In this document: positions 1 to 64,000 of the stretch, piece after piece
Layout: each line of letters begins with the position of its first letter
Numbering within the stretch: the first letter of the stretch is position 1
From: an uncultured delta proteobacterium
GTDB taxonomy: Bacteria; Desulfobacterota; WTBG01; CAIYCZ01; CAIRTM01
DNA length: 64,000 bases
Direction: 5' to 3'
NCBI GenBank assembly: GCA_963804955.1
Contig: CAWDSQ010000036.1
Coordinates: 1-64,000, forward strand
Position numbers and translations under genes: made by a program
The notes under the pieces: model-generated
Told to the model about the DNA's origin: nothing
The model's input: the letters and a program-made list of their open reading frames with translations, nothing else
The model's database searches: none

Positions 1-1461
1 TGCAGCAGGAGCGCTACCGTCTATGAGGTTTGAACCCTTTCCACCCATGATATGATATTTCTGTTTCGTCACAGAGGTAGTGGTGGTCGAAGTCGCCGGT
101 ACAGTGCTTGTCGTTGTTGACGAACTGGTCGATGTGGTTGCCGGTATGCTCGTTGTCGGCACTGTCGTCGTCGGCAGCGTACTGGTCGTTGATGTCGTTG
201 GTACCGTGGTTGCCGGCACTGTCGTCGTTGCAGCCGTGCTCGTTGTTGAGATGCTGTCGTACGGGGTAAACCTGATCCAGTCAATTTGATATATACATTC
301 AACGCCAGACGCAGGAGGGCCATTTATCCAGCTTGTTGCAGACCAGGCATTTAATTTCAATTGATATAATTTGTCTATGAATGGATATGGTGCTGCATAG
401 GTATAGGTTAACAGGTTTATGCCGTCAACAAACCAGCTTATGTGTGTTGGCGTTATATCAAAGCCCCAGACATGAAAATCATCGGACGGGTTAAAATTCA
501 AGGGTATGTCAGGATTGGTTTGAAAGCTCGATGCGCCGTTTGCATGCACAGCAAAGTGAACCTTTCCGGCAGAATCGGTAAACGTATAGGTCAGAAACTC
601 TATATCAATCTCCTGCTGGGTTTGGATTGCGCCCGCATCGGCGATCCAGTCAATTGTATAGAATGAGTTGAGAATGCCGGGGACAGAAGAAGGCTTTATG
701 CGTGCTTCCCATTTTCCATAGCCAAACTCCTGCCGGGTTTGAATCGCCGAACTGAGATAGGTTCCAGCATCGTTTATAAATACTAAATTTAAAAATCCGT
801 CCTGCGCATAACACCGTGCACGTCCTGTCTGCCCGCCATGCTCGACCCATGTGGCGATTTGCCATATCGTTTCATTTATAGAATTGAAGTTTTCTACAAA
901 TGACGGAGCACTGGTCGTTGTTGCCGGTATGGTGGTTATCGTGCTGGAGGTTGCCGGCAGCGAGCTTGTCGATGAGCTTGTCGGCACGGTGCTTGTGGTT
1001 GCAACGGAGGTGGACGGGGAGCTTGTCGTTGCCGGGATGCTGGTCGCGGTGCTGGAGGTGGCAGTGCCCGTGCTTGTTGTCGTCGTGCCTGCAGCAGGCA
1101 CCGTATAGGTTACCTCGTTGGAAAAGCCGCTCTGCCCGTAGGCATTGTATGCCTTCAGAGCAAAGTAATAGGTTGTGCCGGATGTGAGCGTTGCAAGTGT
1201 CGTTTGCAGAACATTGCCCGCATCAACTTCGGTCGAGGGATTTGTCAGAACGCTCTGCGTACCATAATATATTTTATAGCCGGTGACAGGATCAGGGCTT
1301 TGATCCCAGGCCAGGGTGACACTGGCAGCCTGGCTGTCGGCGGCGCAGAGCAGGGCGGCAACAAACAGCATGAAACCCAGGCACAGGGAGAAATACTCTT
1401 TTAAGAAAAATGATGTGCGCCGGTTTTCCATGAAAGCCTGCCGCTTCTTGAATTGTTGCAT
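1..1461 (-). CDS. Secreted Fn3 / Thr-rich linker / GH16 glycoside hydrolase / Thr-rich linker / FG-GAP-like protein (paralogue A; runs off the window edge, absent from ORF track)
   Basis: Manual translation from ATG 1461 is stop-free to base 1. It reads signal peptide, Fn3 (VTLAWDQSPDPVTGYKIYYG...YYFALKAYNAYGQSGFSNEV), then a GH16 domain at ~259-900 (YGKWEARIKP, EIDIEFL at 592-612, DDFHVWGFDITPTHISWFVDG, YQIDWIRFTP), then GGKGSNLIDGSAPAA, which opens the shared C-terminal domain. Confidence 0.9.
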   Translation of the reverse strand, partial: MQQFKKRQAFMENRRTSFFLKEYFSLCLGFMLFVAALLCAADSQAASVTLAWDQSPDPVTGYKIYYGTQSVLTNPSTEVDAGNVLQTTLATLTSGTTYYFALKAYNAYGQSGFSNEVTYTVPAAGTTTTSTGTATSSTATSIPATTSSPSTSVATTSTVPTSSSTSSLPATSSTITTIPATTTSAPSFVENFNSINETIWQIATWVEHGGQTGRARCYAQDGFLNLVFINDAGTYLSSAIQTRQEFGYGKWEARIKPSSVPGILNSFYTIDWIADAGAIQTQQEIDIEFLTYTFTDSAGKVHFAVHANGASSFQTNPDIPLNFNPSDDFHVWGFDITPTHISWFVDGINLLTYTYAAPYPFIDKLYQLKLNAWSATSWINGPPASGVECIYQIDWIRFTPYDSISTTSTAATTTVPATTVPTTSTTSTLPTTTVPTTSIPATTSTSSSTTTSTVPATSTTTTSVTKQKYHIMGGKGSNLIDGSAPAA

Positions 1462-1485
1462 GAACCTGATGATAGCGCATCTTTT

Positions 1486-2278
1486 TTAGGCTTTGATGCA
1501 TAGTGCTTTCGACAGCCTGAAGACATTGGGCACGGTTCCCAGGACCGGCAGGCGCAGAATGCGCGCTATTTGCCGCTCCGACTTGAAAGAGGTGTCCAGA
1601 AGCTCCAGAATGCCGATCCAGATAAGCACTGCGGCCAGCCCTGCCGCAAGAAGCAGCACGGTCACCGGCAGCCGTTCGTTCCTCCACAGCGCCTTTTGGC
1701 TCTCTACTGCCAGCCCGCCTTTCAGCTCACTATAGGGCGGCGATTTCGGGATGGCCGGCGCCCTGCCTTCCTGCTGCACCTGCCTGGCCAGCAGCATCTC
1801 CTGCCGCCGTACGCCGTCTTCGGCCTTTTTAACTATTTTTTTAGCATAAAAAGCAGCCAGAAATTCTACCCATCTCCTGATTGACGCCGCTGTAGCTGAT
1901 GCGCAGCGTGTTGTTGCCATAGGACAGAGACAGCGCGCTTTTGATGGCCTGCATCAATTGAGCCTCTGTCATGACGGCAGCGGGCTGTGCCGGCAGCTCC
2001 TTCTGCAGTTCGCGGCTGAGCGTCTGAAGGGTATAGCTGTCCAGAAACAGCTCATCCTGGTGCGCCACGAACCAGTCGATCGACGTGACATCGGAAGGGC
2101 TGTTTGACAGAGCCAGCGGTATATCCGGTGCGATTGTTATTGCCTGAGAAATTTTAAAACGGTCAATTTGCGCGGCTGCGGCGGCAAAATAGATGAATGC
2201 CGGGATCAGGGCAAGGATGAAAAGGCCCCGCTGCGCAGACATTTTATACACATAGCGTTTTATGAAGAAGCTGAACAT
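1486..2278 (-). CDS. Wzz/GumC-like polysaccharide co-polymerase membrane protein (frameshift near 1865-1900)
   Basis: Two ORF halves: an N-terminal TM helix, and a C-terminal TM helix followed by ELLDTSFKSERQIARILRLPVLGTVP, typical of Wzc/CpsC activator tails. Confidence 0.7.
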
Positions 2279-2304
2279 GGCTGTGCCCCCATCTCTAAAA
2301 GGTT

Positions 2305-2964
2305 TTACGACAGCGGATTCTGCCAGTCGTTTATGATGACGCCCAGAATATTGGCCCCTGCGGTTTCCAGGGCGAACTGCGCCTGCTTCACCACCTGGCG
2401 CGAGGTCTTGCCGGCGGCCACGACCAGCGCCACGCCGTCGGCTTTCTGGGCAATCACCAAAGGATCGATCATGCGGCGGTTGGTGGGGAAAATTTTCGAT
2501 GTGTCAATGAAGATGATATCATAGGCCGCCCGGGCCTTATCGAGAAGCTTTTCAGCCAGCTGCTGCTCATCGCCGTTGCGCTGCTCGCCCCAGGCCTGTT
2601 CATTGAGCGCAGGCAGAACGTCCATATGAGCCTCCGCTACATGGTGCACCATGTCTGTTATGGCCGCTCCGTTTTGAGCCCTGGCAGGGTCAAGAAGCTC
2701 TGCGCCGAAAAGCCTGTGCAGCGACGGTGCATGCCAGTTGAGGTCCATGGCAAGCACGCGCTTGCCGGTTTCTTTTGCGGCAAGAGCGGCAAGGCCTGCA
2801 AGCATGGTCGTCTTGCCCTCTCCGGGTTCGGCGCTGGTAACGGCAATGCAAATGTTGCGGCCGTTTTTGCCCCCGGGCATTGACGCTTCAAGAGCGCTAT
2901 AGAGCCGCTTCATTTCGGCGATTTCTGTCAGGACGGAACTGTTGATTGATGTCCCCTCGCTCAT
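2305..2964 (-). CDS. CpsD/CapB family BY-kinase-like P-loop ATPase
   Basis: Walker A TSAEPGEGKTT, A' VLAMDLN, B YDIIFIDT, plus ADGVALVV and ILGVIIN motifs. Confidence 0.85.
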   Translation of the reverse strand: MSEGTSINSSVLTEIAEMKRLYSALEASMPGGKNGRNICIAVTSAEPGEGKTTMLAGLAALAAKETGKRVLAMDLNWHAPSLHRLFGAELLDPARAQNGAAITDMVHHVAEAHMDVLPALNEQAWGEQRNGDEQQLAEKLLDKARAAYDIIFIDTSKIFPTNRRMIDPLVIAQKADGVALVVAAGKTSRQVVKQAQFALETAGANILGVIINDWQNPLS

Positions 2965-3221
2965 GACGGCGCCCCCTTTCTGGGTGTTTTGGTTGGTTAT
3001 GTCGACTGCATGTAAGATGCTATATATTGTTTATATAGAATATAACCTCAGCCGTTTCAATCCTGTAAAAAAGTAAAAAAACAGCGTTCTTGTCGATTCA
3101 GGACAAGCTCGACCGAAAAAAATGCCATAACCTTAATGGGGCTTGAAGAGTGATTTGTGAAAGGAATAGAAATTGATAGCTTATAGTAAAAGCTTGTATA
3201 AGTTTATCATCTTAGGTTCCT

Positions 3222-4876
3222 TTAAAATGTCTCAGGCCTTTTTTTCGAGAGTGACTTTAAGAATAAATCCATTAACCTTGGAAAATTATTTTTTACATCT
3301 TTTATTGCCGGATAGGTTTCGCCGTTGACAATGTTGTAGTCTGCATCAGGCATCTGCAGTCGGGAAATCACGCTGAAATCATGGAGCCCGTCATCACGCA
3401 GCTCCATCATGCCCTGCCCGCCCTGGCCGAAGCCGACGAGAACTTCATCAAGGCCATCACCGTCGATGTCGCCGCAGGAGAGCCTGGTCTCTCCATTCTC
3501 CGGTCTGTAATCAGCAGTTCCTGATTCAAGCCATCTTTTGAAAGTGACCGTGCCCGTACCCGGGCCGTACGAGTATACCGGGATTCTGCCTTCCGAGTTC
3601 GTTCCCAGGCCAAGCAGTATTTCCTCGCGCATCGTGCGATTGATGTCGCCGCATGCAGGGCGGGTTTCGCCGCTGAGGGCATTGTAATCGGGCCAGTCTA
3701 CAAAGCCCCAGGCAAGATGCCCGGCATTGCCCCCGAGCACCTGAAATTTTCCCTCCGGCAGAAAAAAATCATTGGCAGGATACAGGCCCAGAATGATTTC
3801 GTCTTTGCGGTCAAAATCTATGTTGCCGCAGGCCGGGCGAACTCCGCCTCCCGCTGATGCAGTAATCATCCCAGCCGACCTTTATCCATGAGGCATGTAC
3901 AGCTCTTCCGTTTGTGAATTTAAAGACCTCGACCCTGCCGTCGCCATCGACGCCCAGCCCGATGAGAATTTCATCCACGCCGTCGCCGTCGATATCGCCG
4001 CAGGCAGGCCAGGACTCGCCATTGATGCTGTTGTAGCTGCTCCAGTCTATCTGCCCCCAGCCCAGGCTGGTAAAGTCATCATCGAGAATTTGAAATTTTC
4101 CCCCGGGTATTGAGGGATTTCCCTCAACAGGGCCGAGGCCTATTATTATTTCCTCTTTTTTATCGCCGTCGATATCGCCGGTTGCGATGCGCGCCTCGCC
4201 GTTCAGGGCATTGTATTCGTCCCAGCCTACGGAAATTTGAAGGGGGGTGTCGGTAATGTCGAATATTGCAATTGCACCCTGATCGGTAAACACCTGGCCC
4301 GGTTCTGCTGCAGCGCTCTGTTCGCTTTTTGCAGCGGGAGCGCTACCGTCTATGAGGTTTGAACCTTTTCCTCCCAGGACGGTATAGTTCATCTGAATCA
4401 CCGAGGTTGTCGTGGCTGAGATCACCGGCGACGGTGCTTGTCGTTGCCGGGATACTGGTCGCGGTGCTGGAGGTGGCAGTGCCCGTGCTTGTTGTCGTCG
4501 TGCCTGCAGCAGGCACCGTATAGGTTACCTCGTTGGAAAAGCCGCTCTGCCCGTAGGCATTGTATGCCTTCAGAGCAAAGTAATAGGTTGTGCCGGATGT
4601 GAGCGTTGCAAGTGTCGTCTGCAGAACATTGCCCGCATCAACTTCGGTCGAGGGATTTGTCAGAACGCTCTGCGTACCATAATATATTTTATAGCCGGTG
4701 ACAGGATCAGGGCTTTGATCCCAGGCCAGGGTGACACTGGCAGCCTGGCTGTCGGCGGCGCAGAGCAGGGCGGCAACAAACAGCATGAAACCCAGGCACA
4801 GGGAGAAATACTCTTTTAAGAAAAATGATGTGCGCCGGTTTTCCATGAAAGCCTGCCGCTTCTTGAATTGTTGCAT
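3222..4876 (-). CDS. Secreted Fn3 / short Thr-rich / FG-GAP-like repeat protein (paralogue B; frameshifts near 4425 and 3858)
   Basis: ORFs 4343-4891, 3811-4425 and 3222-3869 join into signal peptide + Fn3 + short Thr linker + repeats of ACGDIDGDGxDEIxxGLG. Confidence 0.8.
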
Positions 4877-4887
4877 GAACCTGATGA

Positions 4888-5690
4888 TCACATGTTTTTT
4901 TTATGCTCTGAGCCAATGACTTTCGACAGCTTGAAGACATTGGGCACGGTTCCCAGGACCGGCAGGCGCAGAATGCGCGCTATTTGCCGCTCCGACTTGA
5001 AAGAGGTGTCCAGAAGCTCCAGAATGCCGATCCAGATAAGCACTGCGGCCAGCCCTGCCGCAAGAAGCAGCACGGTCACCGGCAGCCGCTCGTTCCTCCA
5101 CAGCGCCTTTTGGCTCTCTACTGCCAGCCCGCCTTTCAGCTCACTATAGGGCGGCGATTTCGGGATGGCCGGCGCCCTGCCTTCCTGCTGCACCTGCCTG
5201 GCCAGCAGCATCTCCTGCCGCCGTACGCCGTCTTCGGCCTTTTTAACTATTTTTTTAGCATAAAAAGCAGCCAGAAATGCTACCCATCTCCTGATTGTCG
5301 CCGCTGTAGCTGATGCGGAGCGGTCGTTTCCATAGGACATGGTCATTGCGCTTTTGATGGTCTGCAGCCATTGAGCATCCGTCATGACGGCAGCAGGCTG
5401 CGCCGCAGCTGCTTCTGCAGTTCGCGGCTGAGCGTCTGAAGGGTATAGCTGTCCAGAAACAGCTCATCCTGGTGCGCCACGAACCAGTCGATCGACGTGA
5501 CATCGGAAGGGCTGTTTGACAGAGCCAGCGGTATATCCGGTGCGATTGTTATTGCCTGAGAAATTTTAAAACGGTCAATTTGCGCGGCTGCGGCGGCAAA
5601 ATAGATGAATGCCGGGATCAGGGCAAGGATGAAAAGGCCCCGCTGCGCAGACATTTTATACACATAGCGTTTTATGAAGAAGCTGAACAT
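4888..5690 (-). CDS. Wzz/GumC-like membrane protein, copy 2 (frameshifted)
   Basis: ORFs 5382-5690 and 4888-5385 are paralogous to 1486-2278. Confidence 0.7.
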
Positions 5691-5716
5691 GGCTGTGCCC
5701 CCATCTCTAAAAGGTT

Positions 5717-6376
5717 TTACGACAGCGGATTCTGCCAGTCGTTTATGATGACGCCCAGAATATTGGCCCCTGCGGTTTCCAGGGCGAACTGCGCCTGCTT
5801 CACCACCTGGCGCGAGGTCTTGCCGGCGGCCACGACCAGCGCCACGCCGTCGGCTTTCTGGGCAATCACCAAAGGATCGATCATGCGGCGGTTGGTGGGG
5901 AAAATTTTCGATGTGTCAATGAAGATGATATCATATGCCGCCCGGGCCTTATCGAGAAGCTTTTCAGCCAGCTGCTGCTCATCGCCGTTGCGCTGCTCGC
6001 CCCAGGCCTGTTCATTGAGCGCAGGCAGAACGTCCATATGAGCCTCCGCTACATGGTGCACCATGTCTGTTATGGCCGCTCCGTTTTGAGCCCTGGCAGG
6101 GTCAAGAAGCTCTGCGCCGAAAAGCCTGTGCAGCGACGGTGCATGCCAGTTGAGGTCCATGGCAAGCACGCGCTTGCCGGTTTCTTTTGCGGCAAGAGCG
6201 GCAAGGCCTGCAAGCATGGTCGTCTTGCCCTCTCCGGGTTCGGCGCTGGTAACGGCAATGCAGATGTTGCGGCCGTTTTTGCCCCCGGGCATTGACGCTT
6301 CAAGAGCGCTATAGAGCCGCTTCATTTCGGCGATTTCTGTCAGGACGGAACTGTTGATTGATGTCCCCTCGCTCAT
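5717..6376 (-). CDS. CpsD/CapB family BY-kinase-like P-loop ATPase, copy 2
   Basis: Translation identical to 2305-2964. Confidence 0.85.
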   Translation of the reverse strand: MSEGTSINSSVLTEIAEMKRLYSALEASMPGGKNGRNICIAVTSAEPGEGKTTMLAGLAALAAKETGKRVLAMDLNWHAPSLHRLFGAELLDPARAQNGAAITDMVHHVAEAHMDVLPALNEQAWGEQRNGDEQQLAEKLLDKARAAYDIIFIDTSKIFPTNRRMIDPLVIAQKADGVALVVAAGKTSRQVVKQAQFALETAGANILGVIINDWQNPLS

Positions 6377-6756
6377 GAGACTCCCCCGTTTGCATGATCC
6401 GGCTTGTTGTATCGTATAGTATATTCTAGCGCAATCAATGCTCTGGACACAAGATAAGAATTGCTCGTTTTTTTAATGGGCTTCCATCTCTTGACCTGTG
6501 AGGCCTTCCGAAGCCTGCGCGCCTTGATCCCCCGGAACCCGGTTGTAGATGAGCTGTTCTTTAAGAGTCCGATCGAAGCGCAGCAGCGCCTTTATGGCTT
6601 TGTGTTCCTGAAGATGGCTCACCCCGGCCTGAACACTTGATTTGGTTATTGCATTTTGCCATGATATTTTTTAAATCCGGCCGCAGCCGAACTCTGTAGC
6701 CGGTTAATTCTTAAAATAAGCCCATTATTTTTTTTCAAAATACGGCAAAATTTTTT

Positions 6757-6807
6757 TTGCAATTATTTTTTTATATGCTATATACCTAAATAGACGTTTG
6801 TTATACT
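6757..6807 (+). promoter_or_regulatory. Candidate sigma70 promoter(s) for the riboswitch leader
   Basis: TTGCAA (6757) and TGcTATATA; also an extended -10 TGtTATACT (6799-6807) in an AT-rich tract just upstream of aptamer 1. Confidence 0.4.
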
Positions 6808-6834
6808 GTTAAAGCAAAATTGAAAAAGCAGTAC

Positions 6835-6916
6835 AAACCGAAAAAGGCAATCTATTCCGCAAGGGTAGTGCGCAAAGTAACCGGTCCTTACAGGTAAGGA
6901 CAGCGGGACTGCCGGG
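6835..6916 (+). ncRNA. c-di-GMP-I (GEMM-I) riboswitch aptamer 1
   Basis: CCG-AAAAA-GGCAATC-TATTCC-GCAA-GGGTAG-TGCGCAAAG-TAACCGGTCCTTAC..GTAAGGACAGCGGGACTGCCG. It has the GNRA loop, the CGCAAAG junction, the P3 hairpin, and G20/A47/C92 equivalents of Vc2. Confidence 0.9.
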
Positions 6917-6936
6917 AACAATAGGGTGTTTCACGG

Positions 6937-6977
6937 CAGGCCTCTTCTTACCAGTAAGAAGAGGCCTGTTTTATTTT
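6937..6977 (+). terminator. Intrinsic terminator of riboswitch 1
   Basis: 14-bp stem CAGGCCTCTTCTTA/TAAGAAGAGGCCTG followed by TTTTATTTT. Confidence 0.9.
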
Positions 6978-7145
6978 ATACCCGAAGGCAGGGTAATTGC
7001 AGGGACTGCAGCCTCGGTTGAAAATAAATTGTCTCTGCTGAATTTTTGGAGATACAGCCGATTATTTTTTAAGAAGCCTTACAGGCAGTTCAGGGAATCG
7101 ATATTCTTTTTGCAGTTGTGCAGCAAAAAGAGACGCAGCATCGAG

Positions 7146-7226
7146 AACCGAAAAAGGCGAGCTATACCGCAAGGGTAGTGCGCAAAGTTACCGGTCCTTA
7201 CAGATAAGGACAGAGGAACTGCCGGG
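7146..7226 (+). ncRNA. c-di-GMP-I riboswitch aptamer 2
   Basis: Same consensus as aptamer 1, 310 nt downstream. Confidence 0.88.
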
Positions 7227-7248
7227 GTCAAATAGAGTTTTTCACCGG

Positions 7249-7291
7249 CAGGCCTCTTCTTATCACAGTAAGAAGAGGCCTGTTTTGTTTT
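7249..7291 (+). terminator. Intrinsic terminator of riboswitch 2
   Basis: Same 14-bp stem followed by TTTTGTTTT. Confidence 0.9.
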
Positions 7292-7460
7292 ATAGCCGAA
7301 GGCAGAGTGCGTGCAGAGACTTGCAGCCTCGGTTGAAATAAATAAAATCCGCTTAACTTTTTGGAGATACAGCGATTATTTTTTAAAGAAGCCTTACAGG
7401 CAGTTCAGGGAATCGATATTCTTTTTGACAGTTGTGAAGCAAAAAGAGAAGAAGCATCGA

Positions 7461-7541
7461 AACCGAAAAAGGCGAGCTATTCCGCAAGGGTAGTGCGCAA
7501 AGTTACCGGTCCTTACAGATAAGGACAGAGGAACTGCCGGG
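7461..7541 (+). ncRNA. c-di-GMP-I riboswitch aptamer 3
   Basis: Same consensus, 315 nt after aptamer 2. Confidence 0.88.
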
Positions 7542-7562
7542 GTCAAATATAGTTTTCACCGG

Positions 7563-7606
7563 CAGGCCTCTACTTATCTAACCATAAGAAGAGGCCTGTT
7601 TTGTTT
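7563..7606 (+). terminator. Intrinsic terminator of riboswitch 3
   Basis: Stem CAGGCCTCTACTTAT/ATAAGAAGAGGCCTG (one mismatch) followed by TTTTGTTT. Confidence 0.88.
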
Positions 7607-7680
7607 ATAGCCGCAGGAAAGGTTTTCAGGCTTATCAGTGCTAAGGTGAAAAAAGATGCGTGATTATCAAGTGCAGATGT

Positions 7681-10600
7681 ATGAAGAGATACAAGCAGTA
7701 CGGAGTTTTTCAGAAAACCTGCGTGCGTCATTTTTCTCAAAAGCAGTATTTCCCCCTGTGCCTGGGTTTCCTGCTTTTTGTGGCCGCCCTTTTCTGCGCT
7801 GCCGAAAGTCAGGCTGCCACTGTCACCCTGACCTGGGATCAAAGCCCTGATCCTGTCACCGGCTATAGACTATTTTACGGCGAGCAGAGCGTTCTGACAA
7901 ATCCCTCAACTGAAATCGATGCGGGCAATGTTCTGCAGACGACACTTACAACGCTGACATCCGGCACAACCTATTACTTTGCTTTCAAGGCATACAATGC
8001 CTACGGGCAGAGCGGCTTTTCCAACGAGGTAACCTATACGGTGCCTGCCTGCCGGCACAACGACAACAATGCCGAACCGGTTTCAACGACTTCGGCTGCG
8101 GCAAGCACCGTGCCGGCAACAACGAGCACGATTGCAACGACGACAGTGCGCAACGACCACGGCGCCAACGACCAGCGACCGCACTGACAACGATCATGCG
8201 ACCAGTATCACCACCAACAACGAGTTCTACTCCGCCTGCAGGAACCACAAGCGTTTCTGTCAGACCACAACAACAGGGGTTGGTAACGAGCGCCATCTGG
8301 TTCGGGGCAGAGGTTATGCGGTTCAACGCCGCATCGCTTGGCCGCATCGCTTGCGCTGTAAAACAGCCTGCTTGCCGCAGGCATCACCGAGTCGAAAACT
8401 CGACGGATGCCGTGATGGCGGTGGGCAGCCGGGCATCATGGGGCGATATCGATCCTGCGAAAACTGTGGCGCTACAGCATGGCGACGAGATTTCTCGACA
8501 GGGGCCAATGCAATAGACGCGCAGCCGATGTCACCGATGCCAATGCGGACGCCATAGCGGCTGAATCACAGGCTGGACAACCGTAAGTTGCGAATCTGGT
8601 CTGCAAAAGCGGATGCGGCTCTTTCCGCGGGCAGCACAGCGGCGATCACGTTAGAGCTTTATGACGGCGACAATGCCTCACGGGCAATACGCAAATTGGA
8701 TGATTATCGGGCCGCGGTTGAGGCTTATAGGAGTCACTGTCGAAGCTCGGCGGTATCTGACAAAGGTCAGTTCGCCCGGGCCGATTGACGGGTATACTGG
8801 GAGAGAGCACGGTATCAGCGGTATTTGAAGCATGAGGACTAGGCGGTATGTCGTGCCGATGGAACCCGTATACTGTTTGCAATCGAGCATATACTCTGTA
8901 CAGCAACGGGGGCGGGCTCTACCTGAGCTGCGCTGGACAGACGTCCGGTGGGCGGTGTACGCAGGTTACCGGCTATTCATACACGTACAATATGCTGTAC
9001 TCCAATCGCAGCTAAATGGAGGACGCACATCGGCCACGGTGGGCACGGTGACGGCTGGCAAAGGCCTCTTCAGACTGGTGCGGGGTATGGGCTGCATATA
9101 AAGCGACCTGCAACGCCGACGACATCGGTTACGACAACGAGCGTGCCGACAACGACGACCACGGTTGCAACGACGACAGTGCCGAAAACCACCACCGTAC
9201 CGACAACCTCAACGACCAGTACGCTGCCGACGACATCGGTTACGACAACGAGCATGCCGACAACGACGACCACGATAGCCACGACAACGAGCGTACCGAC
9301 AACAACGACCACGGTTGCAACGACGACAGTGCCGAAAACCACCACCATACCGACGACATCAACGACCAGTACGCTGCCGACGACATCGGTCACGACAACG
9401 AGCGTGCCGACAACAACGACCACGATTGCCACGACCACAGTGCCGACAACCACCACGGTACCGACGACCTCAACGACAGTACGCTGCCGACGACCTCGGT
9501 CACGACAACGAGCATGCCGACAACAACGACCACGATTGCCACGACGACAGTGCCGACAACCACCACGTACCGACGACCTCAACGACCAGTACGCTGCCGA
9601 CGACCTCGGTCACGACAACGAGCATGCCGACAACAACGACCACGGTCGCCACGACCACAGTGCCGACAACCTCAACGACCAGCACGCTGCCGACGACCTC
9701 GGTCACGACAACGAGCATGCCGACAACGACGACCACGGTTGCAACGACGACAGTGCCGACAACCACCACCGTACCGACAACCTCATCGACCAGTACGCTG
9801 CCGACGACATCGGTTACGACAACGAGCATACCGACAACGACGACCACGATTGCCACGACGACAGTGCCGACAACCACCACCGTACCGACGACCTCAACGA
9901 CCAGTACGCTGCCGACGACCTCGGTTACGACAACGAGCATACCGACAACGACGACCACGATTGCCACGACGACAGTGCCGACAACCACCACGGTTCCAAC
10001 GACATCAACGACCAGCACGCTGCCGACGACATCGGTTACGACAACGAGCATGCCGACAACGACGACTACGATAGCCACGACGACAGTGCCGACAACCACC
10101 ACGGTACCGACGACCTCAACGACGAGTACGCTGCCGACGACATCGGTTACGACAACGAGCGTGCCGACAACGACGACCTCAGTAAAGATCAGGAAATATA
10201 AAATTATCGGTGGAAAAGGTTCAAATCTCATAGACGGTAGCGCTCCCGCTGCAAAAAGCGAACAGAGCGCTGAAGCAGAGCCGGACCGGATTTTTACAGA
10301 GCAGGGTGCAATTGCGGTTTTCGACGAGACTGATGCCCCCCTTCAAATTTCCGTGGGCTGGGACGAATATAATGCCCTGAACGGCGAGGCGCGTATCGCA
10401 ACCGGCGATATCGACGGCGACGGAGAAGAGGAAATTATCATAGGCCTGGGCCCCGTTGAAGGGAATTCGGCAATACCCGGAGGAAAATTTCAAATTCTTG
10501 ATGATGACTTCACCAGCCTGGGCTGGGGCCAGATAGACTGGAGCGAGTACAACAGCATAAATGGCGAGTCGTGGCCCGCCTGCGGCGATATCGACGGCGA

Positions 10601-11327
10601 CGGCGTGGATGAAATTCTCATCGGCCTCGGGATCGGCGGCAATGGCAGGGTCGAGGTTTTTAAATTTAAAAACGGGGAAGCCGTGCATGCACAATGGATA
10701 AAGGTCGGCTGGGAAGAGTACTGCACAGCGGGAGGCGGTGTTCGCCCGGCCTGCGGCAATATCGATTTTGACCGCAAAGAGGAGATCATTCTGGGGCTGT
10801 ATCCTGTCAATGATTTTATGCCCGAGGGAAAATTTGAGGTGCTCGACGGCAATGCGAAGCATCTTGCCTGGGGTGTTGTCGACTGGCCCGATTATAATGC
10901 CATCAACGGCGAAACCCGTCCCGTCTGCGGTGATATTAATCGAACGGGGCGTGACGAAATACTGATGGGGCTGGGAAGGGGCTCAGGAGGCAGAATACCG
11001 GTATACTCGTACGGCCTGGGCAAAGTCAGCTTGAAAAGATGGCTTGAAGCAGGCCCCGCTGATTACCGTGCTGAAAATGGCGAGACCAGGCTCTCCTGCG
11101 GCGATACGGACGGTGACGGCCTTGATGAAATTCTTGTCGGCTTCGGCCAGGGCGGGCAGGGCATGATGGAACTGCATGATGACGGGCTCCATGATTTCAG
11201 CATGCTTTCCAACCTGCAGATGCCGGATGAGCACTACAATGCTGCAATCGGCGAAACCTATCCGGCAATCAAAGGCATAAAAAGCAAGTTTCCGAGGATC
11301 ATGGATTTTTTATTGAAGTTGTTCTGA
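7681..11327 (+). CDS. Large secreted Fn3 / Thr-rich / unknown domain / long Thr-rich array / FG-GAP-like protein (paralogue C; several frameshifts)
   Basis: Signal peptide + Fn3 in ORF 7660-8187, an error-rich middle, then the Thr array and FG-GAP-like repeats in ORF 9315-11327. Both ends are homologous to paralogues A and B. Confidence 0.75.
9115..10182 (+). repeat. Coding tandem repeat, ~111-nt (37-aa) Thr-rich unit
   Basis: Unit TTSVTTTS(M/I/V)PTTTTT(I/V)ATTTVPTTTTVPTTSTTSTLP, about 9-10 copies, some partial. Confidence 0.9.
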
Positions 11328-11437
11328 AAAGAAAGCACGAAACAGCCATAAAAAAACGAAGTATATTTTTTTCGTGCTATACTAAAATAATATACTGAGC
11401 TAATGCACTATTTAAAATTTATAAAGGAGAAAAACTC

Positions 11438-12643
11438 ATGAAAAAGCAAGTTTTTAAGAAATTATTTCTCATGGCGCTCGTGGGGACCTGTTTGCTGGTT
11501 TTCCATTCAAGCGCCCAGGCTAAATTTTTTGCAGCCGGATGTTTTACCGGAGTGTTTTACAGTGACAACGTAACACTGCTGGCAGATGGCTCTATAGTCC
11601 AGTGCCTGTATGCAGGGCCTGACGGCAGGATTGACCCGCCCAGGGCGGATGGTACGGCCGGGGGTGATGATGTGCTGCTGAAAGCGGCGTTTCAGCCGCC
11701 ACAATATTACACCACCATAGGAACCTCTTTTCCCTCTGATCCTGATGAAGGGAAATTTTTTGATGTTTTCAAAAATAAACTTAAAAAAGACGCCATTGTT
11801 TACTGCCGGGCATGGGATAATGCAACCTTTGAAACAGCCGTCTGCTATGGCGATTCAGCGCCCTATGCACTGCAATACAGCCGGGTTGATTTTAATATTT
11901 TTGAGTCCTGGAACACCAACCGATGCTCGTGCTTTATATCACTCGAACCCGCCACCAGGGCAGTCAGCCCGGGCGAGAGCATACAGTTTGAGGTTCTGCC
12001 GGGCCCCGCTTGTGGAGCAACAACCTGCTATGCCTGGTCAGTGAGCGGCACAAGCGGTGCAACCATTACTCCGGAAGGCTTCTATACCGCCGGGGGCATA
12101 GTGGGAAAGGATAACGTAACCGTTGTGGACCCCTGCAATGACAATGTCACAGCTTCTGCTGAAATAATCGTTCAATTGAACGATAGAGACGGGGACGGTA
12201 TTCTTGATGCAGAAGATAATTGCCCGACCATCCCGAATCCGGATCAAACAGATAACGATAGTGACGGAGTCGGTGATGCCTGTGACAGCTGCCCGGACTC
12301 AATACGTACACAAACTGTAATCGTAGACAGTTGCGATAGCGGGGTTCTCAATATGGTTTTTGAAGATGGCTGCACAATGAGCGACCTCATAGCACAGTGC
12401 TCTGCCGGAAAAAAGAATCACGGAGGTTTTGTCAGCTGTGTCTCCCATCTCACCAATGAGTGGAAAAGCGCCGGGTATATCAGTGGATCGGAAAAAGGTG
12501 CGATTCAGAGCTGTGCGGCAAAATCCGATAAAGGTAAGGGAGAAGGAGAGGCGGTAAGGGAGGCAAAGGTAAAAAATAACGAGCACTACAAAAGCGATAC
12601 TGCAGCCCATTTAAGGCTTGCCGGTATACCTGCAGGAGATTGA
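11438..12643 (+). CDS. Secreted protein with Ig-like domain and thrombospondin type 3 Ca-binding repeats
   Basis: Signal peptide; [36 protein letters not shown]-terminal [10 protein letters not shown] helical module. Confidence 0.75.
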
Positions 12644-12690
12644 AAAAAACAGGCCGGATCCTTTTCTTCAGGACTGGCCTGTTTTTTATT
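12643..12690. terminator. Bidirectional intrinsic terminator
   Basis: AAAAAAACAGGCCGG...CTGGCCTGTTTTTT between convergent genes. Confidence 0.7.
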
Positions 12691-12873
12691 GCTGCCATAA
12701 AAAGCCTCCGGGCATGCGGTGACTTTTTTGGTTTTTTAGTTGTCCACAGTAGGAACCGTAAGGTAAAATTCTGGGCGGGCAAGGGCGGGCACAAGATAGT
12801 GAGGCTGCAGGATCAGGCGCAGCTATTTGTCATCGCCTGCATCCGCCTTGTTGGTCTGGACATTGTTGACTGG

Positions 12874-13251
12874 TTAGTCTTCCTCTGAAAGAAGCCATCG
12901 CATGGCGCTTTCATAGTCCGTGTAGGCATTAATTGAAAAACCCTTGTTGTGAGAGCATGTCTCAAAGAAGCTGGCGAGATTAAAGTTGACCCCCGGAAGA
13001 ACAAGAAGGGCAACTTTCCTGCGAAAGGTATCACCATGATGGTACAGCTCCGCTGCAAGTTGATATACATCGGTTATCGACAAATCTGACTTTGTGTTAC
13101 GGAAATCAACGAGCAACTCGTAGTCTGCCGGGGGTTTACCGGACTTTGCTATATCTACGAGAAGTTGCTTGCTTGTGGCGATGTTTATAAGGCCACTAGG
13201 GGTTACCTCCATAAAATCGCTTGCGGTGATGATCTTGATGTTTGTTGCCAT
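12874..13251 (-). CDS. STAS/SEC14 (SpoIIAA-like) domain protein
   Basis: Motifs LLVDFR, RKVALLV, FFETCSHNKG and YESAMRWL. Confidence 0.6.
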   Translation of the reverse strand: MATNIKIITASDFMEVTPSGLINIATSKQLLVDIAKSGKPPADYELLVDFRNTKSDLSITDVYQLAAELYHHGDTFRRKVALLVLPGVNFNLASFFETCSHNKGFSINAYTDYESAMRWLLSEED

Positions 13252-14084
13252 TTAATGCCTTCCACCTGTGATGCGCACCTTGCTCAACATACTTTCAATA
13301 TAGAACACCATGCTTTTTTTTACTATCTAAATGCTCAACTTGACTGACTTAATGGCGCGTATGATCAGTGGCACGCCGCTTGCGTCGGGCAACGTGCTCA
13401 TAAAACCAGTTTTTTGTGCGATGCGACACATTCATTCGCACAGCCCTTGCGACGCTTTATGCCGCTGAACAGGCTGGCTGGGGCACTAATAATACAAGGA
13501 TTTCTATACGTTTCTGTTAAAAGCCAGTCAAGTGAGAATGGTATGCGCAATCCGTATATCATGACCTTTTGGGCAAGATGGTGGAAACCGGTAACTGCCA
13601 CCATGCGCCTTATCCATACAGACTGGGATACTTTATATGCTGCACTATCTGCTATAAAATATATTTAAATACCGTTTGCTAAAAAATGAACGGGGCGCGA
13701 ACGTCTGCAGCTTCAAGTTTATATTCAGGGGCTTTCCACAGGGGGTACGACTGATTATACCGGTTATTATGTGCTTGATACGGCAACAGGAAAAATGATT
13801 GATAAATCTACCGAGGTGCATAAGCAGGGTGAATTTGACACAACCCCCAAAAACGAGCCACAGAAAAGCTGGTGATTTCGGTTTGCACCCTTTTACAAAA
13901 TCGGGCTCTGGCCTATAACCCGTGTCGTCTTTGGGATACAAGCGGCCGCCGCACAAGACGCTAAAGCGGTATGCGTACAGGAATCAAGCATGCCCATCAT
14001 TCTTTGCCCGCCCCCACCGTCTTTGTCGGCGGGGGCGGAAGGAAGCTTTGCACTTCGAGCCCTTGTCTTTCCCTTTCAGGGGAG

Positions 14085-15635
14085 TTATATGCACCCAGCC
14101 TCATGTTTTGACATCTCCATCAGCCGTTCTCGGCGATAGGCCGGCTGTTCGCGAACGGCAACCACTGCATAGGAGGCTTCCACCTTGCCTGCCGAGACGA
14201 ACGGAATAAACGTGAATCCTTTTGAAGCATCGATAAATCCGCCGAGCCGTTTATTTGACTCCGTGATGGCGCTTGTCATCCGGACTTCCGGATGCCGGGC
14301 TATTGGCTATGGCATTTTGTACCAGGGCGCTGTTGATGGACGCGAATATCTCGGTAACGCAGTTGCGTCTGCAAAGGCTGTACGAGTAGAGCCGATTCAG
14401 GGCGGCATCATAATGTGCGGCGGCAATCTGCGCTGACGCCAGTTCCCGCTCGCACAGCGGCTTCGCTCATATCGGGAAGCGGCAGATCGAAGCGCCGGCC
14501 CTCGCGAGACGGAAATGACGTTTCAGGGATTTTCCTCGGCAGCGTGCCTGCCGCAACAGCCTGCTCAATGTCAAGCAGCAGATTGCCGGCCCGTTCCAGG
14601 GCGGCATAATCCGCTTCACGAAAAGAGCTGCTTTTGAAAAACTCCATGCGCCAGTGATGAAAGACCTTTTGCCGATCGTTATTCATGGCGGTAATATAGC
14701 TGTCCGGGGCATCCCCCGGATTTTTTCGTTCATTGCCAATACGTGATTCCTGCCCCTTAGCTGTATGCGGAAATATGTTCAGGAAAACGAGTTGCCCGGC
14801 TTGCAGGGAGGCTTTGATGGCAGCGAGGCGGGCCATACCGGCCATGAACGGAACCCCCCAGTCAGGGCGCGAAGAATTGGCCAGCCTGATCAGACGCTCC
14901 TCCTGCTGTTCGGTAAAGCTCTTCAGAGCAAGCGTTTCCTGTGGTGCGAGTTTGAATGCGGCATTGCCCGATGACCAGAATGTTCCATGCCGGAGAGGCG
15001 GTGCAGCTTGCAATTGCTCCAGAGCTGACAGCGCTGACAGCGCATCGTAGAACCGGGTAGAAGGGCCGGGTTGATGTCCGGGATAGGCATCCCGTGATAT
15101 GCCCGCCACCGGCGGTTCCACCGCCCGTAAGGACAATGTCCTGATGCGTGCCCTGGTTTGGGCAATCCGCTCTTCAATGAATCGCTCACCGTACGTGGCC
15201 AGTATTCTGTCACGCAGTAAAACCAGTGCCGGTGGAGCGGCGGCACTGCCGCTGCGGTGCTGCTTATCCCGGCTGTTTCGGTTCGCGCTCTGCTCCGGGC
15301 CGTCAGGTGACAAAATATCCAAGTCCCTTGATGGGCAATGAGACTTCGGCTGTTCTGCGATCCACAGCCTGATGCCGCTGAAGCACTAGCTCAAAGAGCG
15401 CTATATCCCGGCGCAGTTCATCACGCAGCGCCAACTGTGCATCCTGAATCAGGCACAGCCGGGTCAGAGCGTCAAGCAGGAGCGTGTAGGTTTCACCGGT
15501 TACAGCGATCAGGCTTTCACGGAGAGTCCGATTGCCGAGCTTGGTATATATATGATCGAATGCAGCGGAGTCGAGACGATGTGATTCTGATTATGCCGGA
15601 GTTTTCGTGCTGGAAGTGAAATGTCTGATCACTAA
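14085..15635 (-). pseudogene. Fragmented, truncated large hypothetical gene (possibly DUF4105/Lnb-like)
   Basis: Pieces FQHENSGIIRI...LGNRTLRE, ORF 14408-15322, YSLCRRNCVTEIF and RLGGFID..FIPFVS lie in different frames. No recognisable N- or C-terminus. Confidence 0.45.
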
Positions 15636-15728
15636 CGAAGGCAGGTGCGTTGATGAATCCTGAAGATGAAAGGATGGTAAATTCGGGAGGTTGTTGGCAA
15701 AGTATGCAAAACAGATTTTGTAATATCT

Positions 15729-17264
<1,536 letters not shown>

Positions 17265-17553
17265 ATTAAAAGCTCAAATATATAGTTAGCGTAATAAATT
17301 AAAAAAAATATAACCAAATTGTCATGAAGATGTCAAACGTAAATGGCTATTGAACTAAAAAAGTGTTAAAAATCTTCGTATACGGTCGGGGATATGAAGA
17401 CGAGGTCACCCCTTCGGGGATAGCCTGGGTGCAAAATGGATAATGAAGGGATTCAAAATTTTTAACCCCTGCGAGGGACAGACCTACACAAGGCAGATAT
17501 CCGCAGAGGCGGGTCTGCTCTTACGGTGCAAACGATATAAAAAATAACAATAC

Positions 17554-20500
17554 ATGAGCGAACCTGCGTGTTCTGCCCTGAATCCTGAAACAGCCATGTC
17601 TCTTCTTTTTTCTAAATTTTTCGGTGCGAACCAGCCTGGAACTCAGCTGCTTGAGGCAATACAGTCGGGCGAGGGCGAGGTGTATGCCGTGGGGCTCAAG
17701 GGCTCGGCGCCCGCGCTTGTCACCTCGCTGCTGTTTGATCTTTTAAAGAAGCATATTCTTTTTGTCACCCCCTCTGTCGAGGAAGCTCAGGAGCTGTTTG
17801 ATGAGCTTCTTTTCTATCGCAACCGCGCAGCGCAGCCCGATGACATGCGCGGCTCCGAGATTCTGTTGTTTCCGCCCCTTGAGACGCAGGCATACGAAGA
17901 CGTGCTCAGCCACTGCGATGTGAATGCCCAGCGGCTCTGGACCCTCTACCGCCTGTGCGACTCCGACACTCCCTGCATCGTCGTCACAACGGCCCGGGCC
18001 CTGCTGCAGAAAATTCTGCCTTCTGAAACGCTTATCAGCGGCTGCCGTACCGTCGGGCAGGGACAGGAGATCGATCGCGACAGCCTGTGCTCCGACCTTA
18101 TACAGTGCGGCTATACGCGCGTGAGCGTTGTCGAAGACCGCGGCGATTTTTCCATTCGCGGCGAGGTGATGGACATTTTTCCGCCGGGCTGCCCCCTGCC
18201 CGTGCGCCTTGATTTTTTCGGCGATATGATCGAGTCGATGAAGTTTTTCGACCCGCAGACGCAGCGGTCAAAAGACGAGCTGCGTCAGGTGACGCTCGTG
18301 CCCGTGCGCGAGGTGCTGCTGACGCGGGACGTGCTCGACGACCTGGCGCTGCGCGCCGCTGAGCCGCCCCTTGCCGATATTTTTTCCCGCAGCAAGGGCA
18401 GGATGTTTTTTGACAATATCCAGAACGGCCTTTTGCCCGCAGGGGTTGAGTACTGCCTCTCCTTTGTCTACCCGCAGCTTGCGACCCTTTTTGATTACCT
18501 GCCATCCTCTGTCGTTACTTTCTGGAGCGAGCGCAGGGTGATTGAAGACGCCATGGCCGAGCTTGCCGCCGAGGCGGCAGAGCATTATGAAGCCGCGTGC
18601 AACGAGCGGCGGGTTGTGGCGCCGCCGGAAGAGCTTTTTGTGCAGGCTGCTGAGCCCGGCAGCCTGCCTGCGGCTGTGCAGAAAGTGTTTCTGCAGGGCT
18701 GGGACATCGAGCGCCGAGACCAGTGCCGCGTGAGCTTCAGCGCCCGTTCAAACGAAGACATTCGCAAGGAGATGCTGTCCTTTGATACGCAGGCCGGCGC
18801 GCTTTCTTCGCTTGCGCAGAAGATTGAAAAGTGGCTTGGCGACGGCGTGCAGGTGGTGCTGCTCTGCCACACCAAAAGCCAGTGCGAGCGGCTGGGAAGC
18901 CTGCTTGCCGACTATGAGCTTGAGACATCTATCACCCTTGACCGGACATTTTCCGATGTGGCGGGCGAAGCAGCAGGCGGCCGCGTGGAAATCTGTACCG
19001 GCAGGCTTTCCCGCGGGTTCCGCTATGCGGACGGGCTGCTGGTTCTGATCACCGAAGAGGAGATATTCGGCCAGAAGCGCAAGCGCGTGGCGGTGAAGCG
19101 CTACAGGGAAGGCACGGCTATATCCGACTTCAGCGACCTGAAGGAAGGTGATCTTATCGTCCACCGCGACAATGGCATCGGCCTTTACACGGGCTTTAAA
19201 ACCCTTGAGGCCGGCGGCATGCGCGCCGATTATCTGCAGCTCGAGTACCAGGGCGGCGACAAGCTGTACCTGCCCGTTGACCGCATAAACCTTATCAATA
19301 AATATGAAAACGCCGACGACGGCCAGCCCCGGCTTGACAGGCTCGGGGGTACGACCTGGGCCCGAACCACGCGCAAGGTGCGCGAGTCTATAGAAAAAAT
19401 CGCCCGCGACCTGATCGAGCTCTATTCGGCGCGTAAAGTTTTCAGGGGCCATGCGTTCAACCCTCCCGATCATACCTATCGCGAGTTTGAAGCGGCATTT
19501 CCCTATGAGGAAACACCCGATCAGCTTGCGGCCATCGGCGATGTCATGGATGATATGACCCGTCCCATGCCCATGGACCGCCTCATTTGCGGCGATGTGG
19601 GCTACGGAAAAACCGAGGTGGCCCTGCGCGCGGCATTTCGCTGCGCCATGGAGGGCAAGCAGGTGGCGGTGCTTGTGCCCACGACCGTCCTGGCCCAGCA
19701 GCACTACCAGAATTTTTGCGAGCGCTTCCGGCAGTATCCCATCAAGGTCGATATACTGAGCCGCTTCCGCTCCGCGCGCGACCAGAAGCTTATCATACAG
19801 GACCTTGCCGCCGGCAGGGTCGATGTGATCATCGGCACGCACCGCATCGTGCAGAAGGATATCGTGTTCCGCGAACTGGGACTCATCGTCATCGACGAGG
19901 AGCACCGCTTCGGCGTGAAGCACAAGGAGCAGCTCAAGAAGCTGCGCTCATCGGTCGACGTGCTGACGCTCACCGCGACGCCCATACCGCGCACGCTGCA
20001 GATGTCGCTGTTCGGCATACGCGACTTTTCCATCATCGAAACGCCCCCCGAAGACCGGCTCTCCATCCGCACCACCATTACGCATTTCGACGAGATGATC
20101 ATCCGCGACGCAATCCTGCGGGAGCTCAAGCGCGGCGGCCAGACATTTTTTGTCCATGACCGTGTCCGCTCGATTCATGCCATGGCGGGCTATCTGCGCA
20201 AGCTTCTGCCCGAGGCTCGCCTCGGGGTGGCGCACGGCCAGATGAACGAGCGCGAGCTTGAAAGCATTATGATGCAGTTCATCCGCAAGGAGGTAGACCT
20301 GCTCGTGTGCACCACCATCATCGAATCGGGCCTTGATTTCCCCACGGCAAACACCATTATCATCAATAATGCCCACCGCCTGGGCCTTGCCCAGATGTAT
20401 CAGCTCCGGGGCCGCGTGGGCCGCGGCAAGATCCGGGCCTATGCCTATATGCTTGTTCCCGGCTCCAACACCATGAGCCCCCTTGCGCAGAAGCGGCTTG

Positions 20501-21117
20501 AGGCGCTGTCCGAGTTTACCGAGCTGGGGTCCGGCTACCGTCTTGCCACGCGCGACTTGCAGATTCGCGGCGCAGGTAATATACTGGGGCATTCGCAGTC
20601 GGGCCAGATTGAGTCGGTGGGCATGGATATGTATCTTGATCTGCTCAGCCAGGCTATTGCCCAGCTCCGGGGCGAGAAGATTGCGCCGAAGGTGGAGCCC
20701 GAGGTGAACATCAATCTCCAGGCCTATCTGCCCGAGGATTATGTTGAAGATGTGAACCAGCGGCTGGTACTGTACCGCCGCATAGCATCGGTTGTAACCG
20801 ATGCCGATGCCGACGATATCGAGCTGGAGCTTGCCGACCGGTTCGGCCGGCTGCCGCCGGAGGTAGAGATGCTGCTGGATGTGGCGCGCACCAAAAACGT
20901 GCTGCGCGAGAATCTGATACTCTCGGTTGACTTTGCCGACCGGCAGCTCATGTTTGCCTTTCACGAAGATGCTGAAAAGTCGCTGGAAAAGATTCTGGGC
21001 CTTGTTGCCGCCGACACCAGGCGCTTCCGCTTTACCCCCGATCTCAAGCTCTATGCCCGCTGCCCCGCGCCGCCCGGCCGCGAGCTTTTGCAGGAGATCA
21101 GGAAGATTTTTGCCTGA
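17554..21117 (+). CDS. mfd: Transcription-repair coupling factor
   Basis: UvrB-like N-terminus, CarD/RID domain, GDVGYGKT, DEEHRFG, QLRGRVGR, TRCF C-terminus. The start may be 17596. Confidence 0.97.
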   Translation: MSEPACSALNPETAMSLLFSKFFGANQPGTQLLEAIQSGEGEVYAVGLKGSAPALVTSLLFDLLKKHILFVTPSVEEAQELFDELLFYRNRAAQPDDMRGSEILLFPPLETQAYEDVLSHCDVNAQRLWTLYRLCDSDTPCIVVTTARALLQKILPSETLISGCRTVGQGQEIDRDSLCSDLIQCGYTRVSVVEDRGDFSIRGEVMDIFPPGCPLPVRLDFFGDMIESMKFFDPQTQRSKDELRQVTLVPVREVLLTRDVLDDLALRAAEPPLADIFSRSKGRMFFDNIQNGLLPAGVEYCLSFVYPQLATLFDYLPSSVVTFWSERRVIEDAMAELAAEAAEHYEAACNERRVVAPPEELFVQAAEPGSLPAAVQKVFLQGWDIERRDQCRVSFSARSNEDIRKEMLSFDTQAGALSSLAQKIEKWLGDGVQVVLLCHTKSQCERLGSLLADYELETSITLDRTFSDVAGEAAGGRVEICTGRLSRGFRYADGLLVLITEEEIFGQKRKRVAVKRYREGTAISDFSDLKEGDLIVHRDNGIGLYTGFKTLEAGGMRADYLQLEYQGGDKLYLPVDRINLINKYENADDGQPRLDRLGGTTWARTTRKVRESIEKIARDLIELYSARKVFRGHAFNPPDHTYREFEAAFPYEETPDQLAAIGDVMDDMTRPMPMDRLICGDVGYGKTEVALRAAFRCAMEGKQVAVLVPTTVLAQQHYQNFCERFRQYPIKVDILSRFRSARDQKLIIQDLAAGRVDVIIGTHRIVQKDIVFRELGLIVIDEEHRFGVKHKEQLKKLRSSVDVLTLTATPIPRTLQMSLFGIRDFSIIETPPEDRLSIRTTITHFDEMIIRDAILRELKRGGQTFFVHDRVRSIHAMAGYLRKLLPEARLGVAHGQMNERELESIMMQFIRKEVDLLVCTTIIESGLDFPTANTIIINNAHRLGLAQMYQLRGRVGRGKIRAYAYMLVPGSNTMSPLAQKRLEALSEFTELGSGYRLATRDLQIRGAGNILGHSQSGQIESVGMDMYLDLLSQAIAQLRGEKIAPKVEPEVNINLQAYLPEDYVEDVNQRLVLYRRIASVVTDADADDIELELADRFGRLPPEVEMLLDVARTKNVLRENLILSVDFADRQLMFAFHEDAEKSLEKILGLVAADTRRFRFTPDLKLYARCPAPPGRELLQEIRKIFA

Positions 21118-21232
21118 CGCGGACCTGCGGAGAGGTCGTTTCCACCTGCCGCCTGCCGGTTAAACTGCGTCTTGACAGGGAATTGAATAGCGCATTATAT
21201 ATAGGGCGGAACCACGGCAGCTTACTCTATCA

Positions 21233-22021
21233 ATGGGAGCATTCATGACACCAATCCGCCACGGTACAACAGGCTTCAGCATACTGCTGCTTATGGCTGC
21301 GCTGCTGCTCGCCCCCGGTTGCGGCAACCCGGAAAAGGAGTACTATATCGGCGGCGGGTTGAAGACGGAGTTTACCTATAACAGCCGCGGGCAGGTGCAT
21401 GGCGCGATCAAACACTATGCTGAAGGGGGCAGGCTGCTGAGGGTTGAAACATGGAAGGACGGCAGGAAGGATGGCGTCACCATGACCTATGGCGATAAGG
21501 GCCAGATTCTGAGCACCGTCATATTTAAAGACGGCAGGGAACACGATCTTTCCACAGGCTTTTACGATAATGGCAGCATTGAAATCGAATGCATCTATAA
21601 TAAAGGCCTTCTTGAAGGCCCTTATAAAAAGCGGTACCAAAACGGCGTTACCGCCGCGGAAGTTTTGTACGTACATGATGAAAAAGAGGGGCCTGAAACT
21701 CTGTATTACAAAAGCGGCATTCCCAAACGGAGCTCTTACTACCGGGCGGGGCTGCTGGAAACCGCGGTCATAGAGTTTTATGAAAGCGGAGCGGTGCGGC
21801 TGGTGGAAAATTACCGCAAGGACAAAAAAGACGGCATTGCCAAAGAATACTTCGAGAGCGGAAAGCTGAAAGCCCAGCGGCTGTACCGCAGGGGGGAAAA
21901 TATCGCTTCCATAGAGTATGATGCATCCGGCCGGGTTATCAGCAGCACGGAAGAGAAAAAAGATTTCGATTTTCTTAAAAGCATACCGCGCCTGGAGCCT
22001 CTGCTGGAGTGGGCGCATTAG
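21233..22021 (+). CDS. MORN-variant repeat (YwqK-like) lipoprotein
   Basis: Lipobox LLAPGC; repeated YxxGxxxG..YYxxG units. Confidence 0.75.
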   Translation: MGAFMTPIRHGTTGFSILLLMAALLLAPGCGNPEKEYYIGGGLKTEFTYNSRGQVHGAIKHYAEGGRLLRVETWKDGRKDGVTMTYGDKGQILSTVIFKDGREHDLSTGFYDNGSIEIECIYNKGLLEGPYKKRYQNGVTAAEVLYVHDEKEGPETLYYKSGIPKRSSYYRAGLLETAVIEFYESGAVRLVENYRKDKKDGIAKEYFESGKLKAQRLYRRGENIASIEYDASGRVISSTEEKKDFDFLKSIPRLEPLLEWAH

Positions 22022-22114
22022 AGAACCTGCCGGGCGCAACGGCATTGTGATGGGTTTCATCCGCCGTGGCGGACTGCACCCATTCAAAAGTCTGTGCCGA
22101 TAATGGATTGTGAA

Positions 22115-22142
22115 GTAGGGGTTCAAAATTTTGAACCCCTAC
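22115..22142. repeat. REP-like perfect palindrome GTAGGGGTTCAAAATTTTGAACCCCTAC
   Basis: 28-nt GTAG-type palindrome; degenerate copy at 17445-17472. Confidence 0.75.
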
Positions 22143-22186
22143 GTGCATTTTAAGCCCTTACAAAGGCCATCGTAAAAAACCGCGTG

Positions 22187-25100
22187 TCATTTCACAGCGG
22201 CAACGGGTATAAGGGAAGCGCTCTGCGCTTCGGGCTCGATGCCGTTGATGAGCGGCATGAGTTTGGGGGCAAGGCTTTTCAGCACCTGCACGGGAAGGGA
22301 ACTGGTGAAGGAATAGCCTGCCGCCTGCTGCCCCGGCACATAGGCTGTGAGCGTGCCGAAAAACCGCTCGCCAATGAAGAAAACAAAGGTGGCCGTTCTG
22401 TTGATGGCGGTTGAGCGCACGAGGTCGCCTGCGGCATTATACACGTCGAAGCGGTTGTCGCCCGTGCCGGTCTTGCCGCCCACATCGATAGTGGCGCCGT
22501 CGGGCCGCGTGAAGGCTTTGGCGATGCGTATTGCCGTGCCCCGTTCGACCACGCCGAGAAGCTCCCGGCGGGCGACCCGGGCCACCTCCGGCTTCATGAC
22601 CTGTTCGGCCCGGCTGGTCGCGGGCCTGAGAACGGTTTCATAGGGCGTGCCCGCGGCAAAGTGCATTTTTTCTATGCGCAGGCCGGGGGCGTAGACGCCG
22701 TTGTTCACCAGAATGCCCACCAGCTCGGCAAGGGCTGCGGGCCGGTCGGCAGAGCTGCCGATGGATGTGGCATAGGAGGGCACGAGCGAGTCGAAAGGGT
22801 ACCCGAGGCGCTTCCACATGCGGTGTATTTCCTGGAACGCCTCGTTTTCCATTACCATCTGAATTCGCGAGTTCTGGGCGGACTTGTGCTGTGTTTTAAA
22901 CAGCCAGGTGTATACCTGCTGGCGCTCCTTCGCGCTGTCGCGGATGGTTTCGGCCTGGTTTGCTCCCGGATGGTCCCGCAGATAGGCAACGGTCCAAAGC
23001 TCCAGCGGGTGAACATGGGCCAGGAACCCGCGGTCGACAAGCGAAAAGGAGCTGACTGCATATTTATTGTAGAGCCTTCGCAGGGTCTGGCCCGACAGCT
23101 CCGAGTTGGGCAGGTTGCTTTTAACAAAGGCGCTGAATTCCTTCAGCCCTTTTTCCGGCATGATGGAGCGGTAGATGACGGTAAGCCTCACGGGCGCCGG
23201 CACAATGCCGCCCACCAGCGTTTTGAGGGCTTCATCGGCGCTCTTGCCCTTGTATTTTCCATAAAAGCGCGACAGGTATTTCTGGCCTTCCGTGTCGGCG
23301 AATTTGGCAAGATACTGCCTGCGGGCAGGGCCGGCATCGGCGCCGCGGGGCCCCCAGGTCGACTCATGGCGCTGTACGATGAAGTAGCGAACGATATCGC
23401 GCATCATGCGGATGAAAACAAGGTTTACCGACTGCCGCAGCGCTTCGCGCACGGTCAGGATCTGGTCGTTGTCTTCAGGCTTGAAGTTTGAAAACGTGTG
23501 CAGGCCGCCGCCGGTAAAAAACGACTCTCCGGGATCGGCCGAATATGTGCGCTCCATGGCGGCATCGAGCATTGCCGGCAGCGAGCGGTCGGCCGTGCCG
23601 GCAAGATAGAGTATGGCCCACCGCGACAGAGGGTCAAGAGGGTATATGTCCAGCGCTTCAAGGTCCTGCACGGTGCGGCCGGCCAGCTGCTCGTGCAGCT
23701 CGCCGACTATTTCCAGATAGGTTACCAGGGTTCGCAGCTTTGCCGTTGACCCGAGCTCGAGTTTGATGCCCTCATTGATGTTCAGCGGCTGATCATTGGT
23801 ATCGGTCATGATGCGCAGAAGGTTTGCCTGCTCGCCGCGCTCGTACAGGGTGAAGCTGTAGACGATCTTTGACGGGTCTTCATTGGTGAGCAGATGAAAC
23901 CCGTACAGGCCCGACTGGCGGGCGAAGGCCGGCTCCTTCAGCTTATGCAGGGTCCAGGTGATCTCTTCCTGAACCTTTGCGTCAAGGGTGCCTGAAACGG
24001 TCAGGTCGAGGCGGTCAAGCTCATAGAGCTTCGGCACATCAAGCATTGCCATGAGCTTGGTGCGCACGGCGTTAGCGGGCTTGCGCTCCAAAAACGATCC
24101 CTCGTACTGCACGGGCAGGGTCCGCCGGATGCGCAGGGGCGCGCGCAGGGCCGCGTCGCGCTCAAACGGCGTGATGATGCCCTGCGCCTCAAGCACCCGC
24201 ACATAGCCGCAGGTCTGCTCCTCAAGCGAATCGATGCGCTTCAGCAGATAGCGGCCGGGCCTTCGCTGGGCGATGAACAGGCTGAGCATCTGCTTGAACG
24301 CCCGGGCCCACGGCTCCAGGTTCCTGTCATCGGCTGACCGGGGCCGCCTGGGCAAGCGTGCGGTTCACGGCTTCGAAATCAGCGCCGTACCAGGCCCAGA
24401 GCCCGTCGCCGATGCCGATAATTTCGCCGTAGCCGGGATAGGCTCCCAGGGGGATGGAATTGATATAGTCCAGTATGATGCCCATTTGCGCTTCAAGCGT
24501 GTTCGGGCCGTTCATGTAGGACTGCAGGGATGCCGAGGCCATCTGCACCATCTTCTCCCGGGTTGAGCTGGTGCGGCCTTCCGGCGAATGGCGGTACTTT
24601 TCGATCTGCGTGGCCAGGGTGCTGCCGCCGGGGCCGCGGCCCCCGCCCGTGGCCTTGTTGATGCCGCGCTCGATCAGGGCCCTTCCCAGGCGGGTCCAGT
24701 CGACAGCAGGGTTTTTGAAGGGGTAGCGCGGGTCAAGCAGGTCGCGGTTTTCGATAAATACAAGGCTTTTGACGAGAATTTCCGGGATGGCCTCAAAATT
24801 TGCATAGGCATGCACAGGGTAGGTCATGTCAAAAAGCGTTTGCCCGCGGCGGTCATAAATTTCCAGGCCGGCCTGCGTTTTTTCACGATAGGGCGGGAAA
24901 ATGCCCAGATCGCAGAGCCGCATAAGCTCAGGGGAAAAGCGCGCCTGGGTCTCCACCGCATAGCCTTTTTCTTCAGCGCGCCGGATGAAGGCGGGAAGAT
25001 CGACATAGCCGCGCCGCTGGTCCGAAGGCCCGGCTTTGGGATAGCTGATGGCATCGCTCGGGCCGGGCGCCGTCCAGAAGGTGAGCTTCTGCACAAGGGT

Positions 25101-25259
25101 TGAAAAATACTTTGCCTGCAGCTCGGAGGACCGCTCCTCCATGGCCGCAAGCAGAATTACGCACAGCCACAGGGCAATAAGCAGTGCGTTCATAATAAAA
25201 CGCAGCAGCCATGGCTGCCGCGGGGGCTTTTTTATTGTTTCCTGACTCTTCTGATCCAT
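22187..25259 (-). CDS. Transglycosylase/penicillin-binding family protein (frameshift near 24340)
   Basis: N-terminal TM; GT51-like GGSTLATQIEKYRHS; C-terminal GKTGTGDNR; two abutting ORFs. Confidence 0.8.
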
Positions 25260-25334
25260 GCACTTGTAATATGGTAGGGGCCTAATGAAGTCAAGTGTAT
25301 TTTAGATTTTGAATCCGTATCCAAAATTAAAAAT

Positions 25335-26280
25335 TTAACATGGGATTTTCCACAATCCCGCCTTGAGATAGGGCTGCCCGGCAGAGGGAAAATCATCCGG
25401 CTCATGCTCCAGCCACTCAAGCTGCCACGATGCCGGGTGCCACTGGCGATACTGCTCCTGCGAAACAGCAGGCGAATTGACCACGGTAAGGGCAAGGCCT
25501 CCCGGGACGAGGCTGCTGACAAGATCCAGGCAGCGGGGAAAATCCTTTTTTACGGCAAACGAGCCCTGCTTGCTGCGGGCGAAGGTCGGCGGGTCCAGCA
25601 CCACGCAGTCAAAGCGCCGGCCTTTTTTTGCAAAGGCTTTCATCCAGGTCAGGGCGTCGCCGTACATGAAGTCGCGCTCATCGCAGGCAATGCCGTTGAG
25701 CCCGTAGTTGCGCCGGGCGCGCTCCAGGGCTGTTTTGGCCAGGTCAAGGTTGAGTGCGCTGCTCAAACCGTTTTTCAGGCCATGCACCGAGAACATGCCG
25801 CTGTAGCAGAAGAGGTTGAGCATGGCGCCTCCGTTTTTATAGTGCGGGGCAAGCAGGCCGCGTATGATGCGCATATCAAGAAACAGGCCTGTGTGCCTGC
25901 CGAGCATCAAATCCACGGCAACCCTGACGCCGTTCTGCATCACGACGAGCTCTTCCGGCGGGGCATGGCCGTCCATGATGCTGCTGCGGCACGGGTAATC
26001 GCGCCACGGCGTTGCGCTGCCGCTTATGTCCTTCCAGAGAATGCCCCGGGGCTTGCAGGGAAGGCAGCGGCCGAGCTTGTATAATGGCAGGAAACAGGGT
26101 CTTTTGCTTCTGAAGGAGGGAGGCCTTTTCAATCTGCACCAGCAGCCAGGCTCCGTAGCGGTCAACCGTGATGCCGTCCATGCCGTCGCCTGCGCCGTTG
26201 AACAGGCGGCAGCAGTCATGCGCCGGGTCGGCATAAAGCGGTGCGCGCAGGGCAAAGGCTTTTTCAAATATGGGGGTCAT
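25335..26280 (-). CDS. RlmI/RlmK-like class I SAM-dependent rRNA methyltransferase (frameshifted)
   Basis: CRLFNGAGDG..VDRY, TGLFLDMR, LNLFCYSG, VVLDPPTF. Confidence 0.85.
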
Positions 26281-26362
26281 TGTTGTTTGTCCGACAGTAG
26301 ATTTTTGGGTTCTGCAATGCTACTGTAGATATTTCCGCTGTGTTCATGTTAGTGCGGTCCTT

Positions 26363-26572
26363 CAGAAAAGAAGCCAGAAGTCAGGAGCCAGAATTCAGAA
26401 TGGAAGACATACAGGCTTCAAGGAGTTTATTTGTTTTCTTTTTTCATACAATAATAACCTGTGGCGTGTTTAGTGTTTTTTCTTCTGACTTCTGACTTCT
26501 GACTTCTGACTCCTGACTACTGGCTTCTGACTTCTGACTTCTGGCTACTGACTCCTGACTCCTGACTCCTGT
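26363..26572. repeat. Element bounded by inverted heptamer arrays (CAGAAGT-like ... CTGACTT/C-like x~12)
   Basis: Tandem 7-mers on opposite strands; related element at 29101-29322. Confidence 0.75.
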
Positions 26573-26575
26573 TTT

Positions 26576-27256
26576 TTATTTCTCCACATGATTATACCAC
26601 AGCTTATCTGCGTCTTTTGAAAAAGGGCAGCAGCACAATGCCGCCTGCAAAGCCGCCGATATGTGCCCACCAGGCAATGCCTCCCTGCGATGAAGAGGAG
26701 AGCGCCCGCTCAGAAACTGCAAAAGAAACCAGAATGCAAGAAAGAAGAAAGCCGGCACCTCGACAAAGTCGATGAAAATAAACAGAAAAACAAGCATCAC
26801 GATTCTGGCCCGCGGATACAGGCAGAAATAGGCGCCCATCACGCCGGCAATGGCGCCGCTTGCCCCAACCATGGGAATGCGCGCCCCGGGGGCTGACCAG
26901 AGCTGTGCTGCTGCGGCGCATATGCCGCACAGCAGATAAAACAGCAGATAGCGGAAATGGCCCATGCGGTCTTCCACATTGTCCCCAAAGATATAGAGAT
27001 AGAGCATGTTGCCGAGAAAATGCAGCCATCCGGCATGCAGAAACATGGAGGTGATGACGGTGGTGAAGCCGGCAAGGTGCATGCTGCCATGAGAGCCGAG
27101 CACATGTGCCGGGACCATGCCCCAGGCCAGCACAAACCTGTCCAGATGGGGGCCCAGCGACAGCTGATACAGAAAGCAGACAAGGTTTGCCCCGATCAGG
27201 GCATAGTTTGTGATGGGGAAGGTGCGTGAGGCGATATTGTCGCGAAGGGGGATCAT
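26576..27256 (-). CDS. Rhomboid family intramembrane serine protease (C-terminal frameshift)
   Basis: SMFLHAGWLHFLGNMLYL, GASGAIAG; AHIGGF is in the shifted frame. Confidence 0.92.
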   Translation of the reverse strand: MIPLRDNIASRTFPITNYALIGANLVCFLYQLSLGPHLDRFVLAWGMVPAHVLGSHGSMHLAGFTTVITSMFLHAGWLHFLGNMLYLYIFGDNVEDRMGHFRYLLFYLLCGICAAAAQLWSAPGARIPMVGASGAIAGVMGAYFCLYPRARIVMLVFLFIFIDFVEVPAFFFLAFWFLLQFLSGRSPLHRREALPGGHISAALQAALCCCPFSKDADKLWYNHVEK

Positions 27257-27425
27257 GCTGCGGGTTTTGTCTCCTGCCGGGAAACGGTTAAGGTGCTTGT
27301 TTGTCTACAACCGGGGATATTCTATCGCGACCGGGCACGGAAGGTCAAAGACTTCATGCACCTGTCCTCAGACGAGACGTCAGCAGAGGCTCATGCGCTT
27401 TTTCAGTTTCCGGCCGGACAGCCGT

Positions 27426-28277
27426 TTATGGGGTCAGGTTTTTGATCATGCCGGCCAGACGGTAAAATTCTTCAACGGTAAATGTTTCGGCGCGGCGCGT
27501 GAGCGCTATATTTTCTTTGTCTGCTGCCGCTCTGAGCGCTTCGGCATTGATGCTGCGCTGCCCGATATACCCCTTGAGGCAATTCTGAAATGTTTTGCGG
27601 CGCTGCGAGAAGCCCGTGCGCACAATCATGCGAAACAGCTCTTCATCCGGGCCATGCCAGCTTTTTTCGGCAAGGGGCGCAAGCTCAATAACTGCGGAAT
27701 CAACTTTCGGCACAGGGTAGAAACACCGGGCCGGTATGATCATGCGAATGGAAGCGGCAAGATATGCCCGGCAGTAGACGGTAAGAATGCCGTAGTCTTT
27801 GCAGCCGGGCGGGGCGCAGAGCCGCTCGGCCACCTCCTTCTGTACGATAAATACGGCCCGCTTGAGAAAAGCGCTGTCTTCCAGTATTTTTATGATAATG
27901 GGAGAGGTGATGGCATAGGGAATGCTGCCGAAGATAACAGCCCTTTTGCCGCCGAGCACGCTGCCGAAATCCGCCTTAAGGATATCCTGAAAGTGCAGCG
28001 TGACGGAGCCGTCCTGCGGAAGCTGCCGCTCCAGTATGCCGTAGAGGTTACGGTCTATTTCATAGCAGATGACGCGTGCTCCGGTTTCATGCAGAAAAAG
28101 CGTCAGCGAGCCCGGGCCCGGCCCGATTTCTATAACCGTGTCATCGGGGGTAAGGCCGGCACAGGACACGGCCTTTTCAGCGCTGTTGCGGTCGATAAGA
28201 AAATTCTGGCTGCGCTGTTTGCTTGGACGTATGCCGAGTTTTTTTATGATGCTCTGAGTTGGGAAGATTATGGGCAT
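27426..28277 (-). CDS. rsmA: 16S rRNA m6,2A dimethyltransferase
   Basis: QNFLID, IEIGPGPG, IPYAITSPII, QKEVAER, FYPVPKVDS. Confidence 0.95.
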   Translation of the reverse strand: MPIIFPTQSIIKKLGIRPSKQRSQNFLIDRNSAEKAVSCAGLTPDDTVIEIGPGPGSLTLFLHETGARVICYEIDRNLYGILERQLPQDGSVTLHFQDILKADFGSVLGGKRAVIFGSIPYAITSPIIIKILEDSAFLKRAVFIVQKEVAERLCAPPGCKDYGILTVYCRAYLAASIRMIIPARCFYPVPKVDSAVIELAPLAEKSWHGPDEELFRMIVRTGFSQRRKTFQNCLKGYIGQRSINAEALRAAADKENIALTRRAETFTVEEFYRLAGMIKNLTP

Positions 28278-28371
28278 GGGGAGATTCTTGATTTTAAAAT
28301 TGGCGTAAGGGCGGGGTAATTCCCAATACATGTGAATGAGATGTATAATAATCGAAAAAACAAAAACCTAT

Positions 28372-28438
28372 TGTCATTCCGGCTTGTCCGGAATCCTTAT
28401 GCTGCGGTGGGAAAGATTCCGGACAAGCCGGAATGACA
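28372..28438. repeat. REP-like inverted repeat TGTCATTCCGGCTTGTCCGGAATC ... GATTCCGGACAAGCCGGAATGACA
   Basis: Perfect 24-bp inverted repeat; same family as the IS110 target site. Confidence 0.85.
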
Positions 28439-28532
28439 GGCATGGAGTTGTTTTCTGGAGTTTTCATTTCGTTTTATTAATCCACCGGGAGCGGGGGTAC
28501 CCCCGCATTTTGGATATGCGCGAACCGGCAAT

Positions 28533-29018
28533 TTATTTTTTGCCGGTAAAATACGGCAGCAGCCGCCTATAGGTAGATTCAAGCATCTCGGGCATTACCA
28601 TGGTATCGCTCATGACGGGCATGAAATTGTGATCGCCGCTCCAGCGGGCTACGATATGCACATGCAGGTGGTCCTCGGCGCCTGCGCCCGCCACCTTCCC
28701 TAAATTGATCCCGATATTGATGGCGTCGGGCCTGAGGGCTTTGCGCAGCCTCTTCGTTGCGCTGCGCACCAGTTCAAACAGGCCGGCCAGCTCTTCTGCT
28801 GTCAGGCCCTCAAGATCGGCAACATGGCGCCACGGCACCACCATGAGGTGGCCTGCAGTATAGGGGTATTTGTTTAAAATTACAAAGGCATGCTCGGTTT
28901 CGGCAAGTATGAAGCAGCGCTCCCGGTAGCCCCTGGTTTTCTTTATGCACAGAAAGCATCCCTTCGGCTTTTTGCCGAGTATGTAGTCGATTCTCCAGGG
29001 CGCCCAGACATTTTTCAT
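28533..29018 (-). CDS. HIT family hydrolase
   Basis: WAPWR, NKYPYTAGHLM, HLHVHIV. Confidence 0.92.
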   Translation of the reverse strand: MKNVWAPWRIDYILGKKPKGCFLCIKKTRGYRERCFILAETEHAFVILNKYPYTAGHLMVVPWRHVADLEGLTAEELAGLFELVRSATKRLRKALRPDAINIGINLGKVAGAGAEDHLHVHIVARWSGDHNFMPVMSDTMVMPEMLESTYRRLLPYFTGKK

Positions 29019-29100
29019 AGTGCTGTATTGACAGATAGGTTGCTTTACACGGCAGTGTAGCACAAAAGCATGCTGGCATTCAAGAAAGTTGCATGGGGGG

Positions 29101-29322
29101 AGGAGTCAGAATTCAGTAGCCGGAATTCAGAATAAAAGACATAGAGGCTCCAGAACTCCTGTCTTAAGGGCAGGCTCGAGTGGTCTGCACCTACGCTTCA
29201 AACTTGTCCTTTTTTGACGACACTGAACAGTTGCTACTGTTGAATCTTTTTCTACTACAGACTCAATCTAATGCTGTTGGTTTTTGACTTCTGGATTCTA
29301 CTTCTGACTCCTGACTTCTGTT
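29101..29322. repeat. Second inverted-heptamer-array element
   Basis: GGAGTCAGAATTCAG... and ...CTGACTCCTGACTTCTG; the inner flank GAAT.AAGACATA.AGGCT is shared with the 26363 copy. Confidence 0.65.
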
Positions 29323-29325
29323 TCT

Positions 29326-30052
29326 CTAAATTCCCGTCAGCTCCATATCCCCCCATACGCCCAGCTTGTCGTCCTTGATAATGACCATGCCGTCGATGCA
29401 GCCCAGGCTTTGCCCCAGGTCTAAGGCTTTTTGAATATCCTGTGCGGTTTTTACGGCATTTCCGACAGCGCTTGCCGCGGCATCGGCAAGAGCTGCGGTT
29501 TTCGCCCTGATGGTTACGGCATCAGCTCTGCCGAAGCTCAGCGAGGGCCCGACTGTACCCGACGAGGTGCATATGCCGAAAGGGGTCATCTACTGCTTCG
29601 ATTTTAATGCCGATTCGTTCGCTGAGGGGAGAACTGCCTGCAAATATCCCTACCGTGATGGGTCTGTTGATTTTAAAAAAGATATCGCCGCCGTTTTCAA
29701 CGATGACTTCCCTGCTGTGCTTCAGAAGTTCAGCGCCCACAAAGTCTGCCACCGCGCCTGCCACCGCTGCCATGGGCCCAACGTTGCAGGCCGCGGCTGC
29801 CTGCAGCATGGCCTGCACCAGCGGCGGGGCAAACTCGTCATCGGCAAGGGGCACAAGGGATGTTTTGAATTCAGGCCTGCCCTTAATGTAGGTTTCAAGA
29901 ATGTAGCGCGCCTGCACAGCGGCATCAAGGGCTTCTTTTTCAAGCTTGCGCTCTGCGCTGATGAACAGGTCCGTATCCTTCACCGCAACCGTAAACGACA
30001 CAAGGCCGTCACTTGCTGAGTAATCGCGGTAGTTGCGGTTCTCGTAGGGCAT
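29326..30052 (-). CDS. UPF0280 / ApbE-like family protein (frameshift near 29580)
   Basis: VGPMAAVAGAVA, VENGGDI, GICTSSGTVGPSLSFG.ADA. Confidence 0.9.
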
Positions 30053-30084
30053 GAAGATCGGGGGTAAAAAATTTATTAAAGAAT

Positions 30085-30384
30085 TTAAGGCTTGGCGGCT
30101 CTTTGCTGCCATCTTTTTGGGTCTCGCTTGAGATGCATTACCGCAGCAACCAAAACATGGTCTTTTCGTATCTGGTATAAAACGGCATATGGAAACCGGT
30201 TGGTCATGCAGCGTCGTGTTCGGCGGGAAAAGAGCGGCCAGGCGTCCGGGAAGGAAACAATCCGGTTAAGCGTATTCTTGACCTCGGCAGCAAATTCATA
30301 CCCCAGGCCGGAAGACTGCTCATTATAATAATCAACAGCCTCGGCAAATTCCTGTTCGGCACAGGCCAGAAAGCGGATATTCAT
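30085..30384 (-). CDS. RelE/ParE family toxin
   Basis: AEQEFAEAVDYY..GLG, RFPYAVLY, VAAVMHLKRDP. Confidence 0.88.
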   Translation of the reverse strand: MNIRFLACAEQEFAEAVDYYNEQSSGLGYEFAAEVKNTLNRIVSFPDAWPLFSRRTRRCMTNRFPYAVLYQIRKDHVLVAAVMHLKRDPKRWQQRAAKP

Positions 30385-30606
30385 CGTTTGTTTATCCGCT
30401 CAAATACTGCCTCTAGCGGAATCAGCGCTGATATGTCCGGCATCGCAAGCGTCAAGACGTGCCTCTGCCTCCTCTGCCCAGAGGGTGTCAACAGCATCGT
30501 CAGGAGCCTTATCGAAGCTGTGAAAAAGTTCCTCGATGAGCTGCGCCCGTTCAACAGGTTTTAAGCTCAATGCCTGTTTTAGTACTGTCTCTGTTGCTGC
30601 CGTCAT
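30381..30606 (-). CDS. Addiction-module antitoxin (TIGR02574-like)
   Basis: ALSLKPVERAQLIEEL...WAEEAEARL. A probable 1-nt frameshift restores ...VFERINKR* overlapping the toxin ATG. Confidence 0.85.
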
Positions 30607-30732
30607 TGCTGAAAATCACCTCGTTTCTTCTCGAATGATCCCTGAAAAAACTATAGCACCCGGTTTTGTTCGTGTCAATTAAGACCCGGGGAGTGACAGG
30701 GTGGCTGCTGTGCGCACGGCCCACTGCATTTC

Positions 30733-33700
30733 TCAGTGAAAGCTCACGCTGTGCTTGCCCATGATGGACTCAACCTCGGTGATGAGCAGGGGCGAGGCGC
30801 TGGTCTTGAATCCGTCGCCAAAGCTGATGACCGTTTCGCCCGAGCCGGGAATGACCACATGCATGTACACTTTTGACTTGCCGGGGTTGTTTTTCAGTAT
30901 ACCCTTCATTTTGGAAAGCCCGATGTCGTTTACCTTGTGGATGTGGCATTTCACGTGAATTTCGGGCGTTGCGATTTCATAGGCTTTTTCAATGGGCACG
31001 ATTTCTGTTGCCAGAATGCTGTTGCCTTCGGCTTCGATCTTGAGATCGCCCTTGACGATGATCGGGTGTTCGCCTTTGAGCAGGTTCTCATACTGCGCAT
31101 ACTGCTTCGGGAAAACCACCACCTTGATGGTCCCCAGCACGTCTTCGAGGGTGACATGGGCCATGAGCTTGCCGGCTTTTTTCGTGGTGAGGCTTCTCAG
31201 GGCGCTGACCACGCCGCCGATGGTGATGGCACGTTCTTTCGTTTCCGCGGCAGCGCTTGCTGTTGTCGAGCTGGTGCAGGCCCGCAGTATGACCATGTAG
31301 TGGTCAAGCGGGTGGCCGGTCACGTAGAAGCCCAGACACTCCTTTTCGTAATTGAGCCGCTCCTTCTGGTCCCAGTCGGGCAGGTCGGGGTAGACCATGG
31401 TGTCGTCGCCGGCTGTGCCGGCTTTCTCCGATATGGCGGCAAACATGCTCATCTGGTTTTTCGCCTTTTCCTTCTGCTCGCGCTGCACCAGGGCTGTCAC
31501 GTCGTCGGCAACGGCCATGAGCTGCGAGCGCTTCACGCCGAAGGAGTCCATGGCGCCGCACTTGATAAGGCTTTCCACGACCTTCTTGTTCACCTTGCGC
31601 AGGTCAACGCGGCGGCAGAGATCAAGCAGCGACCTGAACGGCCCGTCCTTTTCCCGCGCCGCGATGATAGAATCGATGGCTGCGGACCCCACGTTTTTCA
31701 CCGCTGCGAGCCCGAACCTGATCTTGTTGCCCACAACCTTGAAGCCCTCAATGCTGTCGTTGACATCCGGCGGCAGCACGTCAATATGCTTTTCGCGGCA
31801 TTCGCTGATGTAGTTGACCACCTTGTCGGTATTGCCCATTTCCGAGCTCAGCAGCGCCGCCATGAATTCAACCGGGAAGTGCGCCTTCAGATAGGCTGTC
31901 TGGTAGGTTATGGAGGCATAGGCTGCGCTGTGGGACTTGTTGAAACCGTATTCGGCGAATTTTTCCATAAGGGCGAAAATGTCGGCAGCCTTGTCCTGGT
32001 TTATCTTGTTTTTTTTCGCGCCTTCAAGAAACTTTTCCTTTTGCTTGAGCATCTCCTCTTTTTTCTTTTTGCCCATGGCGCGGCGCAGCAGATCGGCATC
32101 GGCCAGCGAAAAACCGGCAAGATTGCTGGCGATGCGCATGACCTGCTCCTGATAGAGGATGATGCCATAGGTCTCTTTGAGAACATCCTCAAGCTGGGGC
32201 AGGGGATAGGCTATGGGCTTCCTGCCATGCTTGCATGCCACGAAATCATCGACCATGCCGCTGCCCAGGGGGCCCGGCCGGTACAGGGCCAGAAGGGCGG
32301 TGAGGTCTTCGATATTGCCCGGCCGAATGCGCGTCAGGAGCTCCTTCATCCCGGAGCTTTCAAGCTGGAACACGCCGTCGGTTTCACCTGATGACAGAAG
32401 CTCATAGCTTTTCGGGTCATTCAGGGGCAGGTCGTTGATGTCGGGCAGATCATTTGCGGGATTTGCCCTGACAAACTCAACGCTTTTTTCAATCACCGTG
32501 AGGGTCTTCAGACCCAGAAAGTCGAACTTGATAAGACCGATGGCATCAACGCCCTTCATTTCAAACTGCGTCATCACAACGCCATCGGTTGATTTGCACA
32601 TGGGCACATAATTATCAAGGGGCGCATCGGCAATCACCACCCCTGCGGCATGGGTGGAAGCATGGCGGGCAAGCCCTTCAAGGGCTTTTGAAATGGTGAT
32701 AAGCCTTTGTATCTGCTCGTCGGTATCGATCAAGTCCTTCAGGCGCGGCTCCTGCAGAATGGCCAGATCGATGGTCATTTTCGGATCAGCAGGCACGAGC
32801 TTGGCGATGGTGTCGACTTCCTTGTAGGGCATGTCAAGGGCACGGCCCACATCCCGTATAACGCCTTTTGCATTCATGCGGCCGAAGGTGATGATCTGGG
32901 CCACATTTTCCTTGCCGTATTTCTCGGTCACATACTTGATGATGCGGTCGCGGTTCTCCTGGCAGAAGTCGACGTCTATATCAGGAGGGTTTACGCGCTC
33001 GGGGTTCAGAAAGCGCTCGAAGAGCAGGTTGTTTTCAATCGGATCGATCTCGGTGATGCCAAGGGTGTAGGCCACAAGACTTCCTGCTGCCGAGCCGCGG
33101 CCCGGCCCCACAGGGCAGCCATTGTTTTTTGCATACTTGATGAAATCGGAAACAATGAGAAAATAGGTCGTAAACTGCATCTGCGTTATCATCTTGATTT
33201 CGTCTTCAAGCCTTTTTCGATAGACCGCGGCGCGCTTTTCGAATTCATCAGGATGGGCCCGCCTGATTTTAACAAGCCGCTCTTCAAGGCCCGTGCGGCT
33301 CATTTCCTCGAAATAGCTCTGGTTGATTTTGCCTTCGGGCGGGGTGAAGTTGGGGAATTTGTATTCACCCAGGGTTATTTCAAAATTGCAGCGCTCGGCA
33401 ATGGCTATGGTGTTTTTCAGGGCCTCGGGCACAGAGGAGAAAGCCCGCTGCATTTCATCCGGCGACTTGAAGTAAAACTCCTCGGTGGTGAAGCGCATGC
33501 GGCCGGGCGTGTTGATGGTCTTGCCGGTCTGAATGCACAGCAGCACTTCGTGGGCGAAGGCGTCACCGGCGTTCAGATAGTGGCAGTCATTGGTTGCCAC
33601 CAGGGGTATGCCTGTTTTTTTCGCTATTTCAATCAGCCCTTCATTTACCCTGCGCTGGTCGTCGAGCTTGTTTTCCTGCATCTCAAGGTAAAAGCGCTCA

Positions 33701-34212
33701 TTGTCAAAAAGCTGGCGGTACTCGTCGGCCAGTGCCAGGGCCTGCTTCATGTCGCCTGCAAGTATCGCATGCGGAATTTCGCCGTGCAGGCAGGCAGACA
33801 GGGCGATAAGCCCCTCATGGTGCTCCTGTAAAATCTGTTTGTCGATGCGTGGCTTATAATACATGCCTTCAATATAGGCGGCCGAGACGAGCTTGAGCAG
33901 ATTATGATACCCGGTCTTGTTTGTCGCCAATAGTATGAGATGATTGTTGGAGCCTTTGCTGCTGGAGGCGTCCTTGTCGAAACGGCTGCCCGGCGCCAGA
34001 TACATTTCGCAGCCGATGATGGGCTTCAGGCCGTTTTTTGTGGCTTTTTCATAGAAATCAACGGTGCCGAACATATTGCCGTGGTCGGTCATGGTAATGG
34101 CGGGCATGTGATACTCTTTGGCCTTGTGCATCAGGTCATCAAGCCGGATGGCGCCGTCAAGCAGGCTGTACTGCGTATGCACGTGGAGATGGACGAATTC
34201 TGCGTGTTTCAT
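30733..34212 (-). CDS. dnaE: DNA polymerase III alpha subunit
   Basis: PHP HLHVHTQYSLLDG, GPGRGSAAGS, PDIDVDF, KFDFLGL, YGFNKSHS. Confidence 0.98.
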   Translation of the reverse strand: MKHAEFVHLHVHTQYSLLDGAIRLDDLMHKAKEYHMPAITMTDHGNMFGTVDFYEKATKNGLKPIIGCEMYLAPGSRFDKDASSSKGSNNHLILLATNKTGYHNLLKLVSAAYIEGMYYKPRIDKQILQEHHEGLIALSACLHGEIPHAILAGDMKQALALADEYRQLFDNERFYLEMQENKLDDQRRVNEGLIEIAKKTGIPLVATNDCHYLNAGDAFAHEVLLCIQTGKTINTPGRMRFTTEEFYFKSPDEMQRAFSSVPEALKNTIAIAERCNFEITLGEYKFPNFTPPEGKINQSYFEEMSRTGLEERLVKIRRAHPDEFEKRAAVYRKRLEDEIKMITQMQFTTYFLIVSDFIKYAKNNGCPVGPGRGSAAGSLVAYTLGITEIDPIENNLLFERFLNPERVNPPDIDVDFCQENRDRIIKYVTEKYGKENVAQIITFGRMNAKGVIRDVGRALDMPYKEVDTIAKLVPADPKMTIDLAILQEPRLKDLIDTDEQIQRLITISKALEGLARHASTHAAGVVIADAPLDNYVPMCKSTDGVVMTQFEMKGVDAIGLIKFDFLGLKTLTVIEKSVEFVRANPANDLPDINDLPLNDPKSYELLSSGETDGVFQLESSGMKELLTRIRPGNIEDLTALLALYRPGPLGSGMVDDFVACKHGRKPIAYPLPQLEDVLKETYGIILYQEQVMRIASNLAGFSLADADLLRRAMGKKKKEEMLKQKEKFLEGAKKNKINQDKAADIFALMEKFAEYGFNKSHSAAYASITYQTAYLKAHFPVEFMAALLSSEMGNTDKVVNYISECREKHIDVLPPDVNDSIEGFKVVGNKIRFGLAAVKNVGSAAIDSIIAAREKDGPFRSLLDLCRRVDLRKVNKKVVESLIKCGAMDSFGVKRSQLMAVADDVTALVQREQKEKAKNQMSMFAAISEKAGTAGDDTMVYPDLPDWDQKERLNYEKECLGFYVTGHPLDHYMVILRACTSSTTASAAAETKERAITIGGVVSALRSLTTKKAGKLMAHVTLEDVLGTIKVVVFPKQYAQYENLLKGEHPIIVKGDLKIEAEGNSILATEIVPIEKAYEIATPEIHVKCHIHKVNDIGLSKMKGILKNNPGKSKVYMHVVIPGSGETVISFGDGFKTSASPLLITEVESIMGKHSVSFH

Positions 34213-34683
34213 TGAAGAGGTATCCTTGCTGGAGTTCAAAAAAGTCGCATGTGGTGTATAGCCACAATAAAGCACTCGCCGTAAATATTCAATATAAGAT
34301 TTAATCTGTTGAATTTGTTTATTGTCTTTGATCAGTTCTATTGGTTCGAATATCTTCTGTGCATAACAGTTTATACAGCAATTAAGAAAGAAATTATCAT
34401 CGTCCCAGTCAGGGGGAGTGGACTAAGGTGAGGGGGCATGCTTTTAGCCGTCTCAGGCGAACAACAAAAGCCCCTATCTCCCCGCCCTCTACGACCCTGT
34501 GGTGATTCTGGCCGCCTGTTTTTTGTTTCTGGTTTTTTAATTCCGGCCACTGAATTTTTTATATTTGACAAATATTTTGTTTTTTATAAAGATTATTAAA
34601 AATATTTTACACCCATTAAAGGCGGGGGAAAACAAAGCTGCATAAAAGCCGCCGATACGGCGGGAGAAAGTTCGGCGCAATCC

Positions 34684-34923
34684 ATGATTGAGAAAAAAGA
34701 TCTGCTGCAGGCAGTGCAGGCGCTGCTTGATGTGGAAGAGGAAATGCTGGCTCTCTGCCAACGGCAGGTCGGCAGCATCACGTTTTTTTCCGGTCTTCCC
34801 CTGCGGAGCCGCCCCGACGTTCGCGCAGGGCTGGAAGCATTTTGTGCCCGGTCGCAGCAGCACAGGCAGGCCCTTCAAAATCTTATGGCCGGGATTCTAT
34901 CGGGGGGGCAGGATGTTTACTAA
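34684..34923 (+). CDS. Small helical hypothetical protein
   Basis: 79-aa ORF overlapping the next start; ferritin-half-like Glu/His pattern. Confidence 0.5.
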   Translation: MIEKKDLLQAVQALLDVEEEMLALCQRQVGSITFFSGLPLRSRPDVRAGLEAFCARSQQHRQALQNLMAGILSGGQDVY

Positions 34924-35425
34924 GTCCGACTACCTGAACTATCTAGACCTGCTGGCGGAAAAAGAGCGCGACATGATGTTCGGCCTGCACCGCCTGATTG
35001 ATAAGGTATCGGACGAAGCTGTTGCGGGTCAGCTGCGCGACCTGCTGCGGGAAAAGCAGGAGGCATCCGGGGAGGTCACCCAACTGTTCGGCAGGCTGTT
35101 CGGGCTGGCTGCCGAGCAGCGGCGGTATAAGCGCGAACCCGCCCTGGGCGAGGCAAAGCTGCGCAATCTCGAAAGCGGGGAAATGGCCGCCTGCCGCTGC
35201 CTTGATATATCCCTGGGGGGGCTGTGCGTCCAGCTGTCAGCCGAACTGCCGCAGGGTGTGCTGCTGGCACTGGAAGTCCGTTTTTTTGAATCGCGCCGTC
35301 CCGTTGTGCGCAGGGCCACGGTCAGGTGGTGCCGCCGGACTGAAGACGGCCGGTACAGGGCGGGCCTTCAGTTCGAAGCGTCACAGGCGACGCATTCAGC
35401 AGAGGCTATCTGCGAAGACGGTTGA
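34913..35425 (+). CDS. PilZ domain protein with N-terminal helical domain
   Basis: QRRYKR (RxxxR), DISLGG (DxSxxG), VRW...GLQF. Confidence 0.85.
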   Translation: MFTKSDYLNYLDLLAEKERDMMFGLHRLIDKVSDEAVAGQLRDLLREKQEASGEVTQLFGRLFGLAAEQRRYKREPALGEAKLRNLESGEMAACRCLDISLGGLCVQLSAELPQGVLLALEVRFFESRRPVVRRATVRWCRRTEDGRYRAGLQFEASQATHSAEAICEDG

Positions 35426-35550
35426 GACGGCGGGTGGAGGAATCTAAAATTCCGGCTGCCCCCCATCAAACTGAAGTGTAAAAAGCCGGAGAAGGACCCG
35501 ATGTTGGCCCTATCCGGCTTTTTGGTTTCATTGCAGTGGAAGTAAGCAGC

Positions 35551-36000
35551 TTACCTCGAGGGATCGCTGAATTTCGGCTTCCAGTGGTCATTTCCGCTGC
35601 CGTAATAGTAGTTGTTGACGACCACTGTTTTTTCCACGACAACCGGCCGTTCAACAACCGCAGGAGCTGCATAGTACTCCGGCGCCGGCGCATAGACTAC
35701 CGGGGGAGCATAAACCACCGGTGGCGCATACATAACCGGGGGAGCACAATAGCCGCCGCCATAGTAACCGTACCCTCTGCCCCAGTAACCGGGGTAATAA
35801 CCGCCGCCATATCCGCCATAATAACCCCAGCCGCCAAGGCCAATGGCAATACTGGTAAAACTTCCGTGGTGACCGCCGCCATAGTAATGGTGTCCGCCAT
35901 GGCCACCGTGTCCTCCATGGCGCCCTCCATGACCACCGCCGGCTATGGCTTGAGCACCCGTCATAAAAAAAATCGCCACTGCGAGTATGAAAGTTTTCAT
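35551..36000 (-). CDS. Small secreted Gly/His/Tyr/Pro-rich protein
   Basis: Signal peptide, GGHGG and GYYG repeats, APPVVY repeats; GGAG-type RBS upstream. Confidence 0.7.
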   Translation of the reverse strand: MKTFILAVAIFFMTGAQAIAGGGHGGRHGGHGGHGGHHYYGGGHHGSFTSIAIGLGGWGYYGGYGGGYYPGYWGRGYGYYGGGYCAPPVMYAPPVVYAPPVVYAPAPEYYAAPAVVERPVVVEKTVVVNNYYYGSGNDHWKPKFSDPSR

Positions 36001-36413
36001 AGCGTCACCTGTATGCCTTGTCTTTATCAATCTGCTGACAGGGTTCCATCAGCATGTATTTTATTTAAAAGTATATCACGGCTTACTGCAAATTCCTACT
36101 GCTGAAACCGGCATGAGGGCTTTTAGGGTTTCGCCTTTAATCGTCGGATATATCCCCGGCTGTGATCGAGATGCTGAGAACGCAGAGCAAGAAAATTTTC
36201 CACCTCTGTGCACTCTGTGACCCTGTGATGAAACTTCTGGATGCCTGCTCTTTTCTTTCATTTTTCTTTGACAATTTTTAATAATTTTATTAGATTTTTT
36301 ATTACAATATTCATACCTGTTAAAGGGGATACTCAAAACCACGCAAAATTCAAAATTCATTAAAATTTCGGAAAATTTTCCTTTCAGCCTGAATAATTTT
36401 TTCGGAGAGAGCC

Positions 36414-37655
36414 ATGAAGAACAAAGCCATTACAATTTCCAAAAATGACCTGAGAAAGTCACTGCCCGATGTTGCCTGCAATGAAGCAGAGGATGCTTTT
36501 TTTGCTGTCTGGGCCGCAGCCCCCGGCATGGACAGCAGCAGTGCCGATTACTTTATTTCCGGCCAGAAAATTTCAAGCTCGGGCGAGACACTGGGCGGGC
36601 CTGTCGAGGTGCTGAAAACCGAAGACATACTGATGCTGCCCCGCGTGCTGTACAATCCCAACAAAAACCAATACCTGGTTATCTACTGCCGCGGGGAAAA
36701 CAATTTTAATATCCGGGGCATGATTCTTGATGCCGGCGGCAGGGCTGTGGGTGAGCAGTTCAAGGTGACCGATGTGCCGGCAAACCAGTTTCATTATACC
36801 ATGGCATTCAATTCCAGAAGAAATCAGTTTCTCATCACCTACAATGACTTCCGGGATGATGTGGGGACTGCCTACGGGGTTATCATAGATGACACAGGCG
36901 CGGTCGTAAAAGGGGAGTTTGCCATCAGCAATGCCCCGGGCCATCAGGTGAACCCCGTGGTGTGCTACAACCCGCAGAATGATACCTATCTTGTAAACTG
37001 GGAGGATTTCAGAGCCCACGGCAATGGCCTTGAGCCCCTTGGCACGCTTGAGGTCATGACCGATATCTACGGCGCGCTGCTCTCCGCAGATGGCGCGATG
37101 CTGGTCAATGATATCCCCATGTGCGCCGATGCCGGTGCTGCGAATGCCGATCAGCGCTTTAACGGCATAGCCTACAATCCGAAGAAAAATGAATTTCTGG
37201 CCAGCTGGACCGATACCCGCACCAGCCTGCACAATGTGGGTATCATGGGCAGAATCGTGAAAGCAGACGGCTCCATGCCCGAGGCGGATTTTCCCCTGGT
37301 GAATCTGCCCGGCGCGCAGATGATAAGCCACACCCATTACGCGCCGCAGGATGATGCCTACTTTATGGCTTTTGAGTGCGACCGCAATGATGTGGACAAG
37401 TTTTATTTCAAGGACATTAACGCACATCTTGATATAGCTGCCCTGTGGCTCGATGCCGGCGGCCGTCCCGCTGGCGGCATGATCGATATTTTCAGCGGCA
37501 GCGGCAACCAGCGCTTTGTGCGCTTCGCCCACAGCGCTGCAAGCAACACATTTCTGCTGGTCTGGCAGAGCGATTTCCCGGGCGTGTCCGATTCGGTCGA
37601 GGGCCATATCATGAGCGCCGGCGGCAATATTATGGGCGCGCTCTACAAAAAGTAA
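36414..37655 (+). CDS. Hypothetical beta-propeller-like repeat protein
   Basis: Repeated P.V.YNP..N.YLV.W blades; RBS GGAGAG. Confidence 0.6.
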   Translation: MKNKAITISKNDLRKSLPDVACNEAEDAFFAVWAAAPGMDSSSADYFISGQKISSSGETLGGPVEVLKTEDILMLPRVLYNPNKNQYLVIYCRGENNFNIRGMILDAGGRAVGEQFKVTDVPANQFHYTMAFNSRRNQFLITYNDFRDDVGTAYGVIIDDTGAVVKGEFAISNAPGHQVNPVVCYNPQNDTYLVNWEDFRAHGNGLEPLGTLEVMTDIYGALLSADGAMLVNDIPMCADAGAANADQRFNGIAYNPKKNEFLASWTDTRTSLHNVGIMGRIVKADGSMPEADFPLVNLPGAQMISHTHYAPQDDAYFMAFECDRNDVDKFYFKDINAHLDIAALWLDAGGRPAGGMIDIFSGSGNQRFVRFAHSAASNTFLLVWQSDFPGVSDSVEGHIMSAGGNIMGALYKK

Positions 37656-37739
37656 TCCGCCCGGATTCCGCAAGTGTGCGCACCGCACACCGGATGTATA
37701 ATTAAAAGATTTCCGGAAATCAAACAGGCGGAGGATAGT

Positions 37740-38396
37740 ATGATTATAGTCATCAACGGCAGCCCAAAACCCAAGGGCAACACGCAGCGGATGCTGGAGA
37801 AAATAGCCGGGGATACCGGCTTCGAGTATGAAATTTTCAATCTGGCCGAATTGAAAATAAGCCCCTGCACAGGATGCGTCAAGTGCGCCCGGAACAATCG
37901 CTGCATTCAGCCCGATGATATGCTGCCCATGTATGACAGGATTGTCGCCGCCGATGCTCTGCTACTGGGCGGTGCGGTCTACTTCGGCCATGCCAATGCA
38001 GCTACGCTGACCTTTTTAGAGCGCCTTTTTCCCTTGCGGCATGTTGAGCCGCAGACTATCGGGAAATTTGCCGCGACGGTTTGTGTTGGAGGCAATGAGG
38101 CGGAGCAGAGCGTCAAACAATTATCCTATCAGCTGGAAAGCTACTTTAATTACAAAGTGATAGGCTCGGTCTTTTTCAACAGCGCCACGCCCCCGTGTTT
38201 TAGCTGCGGCTTCGGAACCACATGCCGCTATGGCGGCCCGGCCCGGTGGATGACGCAGGAAGAATTTGAAAATTTCAACGAAATCACGCCCGAGATGTTT
38301 CAAAACTTCGAGGATCATCCCGATGTGGTTGCAGCCTGTGCAAACCTTTCCCGTGAACTGAAGCAGGCCATTGCAGGTTTACCGGGACGGGTTTGA
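37740..38396 (+). CDS. Flavodoxin family / iron-sulfur flavoprotein
   Basis: NGSPKPKGNT, CTGCVKC-x5-C, DDM. Confidence 0.88.
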   Translation: MIIVINGSPKPKGNTQRMLEKIAGDTGFEYEIFNLAELKISPCTGCVKCARNNRCIQPDDMLPMYDRIVAADALLLGGAVYFGHANAATLTFLERLFPLRHVEPQTIGKFAATVCVGGNEAEQSVKQLSYQLESYFNYKVIGSVFFNSATPPCFSCGFGTTCRYGGPARWMTQEEFENFNEITPEMFQNFEDHPDVVAACANLSRELKQAIAGLPGRV

Positions 38397-38484
38397 TGCT
38401 TGCCGGATGAGCCCCATGAGCCTGCTTGTGAGTGGTAGTTGACGAGGTGGGGGAAACCCACCATTGATGTGAGGGAGGCACAAC

Positions 38485-38985
38485 ATGAAATCGATACTCA
38501 ATCGCAGAAGCATCCGGAAATACACATCCCAGGCTGTAACGGACAGCCAGATACAGCAGCTTTTAAAGGCGGCCATGGCTGCTCCCTCAGCCGGTAATGA
38601 ACAGCCCTGGGAATTTGTTGTCCTGCGGGATCGCACAACCCTCAAAGCAATTCCAAAGTTTCATCCGTATGCACTGATGCTGTATGAGGCCTCTGTGGCC
38701 ATTCTTGTCTGCGGTGATCTGAGCCGGGAAAAATATAAAGGCTACTGGGTGCAGGACTGCGCCGCGGCAACGGAAAACATGCTTCTTGCGGCAGTTGAGC
38801 TGGGGCTTGGCGCGGTATGGCTGGGGGTGTATCCCACAGAAGAGCGGGTCACGGCAATGCGCACGCTTCTGAATATTCCTGAAACAGTAGCGCCGTTTTC
38901 TTTAGTTTCCATCGGATATCCTGCGGAACAGCAAAAGCCTTCTGACAGATTTGATGCATCACGCATTCATTATAATCAGTGGTAA
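38485..38985 (+). CDS. Nitroreductase family protein
   Basis: RRSIRKY, APSAGNEQPW, QDCAAATENMLLAA..GLG.VW. Confidence 0.93.
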   Translation: MKSILNRRSIRKYTSQAVTDSQIQQLLKAAMAAPSAGNEQPWEFVVLRDRTTLKAIPKFHPYALMLYEASVAILVCGDLSREKYKGYWVQDCAAATENMLLAAVELGLGAVWLGVYPTEERVTAMRTLLNIPETVAPFSLVSIGYPAEQQKPSDRFDASRIHYNQW

Positions 38986-39096
38986 CAAGGGTGCGCTGCG
39001 CGTGCCGGATAGCAGGAAGTGGTGTGTGCACAGGTGTTTTTCGCTATACAGTCCCCGCTATGCGGGTGTTTGAGACTTTATATATGGAGGCTTGCA

Positions 39097-39648
39097 ATGA
39101 AAAAATCAATTTCAGTACCGGTTGTGTTCCTTGCCGTATGCTGTTTGCTTGCAGCCGGGTGCAAGCGCGAAGCGGAATTGTATTATGATGCAAGTGAATA
39201 TGCGGTTGAAATTACCGGTTTTGGCTATACCTCCCCGCAGGATGTGGAATGCTGTGTTGTTTTCGATGCCGCCAAATTACACGATTATGTCGGGTGGAAG
39301 ATCGTTGAAATAAGGCTTTTTAACCCTGATCAAAATAATGCTGTCAGCTATACCCCCGAAGTGTATGAGGCCCGTGCCGGCATTTCAAATCCGGACGGTC
39401 TGGTCAGTATAAACTCGAGTCCGGCTGAAATCACGAGCCTTAACTGGAAAACAATCACGCTTGATACGCCGGTCACTATTGAAAGCTCCAAAGATTACTG
39501 GGCAGGATACAGGGTAACGGCGCAGGCCGGCCAGTATCCACTTGCTGCAGGCGCGGAGCCGAATTATTCGAACAGCTACCTCTCAACGGGCGGCGGTTTT
39601 GCCTCCGTAACGTATAACTGGGTCATCAGAATAGTAGTTAAAAGATAG
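39097..39648 (+). CDS. Hypothetical lipoprotein
   Basis: GGAGG RBS; lipobox LLAAGC. Confidence 0.75.
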   Translation: MKKSISVPVVFLAVCCLLAAGCKREAELYYDASEYAVEITGFGYTSPQDVECCVVFDAAKLHDYVGWKIVEIRLFNPDQNNAVSYTPEVYEARAGISNPDGLVSINSSPAEITSLNWKTITLDTPVTIESSKDYWAGYRVTAQAGQYPLAAGAEPNYSNSYLSTGGGFASVTYNWVIRIVVKR

Positions 39649-39796
39649 ATCATAAAACAGGGGGCAACCGTCCATGATTTTTCCAGAGCAGGAGAAAGCG
39701 CGGTCCGGTTTTCCTTAAATGTCACACCCCTTTTTCGTTGCACGTAGCTTATGGCGGGCGCCAGGGTGTTTGCAATAGCAGCTGAGGAATTTGTAG

Positions 39797-39988
39797 ATGT
39801 TTGATCATCTTGTTCGCGACGGCGTCATACTTTTTTTAATCGGCGTGACAATTCTCAACAAAATATGTCCGTTCATCAAACAGAGCAGAGTATCGGACAC
39901 GCTTGCGACATTTCTCTGGGCAGGCTGGATCGCAACCGTTGTCGGCTTTGTCTCGATGATGGCAGGGGTTTATGTAAATTCCTGGTGA
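39797..39988 (+). CDS. Small two-TM membrane protein
   Basis: GAGG RBS; two hydrophobic segments. Confidence 0.5.
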   Translation: MFDHLVRDGVILFLIGVTILNKICPFIKQSRVSDTLATFLWAGWIATVVGFVSMMAGVYVNSW

Positions 39989-40341
39989 GCAGCGGATAGT
40001 TTGAGGTTGAGTCCCCTGCGACGGAGATCATTTTTCTGCACAGATACAAGGGATTCCCGTCAAGCGGGAATGACAGGGAATGAAGCCATCCAGCTCATGC
40101 ATGTAACTGTGTTTTGAGTGTCGGTTGCACGATTCAGTTAATTGCACTAATGAAAATCCGCACGAGCAATCCACCTGTTTGACATCTGAAGCTGAAGCAC
40201 ACAAATTTTTAACCATTGCATAACAAGGCCGGAGTCGGACATGCATGAGAAATAGGCCCCCGGGCTTTTTTCTATGCTATATTATAAGTTTAATTCTACG
40301 CAAGCAGCGTTTCTACTATAACAAAATCAAAGGAGGGTAAA

Positions 40342-41250
40342 ATGCGCACATGTACATCATCGGCAGTACTGGGTGTGCTGATTGCAGCAGCAGTGCTTAG
40401 TGCCGGAGGTATGCACCCGGCCGAAGCAGCACAAAAAACACAAGCCTTCACAATCAGCAGAGCGGAGCTTGAAGAAGCAGGCGCCACGCTGTTTAATCTG
40501 TCGCTTGCCATAGGCGGTGCGCGGGTCGATCTCATACAGAGCGATAACAGCGATATCATTTTGAAGGCTGAAATAACCTATAATGACTTTGGCCCTGTAC
40601 CAAAACTGCAGACAGCAGCTTCCGGCAGCATCTTTTCAGCAACGCTCAGTTCTGGAGACGAATCATCCTACATGATGCATTACAGCCCTTCCGTGCAGAC
40701 ATGGAGGGTTGAGATCGGCAGCTATAGCGTCGATACAGACCTGATGGTGGCAGGCGGTGGTGTAGCGTGTGATATGGACTTTGGCGGTATGCCGCTGCGC
40801 ACCATCAATCTCGCACTGGGAGGCGCATCCGCCACTATTGACTTTACCGTCCCGACAACGCGCCGGGTGGAAAGCTTTATGGTCGAAGGCGGCGGGATGA
40901 ATCTTGATATGAACCGGCTCGGCAACACGGACTTTGAGCGCTTTATGCTCGCCGGCGGAGGCGTGCTCGCCAGCCTTGATTTCAGCGGGGACTATGGCAG
41001 TACAATGCATGACGTCAAGATAATCGGCGCCGGCAGCCGGATCAGCATCTCGGTGCCGGAGGAAACCGGACAAGTGCTTGATTCGCTTTCAGTTGGTGGT
41101 CTGACAATCATTATGGGCCAGGGTTGGCAAAGAAATATAAACTTCTTCTTTTATAAGAATTACGAGTCGGACAATCATGACACTGCAGATGCGAATCTTG
41201 TTCTGCAACTGCTGTCAGCCGGATCTTTGATAACAGTCACACGCGACTAA
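40342..41250 (+). CDS. Secreted hypothetical protein with Gly-Gly beta-solenoid-like repeats (LiaF-like)
   Basis: Signal peptide; repeats such as LxLxxGGxxxxLDF; AAGGAGG RBS. Confidence 0.6.
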   Translation: MRTCTSSAVLGVLIAAAVLSAGGMHPAEAAQKTQAFTISRAELEEAGATLFNLSLAIGGARVDLIQSDNSDIILKAEITYNDFGPVPKLQTAASGSIFSATLSSGDESSYMMHYSPSVQTWRVEIGSYSVDTDLMVAGGGVACDMDFGGMPLRTINLALGGASATIDFTVPTTRRVESFMVEGGGMNLDMNRLGNTDFERFMLAGGGVLASLDFSGDYGSTMHDVKIIGAGSRISISVPEETGQVLDSLSVGGLTIIMGQGWQRNINFFFYKNYESDNHDTADANLVLQLLSAGSLITVTRD

Positions 41251-41624
41251 GGCCGCAACTTAACATCATTATAGGGATTCAGGCATAAATCCGGGGGTAA
41301 CCTGAATAAATCAGTTATAAAAAGCCGCCCGTCTCGGCGGGAAACCGTGGGACTGATGGGGCAGACCTGCGTGTCTGACCCCAGCAGGTGCGCCCTTTCA
41401 GGAGTATGTTCCCCATTTTCGGGCCGGTATAACGAAAAAGAGACAGTGGCGAATTTTTTTTACCTGCCAGAACAAAAATAATTCCGTGTGCTATACTCTA
41501 CCTTTAGATTGTTTATGCCGCAGCTGGCTCTTGAAGAAAGAGACCGTTTGTGGTTCGGTAAATAACAGTTGCTTACACCTCAATGTTAAGCAAAAACAAA
41601 ACACACTAACAAGGAGGATACACA

Positions 41625-41924
41625 ATGAAAAGTATCACTATTGCCGCGACCGTCTTTTTTTTACTGGCGCTCATTGCGCCGGTTTTTGCTGAAAACGTTG
41701 CCACGGGCGACCTTTGCAATCCCAAAAAAATGGAAGAATGCAAAACAAAAATTGACACGCTTTTAAAATCGGTTGAAAGCCTGCGTTCGAGGCTGCAGAA
41801 AACGCAGTTGGAAATCAATACTGGGCGCAAACTAACCAATGAGGAAGCCGACCGTATGTTGAAAAATATCGAGTCGACCAATCAGTCTTTACCGGCAACA
41901 GAAGGCTATATGTGGGACAATTGA
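41625..41924 (+). CDS. Small secreted coiled-coil protein
   Basis: AAGGAGG RBS, signal peptide, helical body. Confidence 0.7.
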   Translation: MKSITIAATVFFLLALIAPVFAENVATGDLCNPKKMEECKTKIDTLLKSVESLRSRLQKTQLEINTGRKLTNEEADRMLKNIESTNQSLPATEGYMWDN

Positions 41925-42169
41925 GGCTGGCCCGGACTTTGGCATGCCTGCAGCCTGCCTATTGCCGCATTCATAGGACATAAAAGGGGCAGAACCGCTT
42001 TTATGTCCACATGCAATCGCAATGCATGCTGAGAAACCGCCGCGGCGGTTTCTCAGCATGCCATTTGTCCAACAATTCCCATGCCCCATATTTTTTCAGC
42101 CCTTTATGCTTTTCCCCATTTCCGGTCTTTTCATTCCAAGCCTTTTCCACAGTGCTTTCAAATGATGCA

Positions 42170-42466
42170 CTAGTGGATCATCACATTTGAAATTATCAGT
42201 TGAGATCACCCTCCCCTTAATCCCCTCCCATCAGAGGCTGTGTCATAATTGATTTATTAATGTCATTTCGAATCCGCCGCAGGCGGTGAGAAATCTTAAG
42301 CCCTTGATTTTACTTACTACAAAGATCTCTCCCTTCGGTCGAGATGACAGCAAAGTTAATTGCAATACAGCCTCTCAAGGGAGGGGAAAATTGTTGGCTC
42401 CCTCTCCCCTGGTGGGAGAGGGTTGGGGTGAGGGGGCCTACAAAATCAAATGTGAAGGCCTACTAG
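42170..42466. mobile_element. Nested MITE/REP composite
   Basis: CTAG-flanked outer inverted repeats; an inner GAGGCTGT...ACAGCCTC element (42234-42374) flanked by a TCA duplication; an innermost TGTCATTTCGA...TCGAGATGACA element. Confidence 0.75.
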
Positions 42467-42679
42467 CCCAGCATGAAGAAAAAGGGGCTTTGCAGAAAGC
42501 GCAGCATGTCTGGCACAATATTTTAAGAAACTTATGCATTTCGATAATGTTTAAAAAGTAAAAATGCACGCCACTTCAAATTTCTGCAGCGGGGGCAGAG
42601 CATTGGCGTCGGCGACCTGCCGGCAGAAATTTAAACAGGGTGTTTTTTGTAATGAATACGTATGCAATGAGGCTTTAAT

Positions 42680-44803
42680 ATGCGGCGTGGGAAAATGGCA
42701 GGCATACTGTGTGCGGGCGCTTTTCTGTTGCTGGTTCTGCCGGCCTTTGCGCTGGAATCGGATAATTTGACATATACGGTATCAGGCGCCGATGCGCTGA
42801 CCATCACCGGCTATAGCGGTCCCGGCGGGGAAGTTCTCATTCCATCGATACTGGACGGCAGGCCGGTTGTCGGCATCGGGGCAGGGGCGTTTCTCAATCG
42901 CAGCAGCCTGACCAGCGTGACCATACCTGCCGGCGTGACTATCATCGGGCCATTAGCGTTCTCCGGGTGCAGCGGCTTGCGGCATGCATTTTTTCACGGC
43001 CATGCGCCGGTGATGGGGGCTTCTGTTTTTGCCGGTTGCGCAAGCGATTTTACTGTATACGCTGATTCGGGCAAGGCGGGCTTTAGCTATCCGAAATGGG
43101 ATGGTTATCGGGCAGCCCCGTGCACTGATGCTGACCATGACGGGTATTACAGCCAGGGCGGCGCATGCGGCCCGGTTGACTGCAATGACAATACTTCAGA
43201 TGCAAAGCCGGGTGCTGCAGAAGCGTGCAACGGAATCGACGATGACTGCGACGGAGCGCCTGATAACGGGCTGCCGTTTGCCTACTACTTCCGGGATGCC
43301 GATGCCGACGGGTATGGCGATCCTGACAGTGCCGGGCGGGTGCTCGCCTGTGAGCAGCCGGAGGGCTATGCCGATAACCGAACAGGCTTTGACTGCGATG
43401 ACAATGATTCGGCCGTGCATCCCGGCGCGCCGGATGAGAATTGCAATGGTGTGGATGAGGATTGCGACAATGCAACCGATGAAGGGTACGAAGGTGTTGC
43501 GACCAGCTGCGGCATCGGGGCCTGCGCAAGGTCTGGCAGCACCTCATGCCCGGCCGGTGCTGAGGCGCCTGTTGACAGCTGCGTTGCCGGCGCCCCTGAG
43601 GCAGGCGATGCCACCTGCAACGGCATCGATGAAGACTGCGATGGCGTCGCAGACGACGACTATATGCCCGAGCAGACCAGCTGCGGCGTGGGGGCATGCC
43701 TATCGCAGGGTTTTACTCTGTGCATGAACGGCGCGGTGCAGAATACCTGTACAGCCCGCAGGCCCTCAAGCGACACCACCTGCAACGGCATTGATGAAGA
43801 CTGCGATGGCGTTGCAGACGACGACTATATGCCCGAGCAGACCAGCTGCGGCGTTGGCATATGCGCAGGCACTACGGGCAGCACGGCCTGCGTGGCCGGG
43901 TCAGTGGCGGACAGCTGCGATCCTCTGGCTGGAGCTTTGGCAGACAGCACCTGCAACGGCATAGATGAAGACTGTGACGGCGTGGCAGACGATGACTATG
44001 CTGCCGTACCCAGCACCTGCGGCGTGGGCGCATGCATGTCCGAAGGTTTTACCCGGTGCCTGAACGGCGTGGTGCAGAACACCTGCTCAGCCCGCAGGCC
44101 GTCAAGCGACGCTAACTGCAACGGTATCGATGAGGACTGCGACGGCACGGCAGACGACGACTATGCGGCCCGGCCGACCAGCTGCGGCGCGGGCGCATGC
44201 GCAGCCAAAGGTTCTGCCCTGTGCTTTAACGGCGCGGTGCAGGACAACTGCACAGCCGGCAGCCCGGCCGGCGAGATGTGCAACGGCATCGACGATGACT
44301 GTGACGGCGTTACTGACAACGGGCTTGAGTTTATTACCTATTACCGCGATAGCGATGCCGACGCCTATGGCAATGCGCATAAATCCGTTGCTGCCTGTGA
44401 CGGGCCGCCGGAGGGCTATGTCGACAGCCTGTCCGATAATACAACAGCGGTGGTTTTTGACTGCGATGACAGTGATGCATCGCTGCACGCCGGATGCCCT
44501 GCTTCAGCCTGCGGCATGCAGGTCTCTCCGCGGCGGATTTTTAAGCTGCTTGCCTTCTTTGATCCGCTCATCCCCTTTGTTGTGAGCCTCGACAGGGATA
44601 GCGCAGCGGCCTTTGCCCCTCCCATTGCCATCGACTGGGGCACTGAAGCCATCAACGATATCCTCCGGTCGAAAATCGGCCCGAGAAGCGTTGTCGGTTT
44701 TCTGCTGGTGCGGCCGTTCCGGCTTGAACCCGGCGAGTTTGATGTGACCGTCACGTTCGGCGCCGACAGCAGCAGCTGCGCCGGAACGATAGCGGTAGAG
44801 TAA
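42680..44803 (+). CDS. Secreted BspA-type LRR + MopE-like Cys/Asp-rich repeat protein
   Basis: Signal peptide; IGAGAF..LTSVTIP..IG..AFSGC; seven CNG(I/V)D(E/D)DCD repeats. Confidence 0.85.
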   Translation: MRRGKMAGILCAGAFLLLVLPAFALESDNLTYTVSGADALTITGYSGPGGEVLIPSILDGRPVVGIGAGAFLNRSSLTSVTIPAGVTIIGPLAFSGCSGLRHAFFHGHAPVMGASVFAGCASDFTVYADSGKAGFSYPKWDGYRAAPCTDADHDGYYSQGGACGPVDCNDNTSDAKPGAAEACNGIDDDCDGAPDNGLPFAYYFRDADADGYGDPDSAGRVLACEQPEGYADNRTGFDCDDNDSAVHPGAPDENCNGVDEDCDNATDEGYEGVATSCGIGACARSGSTSCPAGAEAPVDSCVAGAPEAGDATCNGIDEDCDGVADDDYMPEQTSCGVGACLSQGFTLCMNGAVQNTCTARRPSSDTTCNGIDEDCDGVADDDYMPEQTSCGVGICAGTTGSTACVAGSVADSCDPLAGALADSTCNGIDEDCDGVADDDYAAVPSTCGVGACMSEGFTRCLNGVVQNTCSARRPSSDANCNGIDEDCDGTADDDYAARPTSCGAGACAAKGSALCFNGAVQDNCTAGSPAGEMCNGIDDDCDGVTDNGLEFITYYRDSDADAYGNAHKSVAACDGPPEGYVDSLSDNTTAVVFDCDDSDASLHAGCPASACGMQVSPRRIFKLLAFFDPLIPFVVSLDRDSAAAFAPPIAIDWGTEAINDILRSKIGPRSVVGFLLVRPFRLEPGEFDVTVTFGADSSSCAGTIAVE

Positions 44804-44904
44804 ACCGCCGGACCATAATGGAAGGAAGCGGTGAGGTGCTGTTTTTGCTCTGATTCGTCTTCGATATTTTAAAAGCCGGCAGTTGCCCCCCTTGTTCATG
44901 CCTT

Positions 44905-45981
44905 TTACTTCCCGTTTGACTGAATCGCAAGCTCCTCAGTGTACGTCTCCGGCATTGTGTTCAGCAAAAAATCAGCCGCCTGAGCGCGTTTTTCCAAATC
45001 CCTTGAGAAATGCATGGCAATAAAGTTCCAGGTTGCCAGTGCCGTCAGATCATGCTGCCGCTGCGGATCCATTCCGGCTGGCAGGGGCATATCGCACAGA
45101 TCCAGCCCCGCCATTGCAAGGGCAGAGCAGCCGATAATGTCAGCATTATCGGCCCAGAAGAACAGTGCGGACGCATTGGAAAACCCGGTATGCGTCCCCC
45201 CAACCAGGGTCAGCAGATATGCCGGGCCGGGGGCGGCACTCAGCAGCACGGGCGCATTTCCATCATAGGGTATAATTGCATCGATATCGCCGTGGATAAG
45301 CAGCAGGGGAACGGCGCTATCCGGGATGTCAAATACGGTCTGGCCCTCATATGCGCCGGCAGCACAGGTAATCACCAGCGATAGACGCGAATCCCGAAGG
45401 CCCGAGGTGAAGCCGGCCATCAGGCTCACGCCGGCTCCCAGCGATGTACCTGCGGCTCCGATGCGGGCCTGGTCGATCTTTGCATAAAAGGGGCTGGAAG
45501 GATCAGAGCTGCGCTTGAGGATTTCATCGATCAAAAAGCTGACATCACCGGGGATGTTGACAATATCGGCATAGTTCAGCCTTAGGGCATCGTACAGGCT
45601 GGTTGCGGGTGCGGTAAACGATATGAAGACAACCCCCTGGGTGGCAAGGTAGCGCGCCAGATACGCCGGCTCCATCCTTTCCGACATAATGCCGTGGCTG
45701 TACACTATCAGCGGAAAAGGCCCGGGCGATTCGGTGAGCGGCGCGTTCCTGCCTGAAATGGTCCGGCGGGCATCATCGGACGGGTACCATATCTCGGTGA
45801 CCAGCTTTCGGGTGTCCGGTCCCCTGCTGTTTTTATACGGCGCAACACCCCGGCTGGCATCCTCCAGCGTCCAGGTCCGGTGCCCTGCCTGGTAAGGGCC
45901 CGGCTCAAGGACGGACTCACCGGCCAGGGCGGAATAAAACGGAACGCCTGAAATCAGCAGCATGATCAAAAGCTTTTTCAC
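44905..45981 (-). CDS. Secreted alpha/beta hydrolase (dienelactone hydrolase / PAF-AH-like)
   Basis: PLIVYSHG, GTSLG nucleophile elbow, HGDIDAII, GGTH. Confidence 0.85.
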   Translation of the reverse strand: MKKLLIMLLISGVPFYSALAGESVLEPGPYQAGHRTWTLEDASRGVAPYKNSRGPDTRKLVTEIWYPSDDARRTISGRNAPLTESPGPFPLIVYSHGIMSERMEPAYLARYLATQGVVFISFTAPATSLYDALRLNYADIVNIPGDVSFLIDEILKRSSDPSSPFYAKIDQARIGAAGTSLGAGVSLMAGFTSGLRDSRLSLVITCAAGAYEGQTVFDIPDSAVPLLLIHGDIDAIIPYDGNAPVLLSAAPGPAYLLTLVGGTHTGFSNASALFFWADNADIIGCSALAMAGLDLCDMPLPAGMDPQRQHDLTALATWNFIAMHFSRDLEKRAQAADFLLNTMPETYTEELAIQSNGK

Positions 45982-46097
45982 GGCAGCTCCTTGTGACAGT
46001 CGTGAAACTCAGCACGATTTTTCCAGCGTCAGGGGCAGTAAAAGGGGCGGTTCATTGTATTGACGTCAAGAGACGTGAGGTTTGGGCCTTACTTCTC

Positions 46098-47065
46098 TTA
46101 TACGCGTAACCGGGTTTTAATGTCATCAATGATATCAACCCCCTCGGCTAGGCTTGAGGGTTTCCGGAGACAGCCAGGGGGAATGCACCTCCACACCCCG
46201 TCTGATGGTGGGATGATTCCACACTGCGGGACCGGCTGCTCCCGAGACCTGCAGCAGCGCAAGGCCCACCGTATCGGCAGCTACCAGGTCCGTGCTGGCC
46301 AGCACAATGCCCGGGGTTATGAGATTTCCTGAATCCGGCCCGCCGGAGTTGAACCCCTGCCGCGCATCAAGCACAGACAGGCGGATTTTATCCGTGCAGA
46401 GCGTTTTCAGCAATCGCTTTGTGAAAATTTATTGAGCCGTGCATAACATTGCGGTCGTCCTGGGGCAGGGCGCCCACAAAAATTTTCATGCCCATGGTGA
46501 AACCTGCCCCGCTATGCGTCCTCAGGGTCGGCAGAACAATGATATGGTCCACCTGATCAAACAGCGCCGGAATGGAAAAGCCCCGGGGCCAAGTAGGCAG
46601 CGCCGGCCGGATGCACGGATATAAGCTCACCATCCTGAAATATGACCGGCACGGCACCGGCATCAAGGATAGCCTGGTATATGCCGGTTTGCTCAAGGCA
46701 CTGCCGGGTATCCTGCCAGGTCGGGGACTGATCCCCCACAAAAACCTCACCCGCCCCGTGCTTTTTCAGAAGGGAAACAATCCTTGACACCATGAAAGGG
46801 CTGGTCGTGGCAGGGAACGGGTTTGGAGAATTGAGGGCAACCTTTATGAGTACGCTGTCGCCCGGTGACAGGAAGCCGAAGCCGCCGGCCAGATCAATCG
46901 CACGCGCAATTGCAGCAGCGTCATCGGTATCTTTTACGAGCGATACGGAACTGATTGTGTCCGGGGGCGGGGCTTGCATCCCTGGTTCAGGGGAAGCGCA
47001 CACAGCAGGGGGGCGCAACCGAGAAGTTTTAAGAATTCTCTTCTTTTAAAAGTTTCTGAACTCAT
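46098..47065 (-). CDS. Tat-exported DUF362 domain protein (frameshifted)
   Basis: MSSETFKRREFLK Tat motif; GDSVLIK, LPTLRTH...FTMGMK and ASTDLVAAD across three frames. Confidence 0.75.
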
Positions 47066-47247
47066 GAGCGCGTATTCTCCTTTGATGGGCACTGAATTAA
47101 TTGCCTATTGTAGTTATAGGCTCACCTATGAGGTTTTGCAATGCCGTGCAGCAGAAAAAACCGGGAACCCGGAGGCAGCCGGCAGGGTGCGCACAAAAGG
47201 ATCCCGGGCAAGCAGGAAGGACGTTTGTATTCAAATGTGCCGATCAT

Positions 47248-49484
47248 CTAGGAAAGCATCTCCAGCTCTTCATTGGCGTACATGAGGCGGCCCGCAACCA
47301 GCCGCACGATGAAGCGGTGAAAGGCCGAGGCGAGCTCCGCGTCCTGCTTCTCCATGCGCGCAAGATCATCGGCCCTCAGGCGATACAGAACGCCCGGCCC
47401 GTCGGTGTAGACCGATGCCGAACGTGGCATGCCCAGATACAGGCCGATTTCCCCGACAACCGTTCCCGCCCCCATGGTTCGCAGACGCTTGCGTGTGCCG
47501 CCTGCCGGCTCGATATAAGCGGTGACAGTGCCCGATTCGATGAAGTAAAGATGCTGGGCCGGGGTTCCTTTCGTAAACAGGCGAAAGCCGGCAGGCTCTT
47601 CAATGCGCTCAAGATACTGCATGAGCCTGTCGATCATGGCGGGGTCGGGGAAGAAATCGGTTAAATGCTCTTTCAGCGAGCACGAGACACCGGTGCAGGC
47701 AAGCTGCGCTGCCTGCAAGCATCTGATTCTCGCACCACTCTATGGCATGGTCCATATCGGCAAACACACTGCAGTGCGGGCACAGGGGCCCGTCGGCCGC
47801 GGGAATGCAGCCGCCCTCACGCAGCATGGTGCGCACGCCGGGCTGCAGATGGACGAATATCAGGCAGACGCCGTTTGCCTCGGCGAACTGGCTCATTTTT
47901 GAGAAAATGAGCACCGACGAGGAATCGATGCCGCTTACGAACCTGAAATCAAGCATCAGGTACCGCGCGGGCATGCGGCCCTCGGCGCGCACCAAGGCCG
48001 TGCACATGCACGAGCAGGTTATAGGCCGTGCCGAAGAAAATAAAGCCCTGGAGGCGCAGAATGGCTATCTGGCCGCCCTGCTCCTGCAAAAGGTCCTGCT
48101 CGCGGTAGGAGCGCTGCACATTGCTGTGCAGCATGGCGCCGGTAAATTCGGTCTTCACCACATTAATGCGGCTGTAGTTGAAGGCAAAAAGAATCGTTGC
48201 GGCCACGATCCCCACGCCTACGCCGGGCACAAAGCCGAACACGGCGATGATGACGATGATGGCGATCACCAGGGCGTAGTCAAACCGCGACAGCCGCCAC
48301 CACCCGTCATAAACCCACTCGATCAGCAGCGACAGGCCAAGGTAGAGCAGCAGCCCCCCGAGCACGCACCGGGGAATATAGGTGACAAACTGAGCGCCCG
48401 CCAGCAGCACGCCCGCGCACAGCAGCGCTGCGGCCATGCCCGAGACGCGGCTCGTTGCGCCTGCCTTGAAGTTGAGCAGGCTGCGGGTCAGGGCGATGCA
48501 TCCCACCAGGCCGCCGAAGGGGGCCGCAAATACGTTTGCCAGGCCGTTTGATTTCAGCTCGGCGTCAAGGTCGATGTCGGTTCGCGAAGCGATTTCGATG
48601 CTTGCGGCATTGAGCAGAATCACGATGGCGGTCACGGCCATCAGCGCCAGCATATCGGGCGACTGCACCAGCAGCAGATGCCAGTTGATCCGGCCCGGGG
48701 ACAGCTCCTGAAACGCATGGCCCAGCAGATGTGCCGGAAGGGGCGCGAGCAGCCAGCCCTCTGCCGCTGCCTGCGCAGGCGCCATGCCGGCGCTCAGCAA
48801 TACCCCGTGCACGCAGGCAATGCCTGCCAGCAGCAGCGCGGGCATGATGAGATAGTGCTTCCAGAAGCGCAGCGCGGCGGTCAGGGCCAGAGCAAGACAT
48901 GCCCCCGGCAGCCAGTGCGCTGCTTTTTCCGGCTGCAGCAGCTCAGCAGCGCTGCCTGCCGTGAGCGGCACATTGGCCATGACAGTGAACGAGCCGCTCA
49001 CCAGCAGCCATCCCGTGCCAGCGAGAAAACCGCCGATGACCGGATAGGGAATGAACCGAATCCAGCGGCCCATGCTGAACCTGCCCAGCAGATACAGGGC
49101 AAGGCCGGTGAGCGCGGTGCTCAGGGCAAGGCCTGCCCACAGCGTTGCATAGAGGGGGCCGGCGCCATCGCCGCTCATCTGAGCGGCGATGGCAGCCGCC
49201 ATGAGAGCGACAATGGCTGAAATATTGGCGTCGGGACCGGCTATGATAAAGGGCGATGAGCTGCGGCAGGCGACCGTAAAGCCTATGACGGCCGAGCTCA
49301 CCATGGCGCTTGCTATGCCCAGGTTCAGGTGCGGGGCAAGGCTTCCGGAAAATATGAGGGCTGCATAGGAAATGCCTGCTATGAGGGTCATCAGGCCCGC
49401 CATGAAGCCCGCAAACAGATTGGGCGCTATGTCGCGGGGGCGAAAGTCTTCCTGAAATGCCGGCATGATGCGTATGGGCTTCAC
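47248..49484 (-). CDS. SulP/SLC26 anion transporter with STAS and cNMP-binding domains (frameshifted)
   Basis: SulP TM domain, LQGFIFFGTA, DF..VSGIDSS, and cNMP motif GEIGLY...RSASV. Confidence 0.85.
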
Positions 49485-49721
49485 GACTGCTGCCTCTGCC
49501 TGTGTTGTATATCTCTATTCTACCATTAGTAGGCGGGAGCGTGGTGATAAAAATGCGAGGGCGGGAGGCATCCATACATACAACAGTTATTCAAAGGCAG
49601 CAGCCTGGAAATTGCCGGAGCACTGAGCCTGATCAGAGGCACTAGTGTTTGCCTACCCACTGAACAATCAGGCCCGCCTGTGTTTTGTTTCGCCTGGCAT
49701 GCTCATTCAGTCCCCCTGCCG

Positions 49722-51350
49722 TCAGTTTTTCGGCACCGGCAGGATCAGGGCCGAGGGGTGGTCCGGCCCGGTCAGAATGGTGTTGGTTGCGGTGACCTCG
49801 CTTACATTGTCGGGGAAGTCTGCGCCGGTATTGGGGTTCACCTCGAAGCGCGGGTAGTTGCTGCTTGATATCTGCACCCCGATGCGGTGGCCCGCATTGA
49901 AAATAATGCTGAACGACCACAGGTCGATAGTCAGCTCGGCCGTCTCTCCCGGCACGACAGGCTCGGGCGCTGCCCCGCCGCTGCGGTACTTCAGCCGCTG
50001 TATGCTGTCGGTGAGCAGTATCTCTCTGCCGTCGGGATAGATGTCGACGAGCTTGGCCGTGAAATCCGTGTCGGCGGCAGTGGTTTTCACAAAAAGGCGT
50101 ACGGAAATCCGGCCGGTCGCCTCAACGGGTTCAGTCAGCGGATCCGTTGCAAAGGACACCACATCGCTGCGGCCGCTCACCTGCCGCTGATCGAAGGGCC
50201 CGGCCGGCAGCGACAGGTTCGCGCCGCCATGGGTCGGGCATGGATTTGCCGGATCAAAGGTAAAGGCATAGCTTTCCTCCTGCGCAGGAGGAATCTCGCT
50301 GAGCGCGTGTGACTGCCCGAGGTGGAATTCAAGCGGTTCGGTTTCCAGGGGCGGCCAGTCATCGGCCGTGCGCCAGATATTGCCCGGCGCTGAGGCATTG
50401 TCGACATCTCCCAGAACATAGTAGTACACCCGCGGCCTTTCCATGACCTCGGGGCCTGCGCCGGTCAGCCAGTACTGCATGAGCGCCCATTCCAGATCAG
50501 ACTGCGGAAAAGTATAGTTGTCCGGCAACGCCAGGTCGCCCAGGTCCTGCTGCCTGCCGTGTGCCCAGGGACCCATGACCAGAAACTGATTGCCCCGGGC
50601 GCCGGCGCCGCCGCCATACTGCCGCGAGGTGAAGTTGTTGATGGTGCCCTGCTGAAAGATGTCCCACCAGCCCCCGAAGTGAATGGCAGGAGCAGTCACC
50701 CTGCCGGCCTGCGCTTCAGCGTCAAGCTGGTCCCAGAATGCGTCCTGCCGGGGATGCTCGCGCCAGGTCTGCAGCATATAGTCATTGCCCTGGCCGGCGG
50801 CCCAGTCCTCAACCAGCGCCTTGTTCCATACGCCGCCGATATAGGCCACGGCGTACAGAGAGGAGCAGGCAACGCTGATTGACTGGCCAGCAATGTCCTG
50901 TGTTGCCGGCGCCATCAGAATCTGCGTGATCCCCAGGGCCGAGCCGCCCATGGTCACGACGGTGCCGTTGCACCAGGGCTGGCTGCGGAGCCATGCCACG
51001 GTATCGGCCCCGTCCTGCAGTTCGCCCCAGGCGTCGTCAAGGAAAACCCGGTCGGTGCCTTCGCTGCCGAAGCGGCCGCGCGTGTCCTGCACCACAAGGC
51101 CGATGCCGGATGCTTTCAGGCTTCGCGCAGTTGTTCGATAGCTCTTGTCCGAGCGGCCATAGACGGTGCGCACCAGTATGACAGGCGCCGGGGTCGCCCG
51201 GGGTATAAAGCAGTCCGTCGCGAGCCGTATGCCGTCGCGCATGGGAGCCATCTGCGTGTCTGGCCGCGGGCTGCAGCCCGCGGCAGCAAGGGACATAAGC
51301 GCTGCAAGCAGCAGCGGGCACAGGGCGGACATTTTTTTTTGTATCGGCAT
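49722..51350 (-). CDS. CocE/NonD family hydrolase (lipoprotein)
   Basis: MRDGIRLATD, QDTRGRFGSEG, GWWDIF, GPWAH, SSSNYPRF. Confidence 0.93.
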   Translation of the reverse strand: MPIQKKMSALCPLLLAALMSLAAAGCSPRPDTQMAPMRDGIRLATDCFIPRATPAPVILVRTVYGRSDKSYRTTARSLKASGIGLVVQDTRGRFGSEGTDRVFLDDAWGELQDGADTVAWLRSQPWCNGTVVTMGGSALGITQILMAPATQDIAGQSISVACSSLYAVAYIGGVWNKALVEDWAAGQGNDYMLQTWREHPRQDAFWDQLDAEAQAGRVTAPAIHFGGWWDIFQQGTINNFTSRQYGGGAGARGNQFLVMGPWAHGRQQDLGDLALPDNYTFPQSDLEWALMQYWLTGAGPEVMERPRVYYYVLGDVDNASAPGNIWRTADDWPPLETEPLEFHLGQSHALSEIPPAQEESYAFTFDPANPCPTHGGANLSLPAGPFDQRQVSGRSDVVSFATDPLTEPVEATGRISVRLFVKTTAADTDFTAKLVDIYPDGREILLTDSIQRLKYRSGGAAPEPVVPGETAELTIDLWSFSIIFNAGHRIGVQISSSNYPRFEVNPNTGADFPDNVSEVTATNTILTGPDHPSALILPVPKN

Positions 51351-51451
51351 AGAATCTCCTTTTTCGCAGCACAGAAGCATATGAGCCTTCCGGCTTCGGC
51401 TGCCTTGTTGACCTTACGGCGTATGGCAAAGCGGACTCATCGAAGCCTTTT

Positions 51452-52732
51452 CTATTCCAGCACCTGCCTGCCGGTTCCGAACAGGTCCCACACAATGACC
51501 GCCAGCACCATAATGCCCGCGGCGCTGTAGAAAACAAGGTCCCACCGGCTGGTGAGCGATACGACACAGCCGACAAATACCGGCACGATGGCTCCTGCGA
51601 TATTGCCCGCGGTAGTCTGCATGCCCATGATAATGCCTGCATAGCGGGGGGCTATGTCCATGGCATTGGGGCCGGTGGTGCTGCCGGTCATGGACATCAT
51701 TCCCAGGGCCAGCGTAATGAGCAGGATGGCCTCGGTTTTGTTTCCGGCATGGGCCAGCAGCACCAGGAACAGGCTCGCGCTCAGCAGGCTCACCGTGTGA
51801 AGGCACTTGCGCACCAGGGTGATGCTTCCCGTGCGCCTGATCCACCAGTCGGCAAACCAACCCGTGGCATTGCTGCCGATGACCATGGCTATATAGGGCA
51901 GCATCGAGTAGACGCCCATTTCCTTGATGGAAAATCCGTGCGCTTTGACCAGGTAGGTCGGCAGCCAGGTCAGAAACATAAAGAAGCCCCAGCTGGTGCA
52001 GAAATGGTTGGTCACCAGCGCCCAGACCGGCGCCTGCAGCATAATTTTTTTCCAGGGCGTTTTTTGCAGCGGCGGAAGCTCCGGCGTATGTGCTTTGATA
52101 TAGGCAAGCTCTTCGGCGCCGATCAGGCTGTGCTCCTCAGGCCTGTCGGCTGCAACCCTGTTCCAGGCCAGCAGCCAGACAAGACCGAATAATCCGAACA
52201 CATAGAACACGCACTGCCATCCGAAGGTGCTCATAATGAAGGCTGCCAGCGGGAAGGCGATAATATTGCCAACGGACACCCCCGAAAGGGTGAACCCCGC
52301 AACTCTGGAGCGCTCGCCCGCAGGGATCCATTTCGCGGTCATGCTCTGGATTGACGGGAAGTTGACGCCCTCCCCGATGCCCATGAGCGCCCGCATCGCC
52401 GTCATGCCGCCCACGCTGCGCGCCGCAGGGGTAAGCATTGTAAACACGGACCACCAGAGCACGCCGATGCTCAGTATGCGCTTGCCGCCGAACCGGTCGG
52501 CAAGCCAGCCTCCGGGAATCTGCAGAAGCGTGTACCCCCAGAAAAATGATGAAAGGATCATGCCCAGGGCGGCCTCATTCCAGCCGAACTCCTTCATGAT
52601 GACCGGCGCGGTGACTGAAATATTTACCCTGTCCATGTAGCAGATGAGGTTGCTCAGGAAAAAAAAGATCACCAGGCGGATACGCTGCGGAATCCGGGAA
52701 GTGCGGGTCTGTGCTGGGGCTGTCGGTGGCAT
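51452..52732 (-). CDS. MFS transporter, ACS/SLC17 family
   Basis: CYMDRVNIS, SSFFWGY..QIPGGWLADRFG, RALMGIGEG, WLPTY. Confidence 0.93.
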   Translation of the reverse strand: MPPTAPAQTRTSRIPQRIRLVIFFFLSNLICYMDRVNISVTAPVIMKEFGWNEAALGMILSSFFWGYTLLQIPGGWLADRFGGKRILSIGVLWWSVFTMLTPAARSVGGMTAMRALMGIGEGVNFPSIQSMTAKWIPAGERSRVAGFTLSGVSVGNIIAFPLAAFIMSTFGWQCVFYVFGLFGLVWLLAWNRVAADRPEEHSLIGAEELAYIKAHTPELPPLQKTPWKKIMLQAPVWALVTNHFCTSWGFFMFLTWLPTYLVKAHGFSIKEMGVYSMLPYIAMVIGSNATGWFADWWIRRTGSITLVRKCLHTVSLLSASLFLVLLAHAGNKTEAILLITLALGMMSMTGSTTGPNAMDIAPRYAGIIMGMQTTAGNIAGAIVPVFVGCVVSLTSRWDLVFYSAAGIMVLAVIVWDLFGTGRQVLE

Positions 52733-53108
52733 AGGCACTTCATAGCACAATCCGGGATCAACAGAAAGCCATAACAGAGGGTATCCGTTTTGATTTTTTG
52801 TGAGGATCAGCAGGGGGATAGTTTCCAGCCAGAAAACGGCGGTCCGGCAACCGGCCTGTAAATTTTTCAAGCCCTTCTCTGGATTTTTTTTAGATATAAT
52901 TTGACGTGCAGCCGGAATTCAATCTAGAATTACCTGTAGAGCCTCCTGCTTTGCTGGAGGTGCGGTGACTTTGGCCAGCCACTCATTCAGGTCATGGCCT
53001 GGTATCTGTCATGAAGCAAGATACGCAGGAACCTTTTTTTATGGCATGCAACAAATTACTATAATCAATTATTCATGTGTTGGCGAGCAACAGAGACCTT
53101 CGTCATTC

Positions 53109-53395
53109 CCCTATGTTAAAAGTCAAGGGGCACCGAGAATGAAAGCATTGTTTTTTTCTTGGCTAATAAAGATCACATAACCATATATGCAAGGAACAAT
53201 CCCTAAAACAATCTCCTATAAGCAGACAGGCCAGCCAAAGGCAAGAGCCGCTGCATTATCCGCATCATGTTTTAAAGGTGTGGGCCCGCAGTCTGGCTTG
53301 GAGCAGACGGGTTAAACCGCTGCAGGAATGACTCAGCGCTGCCCACAGAAAGAATATAATGGTGATTGTCCTTGTCCTTTGTTTTCGGGGTTCAG
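53109..53395 (-). ncRNA. Putative bridge/seek RNA of the IS (target-binding loop at 53279-53347)
   Basis: Internal loop whose strands match both flanks of the insertion site; transcript ends unknown. Confidence 0.8.
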
Positions 53396-54466
53396 TTATT
53401 CAACGATAGCCACAATATAGGGTTGCCGGTTGTTTAAAACAAAGCGTATTCGGTTCAAAAGTTTCCGGGCAATATGGATGATGGCGTTGTTCTTTTTCAG
53501 CCTCCGACACAGCTTATTAAAAGCCAGGGTCAACGCCGGGTCCTTGCGTACGGCAACCCAGGAGCTCTCCACCAGAATAGCCCGCAGCATCGGGTTGCGG
53601 CGCATGGTGATGTTGGTGATGTGTTCTTCTTCGCCGCTTGATTTTGTATCGGGGATAAGGCCGGCATAGCTTGCCAGCTTATCCAGATTTTTAAATCGGG
53701 AGATATCGCCGATTTCGGTTAGCAGTATCATTGCCGTTAGGGTGCTGATGCCGGGGATGGTTTTTAAAAGCCATACCGCTTCGACATAGTCGTAGGTTCG
53801 GGATAGCACAGTGATTTGCCGTGTTAACCCGGCAATGAGCTTGCGCAGATGCAGCAGCTCTTCAATGAGGGTTGTCAAGGCTATGGTGCCGCTTGTGTGT
53901 TCAAACTGTACTGATTCAAGCCAGCTGATGAATCGACGGGACCAGCGCTTTGTTTCCATTTCAGGAGGCAGAAAAACGCCATAAAAGGCCAGAAGTGAGG
54001 CAATCTGGTTCTTGCAGCGGGTCTGTTTGCGGACCATGCCGTACCGGGTACGTAGCAAGCTGCGATCTTCACGCTGCATACTGCCGGGAATATAAATAGG
54101 CTGCAGGTCATGGCTTCTCAAGTTTTTACCCAATTTGCGGCTGTCGATTTTGTCATTTTTGCCGCGGCGCTGCTTGTCGGTCGTGGGAACATCGGCAGGG
54201 TTGACCACCATGGAGTCAACTCCCTGCTGATGAAGACTATCATGAATCCAGTAGCCGCAAAAGCCTGCTTCGTAAGCAGCATGATACGAAGCGCCCGGGA
54301 ACATGCGTTTGAGATAGCCCACAAGGCTCTGTGCATTGGGCGGCTGTGTGAATGTTTTATGTTCATGATGTTCGGAAAAAATGCTCACGGTCCAGCTCTT
54401 TTTATGAACGTCCATGCCGACGTAGATGTTTTGCCCGGTAAAATCGGGCTGTACGGTTTGTTTCAT
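53396..54466 (-). CDS. IS110 family DEDD recombinase/transposase
   Basis: GMDVHK, YEAG, KNDKIDSRKL, TIPGI, YAGLIP..SSG (catalytic Ser motif), ARKL. Confidence 0.95.
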   Translation of the reverse strand: MKQTVQPDFTGQNIYVGMDVHKKSWTVSIFSEHHEHKTFTQPPNAQSLVGYLKRMFPGASYHAAYEAGFCGYWIHDSLHQQGVDSMVVNPADVPTTDKQRRGKNDKIDSRKLGKNLRSHDLQPIYIPGSMQREDRSLLRTRYGMVRKQTRCKNQIASLLAFYGVFLPPEMETKRWSRRFISWLESVQFEHTSGTIALTTLIEELLHLRKLIAGLTRQITVLSRTYDYVEAVWLLKTIPGISTLTAMILLTEIGDISRFKNLDKLASYAGLIPDTKSSGEEEHITNITMRRNPMLRAILVESSWVAVRKDPALTLAFNKLCRRLKKNNAIIHIARKLLNRIRFVLNNRQPYIVAIVE

Positions 54467-54704
54467 GGCAAGCCTCCTTTATGATGAGTACTACCATTTT
54501 ACTGTAGCATTCTCAGTGTGGCTTGCTTCTTCTTTTAAACATAGGGTCTGGCTTGTCCGGAATCATTTTTCAGCATACCAAAAGGGATTCCCGTCAAGCG
54601 GGAATGACAAGAAATGCTGTCATACAGCTAACGTATCCAACTGTTTTATGATTTTTGGTTACAAGATTTAGTTAAATGCTCTAACCGTGCAGAGGGGGAA
54701 TCTT

Positions 54705-57398
54705 ATGAACGATGACGGCAAAAACAGGCGGCAGCTTCTGGAAGAGCTGGCGCTGCTGCGCGATAAAGTTGCAGAGCTTGAAGGCGCGGCGGGCGCCGCG
54801 CCCGGGGCTGGAATTAAAAATGCTTCCAAAAAAAGGAAAAGCCCCGCGTTCAAGCTTGACACGGCAGGAGTAAAAGCACCAGGTGAGATCGAGGCTCTCG
54901 TCCGGTTCTGTCTCGACAAAGTTCCTGACAGCGTATGCCTCACGTCATCCGGAGGCAGAATCCTGTATGTCAATGCTCCTGCCGCAAAAAATCTGGGCTA
55001 TGCCGTTGAAGAGCTGACAGGAAAATCCATGGCGGAGCTTGGCCCCAAAGCTCCCCGGGGCGCATGGAAAAAGCGGTGGTCTGAAATAAAGCAGAAGGGC
55101 TCATATTTTTTTGAAAGCCATCACATAAGAAAAGACGGATCTGTATTACCCGTTGAAGTTATGGCAACCCATATTGCTTTCAGGGGCAGGGAGTATGGCT
55201 TTTTTCACGCCCAGGATATCAGCGGCCGCAAATCAATAGAACAGGACCTGATAGACCAGAAAAATTTCTATGAAAAGATTCTTGAAACCGTCAATGACGG
55301 CATCTGGGTTACAAGCCCGCAGGATGTTATTATCTATACCAATAAGGGAATGACAGGGATTTCCGGCATCCCCAAATCTAAAATTGAGGGTGTACATGTC
55401 CTCAACGGCTTCCCTGAAGAAACCATAACAAACTTCGGGCATTTTTACCGTGAGGCGCGAAAAACACTGCAGCCGGTGCAATATGAGGCATTTGTGGTGA
55501 CGCCGTCAAACAGGGAAACCTGGCAGGCAGGCTGGCTGATACCGCTGGCGCATCAAGGCCGCTTTAACGGCATGATCTGCACCACACAGGATATTACTAT
55601 CCAAAAGCAGACGGAGGATCAATACAGGACAATTCTTGAAACAACGCAGGACGGCTTCACCCTGCTGGATATGCAGGGCCGTCTTCTGGATGTGAACGAT
55701 GCCTTCTGCGCTATGTCCGGATACAGGAGGGACGAGCTTTTGCGGATGCGCATCGGTGATATTGATGCGGCCCTGACGCCCCGGCAGATCAAAGGCATAA
55801 TCAGCGAAGTAAAAAAAAGCGGAGGAACCTTTTTTGAAACAAGGCACCGGAGAAAAGATGGAAGTATTGTTGATGTGGAAATACGCTTATCGCACTTTGG
55901 CGCCGGAGAGGGAAGGATGGCCAGTCTGGCCCGCGACATTACCGGGCGAAAGCGTATGGAGGATGAGCTGCGCCAGAGCGAAGCCGTGGCGCGCACGCTC
56001 CTGCATATACCCAGCACCGCCATGATGCTGCTTGATACAAAAGCCAGTTTTATTGAAGTCAATGAGACAATGACAAAGCGATTTTGCAGGACACGAGAAG
56101 AAATGAGGGGAATGTGCCTGTGGGACATCCTGCCGCCGCATGTCGCAGAGCTCAGGAAAGGATATTTTGCACAGGCTTTATCAACGGCTGAAATGGTGCG
56201 CTGGGAAGATGAGCGGCAGGGCATGTGGAACGACAACTCCTTTATCCCGATTACCGATGAGCGCGGAAGATAGTGCAGGTAATAGGATTTGCCGTTGATA
56301 TAACGGCAGGCAAGCGGGCTGAAATGCTCCTGAAAGAATCAGAGGAGCGGTACCGGCAAATATTTGAAACATGCGCCGAGGGGATTCTGGTGGCGATATT
56401 AAGACCAAGCGCTATACAATATGCAAATCCGGCAATGTGCGGAATGCTTGGCTATACCCTTAAGGGGCTGCTGCAAAAGAGCCTGACTCCGCCATCCAAC
56501 TTCGAAAATGTACAAGCTTTTGAAGAGGCAAAAAAATATTTTGCAGAGATTGCCACGGGGAATACGATAACTGGCCGTGCCATCCCCTGCCGGCATAAGG
56601 ACGGCTCTATTACTCTATGTGAATATAAGCGGCACAAAGATGAACATTGACGGCCGTGAATACAACGTGGGCTTTTTTACCGACATAACCGAGAGAAGAG
56701 CTGTTGAGCAGAAGCTGCAGAAAAGCGAAGAGCTGTTCAGGCAGACCTTTGAGCGTGCCCCTATCGGCATTGCCATTTTTGACAAAACGGGCACTGTCGT
56801 GAATGCGAACTCTTTTTTGTCAACCATTCTCGGTTATGCAACGGATGCATTGAAAGAGCATGGTATTGATATGCATTTGCATGCAGAGGATAAGCAACGG
56901 AGCATCAAGGCTCTGCTGTCTTCCCTTGAAAAGCTCCGCGAGCATGCCGTGTGCGAGAAGCGCTATGTCGCCTGTGACGGTCATACGGTCTATGTAAAAG
57001 AATATACGCAGGGCATTTTCAGCACAGCGGATGATCTTGTGTTTCTGATTGTCCTGATTGAAGACATAACCACCCGCATGCAGGCTGAAAACCTCAATAT
57101 AAATGTTATTACAAAGCTGAAGGATGTGTATAATGAGCTGCAAGACTTTTCCGCGATGCTGCCTGCGGAGCACAAATTTTCGAAACTTGTGTCCATTCAT
57201 GATTACAATCTCTCCCCCATGGAGAACAGGGTGGCATCATTGATCTATAACAGCTATTCGAATCAAAATATCGCATCAAAGCTCAATATTTCTGAAAATA
57301 CGGTTAAGCATCACATAACAAGCATCTTCAGCAAATTCAAAGTCAGAAACCGCCTTGAGTTTCTAAAAATTATCCGGGAAAAGCGGATAGTTATTTAG
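54705..57398 (+). CDS. Multi-PAS domain LuxR-type HTH transcriptional regulator (two frameshifts)
   Basis: About six PAS/PAC units (RKDGS, DIT.RK) and C-terminal LSPME..SNQNIASKLNISENTVKHHITSIFSK. Confidence 0.85.
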
Positions 57399-57502
57399 AA
57401 AAACCCCATGAGGAAAAGATGCCTCTGCGGCTGCTGCGGAATGCGTATGCTATACTTAAACGCAGAGCAGGCAGTAGTATGCCAGTCAGGACGAGTTGAA
57501 CC

Positions 57503-58060
57503 GTGAAAAAGCTTATCGCACAAGCCCTTTTAATTTTGATGGGAGTATATTGCATGGCAGACAACGGCGATGCTTATGAAGCGGCCTATCCCAAAACGCC
57601 CGACGGACAGATTGACATCAAGACAATCCCGGCATCGAGGCTTATGGTGACCGAAAACCCCGGCAGCTATTTTGACAACAATAATGAGTTGTTTATGCGC
57701 CTGTTCCGGTATATAGGCGCCAATAATGTTTCCATGACCGTGCCGGTTGAAGCCGACATTGAAAATGCCCGGATGAAGTTCTATGTGGGCGGCCCCGACA
57801 GCGGCAAAGACCTGCCCGACCGCGAAGAGGTGAAGGTGGTCAGCCTGCCGGAGCGGACGGTTGCGTCCATCGGTATCAAGGGTTCATATACACAAGACAA
57901 ATTCGAGAAGAACAGGCAAAAGCTGGAAGCCTGGCTGCGGGAGAACCCGCGCTATGCGGCTGCAGGCGCTGCCTATGCCGTGTACTGGGACGCTCCGTTC
58001 GTGCCATGGTTTTTGAAGCACTCGGAGGTGCATATTCCCGTAACGGAAAAAAAGCAGTAG
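57503..58060 (+). CDS. SOUL family heme-binding protein
   Basis: FMRLFRYI..N.SMTVPV, MKFY, Y.WDAPFVPWFL.HSEV. Confidence 0.85.
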   Translation: MKKLIAQALLILMGVYCMADNGDAYEAAYPKTPDGQIDIKTIPASRLMVTENPGSYFDNNNELFMRLFRYIGANNVSMTVPVEADIENARMKFYVGGPDSGKDLPDREEVKVVSLPERTVASIGIKGSYTQDKFEKNRQKLEAWLRENPRYAAAGAAYAVYWDAPFVPWFLKHSEVHIPVTEKKQ

Positions 58061-58158
58061 CAGGCAGGTATGCCCCGGGCGCCGTTGCGCAGATCCATCC
58101 CACGCACCCTCTCTTCCTTGTGGGTGAGGGCTAAGCAGGTTTTTCTTTGACTGACGTG

Positions 58159-58827
58159 CTATTTTTGCATCAAGACTGTGCAGGCCCTCAGCCGCTTCAG
58201 CAGTTCCGAGAGAATCATGGCGGTTGCTCCCCAGACTTTTTCGCTGCCCATCCGGTAAAACGGCACGTTTAATTCCATGTTATTCAAAATTCGTATTTCC
58301 GTGCAGCCCATGGAAGGGTCCAGAAACAGGCCAAGCGGCGTTTCAAGGATTTCGGCAACTTCGCCTGCCTCCATCCTGAGGGATGGCAGCCCCTCGTGCC
58401 AGGCAACAAAGGGGTGGACGATAAAGTCCGACGGCGAGATATACACGGGCGCCAGCGGCCCCAGCACCTGCAGGCTATCCCTCTGCAGCCCGACCTCCTC
58501 CATTGTTTCACGCAGAGCAGTGTCAAGCAGCTGCTCTCCAGGCTCCTGCCTGCCGCCGGGGAAAGAAATTTGTCCCGGATGGTATTTTAAATCTTCGTGC
58601 CGCCGGATAAGAAGGATATGCGGCGAGCTGAATTTTTCATACAGAACCAGCAGCACCGCCCCTATGCGCGGATTGCCCGGCCTGTCGGCAGGCCGCGTCA
58701 GGGGCCGCGGCGAGGGCGACATGACGCTGTGGGCCGAAGCCGCGTCAAAGCCGGGAAGGCTCAAGGCTGTGCGTATGAGGCCGGGCGAAAGCAGCATGGT
58801 TGGTGTTGTTTTTTTACCTTTGTTCAT
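58159..58827 (-). CDS. Nudix CoA pyrophosphatase (NudL-like)
   Basis: HPGQISFPGG..TALRETMEEVG, VWGATAMIL. Confidence 0.9.
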   Translation of the reverse strand: MNKGKKTTPTMLLSPGLIRTALSLPGFDAASAHSVMSPSPRPLTRPADRPGNPRIGAVLLVLYEKFSSPHILLIRRHEDLKYHPGQISFPGGRQEPGEQLLDTALRETMEEVGLQRDSLQVLGPLAPVYISPSDFIVHPFVAWHEGLPSLRMEAGEVAEILETPLGLFLDPSMGCTEIRILNNMELNVPFYRMGSEKVWGATAMILSELLKRLRACTVLMQK

Positions 58828-58884
58828 ATAGTATTGGTTATATAGCAATATGGTATTTCTTTCAATCCGGATACGCGAGGCCCC

Positions 58885-59779
58885 ATGAAAAAGAATGCTT
58901 CTGCAGGGTCGCCACGGCCCGCCATGCACAGATACACATATCTTTGTTTGGGCTGTTTGCTGTTTGCGGCTGCAGCAGGCCCCGCCGATGCTAAGCTGAA
59001 CGCATGTGTCAGTATCCTGCCGCAGGCCTATTTTGTGGAGCGCGTGGGCGGCGAAAATATTACGGTGAGCGTGCTGGTGGGGCCGGGCCAGTCTCCCCAT
59101 GCCTTTGAGCCGACTCCCAGGCAAATAATGGCCATGTCTCAGGCTGATATTTTTTTTAAAATAGGCCTGCCCTTTGAAGACCGGCTGCTGGGCAAGATCG
59201 GCAGCATTTTAAAAAACGCTGCCGTAGTTGATACCCGGCACGGCATTGCGCTCCGGCCCTCGGAAGATCACCGATGAGCATGGCGGGGGGCATGCAGGGC
59301 CCGACCCCCATATATGGCTTGCGCCGAAACTGATACGGCAGCAGGCGCAGACCATATGCGAGGCACTGTGCCTGCGCGATGAAGTCCACTGTGCTGCCTA
59401 TCGCCGCAACCTTGCCGCATTTCAGGCCGAGCTCGACAGCCTTGATGCCGAGCTGGCGGGCCGCCTTTCTTCCTGTGCCGGCAGGGAAATATTTGTTTTT
59501 CATCCGGCCCTTGGCTATTTCGCCGATGCCTATAAGCTGAAACAGGTTCCTATCGAGATGGCCGGCAAGGAACCGGGCTCAAAATCTTTTGCCGCCCTGG
59601 TGGGGAGAGCAAGGGCAGGGGGCGTGAAGACGATTTTTGCCGAGCGGCAGTTCTCTCCCAAAAGCGCCCAGGCCGTGGCACAGCAGATCGGGGCCGAGGT
59701 CGTGATGATTGATCCGCTGGCGCGGGACTGTTTTCAGAACCTGCGCGAGATTGCGGGAATGATAGAGAAGATGAAATAG
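58885..59779 (+). CDS. znuA: Zn/Mn ABC transporter substrate-binding protein (frameshift near 59265)
   Basis: SPHAFEPTP, DPHIWL, FHPALGYFA. Confidence 0.85.
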
Positions 59780-59870
59780 AAAAAGTTTCATTGGTTGGAT
59801 TGGTTCAATGAGTTTATGGTTATCTCCAAAGTTGAACCTGTGTATGGTCGTTAATTTCATTGCACAATTT

Positions 59871-59987
59871 TGTCATTTCGACCGCAGGGAGTGCGCAGGT
59901 TGCGTACTCGCACTCAATCTTAGACTGAAGTGAAATGAAGGTGTTGAAGATTTCTGCATCCCGCTTTCAGCGGGATTCGAAATGACA
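59871..59987. repeat. TGTCATTTCGA...TCGAAATGACA palindromic repeat
   Basis: 11-bp inverted ends; same family as 42261-42349. Confidence 0.7.
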
Positions 59988-60100
59988 GCAAGACCAATTA
60001 CGACAAAGGGTATATAAGCTGGTGTCCAGCTTAAGGGGTTAGTCAGTTTGGAGACCAACCAGATAGTTTAATTGGTTCGGAAGAGGCGGACGTAAAAGTT

Positions 60101-60871
60101 ATGAGCACCGACACAATCATAGAGCTTGAAAAGGTTTCTTTTTCCTATGACGGGTTTTCCGTTCTGGAGGATGTGACCTTTTGCATACGCGCGGGCGAGT
60201 TTATCTGCGTGGTGGGGCCCAATGGCGGGGGCAAGACCACGCTGCTGAAGCTTATACTCGGGCTGCTGAAGCCGGCGACCGGCAGCCTGCGCGTTTTCGG
60301 TATGCAGGCTGAACAGGGCCGGCAGCGCATTGGCTATGTGCCCCAGCATGCGCAGGTCGATCCGCAGTTTCCGGTCACAGCCCTTGACGTGGTGCTCATG
60401 GGCAGGCTCACCGGCAGCCGGCGCTCGGGGTTTTTTAATGCGCGAGACAGGCAGGCGGCCCGCGACTCTCTCGGGCAGCTGGGCTTAGCTGATTTTTCCA
60501 GCCGGCCTTTCTCGGCTCTTTCCGGCGGCCAGCGGCAGCGCGTGCTCATAGCCCGGGCGCTTGTGGGCAAGCCGGAGCTGCTGCTGCTTGACGAGCCGAC
60601 ATCGAGCCTTGACCTGCATGTTGAAAATGAATTCTACGAGCTGCTGAGCGATATAAACAAGCGGCTCACCATCGTGCTCGTATCTCATGATCTGGGTTTT
60701 GTAACGCCATTTTCAACAAGCGTCGTCTGTGTCAAGCGCTTCGTGCAGGTTCACCCGACAAGCCAGCTCAGCGGCGACCACCTCATCCGCGACATCTACG
60801 GAACCGATATGCTCATGGTGCGGCATGATCACCGCTGCGCCGAGAAAGGCCACGAATGTGGGAATTCCTGA
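60101..60871 (+). CDS. znuC: Metal ABC transporter ATP-binding protein
   Basis: GPNGGGKT, IGYVPQ, LSGGQRQR, LLLDEPT. Confidence 0.9.
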   Translation: MSTDTIIELEKVSFSYDGFSVLEDVTFCIRAGEFICVVGPNGGGKTTLLKLILGLLKPATGSLRVFGMQAEQGRQRIGYVPQHAQVDPQFPVTALDVVLMGRLTGSRRSGFFNARDRQAARDSLGQLGLADFSSRPFSALSGGQRQRVLIARALVGKPELLLLDEPTSSLDLHVENEFYELLSDINKRLTIVLVSHDLGFVTPFSTSVVCVKRFVQVHPTSQLSGDHLIRDIYGTDMLMVRHDHRCAEKGHECGNS

Positions 60872-61726
60872 CAGCCGTCCGTGATTACCCCTTTATGCGC
60901 TACGGCCTTGCGGCCGGGCTGCTGGCAAGCTTTGCCTGCGGCGTGGTGGGCAGCTATGTGGTTGCCCGGCGCATCAGCTACATTGCCGGCAGCATCGCTC
61001 ACTGCGTGCTGGGCGGCATCGGGGCTGCGCGCTATTTTCAGGTGGTGCATGGCTGGCAGAGCTTCACCCCCCTTGTCGGCGCCGTGATCGCGGCCCTCGC
61101 CTCGGCCTTCATCATCGGCATCGTGAGCCTGCGGGCCAAGCAGCGGGAAGATACGGTCATCGGCGCCCTGTGGGCCATCGGCATGGCCGTCGGCGTGCTG
61201 TTTATCTCGCGCACGCCGGGCTATAATGAAGACCTCATGAGCTATCTGTTCGGCAATATTCTCATGGTGGGGCCGGCAGATCTGTGGATCATCGCGGGCC
61301 TTGACCTGCTGGTGGCAGCAGTTGTCGCCCTGTGCTACAACCAGCTGCTGTCGGTCTGCTTCGACGAGGAATTCGCCCGCATCCGGGGGTTGCGCGTCGA
61401 GCTGTACTATCTGCTGCTGCTGGCGCTCACAGCCCTGACCGTTGTGCTGCTGTCAACCGTTGTCGGCGTGCTCATGGTCATAGCGCTGCTCACCCTGCCG
61501 GTGGCGGTAGCAAATGTTTTTGTCAAGACCATGGGCCGCATCATGGCGCTGTCGGTTGTCTTAAGCGCGCTGTTTCACCACCGGGGGCCTTGCCATAAGC
61601 TACGGCCCCGATCTGCCCGCAGGAGCAACCATTATCATTATTGCCGGCATCGTCTATATCAGCGTCGCGGCAGGCGCTGCCATCAGGGCCGGCATGCGCA
61701 AGCCCCCGGGCGGCGAACCGGCTTGA
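60856..61726 (+). CDS. znuB: Metal ABC transporter permease (frameshift near 61580)
   Basis: IAHCVLGG, YLFGNIL, FDEEFA; DLPAGATII is in the shifted frame. Confidence 0.88.
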
Positions 61727-61792
61727 CACCCCCTGCTGTTTCTGGTAACTTCACTGAAAACCGTGACTTTTTTCCCTGGAGGGGATTTTTTT

Positions 61793-62346
61793 ATGGAGCT
61801 GGCAAACGCGATCAAGGGCAGGCGCAGCATTCGCAGCTACAGGCCCGACCCGGTCTCTGCCGCCGATCTGCAGTATATCCTTGAAGCGGCGCAGTGGGCG
61901 CCGTCCTGGGCCAATACCCAGTGCTGGGAATTCATCATTGTGCAGGACGGGGCACTCCGGCAAAGGCTTGCCGAAACCCTGCCTGAGAAAAATCCGGCAC
62001 GGGGCGCTTTCGCGCAGGCGCCGATTGTTATTGCGGCCTGCGCCGCCACCGGCATATCCGGGTTTTTCAAGGGCAGCCCGGCAACCGATAAGGGCGACTG
62101 GCTGCTGTTTGACCTGGGCCTGGCGCTGCAGAACCTTGACTCTGGCGGCCTTATGAGAAGGGCCTCGGGACTGTTCATGTGGGGTTTTTCGATGCCGGCA
62201 AAGCAGGCCAGGTGCTTGGCCTGCCCGGGGGCCACACGGTTGTGGAACTGCTGCCGCTGGGGCATCCGGCTGAAGAGGGCAGGGTGACGCCGCGCAAACC
62301 CATAGAGGAGTTTGTTTTTTACAACGGGTATGGCAGGAAGGCCTGA
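61793..62346 (+). CDS. Nitroreductase family protein (frameshifted)
   Basis: RRSIRSY, APSWANTQCWEF, DLGLALQNL. Confidence 0.85.
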
Positions 62347-62350
62347 GCAG

Positions 62351-63009
62351 ATGGGCCTTTTCATATCATTTGAAGGTATCGAGGGCTGCGGTAAAACCAC
62401 GCAGATACAGCTTCTGGCAAAATATCTTGAAAGCCGGGGGCTGTCCTGCATTCTCACCCGCGAACCCGGCGGCACAGCCGTCGGCGAGGCCATCAGGGAA
62501 ATTTTCCTTCGCAGCAGCAATACGGCCCTTATTCCGCTGACCGAACTGCTGCTGGTGACGGCGGCTCGCGTGCAGCATATCCATGAGGTCATTATCCCCG
62601 GCCTTGCTGCGGGCAAGATTGTTCTGTGCGACAGGTTTTTCGATGCCACCGCTGCCTACCAGGGGTATGCCGCAGGCGCCTCTCTTGAGCTTATCCGGCG
62701 CAGCCATGAGCTTTTCTGCGACAATCTTGCGCCCGACCTGACGCTGCTGCTGGACTGCCCGCTTGAGCTGGGCCTTGCCCGGTCCCGCGCACGCAACAAG
62801 GCCGCCGGCCAGGAGCTTGCGGAGGGCCGCTTTGAGGACAAGGATATGGCTTTTCACGCCAGGGTCCGGCAGGGCATATCTTTGCGCGCGCCGACCAGGA
62901 GCCCGGCCGTTTCCACATTATCTATGCCGGGGAGACAATCGAGGCCATACACGAAAACATCGTAAGCAGCGTGACGGCAAGGCTTCGGGAGAAGGGCTAT
63001 GCCGTTTGA
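62351..63009 (+). CDS. tmk: Thymidylate kinase (frameshift near 62875)
   Basis: FEGIEGCGKTTQ, REPGG, LCDRF, PDLTLLLD. Confidence 0.93.
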
Positions 63010-63949
63010 CGACATACGGGGCCATAGCCGCCAGGTGCTGATTCTTAAATCCATGCTCCGCAGCGGCCACCTGCCCCATGCCTTCCTGTTTACCGGCATC
63101 GAAGGCATCGGCAAGCGCATGGTTGCAGCGGGGTTTGGTGAAGGCGCTCAACTGCCTGACCCTGAGCGACGATTTCTGCGGGCAGTGCCTGCCGTGCCGC
63201 AAGATCGAGAAGATGGCCCACCCCGACGTGCAGGTCGTCGAGCCTGAAAAGAATGTGCTGAAAATCGAGCAGGTGCGGGCTTTGCAGCAGGATATCGTGC
63301 TGAAGCCCCTGGAGGGGAAAAAAAAGGCGGTCATCATCGATCAGGCCGAAAAGATGAATGCCCCGGCGGCAAACTGCCTTTTGAAAACCCTTGAGGAGCC
63401 GCCGGAAGACACGGTGCTTGTTCTTATCGCCCAGGCCGTATCGGATATGCTCCCGACGGTGCTGTCGCGCTGCCAGCTGATACATTTTTCGCCCCTGTGC
63501 GACGCCGATCTCAGTGCCCTGCTTGCCGGGAAGGGGATCGATGCGCAGCAGATACAGCTGCTGCTGCCGCTGGCGCAGGGCAGCCTGCAGCGGGCGCTTC
63601 TGTTTGCGGGCACCGATTTCATCTCGCGCAGAGAGCAGATCGCGGCCCGGCTCGGCGAGGGGCCTCTGCCGCGCTGAAGCTTGCCGCCGATCTTGCCGAC
63701 GATGACGAGCAGCTGCCTTTGGCCCTTGAGTTTCTTGAATCCTGGTACCGGGATCTGCTGGTGCTGCTTGAGGGCGCCCTGGATGCGCGGCTCTATAATG
63801 CCGATCTTGCCGACGGGCTGGCCCGGGCTGCGGAAGGGGCAACGCGGGGACGCGTGGTTGAAAAGATCAAAAAGCTGCGGCGGCTGCAGACGGGCGCCGC
63901 ATTTAATCCGGATATGCAGCTGGGCCTCGAAACAGTGTTTCTGCATTAG
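62999..63949 (+). CDS. holB: DNA polymerase III delta' subunit (frameshifts)
   Basis: HAFLFTGIEGIGK, CGQCLPC, HPD, AANCLLKTLEEPP, TVLSRC; follows tmk. Confidence 0.92.
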
Positions 63950-64000
63950 AGAAAAAGGCTGTAGGCTGTAGACTGTAGGCCATAGGCTGAGACTGTCAGC

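Follow-up and report, generated by a model that had tools for sequence, protein, structure and literature searches.

Three serial c-di-GMP-I riboswitches with predicted antiterminators in the leader of a putative surface-protein gene from an uncultured deltaproteobacterial genus

The window, i.e. the whole 64-kb stretch of DNA that was analysed, comes from an uncultured deltaproteobacterial lineage. The locus described here consists of a predicted promoter, three riboswitch aptamers each followed by an intrinsic terminator, two spacers between the resulting units, and two downstream genes:

6757..6784, + strand: predicted sigma-70 promoter of the leader (TTGCAA, 16-nt spacer, TG-extended TATATA)
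6836..6916, + strand: c-di-GMP-I aptamer of unit 1 (RF01051, 53.9 bits, model 1-87)
6935..6980, + strand: intrinsic terminator 1, from the terminator scan (stem 6935-6970, 16 pairs, 7 GC; T tract 6971-6980)
6981..7145, + strand: spacer 1, containing a block (7077-7103) that is invariant in all six spacers of three arrays
7146..7226, + strand: c-di-GMP-I aptamer of unit 2 (RF01051, 48.7 bits, model 1-87)
7247..7294, + strand: intrinsic terminator 2 (stem 7247-7284, 17 pairs, 7 GC, -27.5 kcal/mol; T tract 7285-7294)
7295..7460, + strand: spacer 2, 87% identical to spacer 1
7461..7541, + strand: c-di-GMP-I aptamer of unit 3 (RF01051, 49.6 bits, model 1-87)
7561..7609, + strand: intrinsic terminator 3 (stem 7561-7600 with one mismatch, -22.8 kcal/mol; T tract 7601-7609)
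7660..11327, + strand: gene C (hydrophobic N-terminus, FN3, long Thr/Pro-rich repeats, FG-GAP repeats), spread over at least four frames
11438..12643, + strand: next gene (hydrophobic N-terminus, thrombospondin type 3 repeat)

The sequence-only reading of this locus had claimed three GEMM-I aptamers, spaced 310 and 315 nt apart and each with its own terminator, and had proposed RF01051 as the check. When the whole 64-kb window was scanned with Rfam on both strands at gathering thresholds, exactly three matches to RF01051 were returned, all on the + strand, all spanning the full model and all above the cut-off of 35 bits, and their coordinates reproduce the claimed spacing. A permissive Rfam scan (E up to 1) of 6700-7700 found no fourth or degenerate aptamer. 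A GC-rich hairpin with a T tail lies 3′ of all three aptamers, as claimed; the third, the stem of which folds directly before TTGTTTATA, was missed by the scan tool because of its one internal mismatch and larger loop. The linker between aptamer and terminator is 18-20 nt, and no nucleotide is common to the two in any of the three units. Across 13 related units, 93.1% of 537 cells in the model of aptamer plus terminator are paired, compared with 34-52% in slid controls, and 11 of the 42 pairs have changed on both sides, a count matched by none of 500 shuffles. Helices 1-4 of the aptamer are 92-100% paired in the same units, which are close kin, with six pairs changed on both sides. Of 81 positions, 80 are identical between aptamers 2 and 3, and 74-75 between aptamer 1 and either of these. 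The base of P2 is fully paired in unit 1, and units 2 and 3 have a G-A mismatch there. The tetraloop is GCAA, and none of the three units has bases in the CUAA and AuG receptor columns of the model; the c-di-GMP-I class has been described as including a GYRA-loop subtype that lacks the 11-nt receptor. From these sequence features, the locus almost certainly carries a real triple c-di-GMP-I array.

The two spacers, which had been claimed to be homologous over ~170 nt, agree in 147 of 169 aligned columns (87.0% identity), and repeat 1 is 88.1% identical to repeat 2; because the spacers are homologous too, whole switch units were duplicated. Only the ~35 nt directly 5′ of each aptamer look homologous between the first and the internal units when read from the alignments. 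The array is not an artefact of assembly: its units are distinct from one another at numerous sites, and a congener has an orthologous array, likewise of three units. RNAalifold, applied to seven spacers, indicated no conserved RNA structure (-15.1 kcal/mol, with a positive, i.e. penalising, covariation term). The idea that a spacer is a degenerate aptamer was rejected: its local alignment score was matched by 243 of 500 shuffles, and the permissive Rfam scan was blank there. MAFFT aligns a common ATTATTTTTT run between spacer and promoter region, and the best local alignment lies elsewhere with a score that 16 of 500 shuffles equal; we do not claim that a spacer derives from the promoter region by decay.

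The predicted promoter at 6757-6784 has 8 of 12 hexamer matches and was missed by the consensus scanner. Its surrounding block, TTG(C/T)AATT(A/T)TTTTTT.ATATGCTA, is kept 5′ of the first unit in all four related loci (the window, L012, L013 and L014) and occurs once in the 4.26-Mb genome. From the end of the -10 element at 6784 to the gene start at 7660 or 7681, the leader would measure ~870-890 nt, near the ~850 nt claimed before, and all three units would lie on one transcript from this one promoter.

Gene C had been described as encoding a large surface protein, a description borne out by the hydrophobic N-terminus, FN3 domain, Thr-rich linker and FG-GAP repeats (Pfam fn3, 2.1e-09; FG-GAP_3, 2.1e-12); to judge from these domains, the product looks secreted and surface-located. 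Over the first 90 aa, its ortholog at locus L013 shows 80% identity. A terminator scan of 11200-14500 found no terminator-like site between 11327 and 11438, and gene C is possibly co-transcribed with the gene at 11438..12643.

Folding models predict a conserved antiterminator for each unit, formed between the 3′ half of the aptamer and the terminator's 5′ strand:

6891..6952, + strand: predicted antiterminator of unit 1 (~6891-6915 pairs with 6931-6952; duplex -24.6 kcal/mol, z -2.2 relative to shuffles)
7203..7264, + strand: predicted antiterminator of unit 2 (7203-7225 pairs with 7245-7264; hairpin -28.1 kcal/mol, duplex z -5.3)
7518..7578, + strand: predicted antiterminator of unit 3 (7518-7540 pairs with 7559-7578; duplex z -5.0)

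In ViennaRNA folds, which are thermodynamic only and leave aside co-transcriptional kinetics, tertiary contacts and ligand energies, the antiterminator is the minimum free energy (MFE) structure at transcript ends 6957-6961 of unit 1, 7256-7277 of unit 2 and 7570-7594 of unit 3, after which the terminator replaces it; the antiterminator of unit 1 is the weakest of the three, being the MFE structure over only 5 nt of elongation. Among eight units folded as truncated transcripts, the antiterminator is the MFE structure in five. The antiterminator model is paired in 89.4% of 236 cells across the 13 related units, compared with 36-62% when slid, and one of its loop-to-loop pairs is G-C in six units and A-U in five. 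Covariation of the antiterminator is thin in these close kin: 2 of 19 pairs have changed on both sides, a count matched by 55 of 500 shuffles. A wider set of 42 units, of which 40 were scored, includes 22 with a duplex z below -2 and 23 with at least eight antiterminator pairs; the other 18 are not below z -2, partly because some terminators were mis-located by the script.

The favoured reading, which we hold with somewhat better than even confidence, is that a single leader of ~880 nt, transcribed from the one promoter at 6757-6784, carries three complete c-di-GMP-I riboswitches of OFF type in series, each unit consisting of an aptamer, an antiterminator and an intrinsic terminator. In the antiterminator, the P2 3′ strand and terminal CUGCCGG of the aptamer would pair with CCGGCAG and the 5′ strand of the terminator; the predicted pairings include GAUAAGG with UCUUAUC and AGAGG with CCUCU. 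Without ligand, this structure would form once the 5′ strand of the terminator emerges, and polymerase would read through; with c-di-GMP bound, the aptamer would keep its own 3′ half, the terminator would form, and the transcript would end at ~6975, ~7290 or ~7605. Because binding at any single unit would end the transcript, the array would be an OR gate for shut-off, and the FN3/FG-GAP gene, perhaps together with the next gene, would be made only at low c-di-GMP. The physiological logic of three units in place of one would presumably be deeper repression with an onset at a lower ligand level. In a simple model of three independent serial switches, the main effects are an IC50 lowered 3-4-fold, to ~0.26-0.34 K, and a dynamic range raised to the third power; the effective Hill coefficient is ~1.2-1.26, so that the sharpening of the response suggested earlier is only modest. 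Shut-off of an adhesin-like protein at high c-di-GMP is contrary to the usual expectation.

The polarity had been left open in the sequence-only reading. OFF polarity, in which ligand leads to termination, is probable on the folding models, and it rests on co-transcriptional kinetics because the full-length MFE structure contains the terminator even without a ligand term. That the terminator is the thermodynamic default of the full-length fold speaks for the opposite polarity, in which ligand would prevent termination as in the Bc3-5 array of Bacillus, the surface protein would appear only at high c-di-GMP, and the array would be an AND gate with all three units having to be bound. Adhesin-like proteins are usually induced by c-di-GMP, which also favours ON. 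To judge from PMC4759541, the one triple c-di-GMP-I array for which a characterisation has been published is ON, and in Geobacter the GEMM-I riboswitches of cGAMP type, which are the best studied among deltaproteobacterial relatives, activate genes as described in PMC6456294. However, no terminator stem at this locus contains aptamer nucleotides, and with the 18-20-nt linker between them and no overlap, the direct-competition ON design described for Bc4 (PMC4759541) does not apply. The sole terminator-excluding structure found also destroys P2 and P1 of the aptamer, so that ligand should favour the terminator, and a CUGCCGG held in the aptamer frees CCGGCAG to lengthen the terminator stem by up to five pairs, two of them G-U. 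The ON polarity is thus considered distinctly unlikely. A different departure from the favoured reading, compatible with OFF polarity, is that the spacers carry weak promoters of their own. Transcripts would then start at three places and, depending on the start, run through three, two or one switches, and the effects of the units would not simply multiply. Internal promoters had been named beforehand as what would make the units independent; the spacers have no strong match, and each has a weak one with 8 of 12 positions (CTTACA, 18 nt, TATTCT, 4+4 of 12, at 7078-7107 and 7393-7422). This match falls within the invariant block at 7077-7103, and the more distant spacer of G004 keeps TTG..., 17 nt, TAT..T at the equivalent place, as read from the alignment. 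Against a promoter function, the match lacks a TG extension and has a poor -35 element, chance alone often yields 8 of 12, with several equal-scoring matches in the same spacers, the strong motif ahead of the first unit has no copy in the spacers and only one in the genome, and the consensus scanner, which also missed 6757-6784, reported no promoter-like site in 6300-7800. Promoters within the spacers are regarded as unlikely contributors, and functional internal promoters are probably absent.

Two further alternatives concern what the array senses and whether it is still in use. The aptamers might recognise another dinucleotide, for example 3′3′-cGAMP or the ligand of the GGC variant. An A occupies the G20 equivalent in six of eight single GEMM-I elements elsewhere in the same genome, so that a cGAMP-type GEMM-I branch probably exists in this organism, and at permissive thresholds unit 1 is reported under RF03167, with a better E-value (48.8 bits, vs 53.9 for RF01051). 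All three units of the array, however, have G and not A at the G20 equivalent (model position 11), an A as the first base after the P1a GC pair, and an invariant CUGCCGG at the 3′ end that supplies the equivalent of C92 (Vc2 numbering). The proposed placement of Vc2 numbers on Rfam model positions was cross-checked against the 27-nt G20-A47 spacing and the A-to-G difference in the RF03167 consensus. From the G at position 11 to the A after P1a is 28 nt including one inserted base, vs 27 nt in the Rfam consensus; the same spacing as in the consensus separates G20 from A47 in Vc2 and A14 from A41 in Gs1761, according to the structural descriptions in PMC6140456 and PMC5888326, which also give the ligand-contact roles of G20, A47 and C92 in the c-di-GMP-I class. 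Vc2 with its G20 disfavours cGAMP, with a KD of 10 uM vs picomolar for c-di-GMP as given in PMC6140456. As for the GGC variant, the 48.8 bits of unit 1 fall below the RF03167 cut-off of 59, and the name-giving base is A in unit 1 (CGCAAAG) vs G in the consensus CGCGAAG. By sequence, then, the pocket bases of all three units are of the c-di-GMP type and not of the cGAMP or GGC types; the three aptamers would be expected to bind c-di-GMP, for which the genome has 17 GGDEF and 4 EAL domain matches (3 EAL above cut-off), and another ligand is very improbable. It is also improbable, if less extremely so, that the array is a relic, gene C being a pseudogene and the riboswitches no longer under selection. 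Gene C is indeed spread over at least four frames between 7660 and 11327, and a part that lies in one long frame in the G003 ortholog (296 codons to the locus end) is split in the window. Nevertheless, none of the three aptamers falls below the cut-off, and every terminator and antiterminator is intact. Other parts of the assembly have frequent frame breaks too, two GGDEF matches being split as well, and they differ between two near-identical copies of a chain-length-determinant-like gene (102+165 aa in one, 145+144 aa in the other). These two properties of the frame breaks indicate indel errors, and the splits in gene C are probably of that kind.

The layout of a triple c-di-GMP-I array is rare and has already been described in print. 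Bc3-5 of Bacillus thuringiensis CT-43, in the 5′-UTR of cspABCDE, is a triple-tandem c-di-GMP-I riboswitch for which control was reported to be tighter and more digital than with one or two units (Zhou et al. 2016, PMC4759541). Like the array in the window, it is described as having three complete and similar c-di-GMP-I aptamers with their own terminators in one leader, the units being thought independent. As Bc3-5 is presented there, its terminator uses aptamer nucleotides and it is an ON switch, whereas here aptamer and terminator are separate, linked by an antiterminator, and predicted to be OFF; the absence of the Bc3-5 type of overlap sets the array apart from that one example and not from the class in general. 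The two also differ in phylum (Bacillota vs a deltaproteobacterial lineage), downstream gene and repeat period (~310 nt here, with 165-nt spacers). The catalogue of tandem c-di-GMP-I riboswitches counts 347 doublets and 12 triplets in the account of Sherlock et al. 2022 (PMC9481103), in keeping with the earlier statement that triple arrays are rare. The array resembles these at the level of architecture, in having several same-class riboswitches with their own expression platforms ('pseudo-cooperative'). Tandem GEMM-Ib elements of Geobacter sulfurreducens, e.g. upstream of omcAHG, respond to cGAMP and are ON in the description of PMC6456294; they resemble the array in combining tandem GEMM-I folds and terminators before extracellular-protein genes in a deltaproteobacterium, but they are doublets with A at position 20, whereas the units in the window have G and are predicted to be OFF. 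The locus has three complete units of aptamer and terminator in one intergenic leader on one strand, and two or more such units are what defines same-class tandems. Cd1, before the flagellar operon of Clostridioides difficile, is a single OFF-type c-di-GMP-I riboswitch with a terminator, which the bound aptamer favours, as is predicted here. Bc1 of the B. cereus group is likewise described as a single OFF-type c-di-GMP-I riboswitch with a terminator (PMC11218506); the array would place three such units in series.

What is new here is the set of conserved predicted antiterminators, the conserved promoter and the genus-wide conservation of the array; the kind of element is known, and current understanding is not overturned. 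The locus adds a well-anchored triple c-di-GMP-I array from outside Bacillota, one that is shared by different species of its uncultured deltaproteobacterial genus and has a predicted polarity opposite to that of Bc3-5, the only characterised triple. If the OFF polarity is correct, ON and OFF triples become directly comparable: an ON array would be an AND gate with a raised threshold, and an OFF array an OR gate with a lowered threshold and a cubed dynamic range.

The array is conserved in the genus. G003 has an orthologous triple, flanked as in the window by a tyrosine-autokinase-like gene upstream and the FN3 gene downstream, and a second triple before a BspA-type LRR surface-protein gene, and the congener G004 has a doublet. 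An exact 18-nt motif was found in 33 stretches of the genome collection and 63 of the metagenome collection, scans from which the window's own genome was possibly left out. When all 96 motif loci were searched with nhmmer, triples were present only in L027/L042 (same contig) and L045, doublets in L030, L050 (cut by the contig end) and L098, and a pair 764 nt apart in L047; none of the 96 loci had a quadruple array. The same promoter block and type of unit precede the FN3/FG-GAP gene (window and G003) and the BspA-type LRR gene (G003), and the cassette occurs with two or three units. It is conceivable, and suggested only tentatively, that promoter and riboswitches form a portable threshold setter of variable copy number before unrelated surface-protein genes. 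In that case, each extra OFF unit would lower the c-di-GMP level that silences the gene, unequal recombination between the 310-nt repeats would tune shut-off gene by gene, and the invariant 27-nt block in the spacers would be no filler but a functional part of the cassette, for example an insulator, a weak promoter or a site of pausing. Arrays of two and of three units, at two different genes, form a natural series with which to test how copy number sets the threshold.

The G003 ortholog of gene C has a frame break too. Contigs from four DNA runs are pieces from relatives, none of which spans the stretch. In one of 497 nt (X1), 44 letters of other sequence connect the unit-1 region and the unit-3 region, which reflects either a relative with two units or a collapsed assembly.

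Scanned against Rfam at gathering thresholds, the whole window gave exactly three matches, all to RF01051 (c-di-GMP-I, GEMM-I) on the plus strand, spanning the full model and exceeding the cut-off of 35 bits. These three full-model matches are the number expected by the sequence-only reading; the triple tandem riboswitch that it proposed is confirmed and its interpretation supported. A permissive Rfam scan of 6700-7700 found no fourth aptamer. A terminator after each aptamer and homologous spacers, both also claimed from the sequence, were recovered as well (87.0% identity between spacers 1 and 2; 88.1% between the two full repeats compared).

Features of the array and its surroundings in the window
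1-1461, minus strand: FN3 paralog of the first tandem block, with a beta-glucanase-like domain
3222-4891, minus strand: FN3 paralog of the second tandem block, with FG-GAP repeats in three overlapping frames
6757-6784, plus strand: predicted promoter of the leader (TTGCAA, 16 nt, TG-extended TATATA)
6836-6916, plus strand: aptamer of unit 1 (RF01051, 53.9 bits)
6935-6970, plus strand: terminator-like hairpin 1 with T tail (consensus scanner)
7146-7226, plus strand: aptamer of unit 2 (RF01051, 48.7 bits)
7247-7284, plus strand: terminator-like hairpin 2 with T tail (consensus scanner)
7461-7541, plus strand: aptamer of unit 3 (RF01051, 49.6 bits)
7561-7600, plus strand: hairpin 3, with one mismatch and a larger loop (-22.8 kcal/mol), followed by TTGTTTATA
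7660 (GTG) or 7681 (ATG) to 11327, plus strand: gene C, the predicted surface-protein gene after the array
11438-12643, plus strand: gene 3′ of gene C, with a thrombospondin type 3 repeat

Of 81 positions, aptamers 2 and 3 have 80 in common, and aptamer 1 shares 74-75 with them. Given this much difference between the units, and an orthologous triple in a second genome, mis-assembly of a single copy is ruled out as the source of the array.

In the window's genome (4.26 Mb, 36 contigs, 87% complete), 10 of 11 GEMM-I matches exceed the cut-off, and the array is the sole tandem. At least one GEMM-I match was found in 33 of 41 genomes (this one and 40 relatives), and inspection of the listed coordinates confined close tandems to the window's genus:

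Tandem arrays in two congeners, G003 and G004
G003, contig C47: triple, spacing 305 and 315
G003, contig C4 (locus L012, 8915-9617, minus strand): triple, spacing 311 and 310
G004: doublet, spacing 308

The C47 triple is the ortholog of the window array: it shares the promoter and the start of the upstream gene, and the FN3 N-terminus encoded downstream is 80% identical. The C4 triple has the same promoter block but precedes a BspA-type LRR protein (268 aa; LRR_5, 3.3e-33) instead of the FN3 gene, and consists only of internal-type units, 94-98% identical. Because unit 1 of the window is nearest to unit 1 of its ortholog (90%) and the internal units of the window and G003 all form one clade (support 93/99), an array of at least two units is older than the divergence of these species; either a later duplication or homogenisation between repeats accounts for the third unit. 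Arrays of more than three units of the same cassette were not found in two public collections. Two units of this family also lie in tandem on a metagenome contig (L098, 1100-1554, minus strand); their period is shorter, at 299 nt, and both read CCGCCGG where the array has CUGCCGG. Also on L012, a sub-threshold SECIS_3 match (4702-4760, minus strand; 47.2 bits, cut-off 63) starts just past the stop of an open frame (4755-5633) with molybdopterin-oxidoreductase and Fe4S4 domains, suggesting that a formate-dehydrogenase-like gene has a selenocysteine codon here.

The promoter block 5′ of the first unit is conserved in all four related loci and occurs once in the genome; the promoter was missed by the consensus scanner because it scores 8/12. 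Transcription of the units from promoters of their own, yielding more than one transcript, is unlikely: although both spacers contain an 8/12 match (CTTACA, 18 nt, TATTCT) within their most conserved part, the strong promoter block is absent from both, and the best sigma-70-like matches there, also 8/12, lack the TG. A 27-nt block, CCTTACAGGCAGTTCAGGGAATCGATA, at 7077-7103 and 7392-7418 does not vary across the six spacers of three arrays, which come from two species; the remaining spacer averages 77-94% column identity. Its first eight nucleotides are the same as those of the aptamer P2 5′ strand and loop, and no conserved fold was found at this block. Directly 3′ of terminators 1 and 2 (6983-7020 and 7297-7335) is a possibly hairpin-forming stretch, CCGAAGGC...GCCTCGG, kept in six of seven spacers of relatives.

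Rfam model position 11, which we take to be the equivalent of G20 of Vc2, is G in all three units, the first position past the P1a GC pair is A, and CUGCCGG is invariant. The position 11 assignment is consistent with a spacing of 27 nt from G20 to A47 in Vc2, from A14 to A41 in Gs1761 and in the Rfam consensus; the array units have 28 with one inserted base. In Vc2, one guanine of c-di-GMP is described as read by G20 and the other as paired with C92, whereas in cGAMP-sensing relatives A replaces G20 (A14 in Gs1761, with other contacts A41 and C75) (PMC6140456, PMC5888326), and A20G in a Geobacter cGAMP switch is reported to confer c-di-GMP selectivity (PMC6456294). The GGC variant family RF03167 differs from RF01051 exactly at the A47-equivalent column (CGCGAAG vs CGCAAAG); this identity was rejected, since A occupies that column in the array units and the 48.8 bits of unit 1 fall short of the model's cut-off of 59. 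Given these pocket bases and the lack of fit to the GGC variant, the predicted ligand is c-di-GMP. A domain search of the genome found 17 GGDEF and 4 EAL matches. Outside the array, this genome has eight single GEMM-I elements, six of which (C24:2163, C26:19084, C6:38384, C36:67951, C10:70603, C25:40787) carry A at the position equivalent to G20, like cGAMP-sensing GEMM-Ib; the array has G there. All six have terminators downstream, and those on C26, C6 and C10 are upstream of BspA-type LRR protein genes on the same strand. Riboswitch regulons for both c-di-GMP and cGAMP may coexist in this organism.

Each aptamer is set apart from its terminator, without overlap, by an 18-20 nt linker. In each unit, the aptamer 3′ half, comprising the P2 loop, the P2 3′ strand and CUGCCGG, can pair with CCGGCAG plus the terminator 5′ strand, so that the terminator 3′ strand is a look-alike of the aptamer 3′ half. 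When transcripts of the window units and five relatives were cut mid terminator loop, the alternative long hairpin formed by this pairing, the predicted antiterminator (-28.1 kcal/mol alone in unit 2), was the minimum free energy (MFE) structure in units 2 and 3 and three relatives, and was not in unit 1 and one relative; the fifth relative was mis-cut. With each transcript length folded in turn, the antiterminator was the MFE structure for 3′ ends 7256-7277 in unit 2, 7570-7594 in unit 3 and only 6957-6961 in unit 1, and the terminator overtook it at longer 3′ ends in all three. In a set of 13 closely related units, made up of six of G003, the window's three and two each of G004 and a further genome, G001, the aptamer plus terminator model has 93.1% of cells paired, and 11 of its 42 pairs are changed on both sides, a level reached by none of 500 shuffles. 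The antiterminator model has 89.4% paired, against 36-62% with the partner slid, and its P2 loop-to-terminator loop edge pair is G-C in six units and A-U in five; only 2 of its 19 pairs are changed on both sides in these close kin, reached by 55 of 500 shuffles. The analysis was widened to 42 units on public contigs, 40 of them scorable: duplex z against shuffled terminator strands was below -2 in 22 and at least eight antiterminator pairs were present in the truncated MFE structure in 23, several failures being mis-located terminators; window units 1, 2 and 3 scored -2.2, -5.3 and -5.0.

The sole terminator-excluding structure found also destroys aptamer P1 and P2, and for that reason the array is probably an OFF switch, in which ligand binding would free the terminator strand and cause termination. 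Since the terminator is present in the full-length MFE structure even without ligand, by folding energies that ignore tertiary contacts and ligand, such a switch must be kinetic.

If the OFF units act independently, read-through would be the product of the single-unit read-throughs, and ligand at any one unit would stop the transcript. In a simple equilibrium model, three such units lower the IC50 to 0.26-0.34 of the single-unit value and cube the fold-range (5-fold becoming 125-fold), with an effective Hill coefficient of only 1.17-1.26; an ON triple would be equally steep with a 3.85 times higher EC50. The sharpened dose response anticipated from the sequence is thus real but small in this model, and the main effects of units in series would be on depth and threshold.

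A triple c-di-GMP-I array is of a kind already known. This class is reported as the commonest in tandem, with 347 doublets and 12 triplets (PMC9481103); a 2025 survey describes triples upstream of COG1305 genes in Bacillota (PMC12452182), and Geobacter is known to have GEMM-Ib doublets in tandem (PMC6456294). The terminators of the characterised triple Bc3-5 are described as using aptamer nucleotides in an ON switch (PMC4759541), in contrast to the non-overlapping, predicted OFF units here. The present case contributes this predicted OFF design, the conservation of two- and three-copy arrays within a genus, and the recurrence of the cassette before a second gene.

Gene C encodes, in order, a hydrophobic N-terminus, an FN3 domain (2.1e-09), long Thr/Pro-rich repeats (about 1 kb, near-perfect) and FG-GAP repeats (2.1e-12), and is spread over at least four reading frames in this assembly. 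We think indel errors likelier than a pseudogene, because other genes of the assembly are broken too, two near-identical copies of one gene are broken at different places, the GGDEF matches include two that are split, and a frame break also occurs in the G003 ortholog. The contigs with the G003 and G004 orthologs both end inside the gene, which is evidently hard to assemble. The divergent neighbours are polysaccharide chain-length determinant-like and tyrosine autokinase-like, both below NCBIfam cut-offs. They belong to a block of about 3.4 kb that occurs twice in tandem (1-6400, minus strand), the result of recent duplication or else of faulty assembly, each copy ending in a paralog of the gene C FN3 N-terminus. 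The two copies encode one and the same 219-aa tyrosine-autokinase-like protein (2305-2964 and 5717-6376, minus strand), and the chain-length-determinant-like gene is split differently (145+144 aa vs 102+165 aa); the differing frame breaks suggest indel errors.

Follow-up and report, generated by a model that had tools for sequence, protein, structure and literature searches.

The window analysed here, a 64,000-nucleotide stretch of DNA from an uncultured delta proteobacterium, carries a recombinase gene inserted in a REP-like repeat. This raises the question of where the inserted element begins and ends and what directs it to the repeat. We are highly confident that an insertion sequence of IS1111 type, a member of the IS110 family, lies intact at positions 53110-54549 of the minus strand and encodes its own bridge (seek) RNA. 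The element is a further example of a mechanism described in 2024, and the mechanism itself is not new. For the host genome, it is an ordinary mobile element in an ordinary repeat.

The element and its recombinase

The element and its coding part are laid out as follows.

53110-54549, minus strand: whole insertion sequence, 1440 bp, delimited by empty-site sequences, flank overlap and the donor-loop match
53396-54466, minus strand: recombinase gene, an open reading frame of 356 aa that combines a DEDD RuvC-like domain with a Tnp domain
54468-54526, minus strand: predicted 5' leader hairpin, in which GCAAGCC (54520-54526, plus strand GGCTTGC) pairs with GGCUUGC (54468-54474), adjoining the start codon

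The recombinase was matched by Pfam PF01548 (E 2.4e-15) and PF02371 (E 2.4e-22), and it scored 207.6 bits against a cut-off of 140 for NCBIfam NF033542, "IS110 family RNA-guided transposase." The IS621 chain 8wt6_A aligned to it at E 2.7e-8. The D, E, D, D and SG serine of the recombinase aligned to positions of that chain that we take to be the catalytic residues; all of them are kept, and the reading frame is full length. The translation contains GLIPDTKSSG, which fits the GL-P----S(t)G motif given as an IS1111-group criterion for the C-terminal domain (PMC11187229). The element has 83 nt of non-coding sequence upstream of the gene (54467-54549) versus 286 nt downstream (53110-53395), and a long non-coding region on the 3' side of the recombinase gene is likewise a published IS1111 criterion (PMC11187229). 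The open reading frame, the domains and the 286-nt region thus bear out an earlier note on this DNA, which had called an intact IS110-family element of IS1111 type with its RNA downstream of the recombinase.

At least 4513 proteins among the 8000 candidates scored were related to the recombinase at E 1e-20 or better, and the public names of relatives among these candidates were generic throughout. The nearest named relative found, in a plasmid search, was ISSso6, with a recombinase about 31% identical, and the sources searched gave no specific name for the element. Judged by sequence, the clade is a large and apparently purely environmental one, far from the characterised enzymes. The leader hairpin was predicted by folding, and by eye both of its segments co-vary in the leaders of relatives.

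The host genome holds this intact copy and a second from which the 5' part of the recombinase gene and the left end are deleted, 19 consensus target sites are still empty, and the IS621 bridge RNA is reported to be weakly expressed from integrated copies (PMC13626964). These points would suit a copy that is stranded, its anatomy intact, having no movement in its lineage and making too little RNA to be of use. We regard such a loss of mobility as a realistic but rather doubtful reading; the full-length frame, the preservation of all aligned catalytic positions and the perfect or nearly perfect match of both RNA loops to flank and ends speak against it, as do near-identical elements that occupy further repeat copies in different assemblies (L053, L163 and L164). 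All three of these have CAAGCC on the left, and L053 also has GGAATGAC on the right.

Element ends and the unoccupied target

The ends and the target of the element are as follows.

54532-54549, minus strand: left end, consisting of the AGAC extension (54546-54549) and the inverted repeat CCTATGTTTAAAAG (54532-54545)
53110-53126, minus strand: right end, consisting of the inverted repeat CTTTTAACATAGG (53110-53122), which overlaps a -35-like TTGACT (53121-53126)
53102-53109, plus strand: GTCATTCC, the right half of the target site, which belongs to a REP-like hairpin within an approximately 200-bp repeat
54550-54681, plus strand: the left half of the target site (GGCTTG...), with the remainder of the 200-bp repeat copy

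In its own orientation, the element starts with AGACCCTATGTTTAAAAG and finishes with CTTTTAACATAGG. The inverted repeat, CCTATGTT(T)AAAAG, is 13-14 bp long with one indel, and the terminal extensions are 4 bp on the left (AGAC) and 0 bp on the right, an asymmetry of 4 bp. The left end contains a -10-like TATGTT (54538-54543), and joining of the ends in a circle gives TTGACT-17 nt-TATGTT.

The insertion point separates CAAGCC from GGAATGAC within an arm of the REP-like hairpin, of which the genome has about 20 copies. Among unoccupied sites in this genome, GTCATTCCGGCTTG was found in 19 copies versus one of GTCATTCTGGCTTG, and the unoccupied site therefore reads GTCATTCC/GGCTTG (here and below, a slash within a sequence marks a junction). 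Flanks compared by BLAST with empty repeat copies gave matches that overlap by two bases. Contigs from three further runs (X1, X18 and X20) have GTCATTCC joined directly to position 54550.

The earlier note had parsed the junctions differently, with an element at 53109-54546, a duplicated TC (GA) core and insertion at the rare variant GTCATTCTGGCTTG in the 7+2+5 arrangement of IS621. The strings on which it drew are all in place, GTCAT-TC/CCCTATG at 53102-53115 and CATAGGG/TC-TGGCTTG at 54540-54555. TC does stand on both sides of the element, the 3' guide of the RNA equals TCTGGCTTG exactly so that GTCATTCTGGCTTG would be matched perfectly, one unoccupied copy of the exact 14-mer exists at C26:175981, and the same left junction occurs in two independent insertions, that in the window and L053. 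However, the empty site GTCAT-TC-TGGCTTG was an interpretation, set against the 19-to-1 count above, and the two-base duplication was contradicted by the empty sites, by the X1, X18 and X20 contigs and by the junctions of a sister family in genome G001. There, the variant base (AGAATGAC) was found in 0 of 24 repeat sites, 16 of which read CAAGC[C/G]GGAATGAC, yet the left junction was AGA/CTTTATG in all 11 insertions with a full left flank (the flank of a 12th is cut to 4 nt). The right junction was CATAGA/GG in 13 of 13 insertions with a right end. Across the clade, AGA or AGG preceded 65 of 65 left ends, the motif not having been forced, whatever the target was. A duplicated core here is thus very improbable, the more so because its ends leave the donor loop of the RNA matching the circle junction in only 14 of 20 families, and the six that fail are exactly those with a right flank starting in GG.

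From the empty sites and the AGA junctions, it follows that the T at 54549 belongs to the element and that no target duplication was made. The inserted stretch is 53110-54549, AGA is donor-borne as part of the left end, and GG remains with the target. With AG on the left versus GG on the right, the identical, duplicated core dinucleotide of the IS621 type was not found at this locus. Left and right dinucleotides across the clade were AG with AG in 38 cases, AG with GG in 18 and AG with AA in 2, and the reverse never occurred. The lone unoccupied GTCATTCTGGCTTG site at C26:175981 was considered as an excision footprint and set aside; plain mutation explains it equally, the repeat copy there being only 84% like the others.

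A conserved RNA fold with two guide loops

Downstream of the recombinase gene, we found a conserved RNA fold of about 150 nt with two internal loops.

53279-53347, minus strand: target-binding loop, with basal stem UGUGGGC and GCCCACA, second stem CGC and GCG, a large internal loop and an inner hairpin (53303-53323)
53325-53332, minus strand: 5' guide strand GUCAUUCC, complementary to the right-flank top strand GGAATGAC
53291-53300, minus strand: 3' guide strand CAAGCC-AGAC, the six left-flank bases and then the first four bases of the element
53201-53277, minus strand: donor-binding loop, with basal stem CUUUAAAA and UUUUAGGG and hairpin GCAGC..G(U)CUGC (helices 3 and 4)

In an alignment of 26 sequences, 94.0% of cells were paired, versus 33.7-44.8% with the partners slid, and compensatory change on both sides was present in 22 of 32 pairs. 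The covariation score was reached by 0 of 500 shuffles. Helices 1 and 2, in the target loop, had 92.7% and 94.2% of cells paired and compensatory change in 8 of 10 and 4 of 6 pairs, respectively. The covariance model R1 gave exactly two matches in the host genome, both behind copies of this element, 56 matches in 77 genome loci, and 72 matches in 80 metagenome loci, none of which had been used to build it. Folded as a whole, the 287-nt non-coding region gave a minimum energy no better than that of shuffles (z -0.97), and the structure therefore rests on covariation and not on energy. A scan of 52500-55200 with Rfam returned only chance-level matches, none near a gathering score and thus no family for the RNA, and a scan of an empty repeat copy returned nothing. 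Bridge RNAs have been predicted in 93.0% of IS1111 elements, inside the right end (PMC11208160). By analogy with ISEc11 and IS621, the RNA would be produced and processed and would bind the recombinase, and catalysis would take place. Metatranscriptome contigs cover parts of the element in pieces (X19, 53115-53846; X20, 53913-54614); these are relatives at 90-99% identity and may be DNA carry-over, no proof of transcription, and nothing follows from the stretches left uncovered.

The directly readable target loop claimed earlier, aimed at the REP-like hairpin repeat, stood up in that both guides match the flanks. Its parts lie where they had been placed, with TGTGGGC and GCCCACA at 53279-53285 and 53341-53347, the hairpin GCAGACGG..CCGCTGC at 53303-53323, TCTGGCTTG at 53292-53300 and GAATGAC at 53326-53332, although each of the two guide matches is really longer by one base. 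Thus, GTCTGGCTTG (53291-53300) equals the occupied left junction across 10 nt, and GGAATGAC (53325-53332) equals the right flank across 8 nt. In 2000 dinucleotide-preserving shuffles of the non-coding region, the 10-nt match arose once, the 8-nt match 32 times and both together never. Against the consensus target, the 3' guide has one mismatch (A opposite C). The top-strand complement GUCAUUCC lies 5' of the bottom-strand match CAAGCC-AGAC, which is the order described for the seekRNAs of IS1111 elements, where the RNA is downstream and no duplication is made (PMC11187229).

Guide-target covariation across homologues, the check proposed in the earlier note, was strong. In 63 metagenome insertions, none used in building the covariance model, a match of at least 8 nt between guide and flank was found in 45 for the 3' guide, versus 6 of 4063 cross-family pairings (0.15%), and likewise in 45 for the 5' guide, versus 80 of 4262 (1.9%). 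The set contains 48 distinct 3' guides and 45 distinct 5' guides. Both flanks are available for 54 of the metagenome insertions, and in 4 of them neither guide matched over 7 contiguous nt; among the 4 is L162, which has a recombinase 97% identical and sits at a poorly matching site. The ends of elements in relatives were set by motif rules and checked by eye. Fuzzy inverted-repeat matching was rejected for this step, several right ends having been misplaced by it.

The donor loop is a second internal loop that had been missed in the earlier note. Its 3' strand, AUAGGAGA (53212-53219), equals the predicted circle junction CATAGG/AGAC at 8 of 8 nt, an agreement obtained only with the ends at 53110 and 54549. 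Matches of at least 7 nt across the joint were found in 58 of 58 metagenome loci and in 20 of 20 families. The other strand of this loop, the 5' one, was compared with the left end, but any complementarity was not clear, a partial AAGG with CCTT being visible by eye. That the recombinase protein itself picks the target and the downstream structure is a 3' untranslated region, terminator or regulatory element is scarcely credible, as nothing specific favours it beyond the unremarkable fold energy of the whole region, whereas the loops vary in sequence along with the flanks and compensatory changes keep the stems paired, and the RNA was essential and reprogrammable in experiments with ISEc11 and relatives (PMC11187229).

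Proposed insertion mechanism and comparison with known systems

Observed here are the layout of the element, the conservation of the RNA fold, the sequence of the empty site and the way in which both loops co-vary with flanks and ends; together, these support the following RNA-guided course. The 5' guide GUCAUUCC would pair with the target top strand (GGAATGAC) just 3' of the crossover. The 3' guide CAAGCC-AGAC, being of top-strand sense, would pair, on the 5' side of the crossover, with six bases of the bottom strand and then run on into the element's own first four bases. The 3' strand of the donor loop, AUAGGAGA, would read across the joined ends of the excised circle (CATAGG/AGAC). Insertion between CAAGCC and GGAATGAC would then duplicate nothing, with AGA travelling with the element and GG staying with the target. 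In the circle, the joined ends would build the promoter TTGACT-17-TATGTT, which would drive the recombinase gene and the RNA behind it.

The natural junctions in the clade may also record the direction of strand exchange, namely, insertion through the top strand alone, a suggestion that we offer tentatively and hold to be less probable than its converse. A left AG(A/G) from the element is combined with a differing right dinucleotide from the target in 20 of 58 metagenome insertions, at 13 of 13 right ends in G001, in the window and in L053. Such one-sided junctions are expected of top-strand-only insertion, because a two-strand exchange, staggered over a core with a mismatch and then segregating at random, should give both kinds. 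Insertion of this type has been proposed for a Caloranaerobacter IS110 element (bioRxiv 10.1101/2025.10.25.684509). If the suggestion is true, REP-targeting members like this element are natural test cases of the top-strand model in the IS1111 branch.

Natural orthologues that are well resolved are useful because RNA-guided IS110/IS1111 recombinases are under development as tools for programmable genome editing. The clade gains an RNA covariance model, the locations of three of the four guide strands, and exact element ends, together with a rule by which the donor brings the left trinucleotide AG(A/G), while the target base that comes first after the crossover may be a different one.

The element resembles the IS1111 seekRNA elements ISEc11, ISKpn4, ISPa11 and ISPst6, as described by Siddiquee et al. 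in 2024 (PMC11187229), in its downstream non-coding region and guide order, in that both matches meet at the insertion point without target duplication, and in its near-end inverted repeats, longer left extension, GL-P----SG motif and expected joined-ends promoter. In contrast to that group, its recombinase has low identity to named relatives (the 31% to ISSso6), and its target is the REP-like hairpin of an uncultured Thermodesulfobacteriota-like genome. The recombinase has 356 aa compared to the 330-350 quoted for the IS1111 family (PMC11187229). Inverted repeats published for the IS1111 group are sub-terminal, about 11-13 bp long, with extensions of 7 bp on the left and 3 bp on the right (PMC11187229), whereas here the repeat reaches the very right end and the extensions are 4 and 0 bp, with the same 4-bp asymmetry.

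Likened by its description, ISPpu9 of Pseudomonas putida is also an IS110-family element inserted in REP sequences, with a gene for a small RNA lying downstream of that for the transposase, but in another host and another repeat (PMC12288879). Orphan RNA copies are reported for ISPpu9 (PMC12288879), whereas both model matches in the present genome lie within element copies and none is an orphan.

A further comparison is with IS621 (Durrant et al. 2024, PMC11208160; Hiraizumi et al. 2026, PMC13626964). The RNA of IS621 is described as lying upstream, in the left end, with the guide order reversed relative to this element, and its donor and target share an identical CT core, whereas here the donor has AG(A) and the target AG, GG or AA. 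The recombinase is only distantly related to the IS621 protein, as the E value of 2.7e-8 indicates. What the two have in common, as IS621 is described in the same papers (PMC11208160; PMC13626964), is a two-loop RNA with target and donor loops reading both strands, natural targets of the REP type, a natural guide-target mismatch that is tolerated, a promoter at the junction, and the DEDD and serine recombinase architecture.

Element ends and target repeat

The terminal repeats reported in the earlier note, CCCTATG at 53109 and CATAGGG at 54546 with TC on both sides, are all present. The reading of TC as a duplicated core is contradicted by empty sites, foreign contigs, a sister family and the left ends across the clade. 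The empty site proposed with it, GTCATTCTGGCTTG, has one unoccupied copy in the element's own genome versus 19 of GTCATTCCGGCTTG. In contigs from three public sequencing runs (X1, X18 and X20), ...GGTCATTCC runs straight into the window sequence, with the join exactly at 54550. Repeats of this kind are also the target of a sister family that is present 14 times in a single Nitrospirota assembly; this family's left ends read ...AGA/CTTTATG in 11 of 11 full left flanks (a 12th flank is only 4 nt long) and its right ends CATAGA/GG in 13 of 13. Among the 24 repeat sites examined in that assembly, none carries AGAATGAC and 16 read CAAGC[C/G]GGAATGAC. When the motif was left unconstrained in the metagenome set, AGA or AGG preceded 65 of 65 left ends, and the dinucleotide after the right end was AG (38), GG (18) or AA (2). 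The empty sites, the run contigs, the sister family and the 65 left ends therefore assign AGA to the element, which duplicates no target bases. IS1111 insertions are likewise described as free of duplication in PMC11187229. The one-sided inheritance of AG and GG would fit insertion of the top strand only, as proposed in a preprint (bioRxiv 10.1101/2025.10.25.684509).

On both sides the element is flanked by parts of an approximately 200-bp repeat, present in 12 or more full copies (74-97% identity). Its 68-bp palindromic core, of which additional copies occur, also alone and in either orientation, comprises two REP-like hairpins (ATTCCGG-ACAAG-CCGGAAT and ATTCCCG-TCAAG-CGGGAAT). The repeat may be a MITE, with outer ends that resemble inverted repeats. 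In a Nitrospirota genome, related elements target a similar repeat ending in GGAATGAC. The sole unoccupied GTCATTCTGGCTTG in the own genome (C26:175981) lies in a diverged repeat copy that also lacks one loop base; either a footprint left by excision or a simple mutation could account for it.

A second copy of the element, at C26:94842-95970, is 94% identical, with the left end and the 5' third of the gene deleted. Where the same element occurs elsewhere, CAAGCC lies to the left (L053, L163 and L164) and GGAATGAC to the right (L053). The own genome also holds a distinct second IS110-family element, in three full copies with 402-aa frames and one partial copy.

Element, repeat copies and second IS110-family element
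53110-54549, minus strand: element, 1,440 bp, between CAAGCC and GGAATGAC (element orientation)
53044-53109 and 54550-54681; 40022-40134; 28359-28438 (window); C26:27272-27476 and others: repeat copies
C7:225320-226357; C24:162788-163825; C30:74607-75644; C30:24209-24985: second IS110-family element

Predicted downstream RNA

The guide-like strings sit in a 286-nt region downstream of the recombinase gene (element orientation). Folding this region as a whole gave an unremarkable minimum energy (z of -0.97), and no Rfam family was found for it; the decisive evidence for the predicted RNA is the comparison of relatives rather than fold energy or Rfam. With one genome scanned per species, 77 loci with 31-98% recombinase identity were recovered, and the downstream regions of 25 of them align with that of the window, giving two stem-loops of the same build.

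Stem-loops in the alignment of downstream regions
Stem-loop 1: basal stem GUGGGC/GCCCAC, 3-bp second stem, large internal loop, hairpin GCAGC...G(U)CUGC
Stem-loop 2: basal stem CUUUAAAA/UUUUAGGG, internal loop, hairpin of the GCAGC...G(U)CUGC kind

Standard pairs filled 94.0% of cells in this alignment, compared with 33.7-44.8% when partners were slid; both sides had changed in 22 of 32 pairs, and the covariation score was reached by none of 500 shuffles. A covariance model (R1) built from 25 of the aligned sequences matched exactly two places in the own genome, the window element and its damaged second copy, with no match at the second IS110-family element. There were 56 matches across the 77 genome loci and 72 across 80 metagenome loci; the metagenome loci had not been used in model building. 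Two loci were matched twice (L089 at 3639-3784 and 4009-4115; L082 at 3617-3770 and 5027-5180); the second match in L089 starts directly behind the right end, which makes the copies there tandem or nested. In one metatranscriptome contig (X19, record 15), 53142 is joined to 53270, skipping 53143-53269 of the window, which indicates a relative without the donor-binding loop and with the target loop retained.

Guide strands of the two loops

The strings that the earlier note assigned to the target loop are all in place (TCTGGCTTG at 53292-53300 and GAATGAC at 53326-53332), as are the closing stem (53279-53285 and 53341-53347) and the inner hairpin (53303-53323). In 2,000 dinucleotide-preserving shuffles of the downstream region, matches of 10 nt and 8 nt, as observed, never occurred together. 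With the revised ends, the 3' target strand CAAGCC-AGAC consists of six flank bases and the element's first four. It has one mismatch to the consensus target (A opposite C), and the 5' strand can form 8 base pairs with GGAATGAC. A mismatch between guide and target occurs naturally in IS621 as well (PMC11208160).

The guide-target covariation across homologues proposed earlier as a check was found: the strands of stem-loop 1 vary between families and track the flanking DNA, on a conserved scaffold. In the Bacteroidales loci L056-L058, CCUAAAGGC corresponds to the left flank CCCTAAAGG/C and the 5' strand GUCCCCC to the right flank GGGGGAC; in L085, L086 and L099, UAACCUAGAC corresponds to the left flank TAACCTAGA/C and the 5' strand complement AGCAUAAAAU to the right flank. 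The same agreement holds for L092, L117, L088, L115, L067, L054 and L055 in the genome set. The metagenome set covers 48 different 3' strands and 45 different 5' ones. Matches of at least 8 nt linked the 3' strand to its own left junction in 45 of 63 loci (cross-pairings, 6 of 4,063) and the 5' strand to its own right flank in 45 of 63 (cross-pairings, 80 of 4,262). Neither guide reached 7 contiguous nt in 4 of the 54 metagenome loci with both flanks (L237, L192, L162 and L169).

L162 (metagenome contig, 617-2072), whose recombinase is 97% identical, has the 3' guide UUAGCC, not CAAGCC, and its site TTTTCAAC/.../GGGGTAATGAGG fits both guides poorly; it may represent a natural variant of the guide or an insertion off target. 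Several Bacteroidales relatives (L054, L055, L059, L170, L174 and L186) insert beside ...GTTAGG, at sites that presumably resemble the core of integron attC sites. Integron attC sites are targets of some IS1111 elements.

Stem-loop 2, overlooked in the earlier note, is the bridge RNA's predicted donor-binding loop. In the window its 3' strand AUAGGAGA equals the joined ends CATAGG/AGAC, and in L092 a changed end (CATAAA) is mirrored by the donor loop AUAAAAG. For the 3' strand, the match spans the joint in 20 of 20 families, as it does in 58 of 58 metagenome loci. The circle junction agrees with the donor loop in every one of the 20 families if the revised ends are used, compared with 14 of 20 with the ends first proposed; a right flank starting with GG is found in precisely the six families that fail, the window's included. 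The joined ends also read TTGACT-17 nt-TATGTT, a putative promoter. A junction promoter is expected for the family (PMC11187229).

Recombinase and relation to known systems

The minus-strand frame from 54466 to 53396 encodes a 356-aa recombinase that has the Pfam domains DEDD_Tnp_IS110 and Transposase_20 and scored 207.6 bits against NCBIfam NF033542 (IS110 family RNA-guided transposase; cutoff, 140). It aligns with IS621 (8wt6_A; E, 2.7e-8) and with ISCro4 (9t56_A), and an aspartate, a glutamate, two aspartates and the serine of SG are in register. In IS621 the D, E, D, D and S at these positions are the catalytic residues. Upstream of the gene, the fold pairs GCAAGCC near the left end with GGCUUGC directly before the start codon, and the segments change together in relatives, as judged by eye (GCAAGUCU/AGACUUGC and GACAAGUCC/GGACUUGUC), which suggests translation control.

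Leader
54468-54474 and 54520-54526 (window): leader hairpin

The assignment to the IS1111 type stands, since the downstream noncoding region, the GL-P----SG motif, the guide order and the lack of duplication all fit. The nearest named relative found was ISSso6, at about 31% identity. The sources searched, which did not include ISfinder, gave no specific name for the element or its clade, only generic ones. In PMC11208160, 93.0% of catalogued IS1111 elements were predicted to carry a bridge RNA, and the kind is therefore already known.

In the RNA, the complement of the top strand comes first and the match to the bottom strand second, the order given for IS1111 seekRNAs in PMC11187229. The element has inverted repeats near the ends and a left extension longer than the right; the extensions are 4 bp and 0 bp, where those of the IS1111 group are 7 and 3, and its protein is slightly longer than is usual for the group. 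IS621 uses one and the same core dinucleotide for donor and target, which is not the case in this element. By analogy with ISEc11 and IS621, the element would work as their seekRNA and bridge-RNA systems do.
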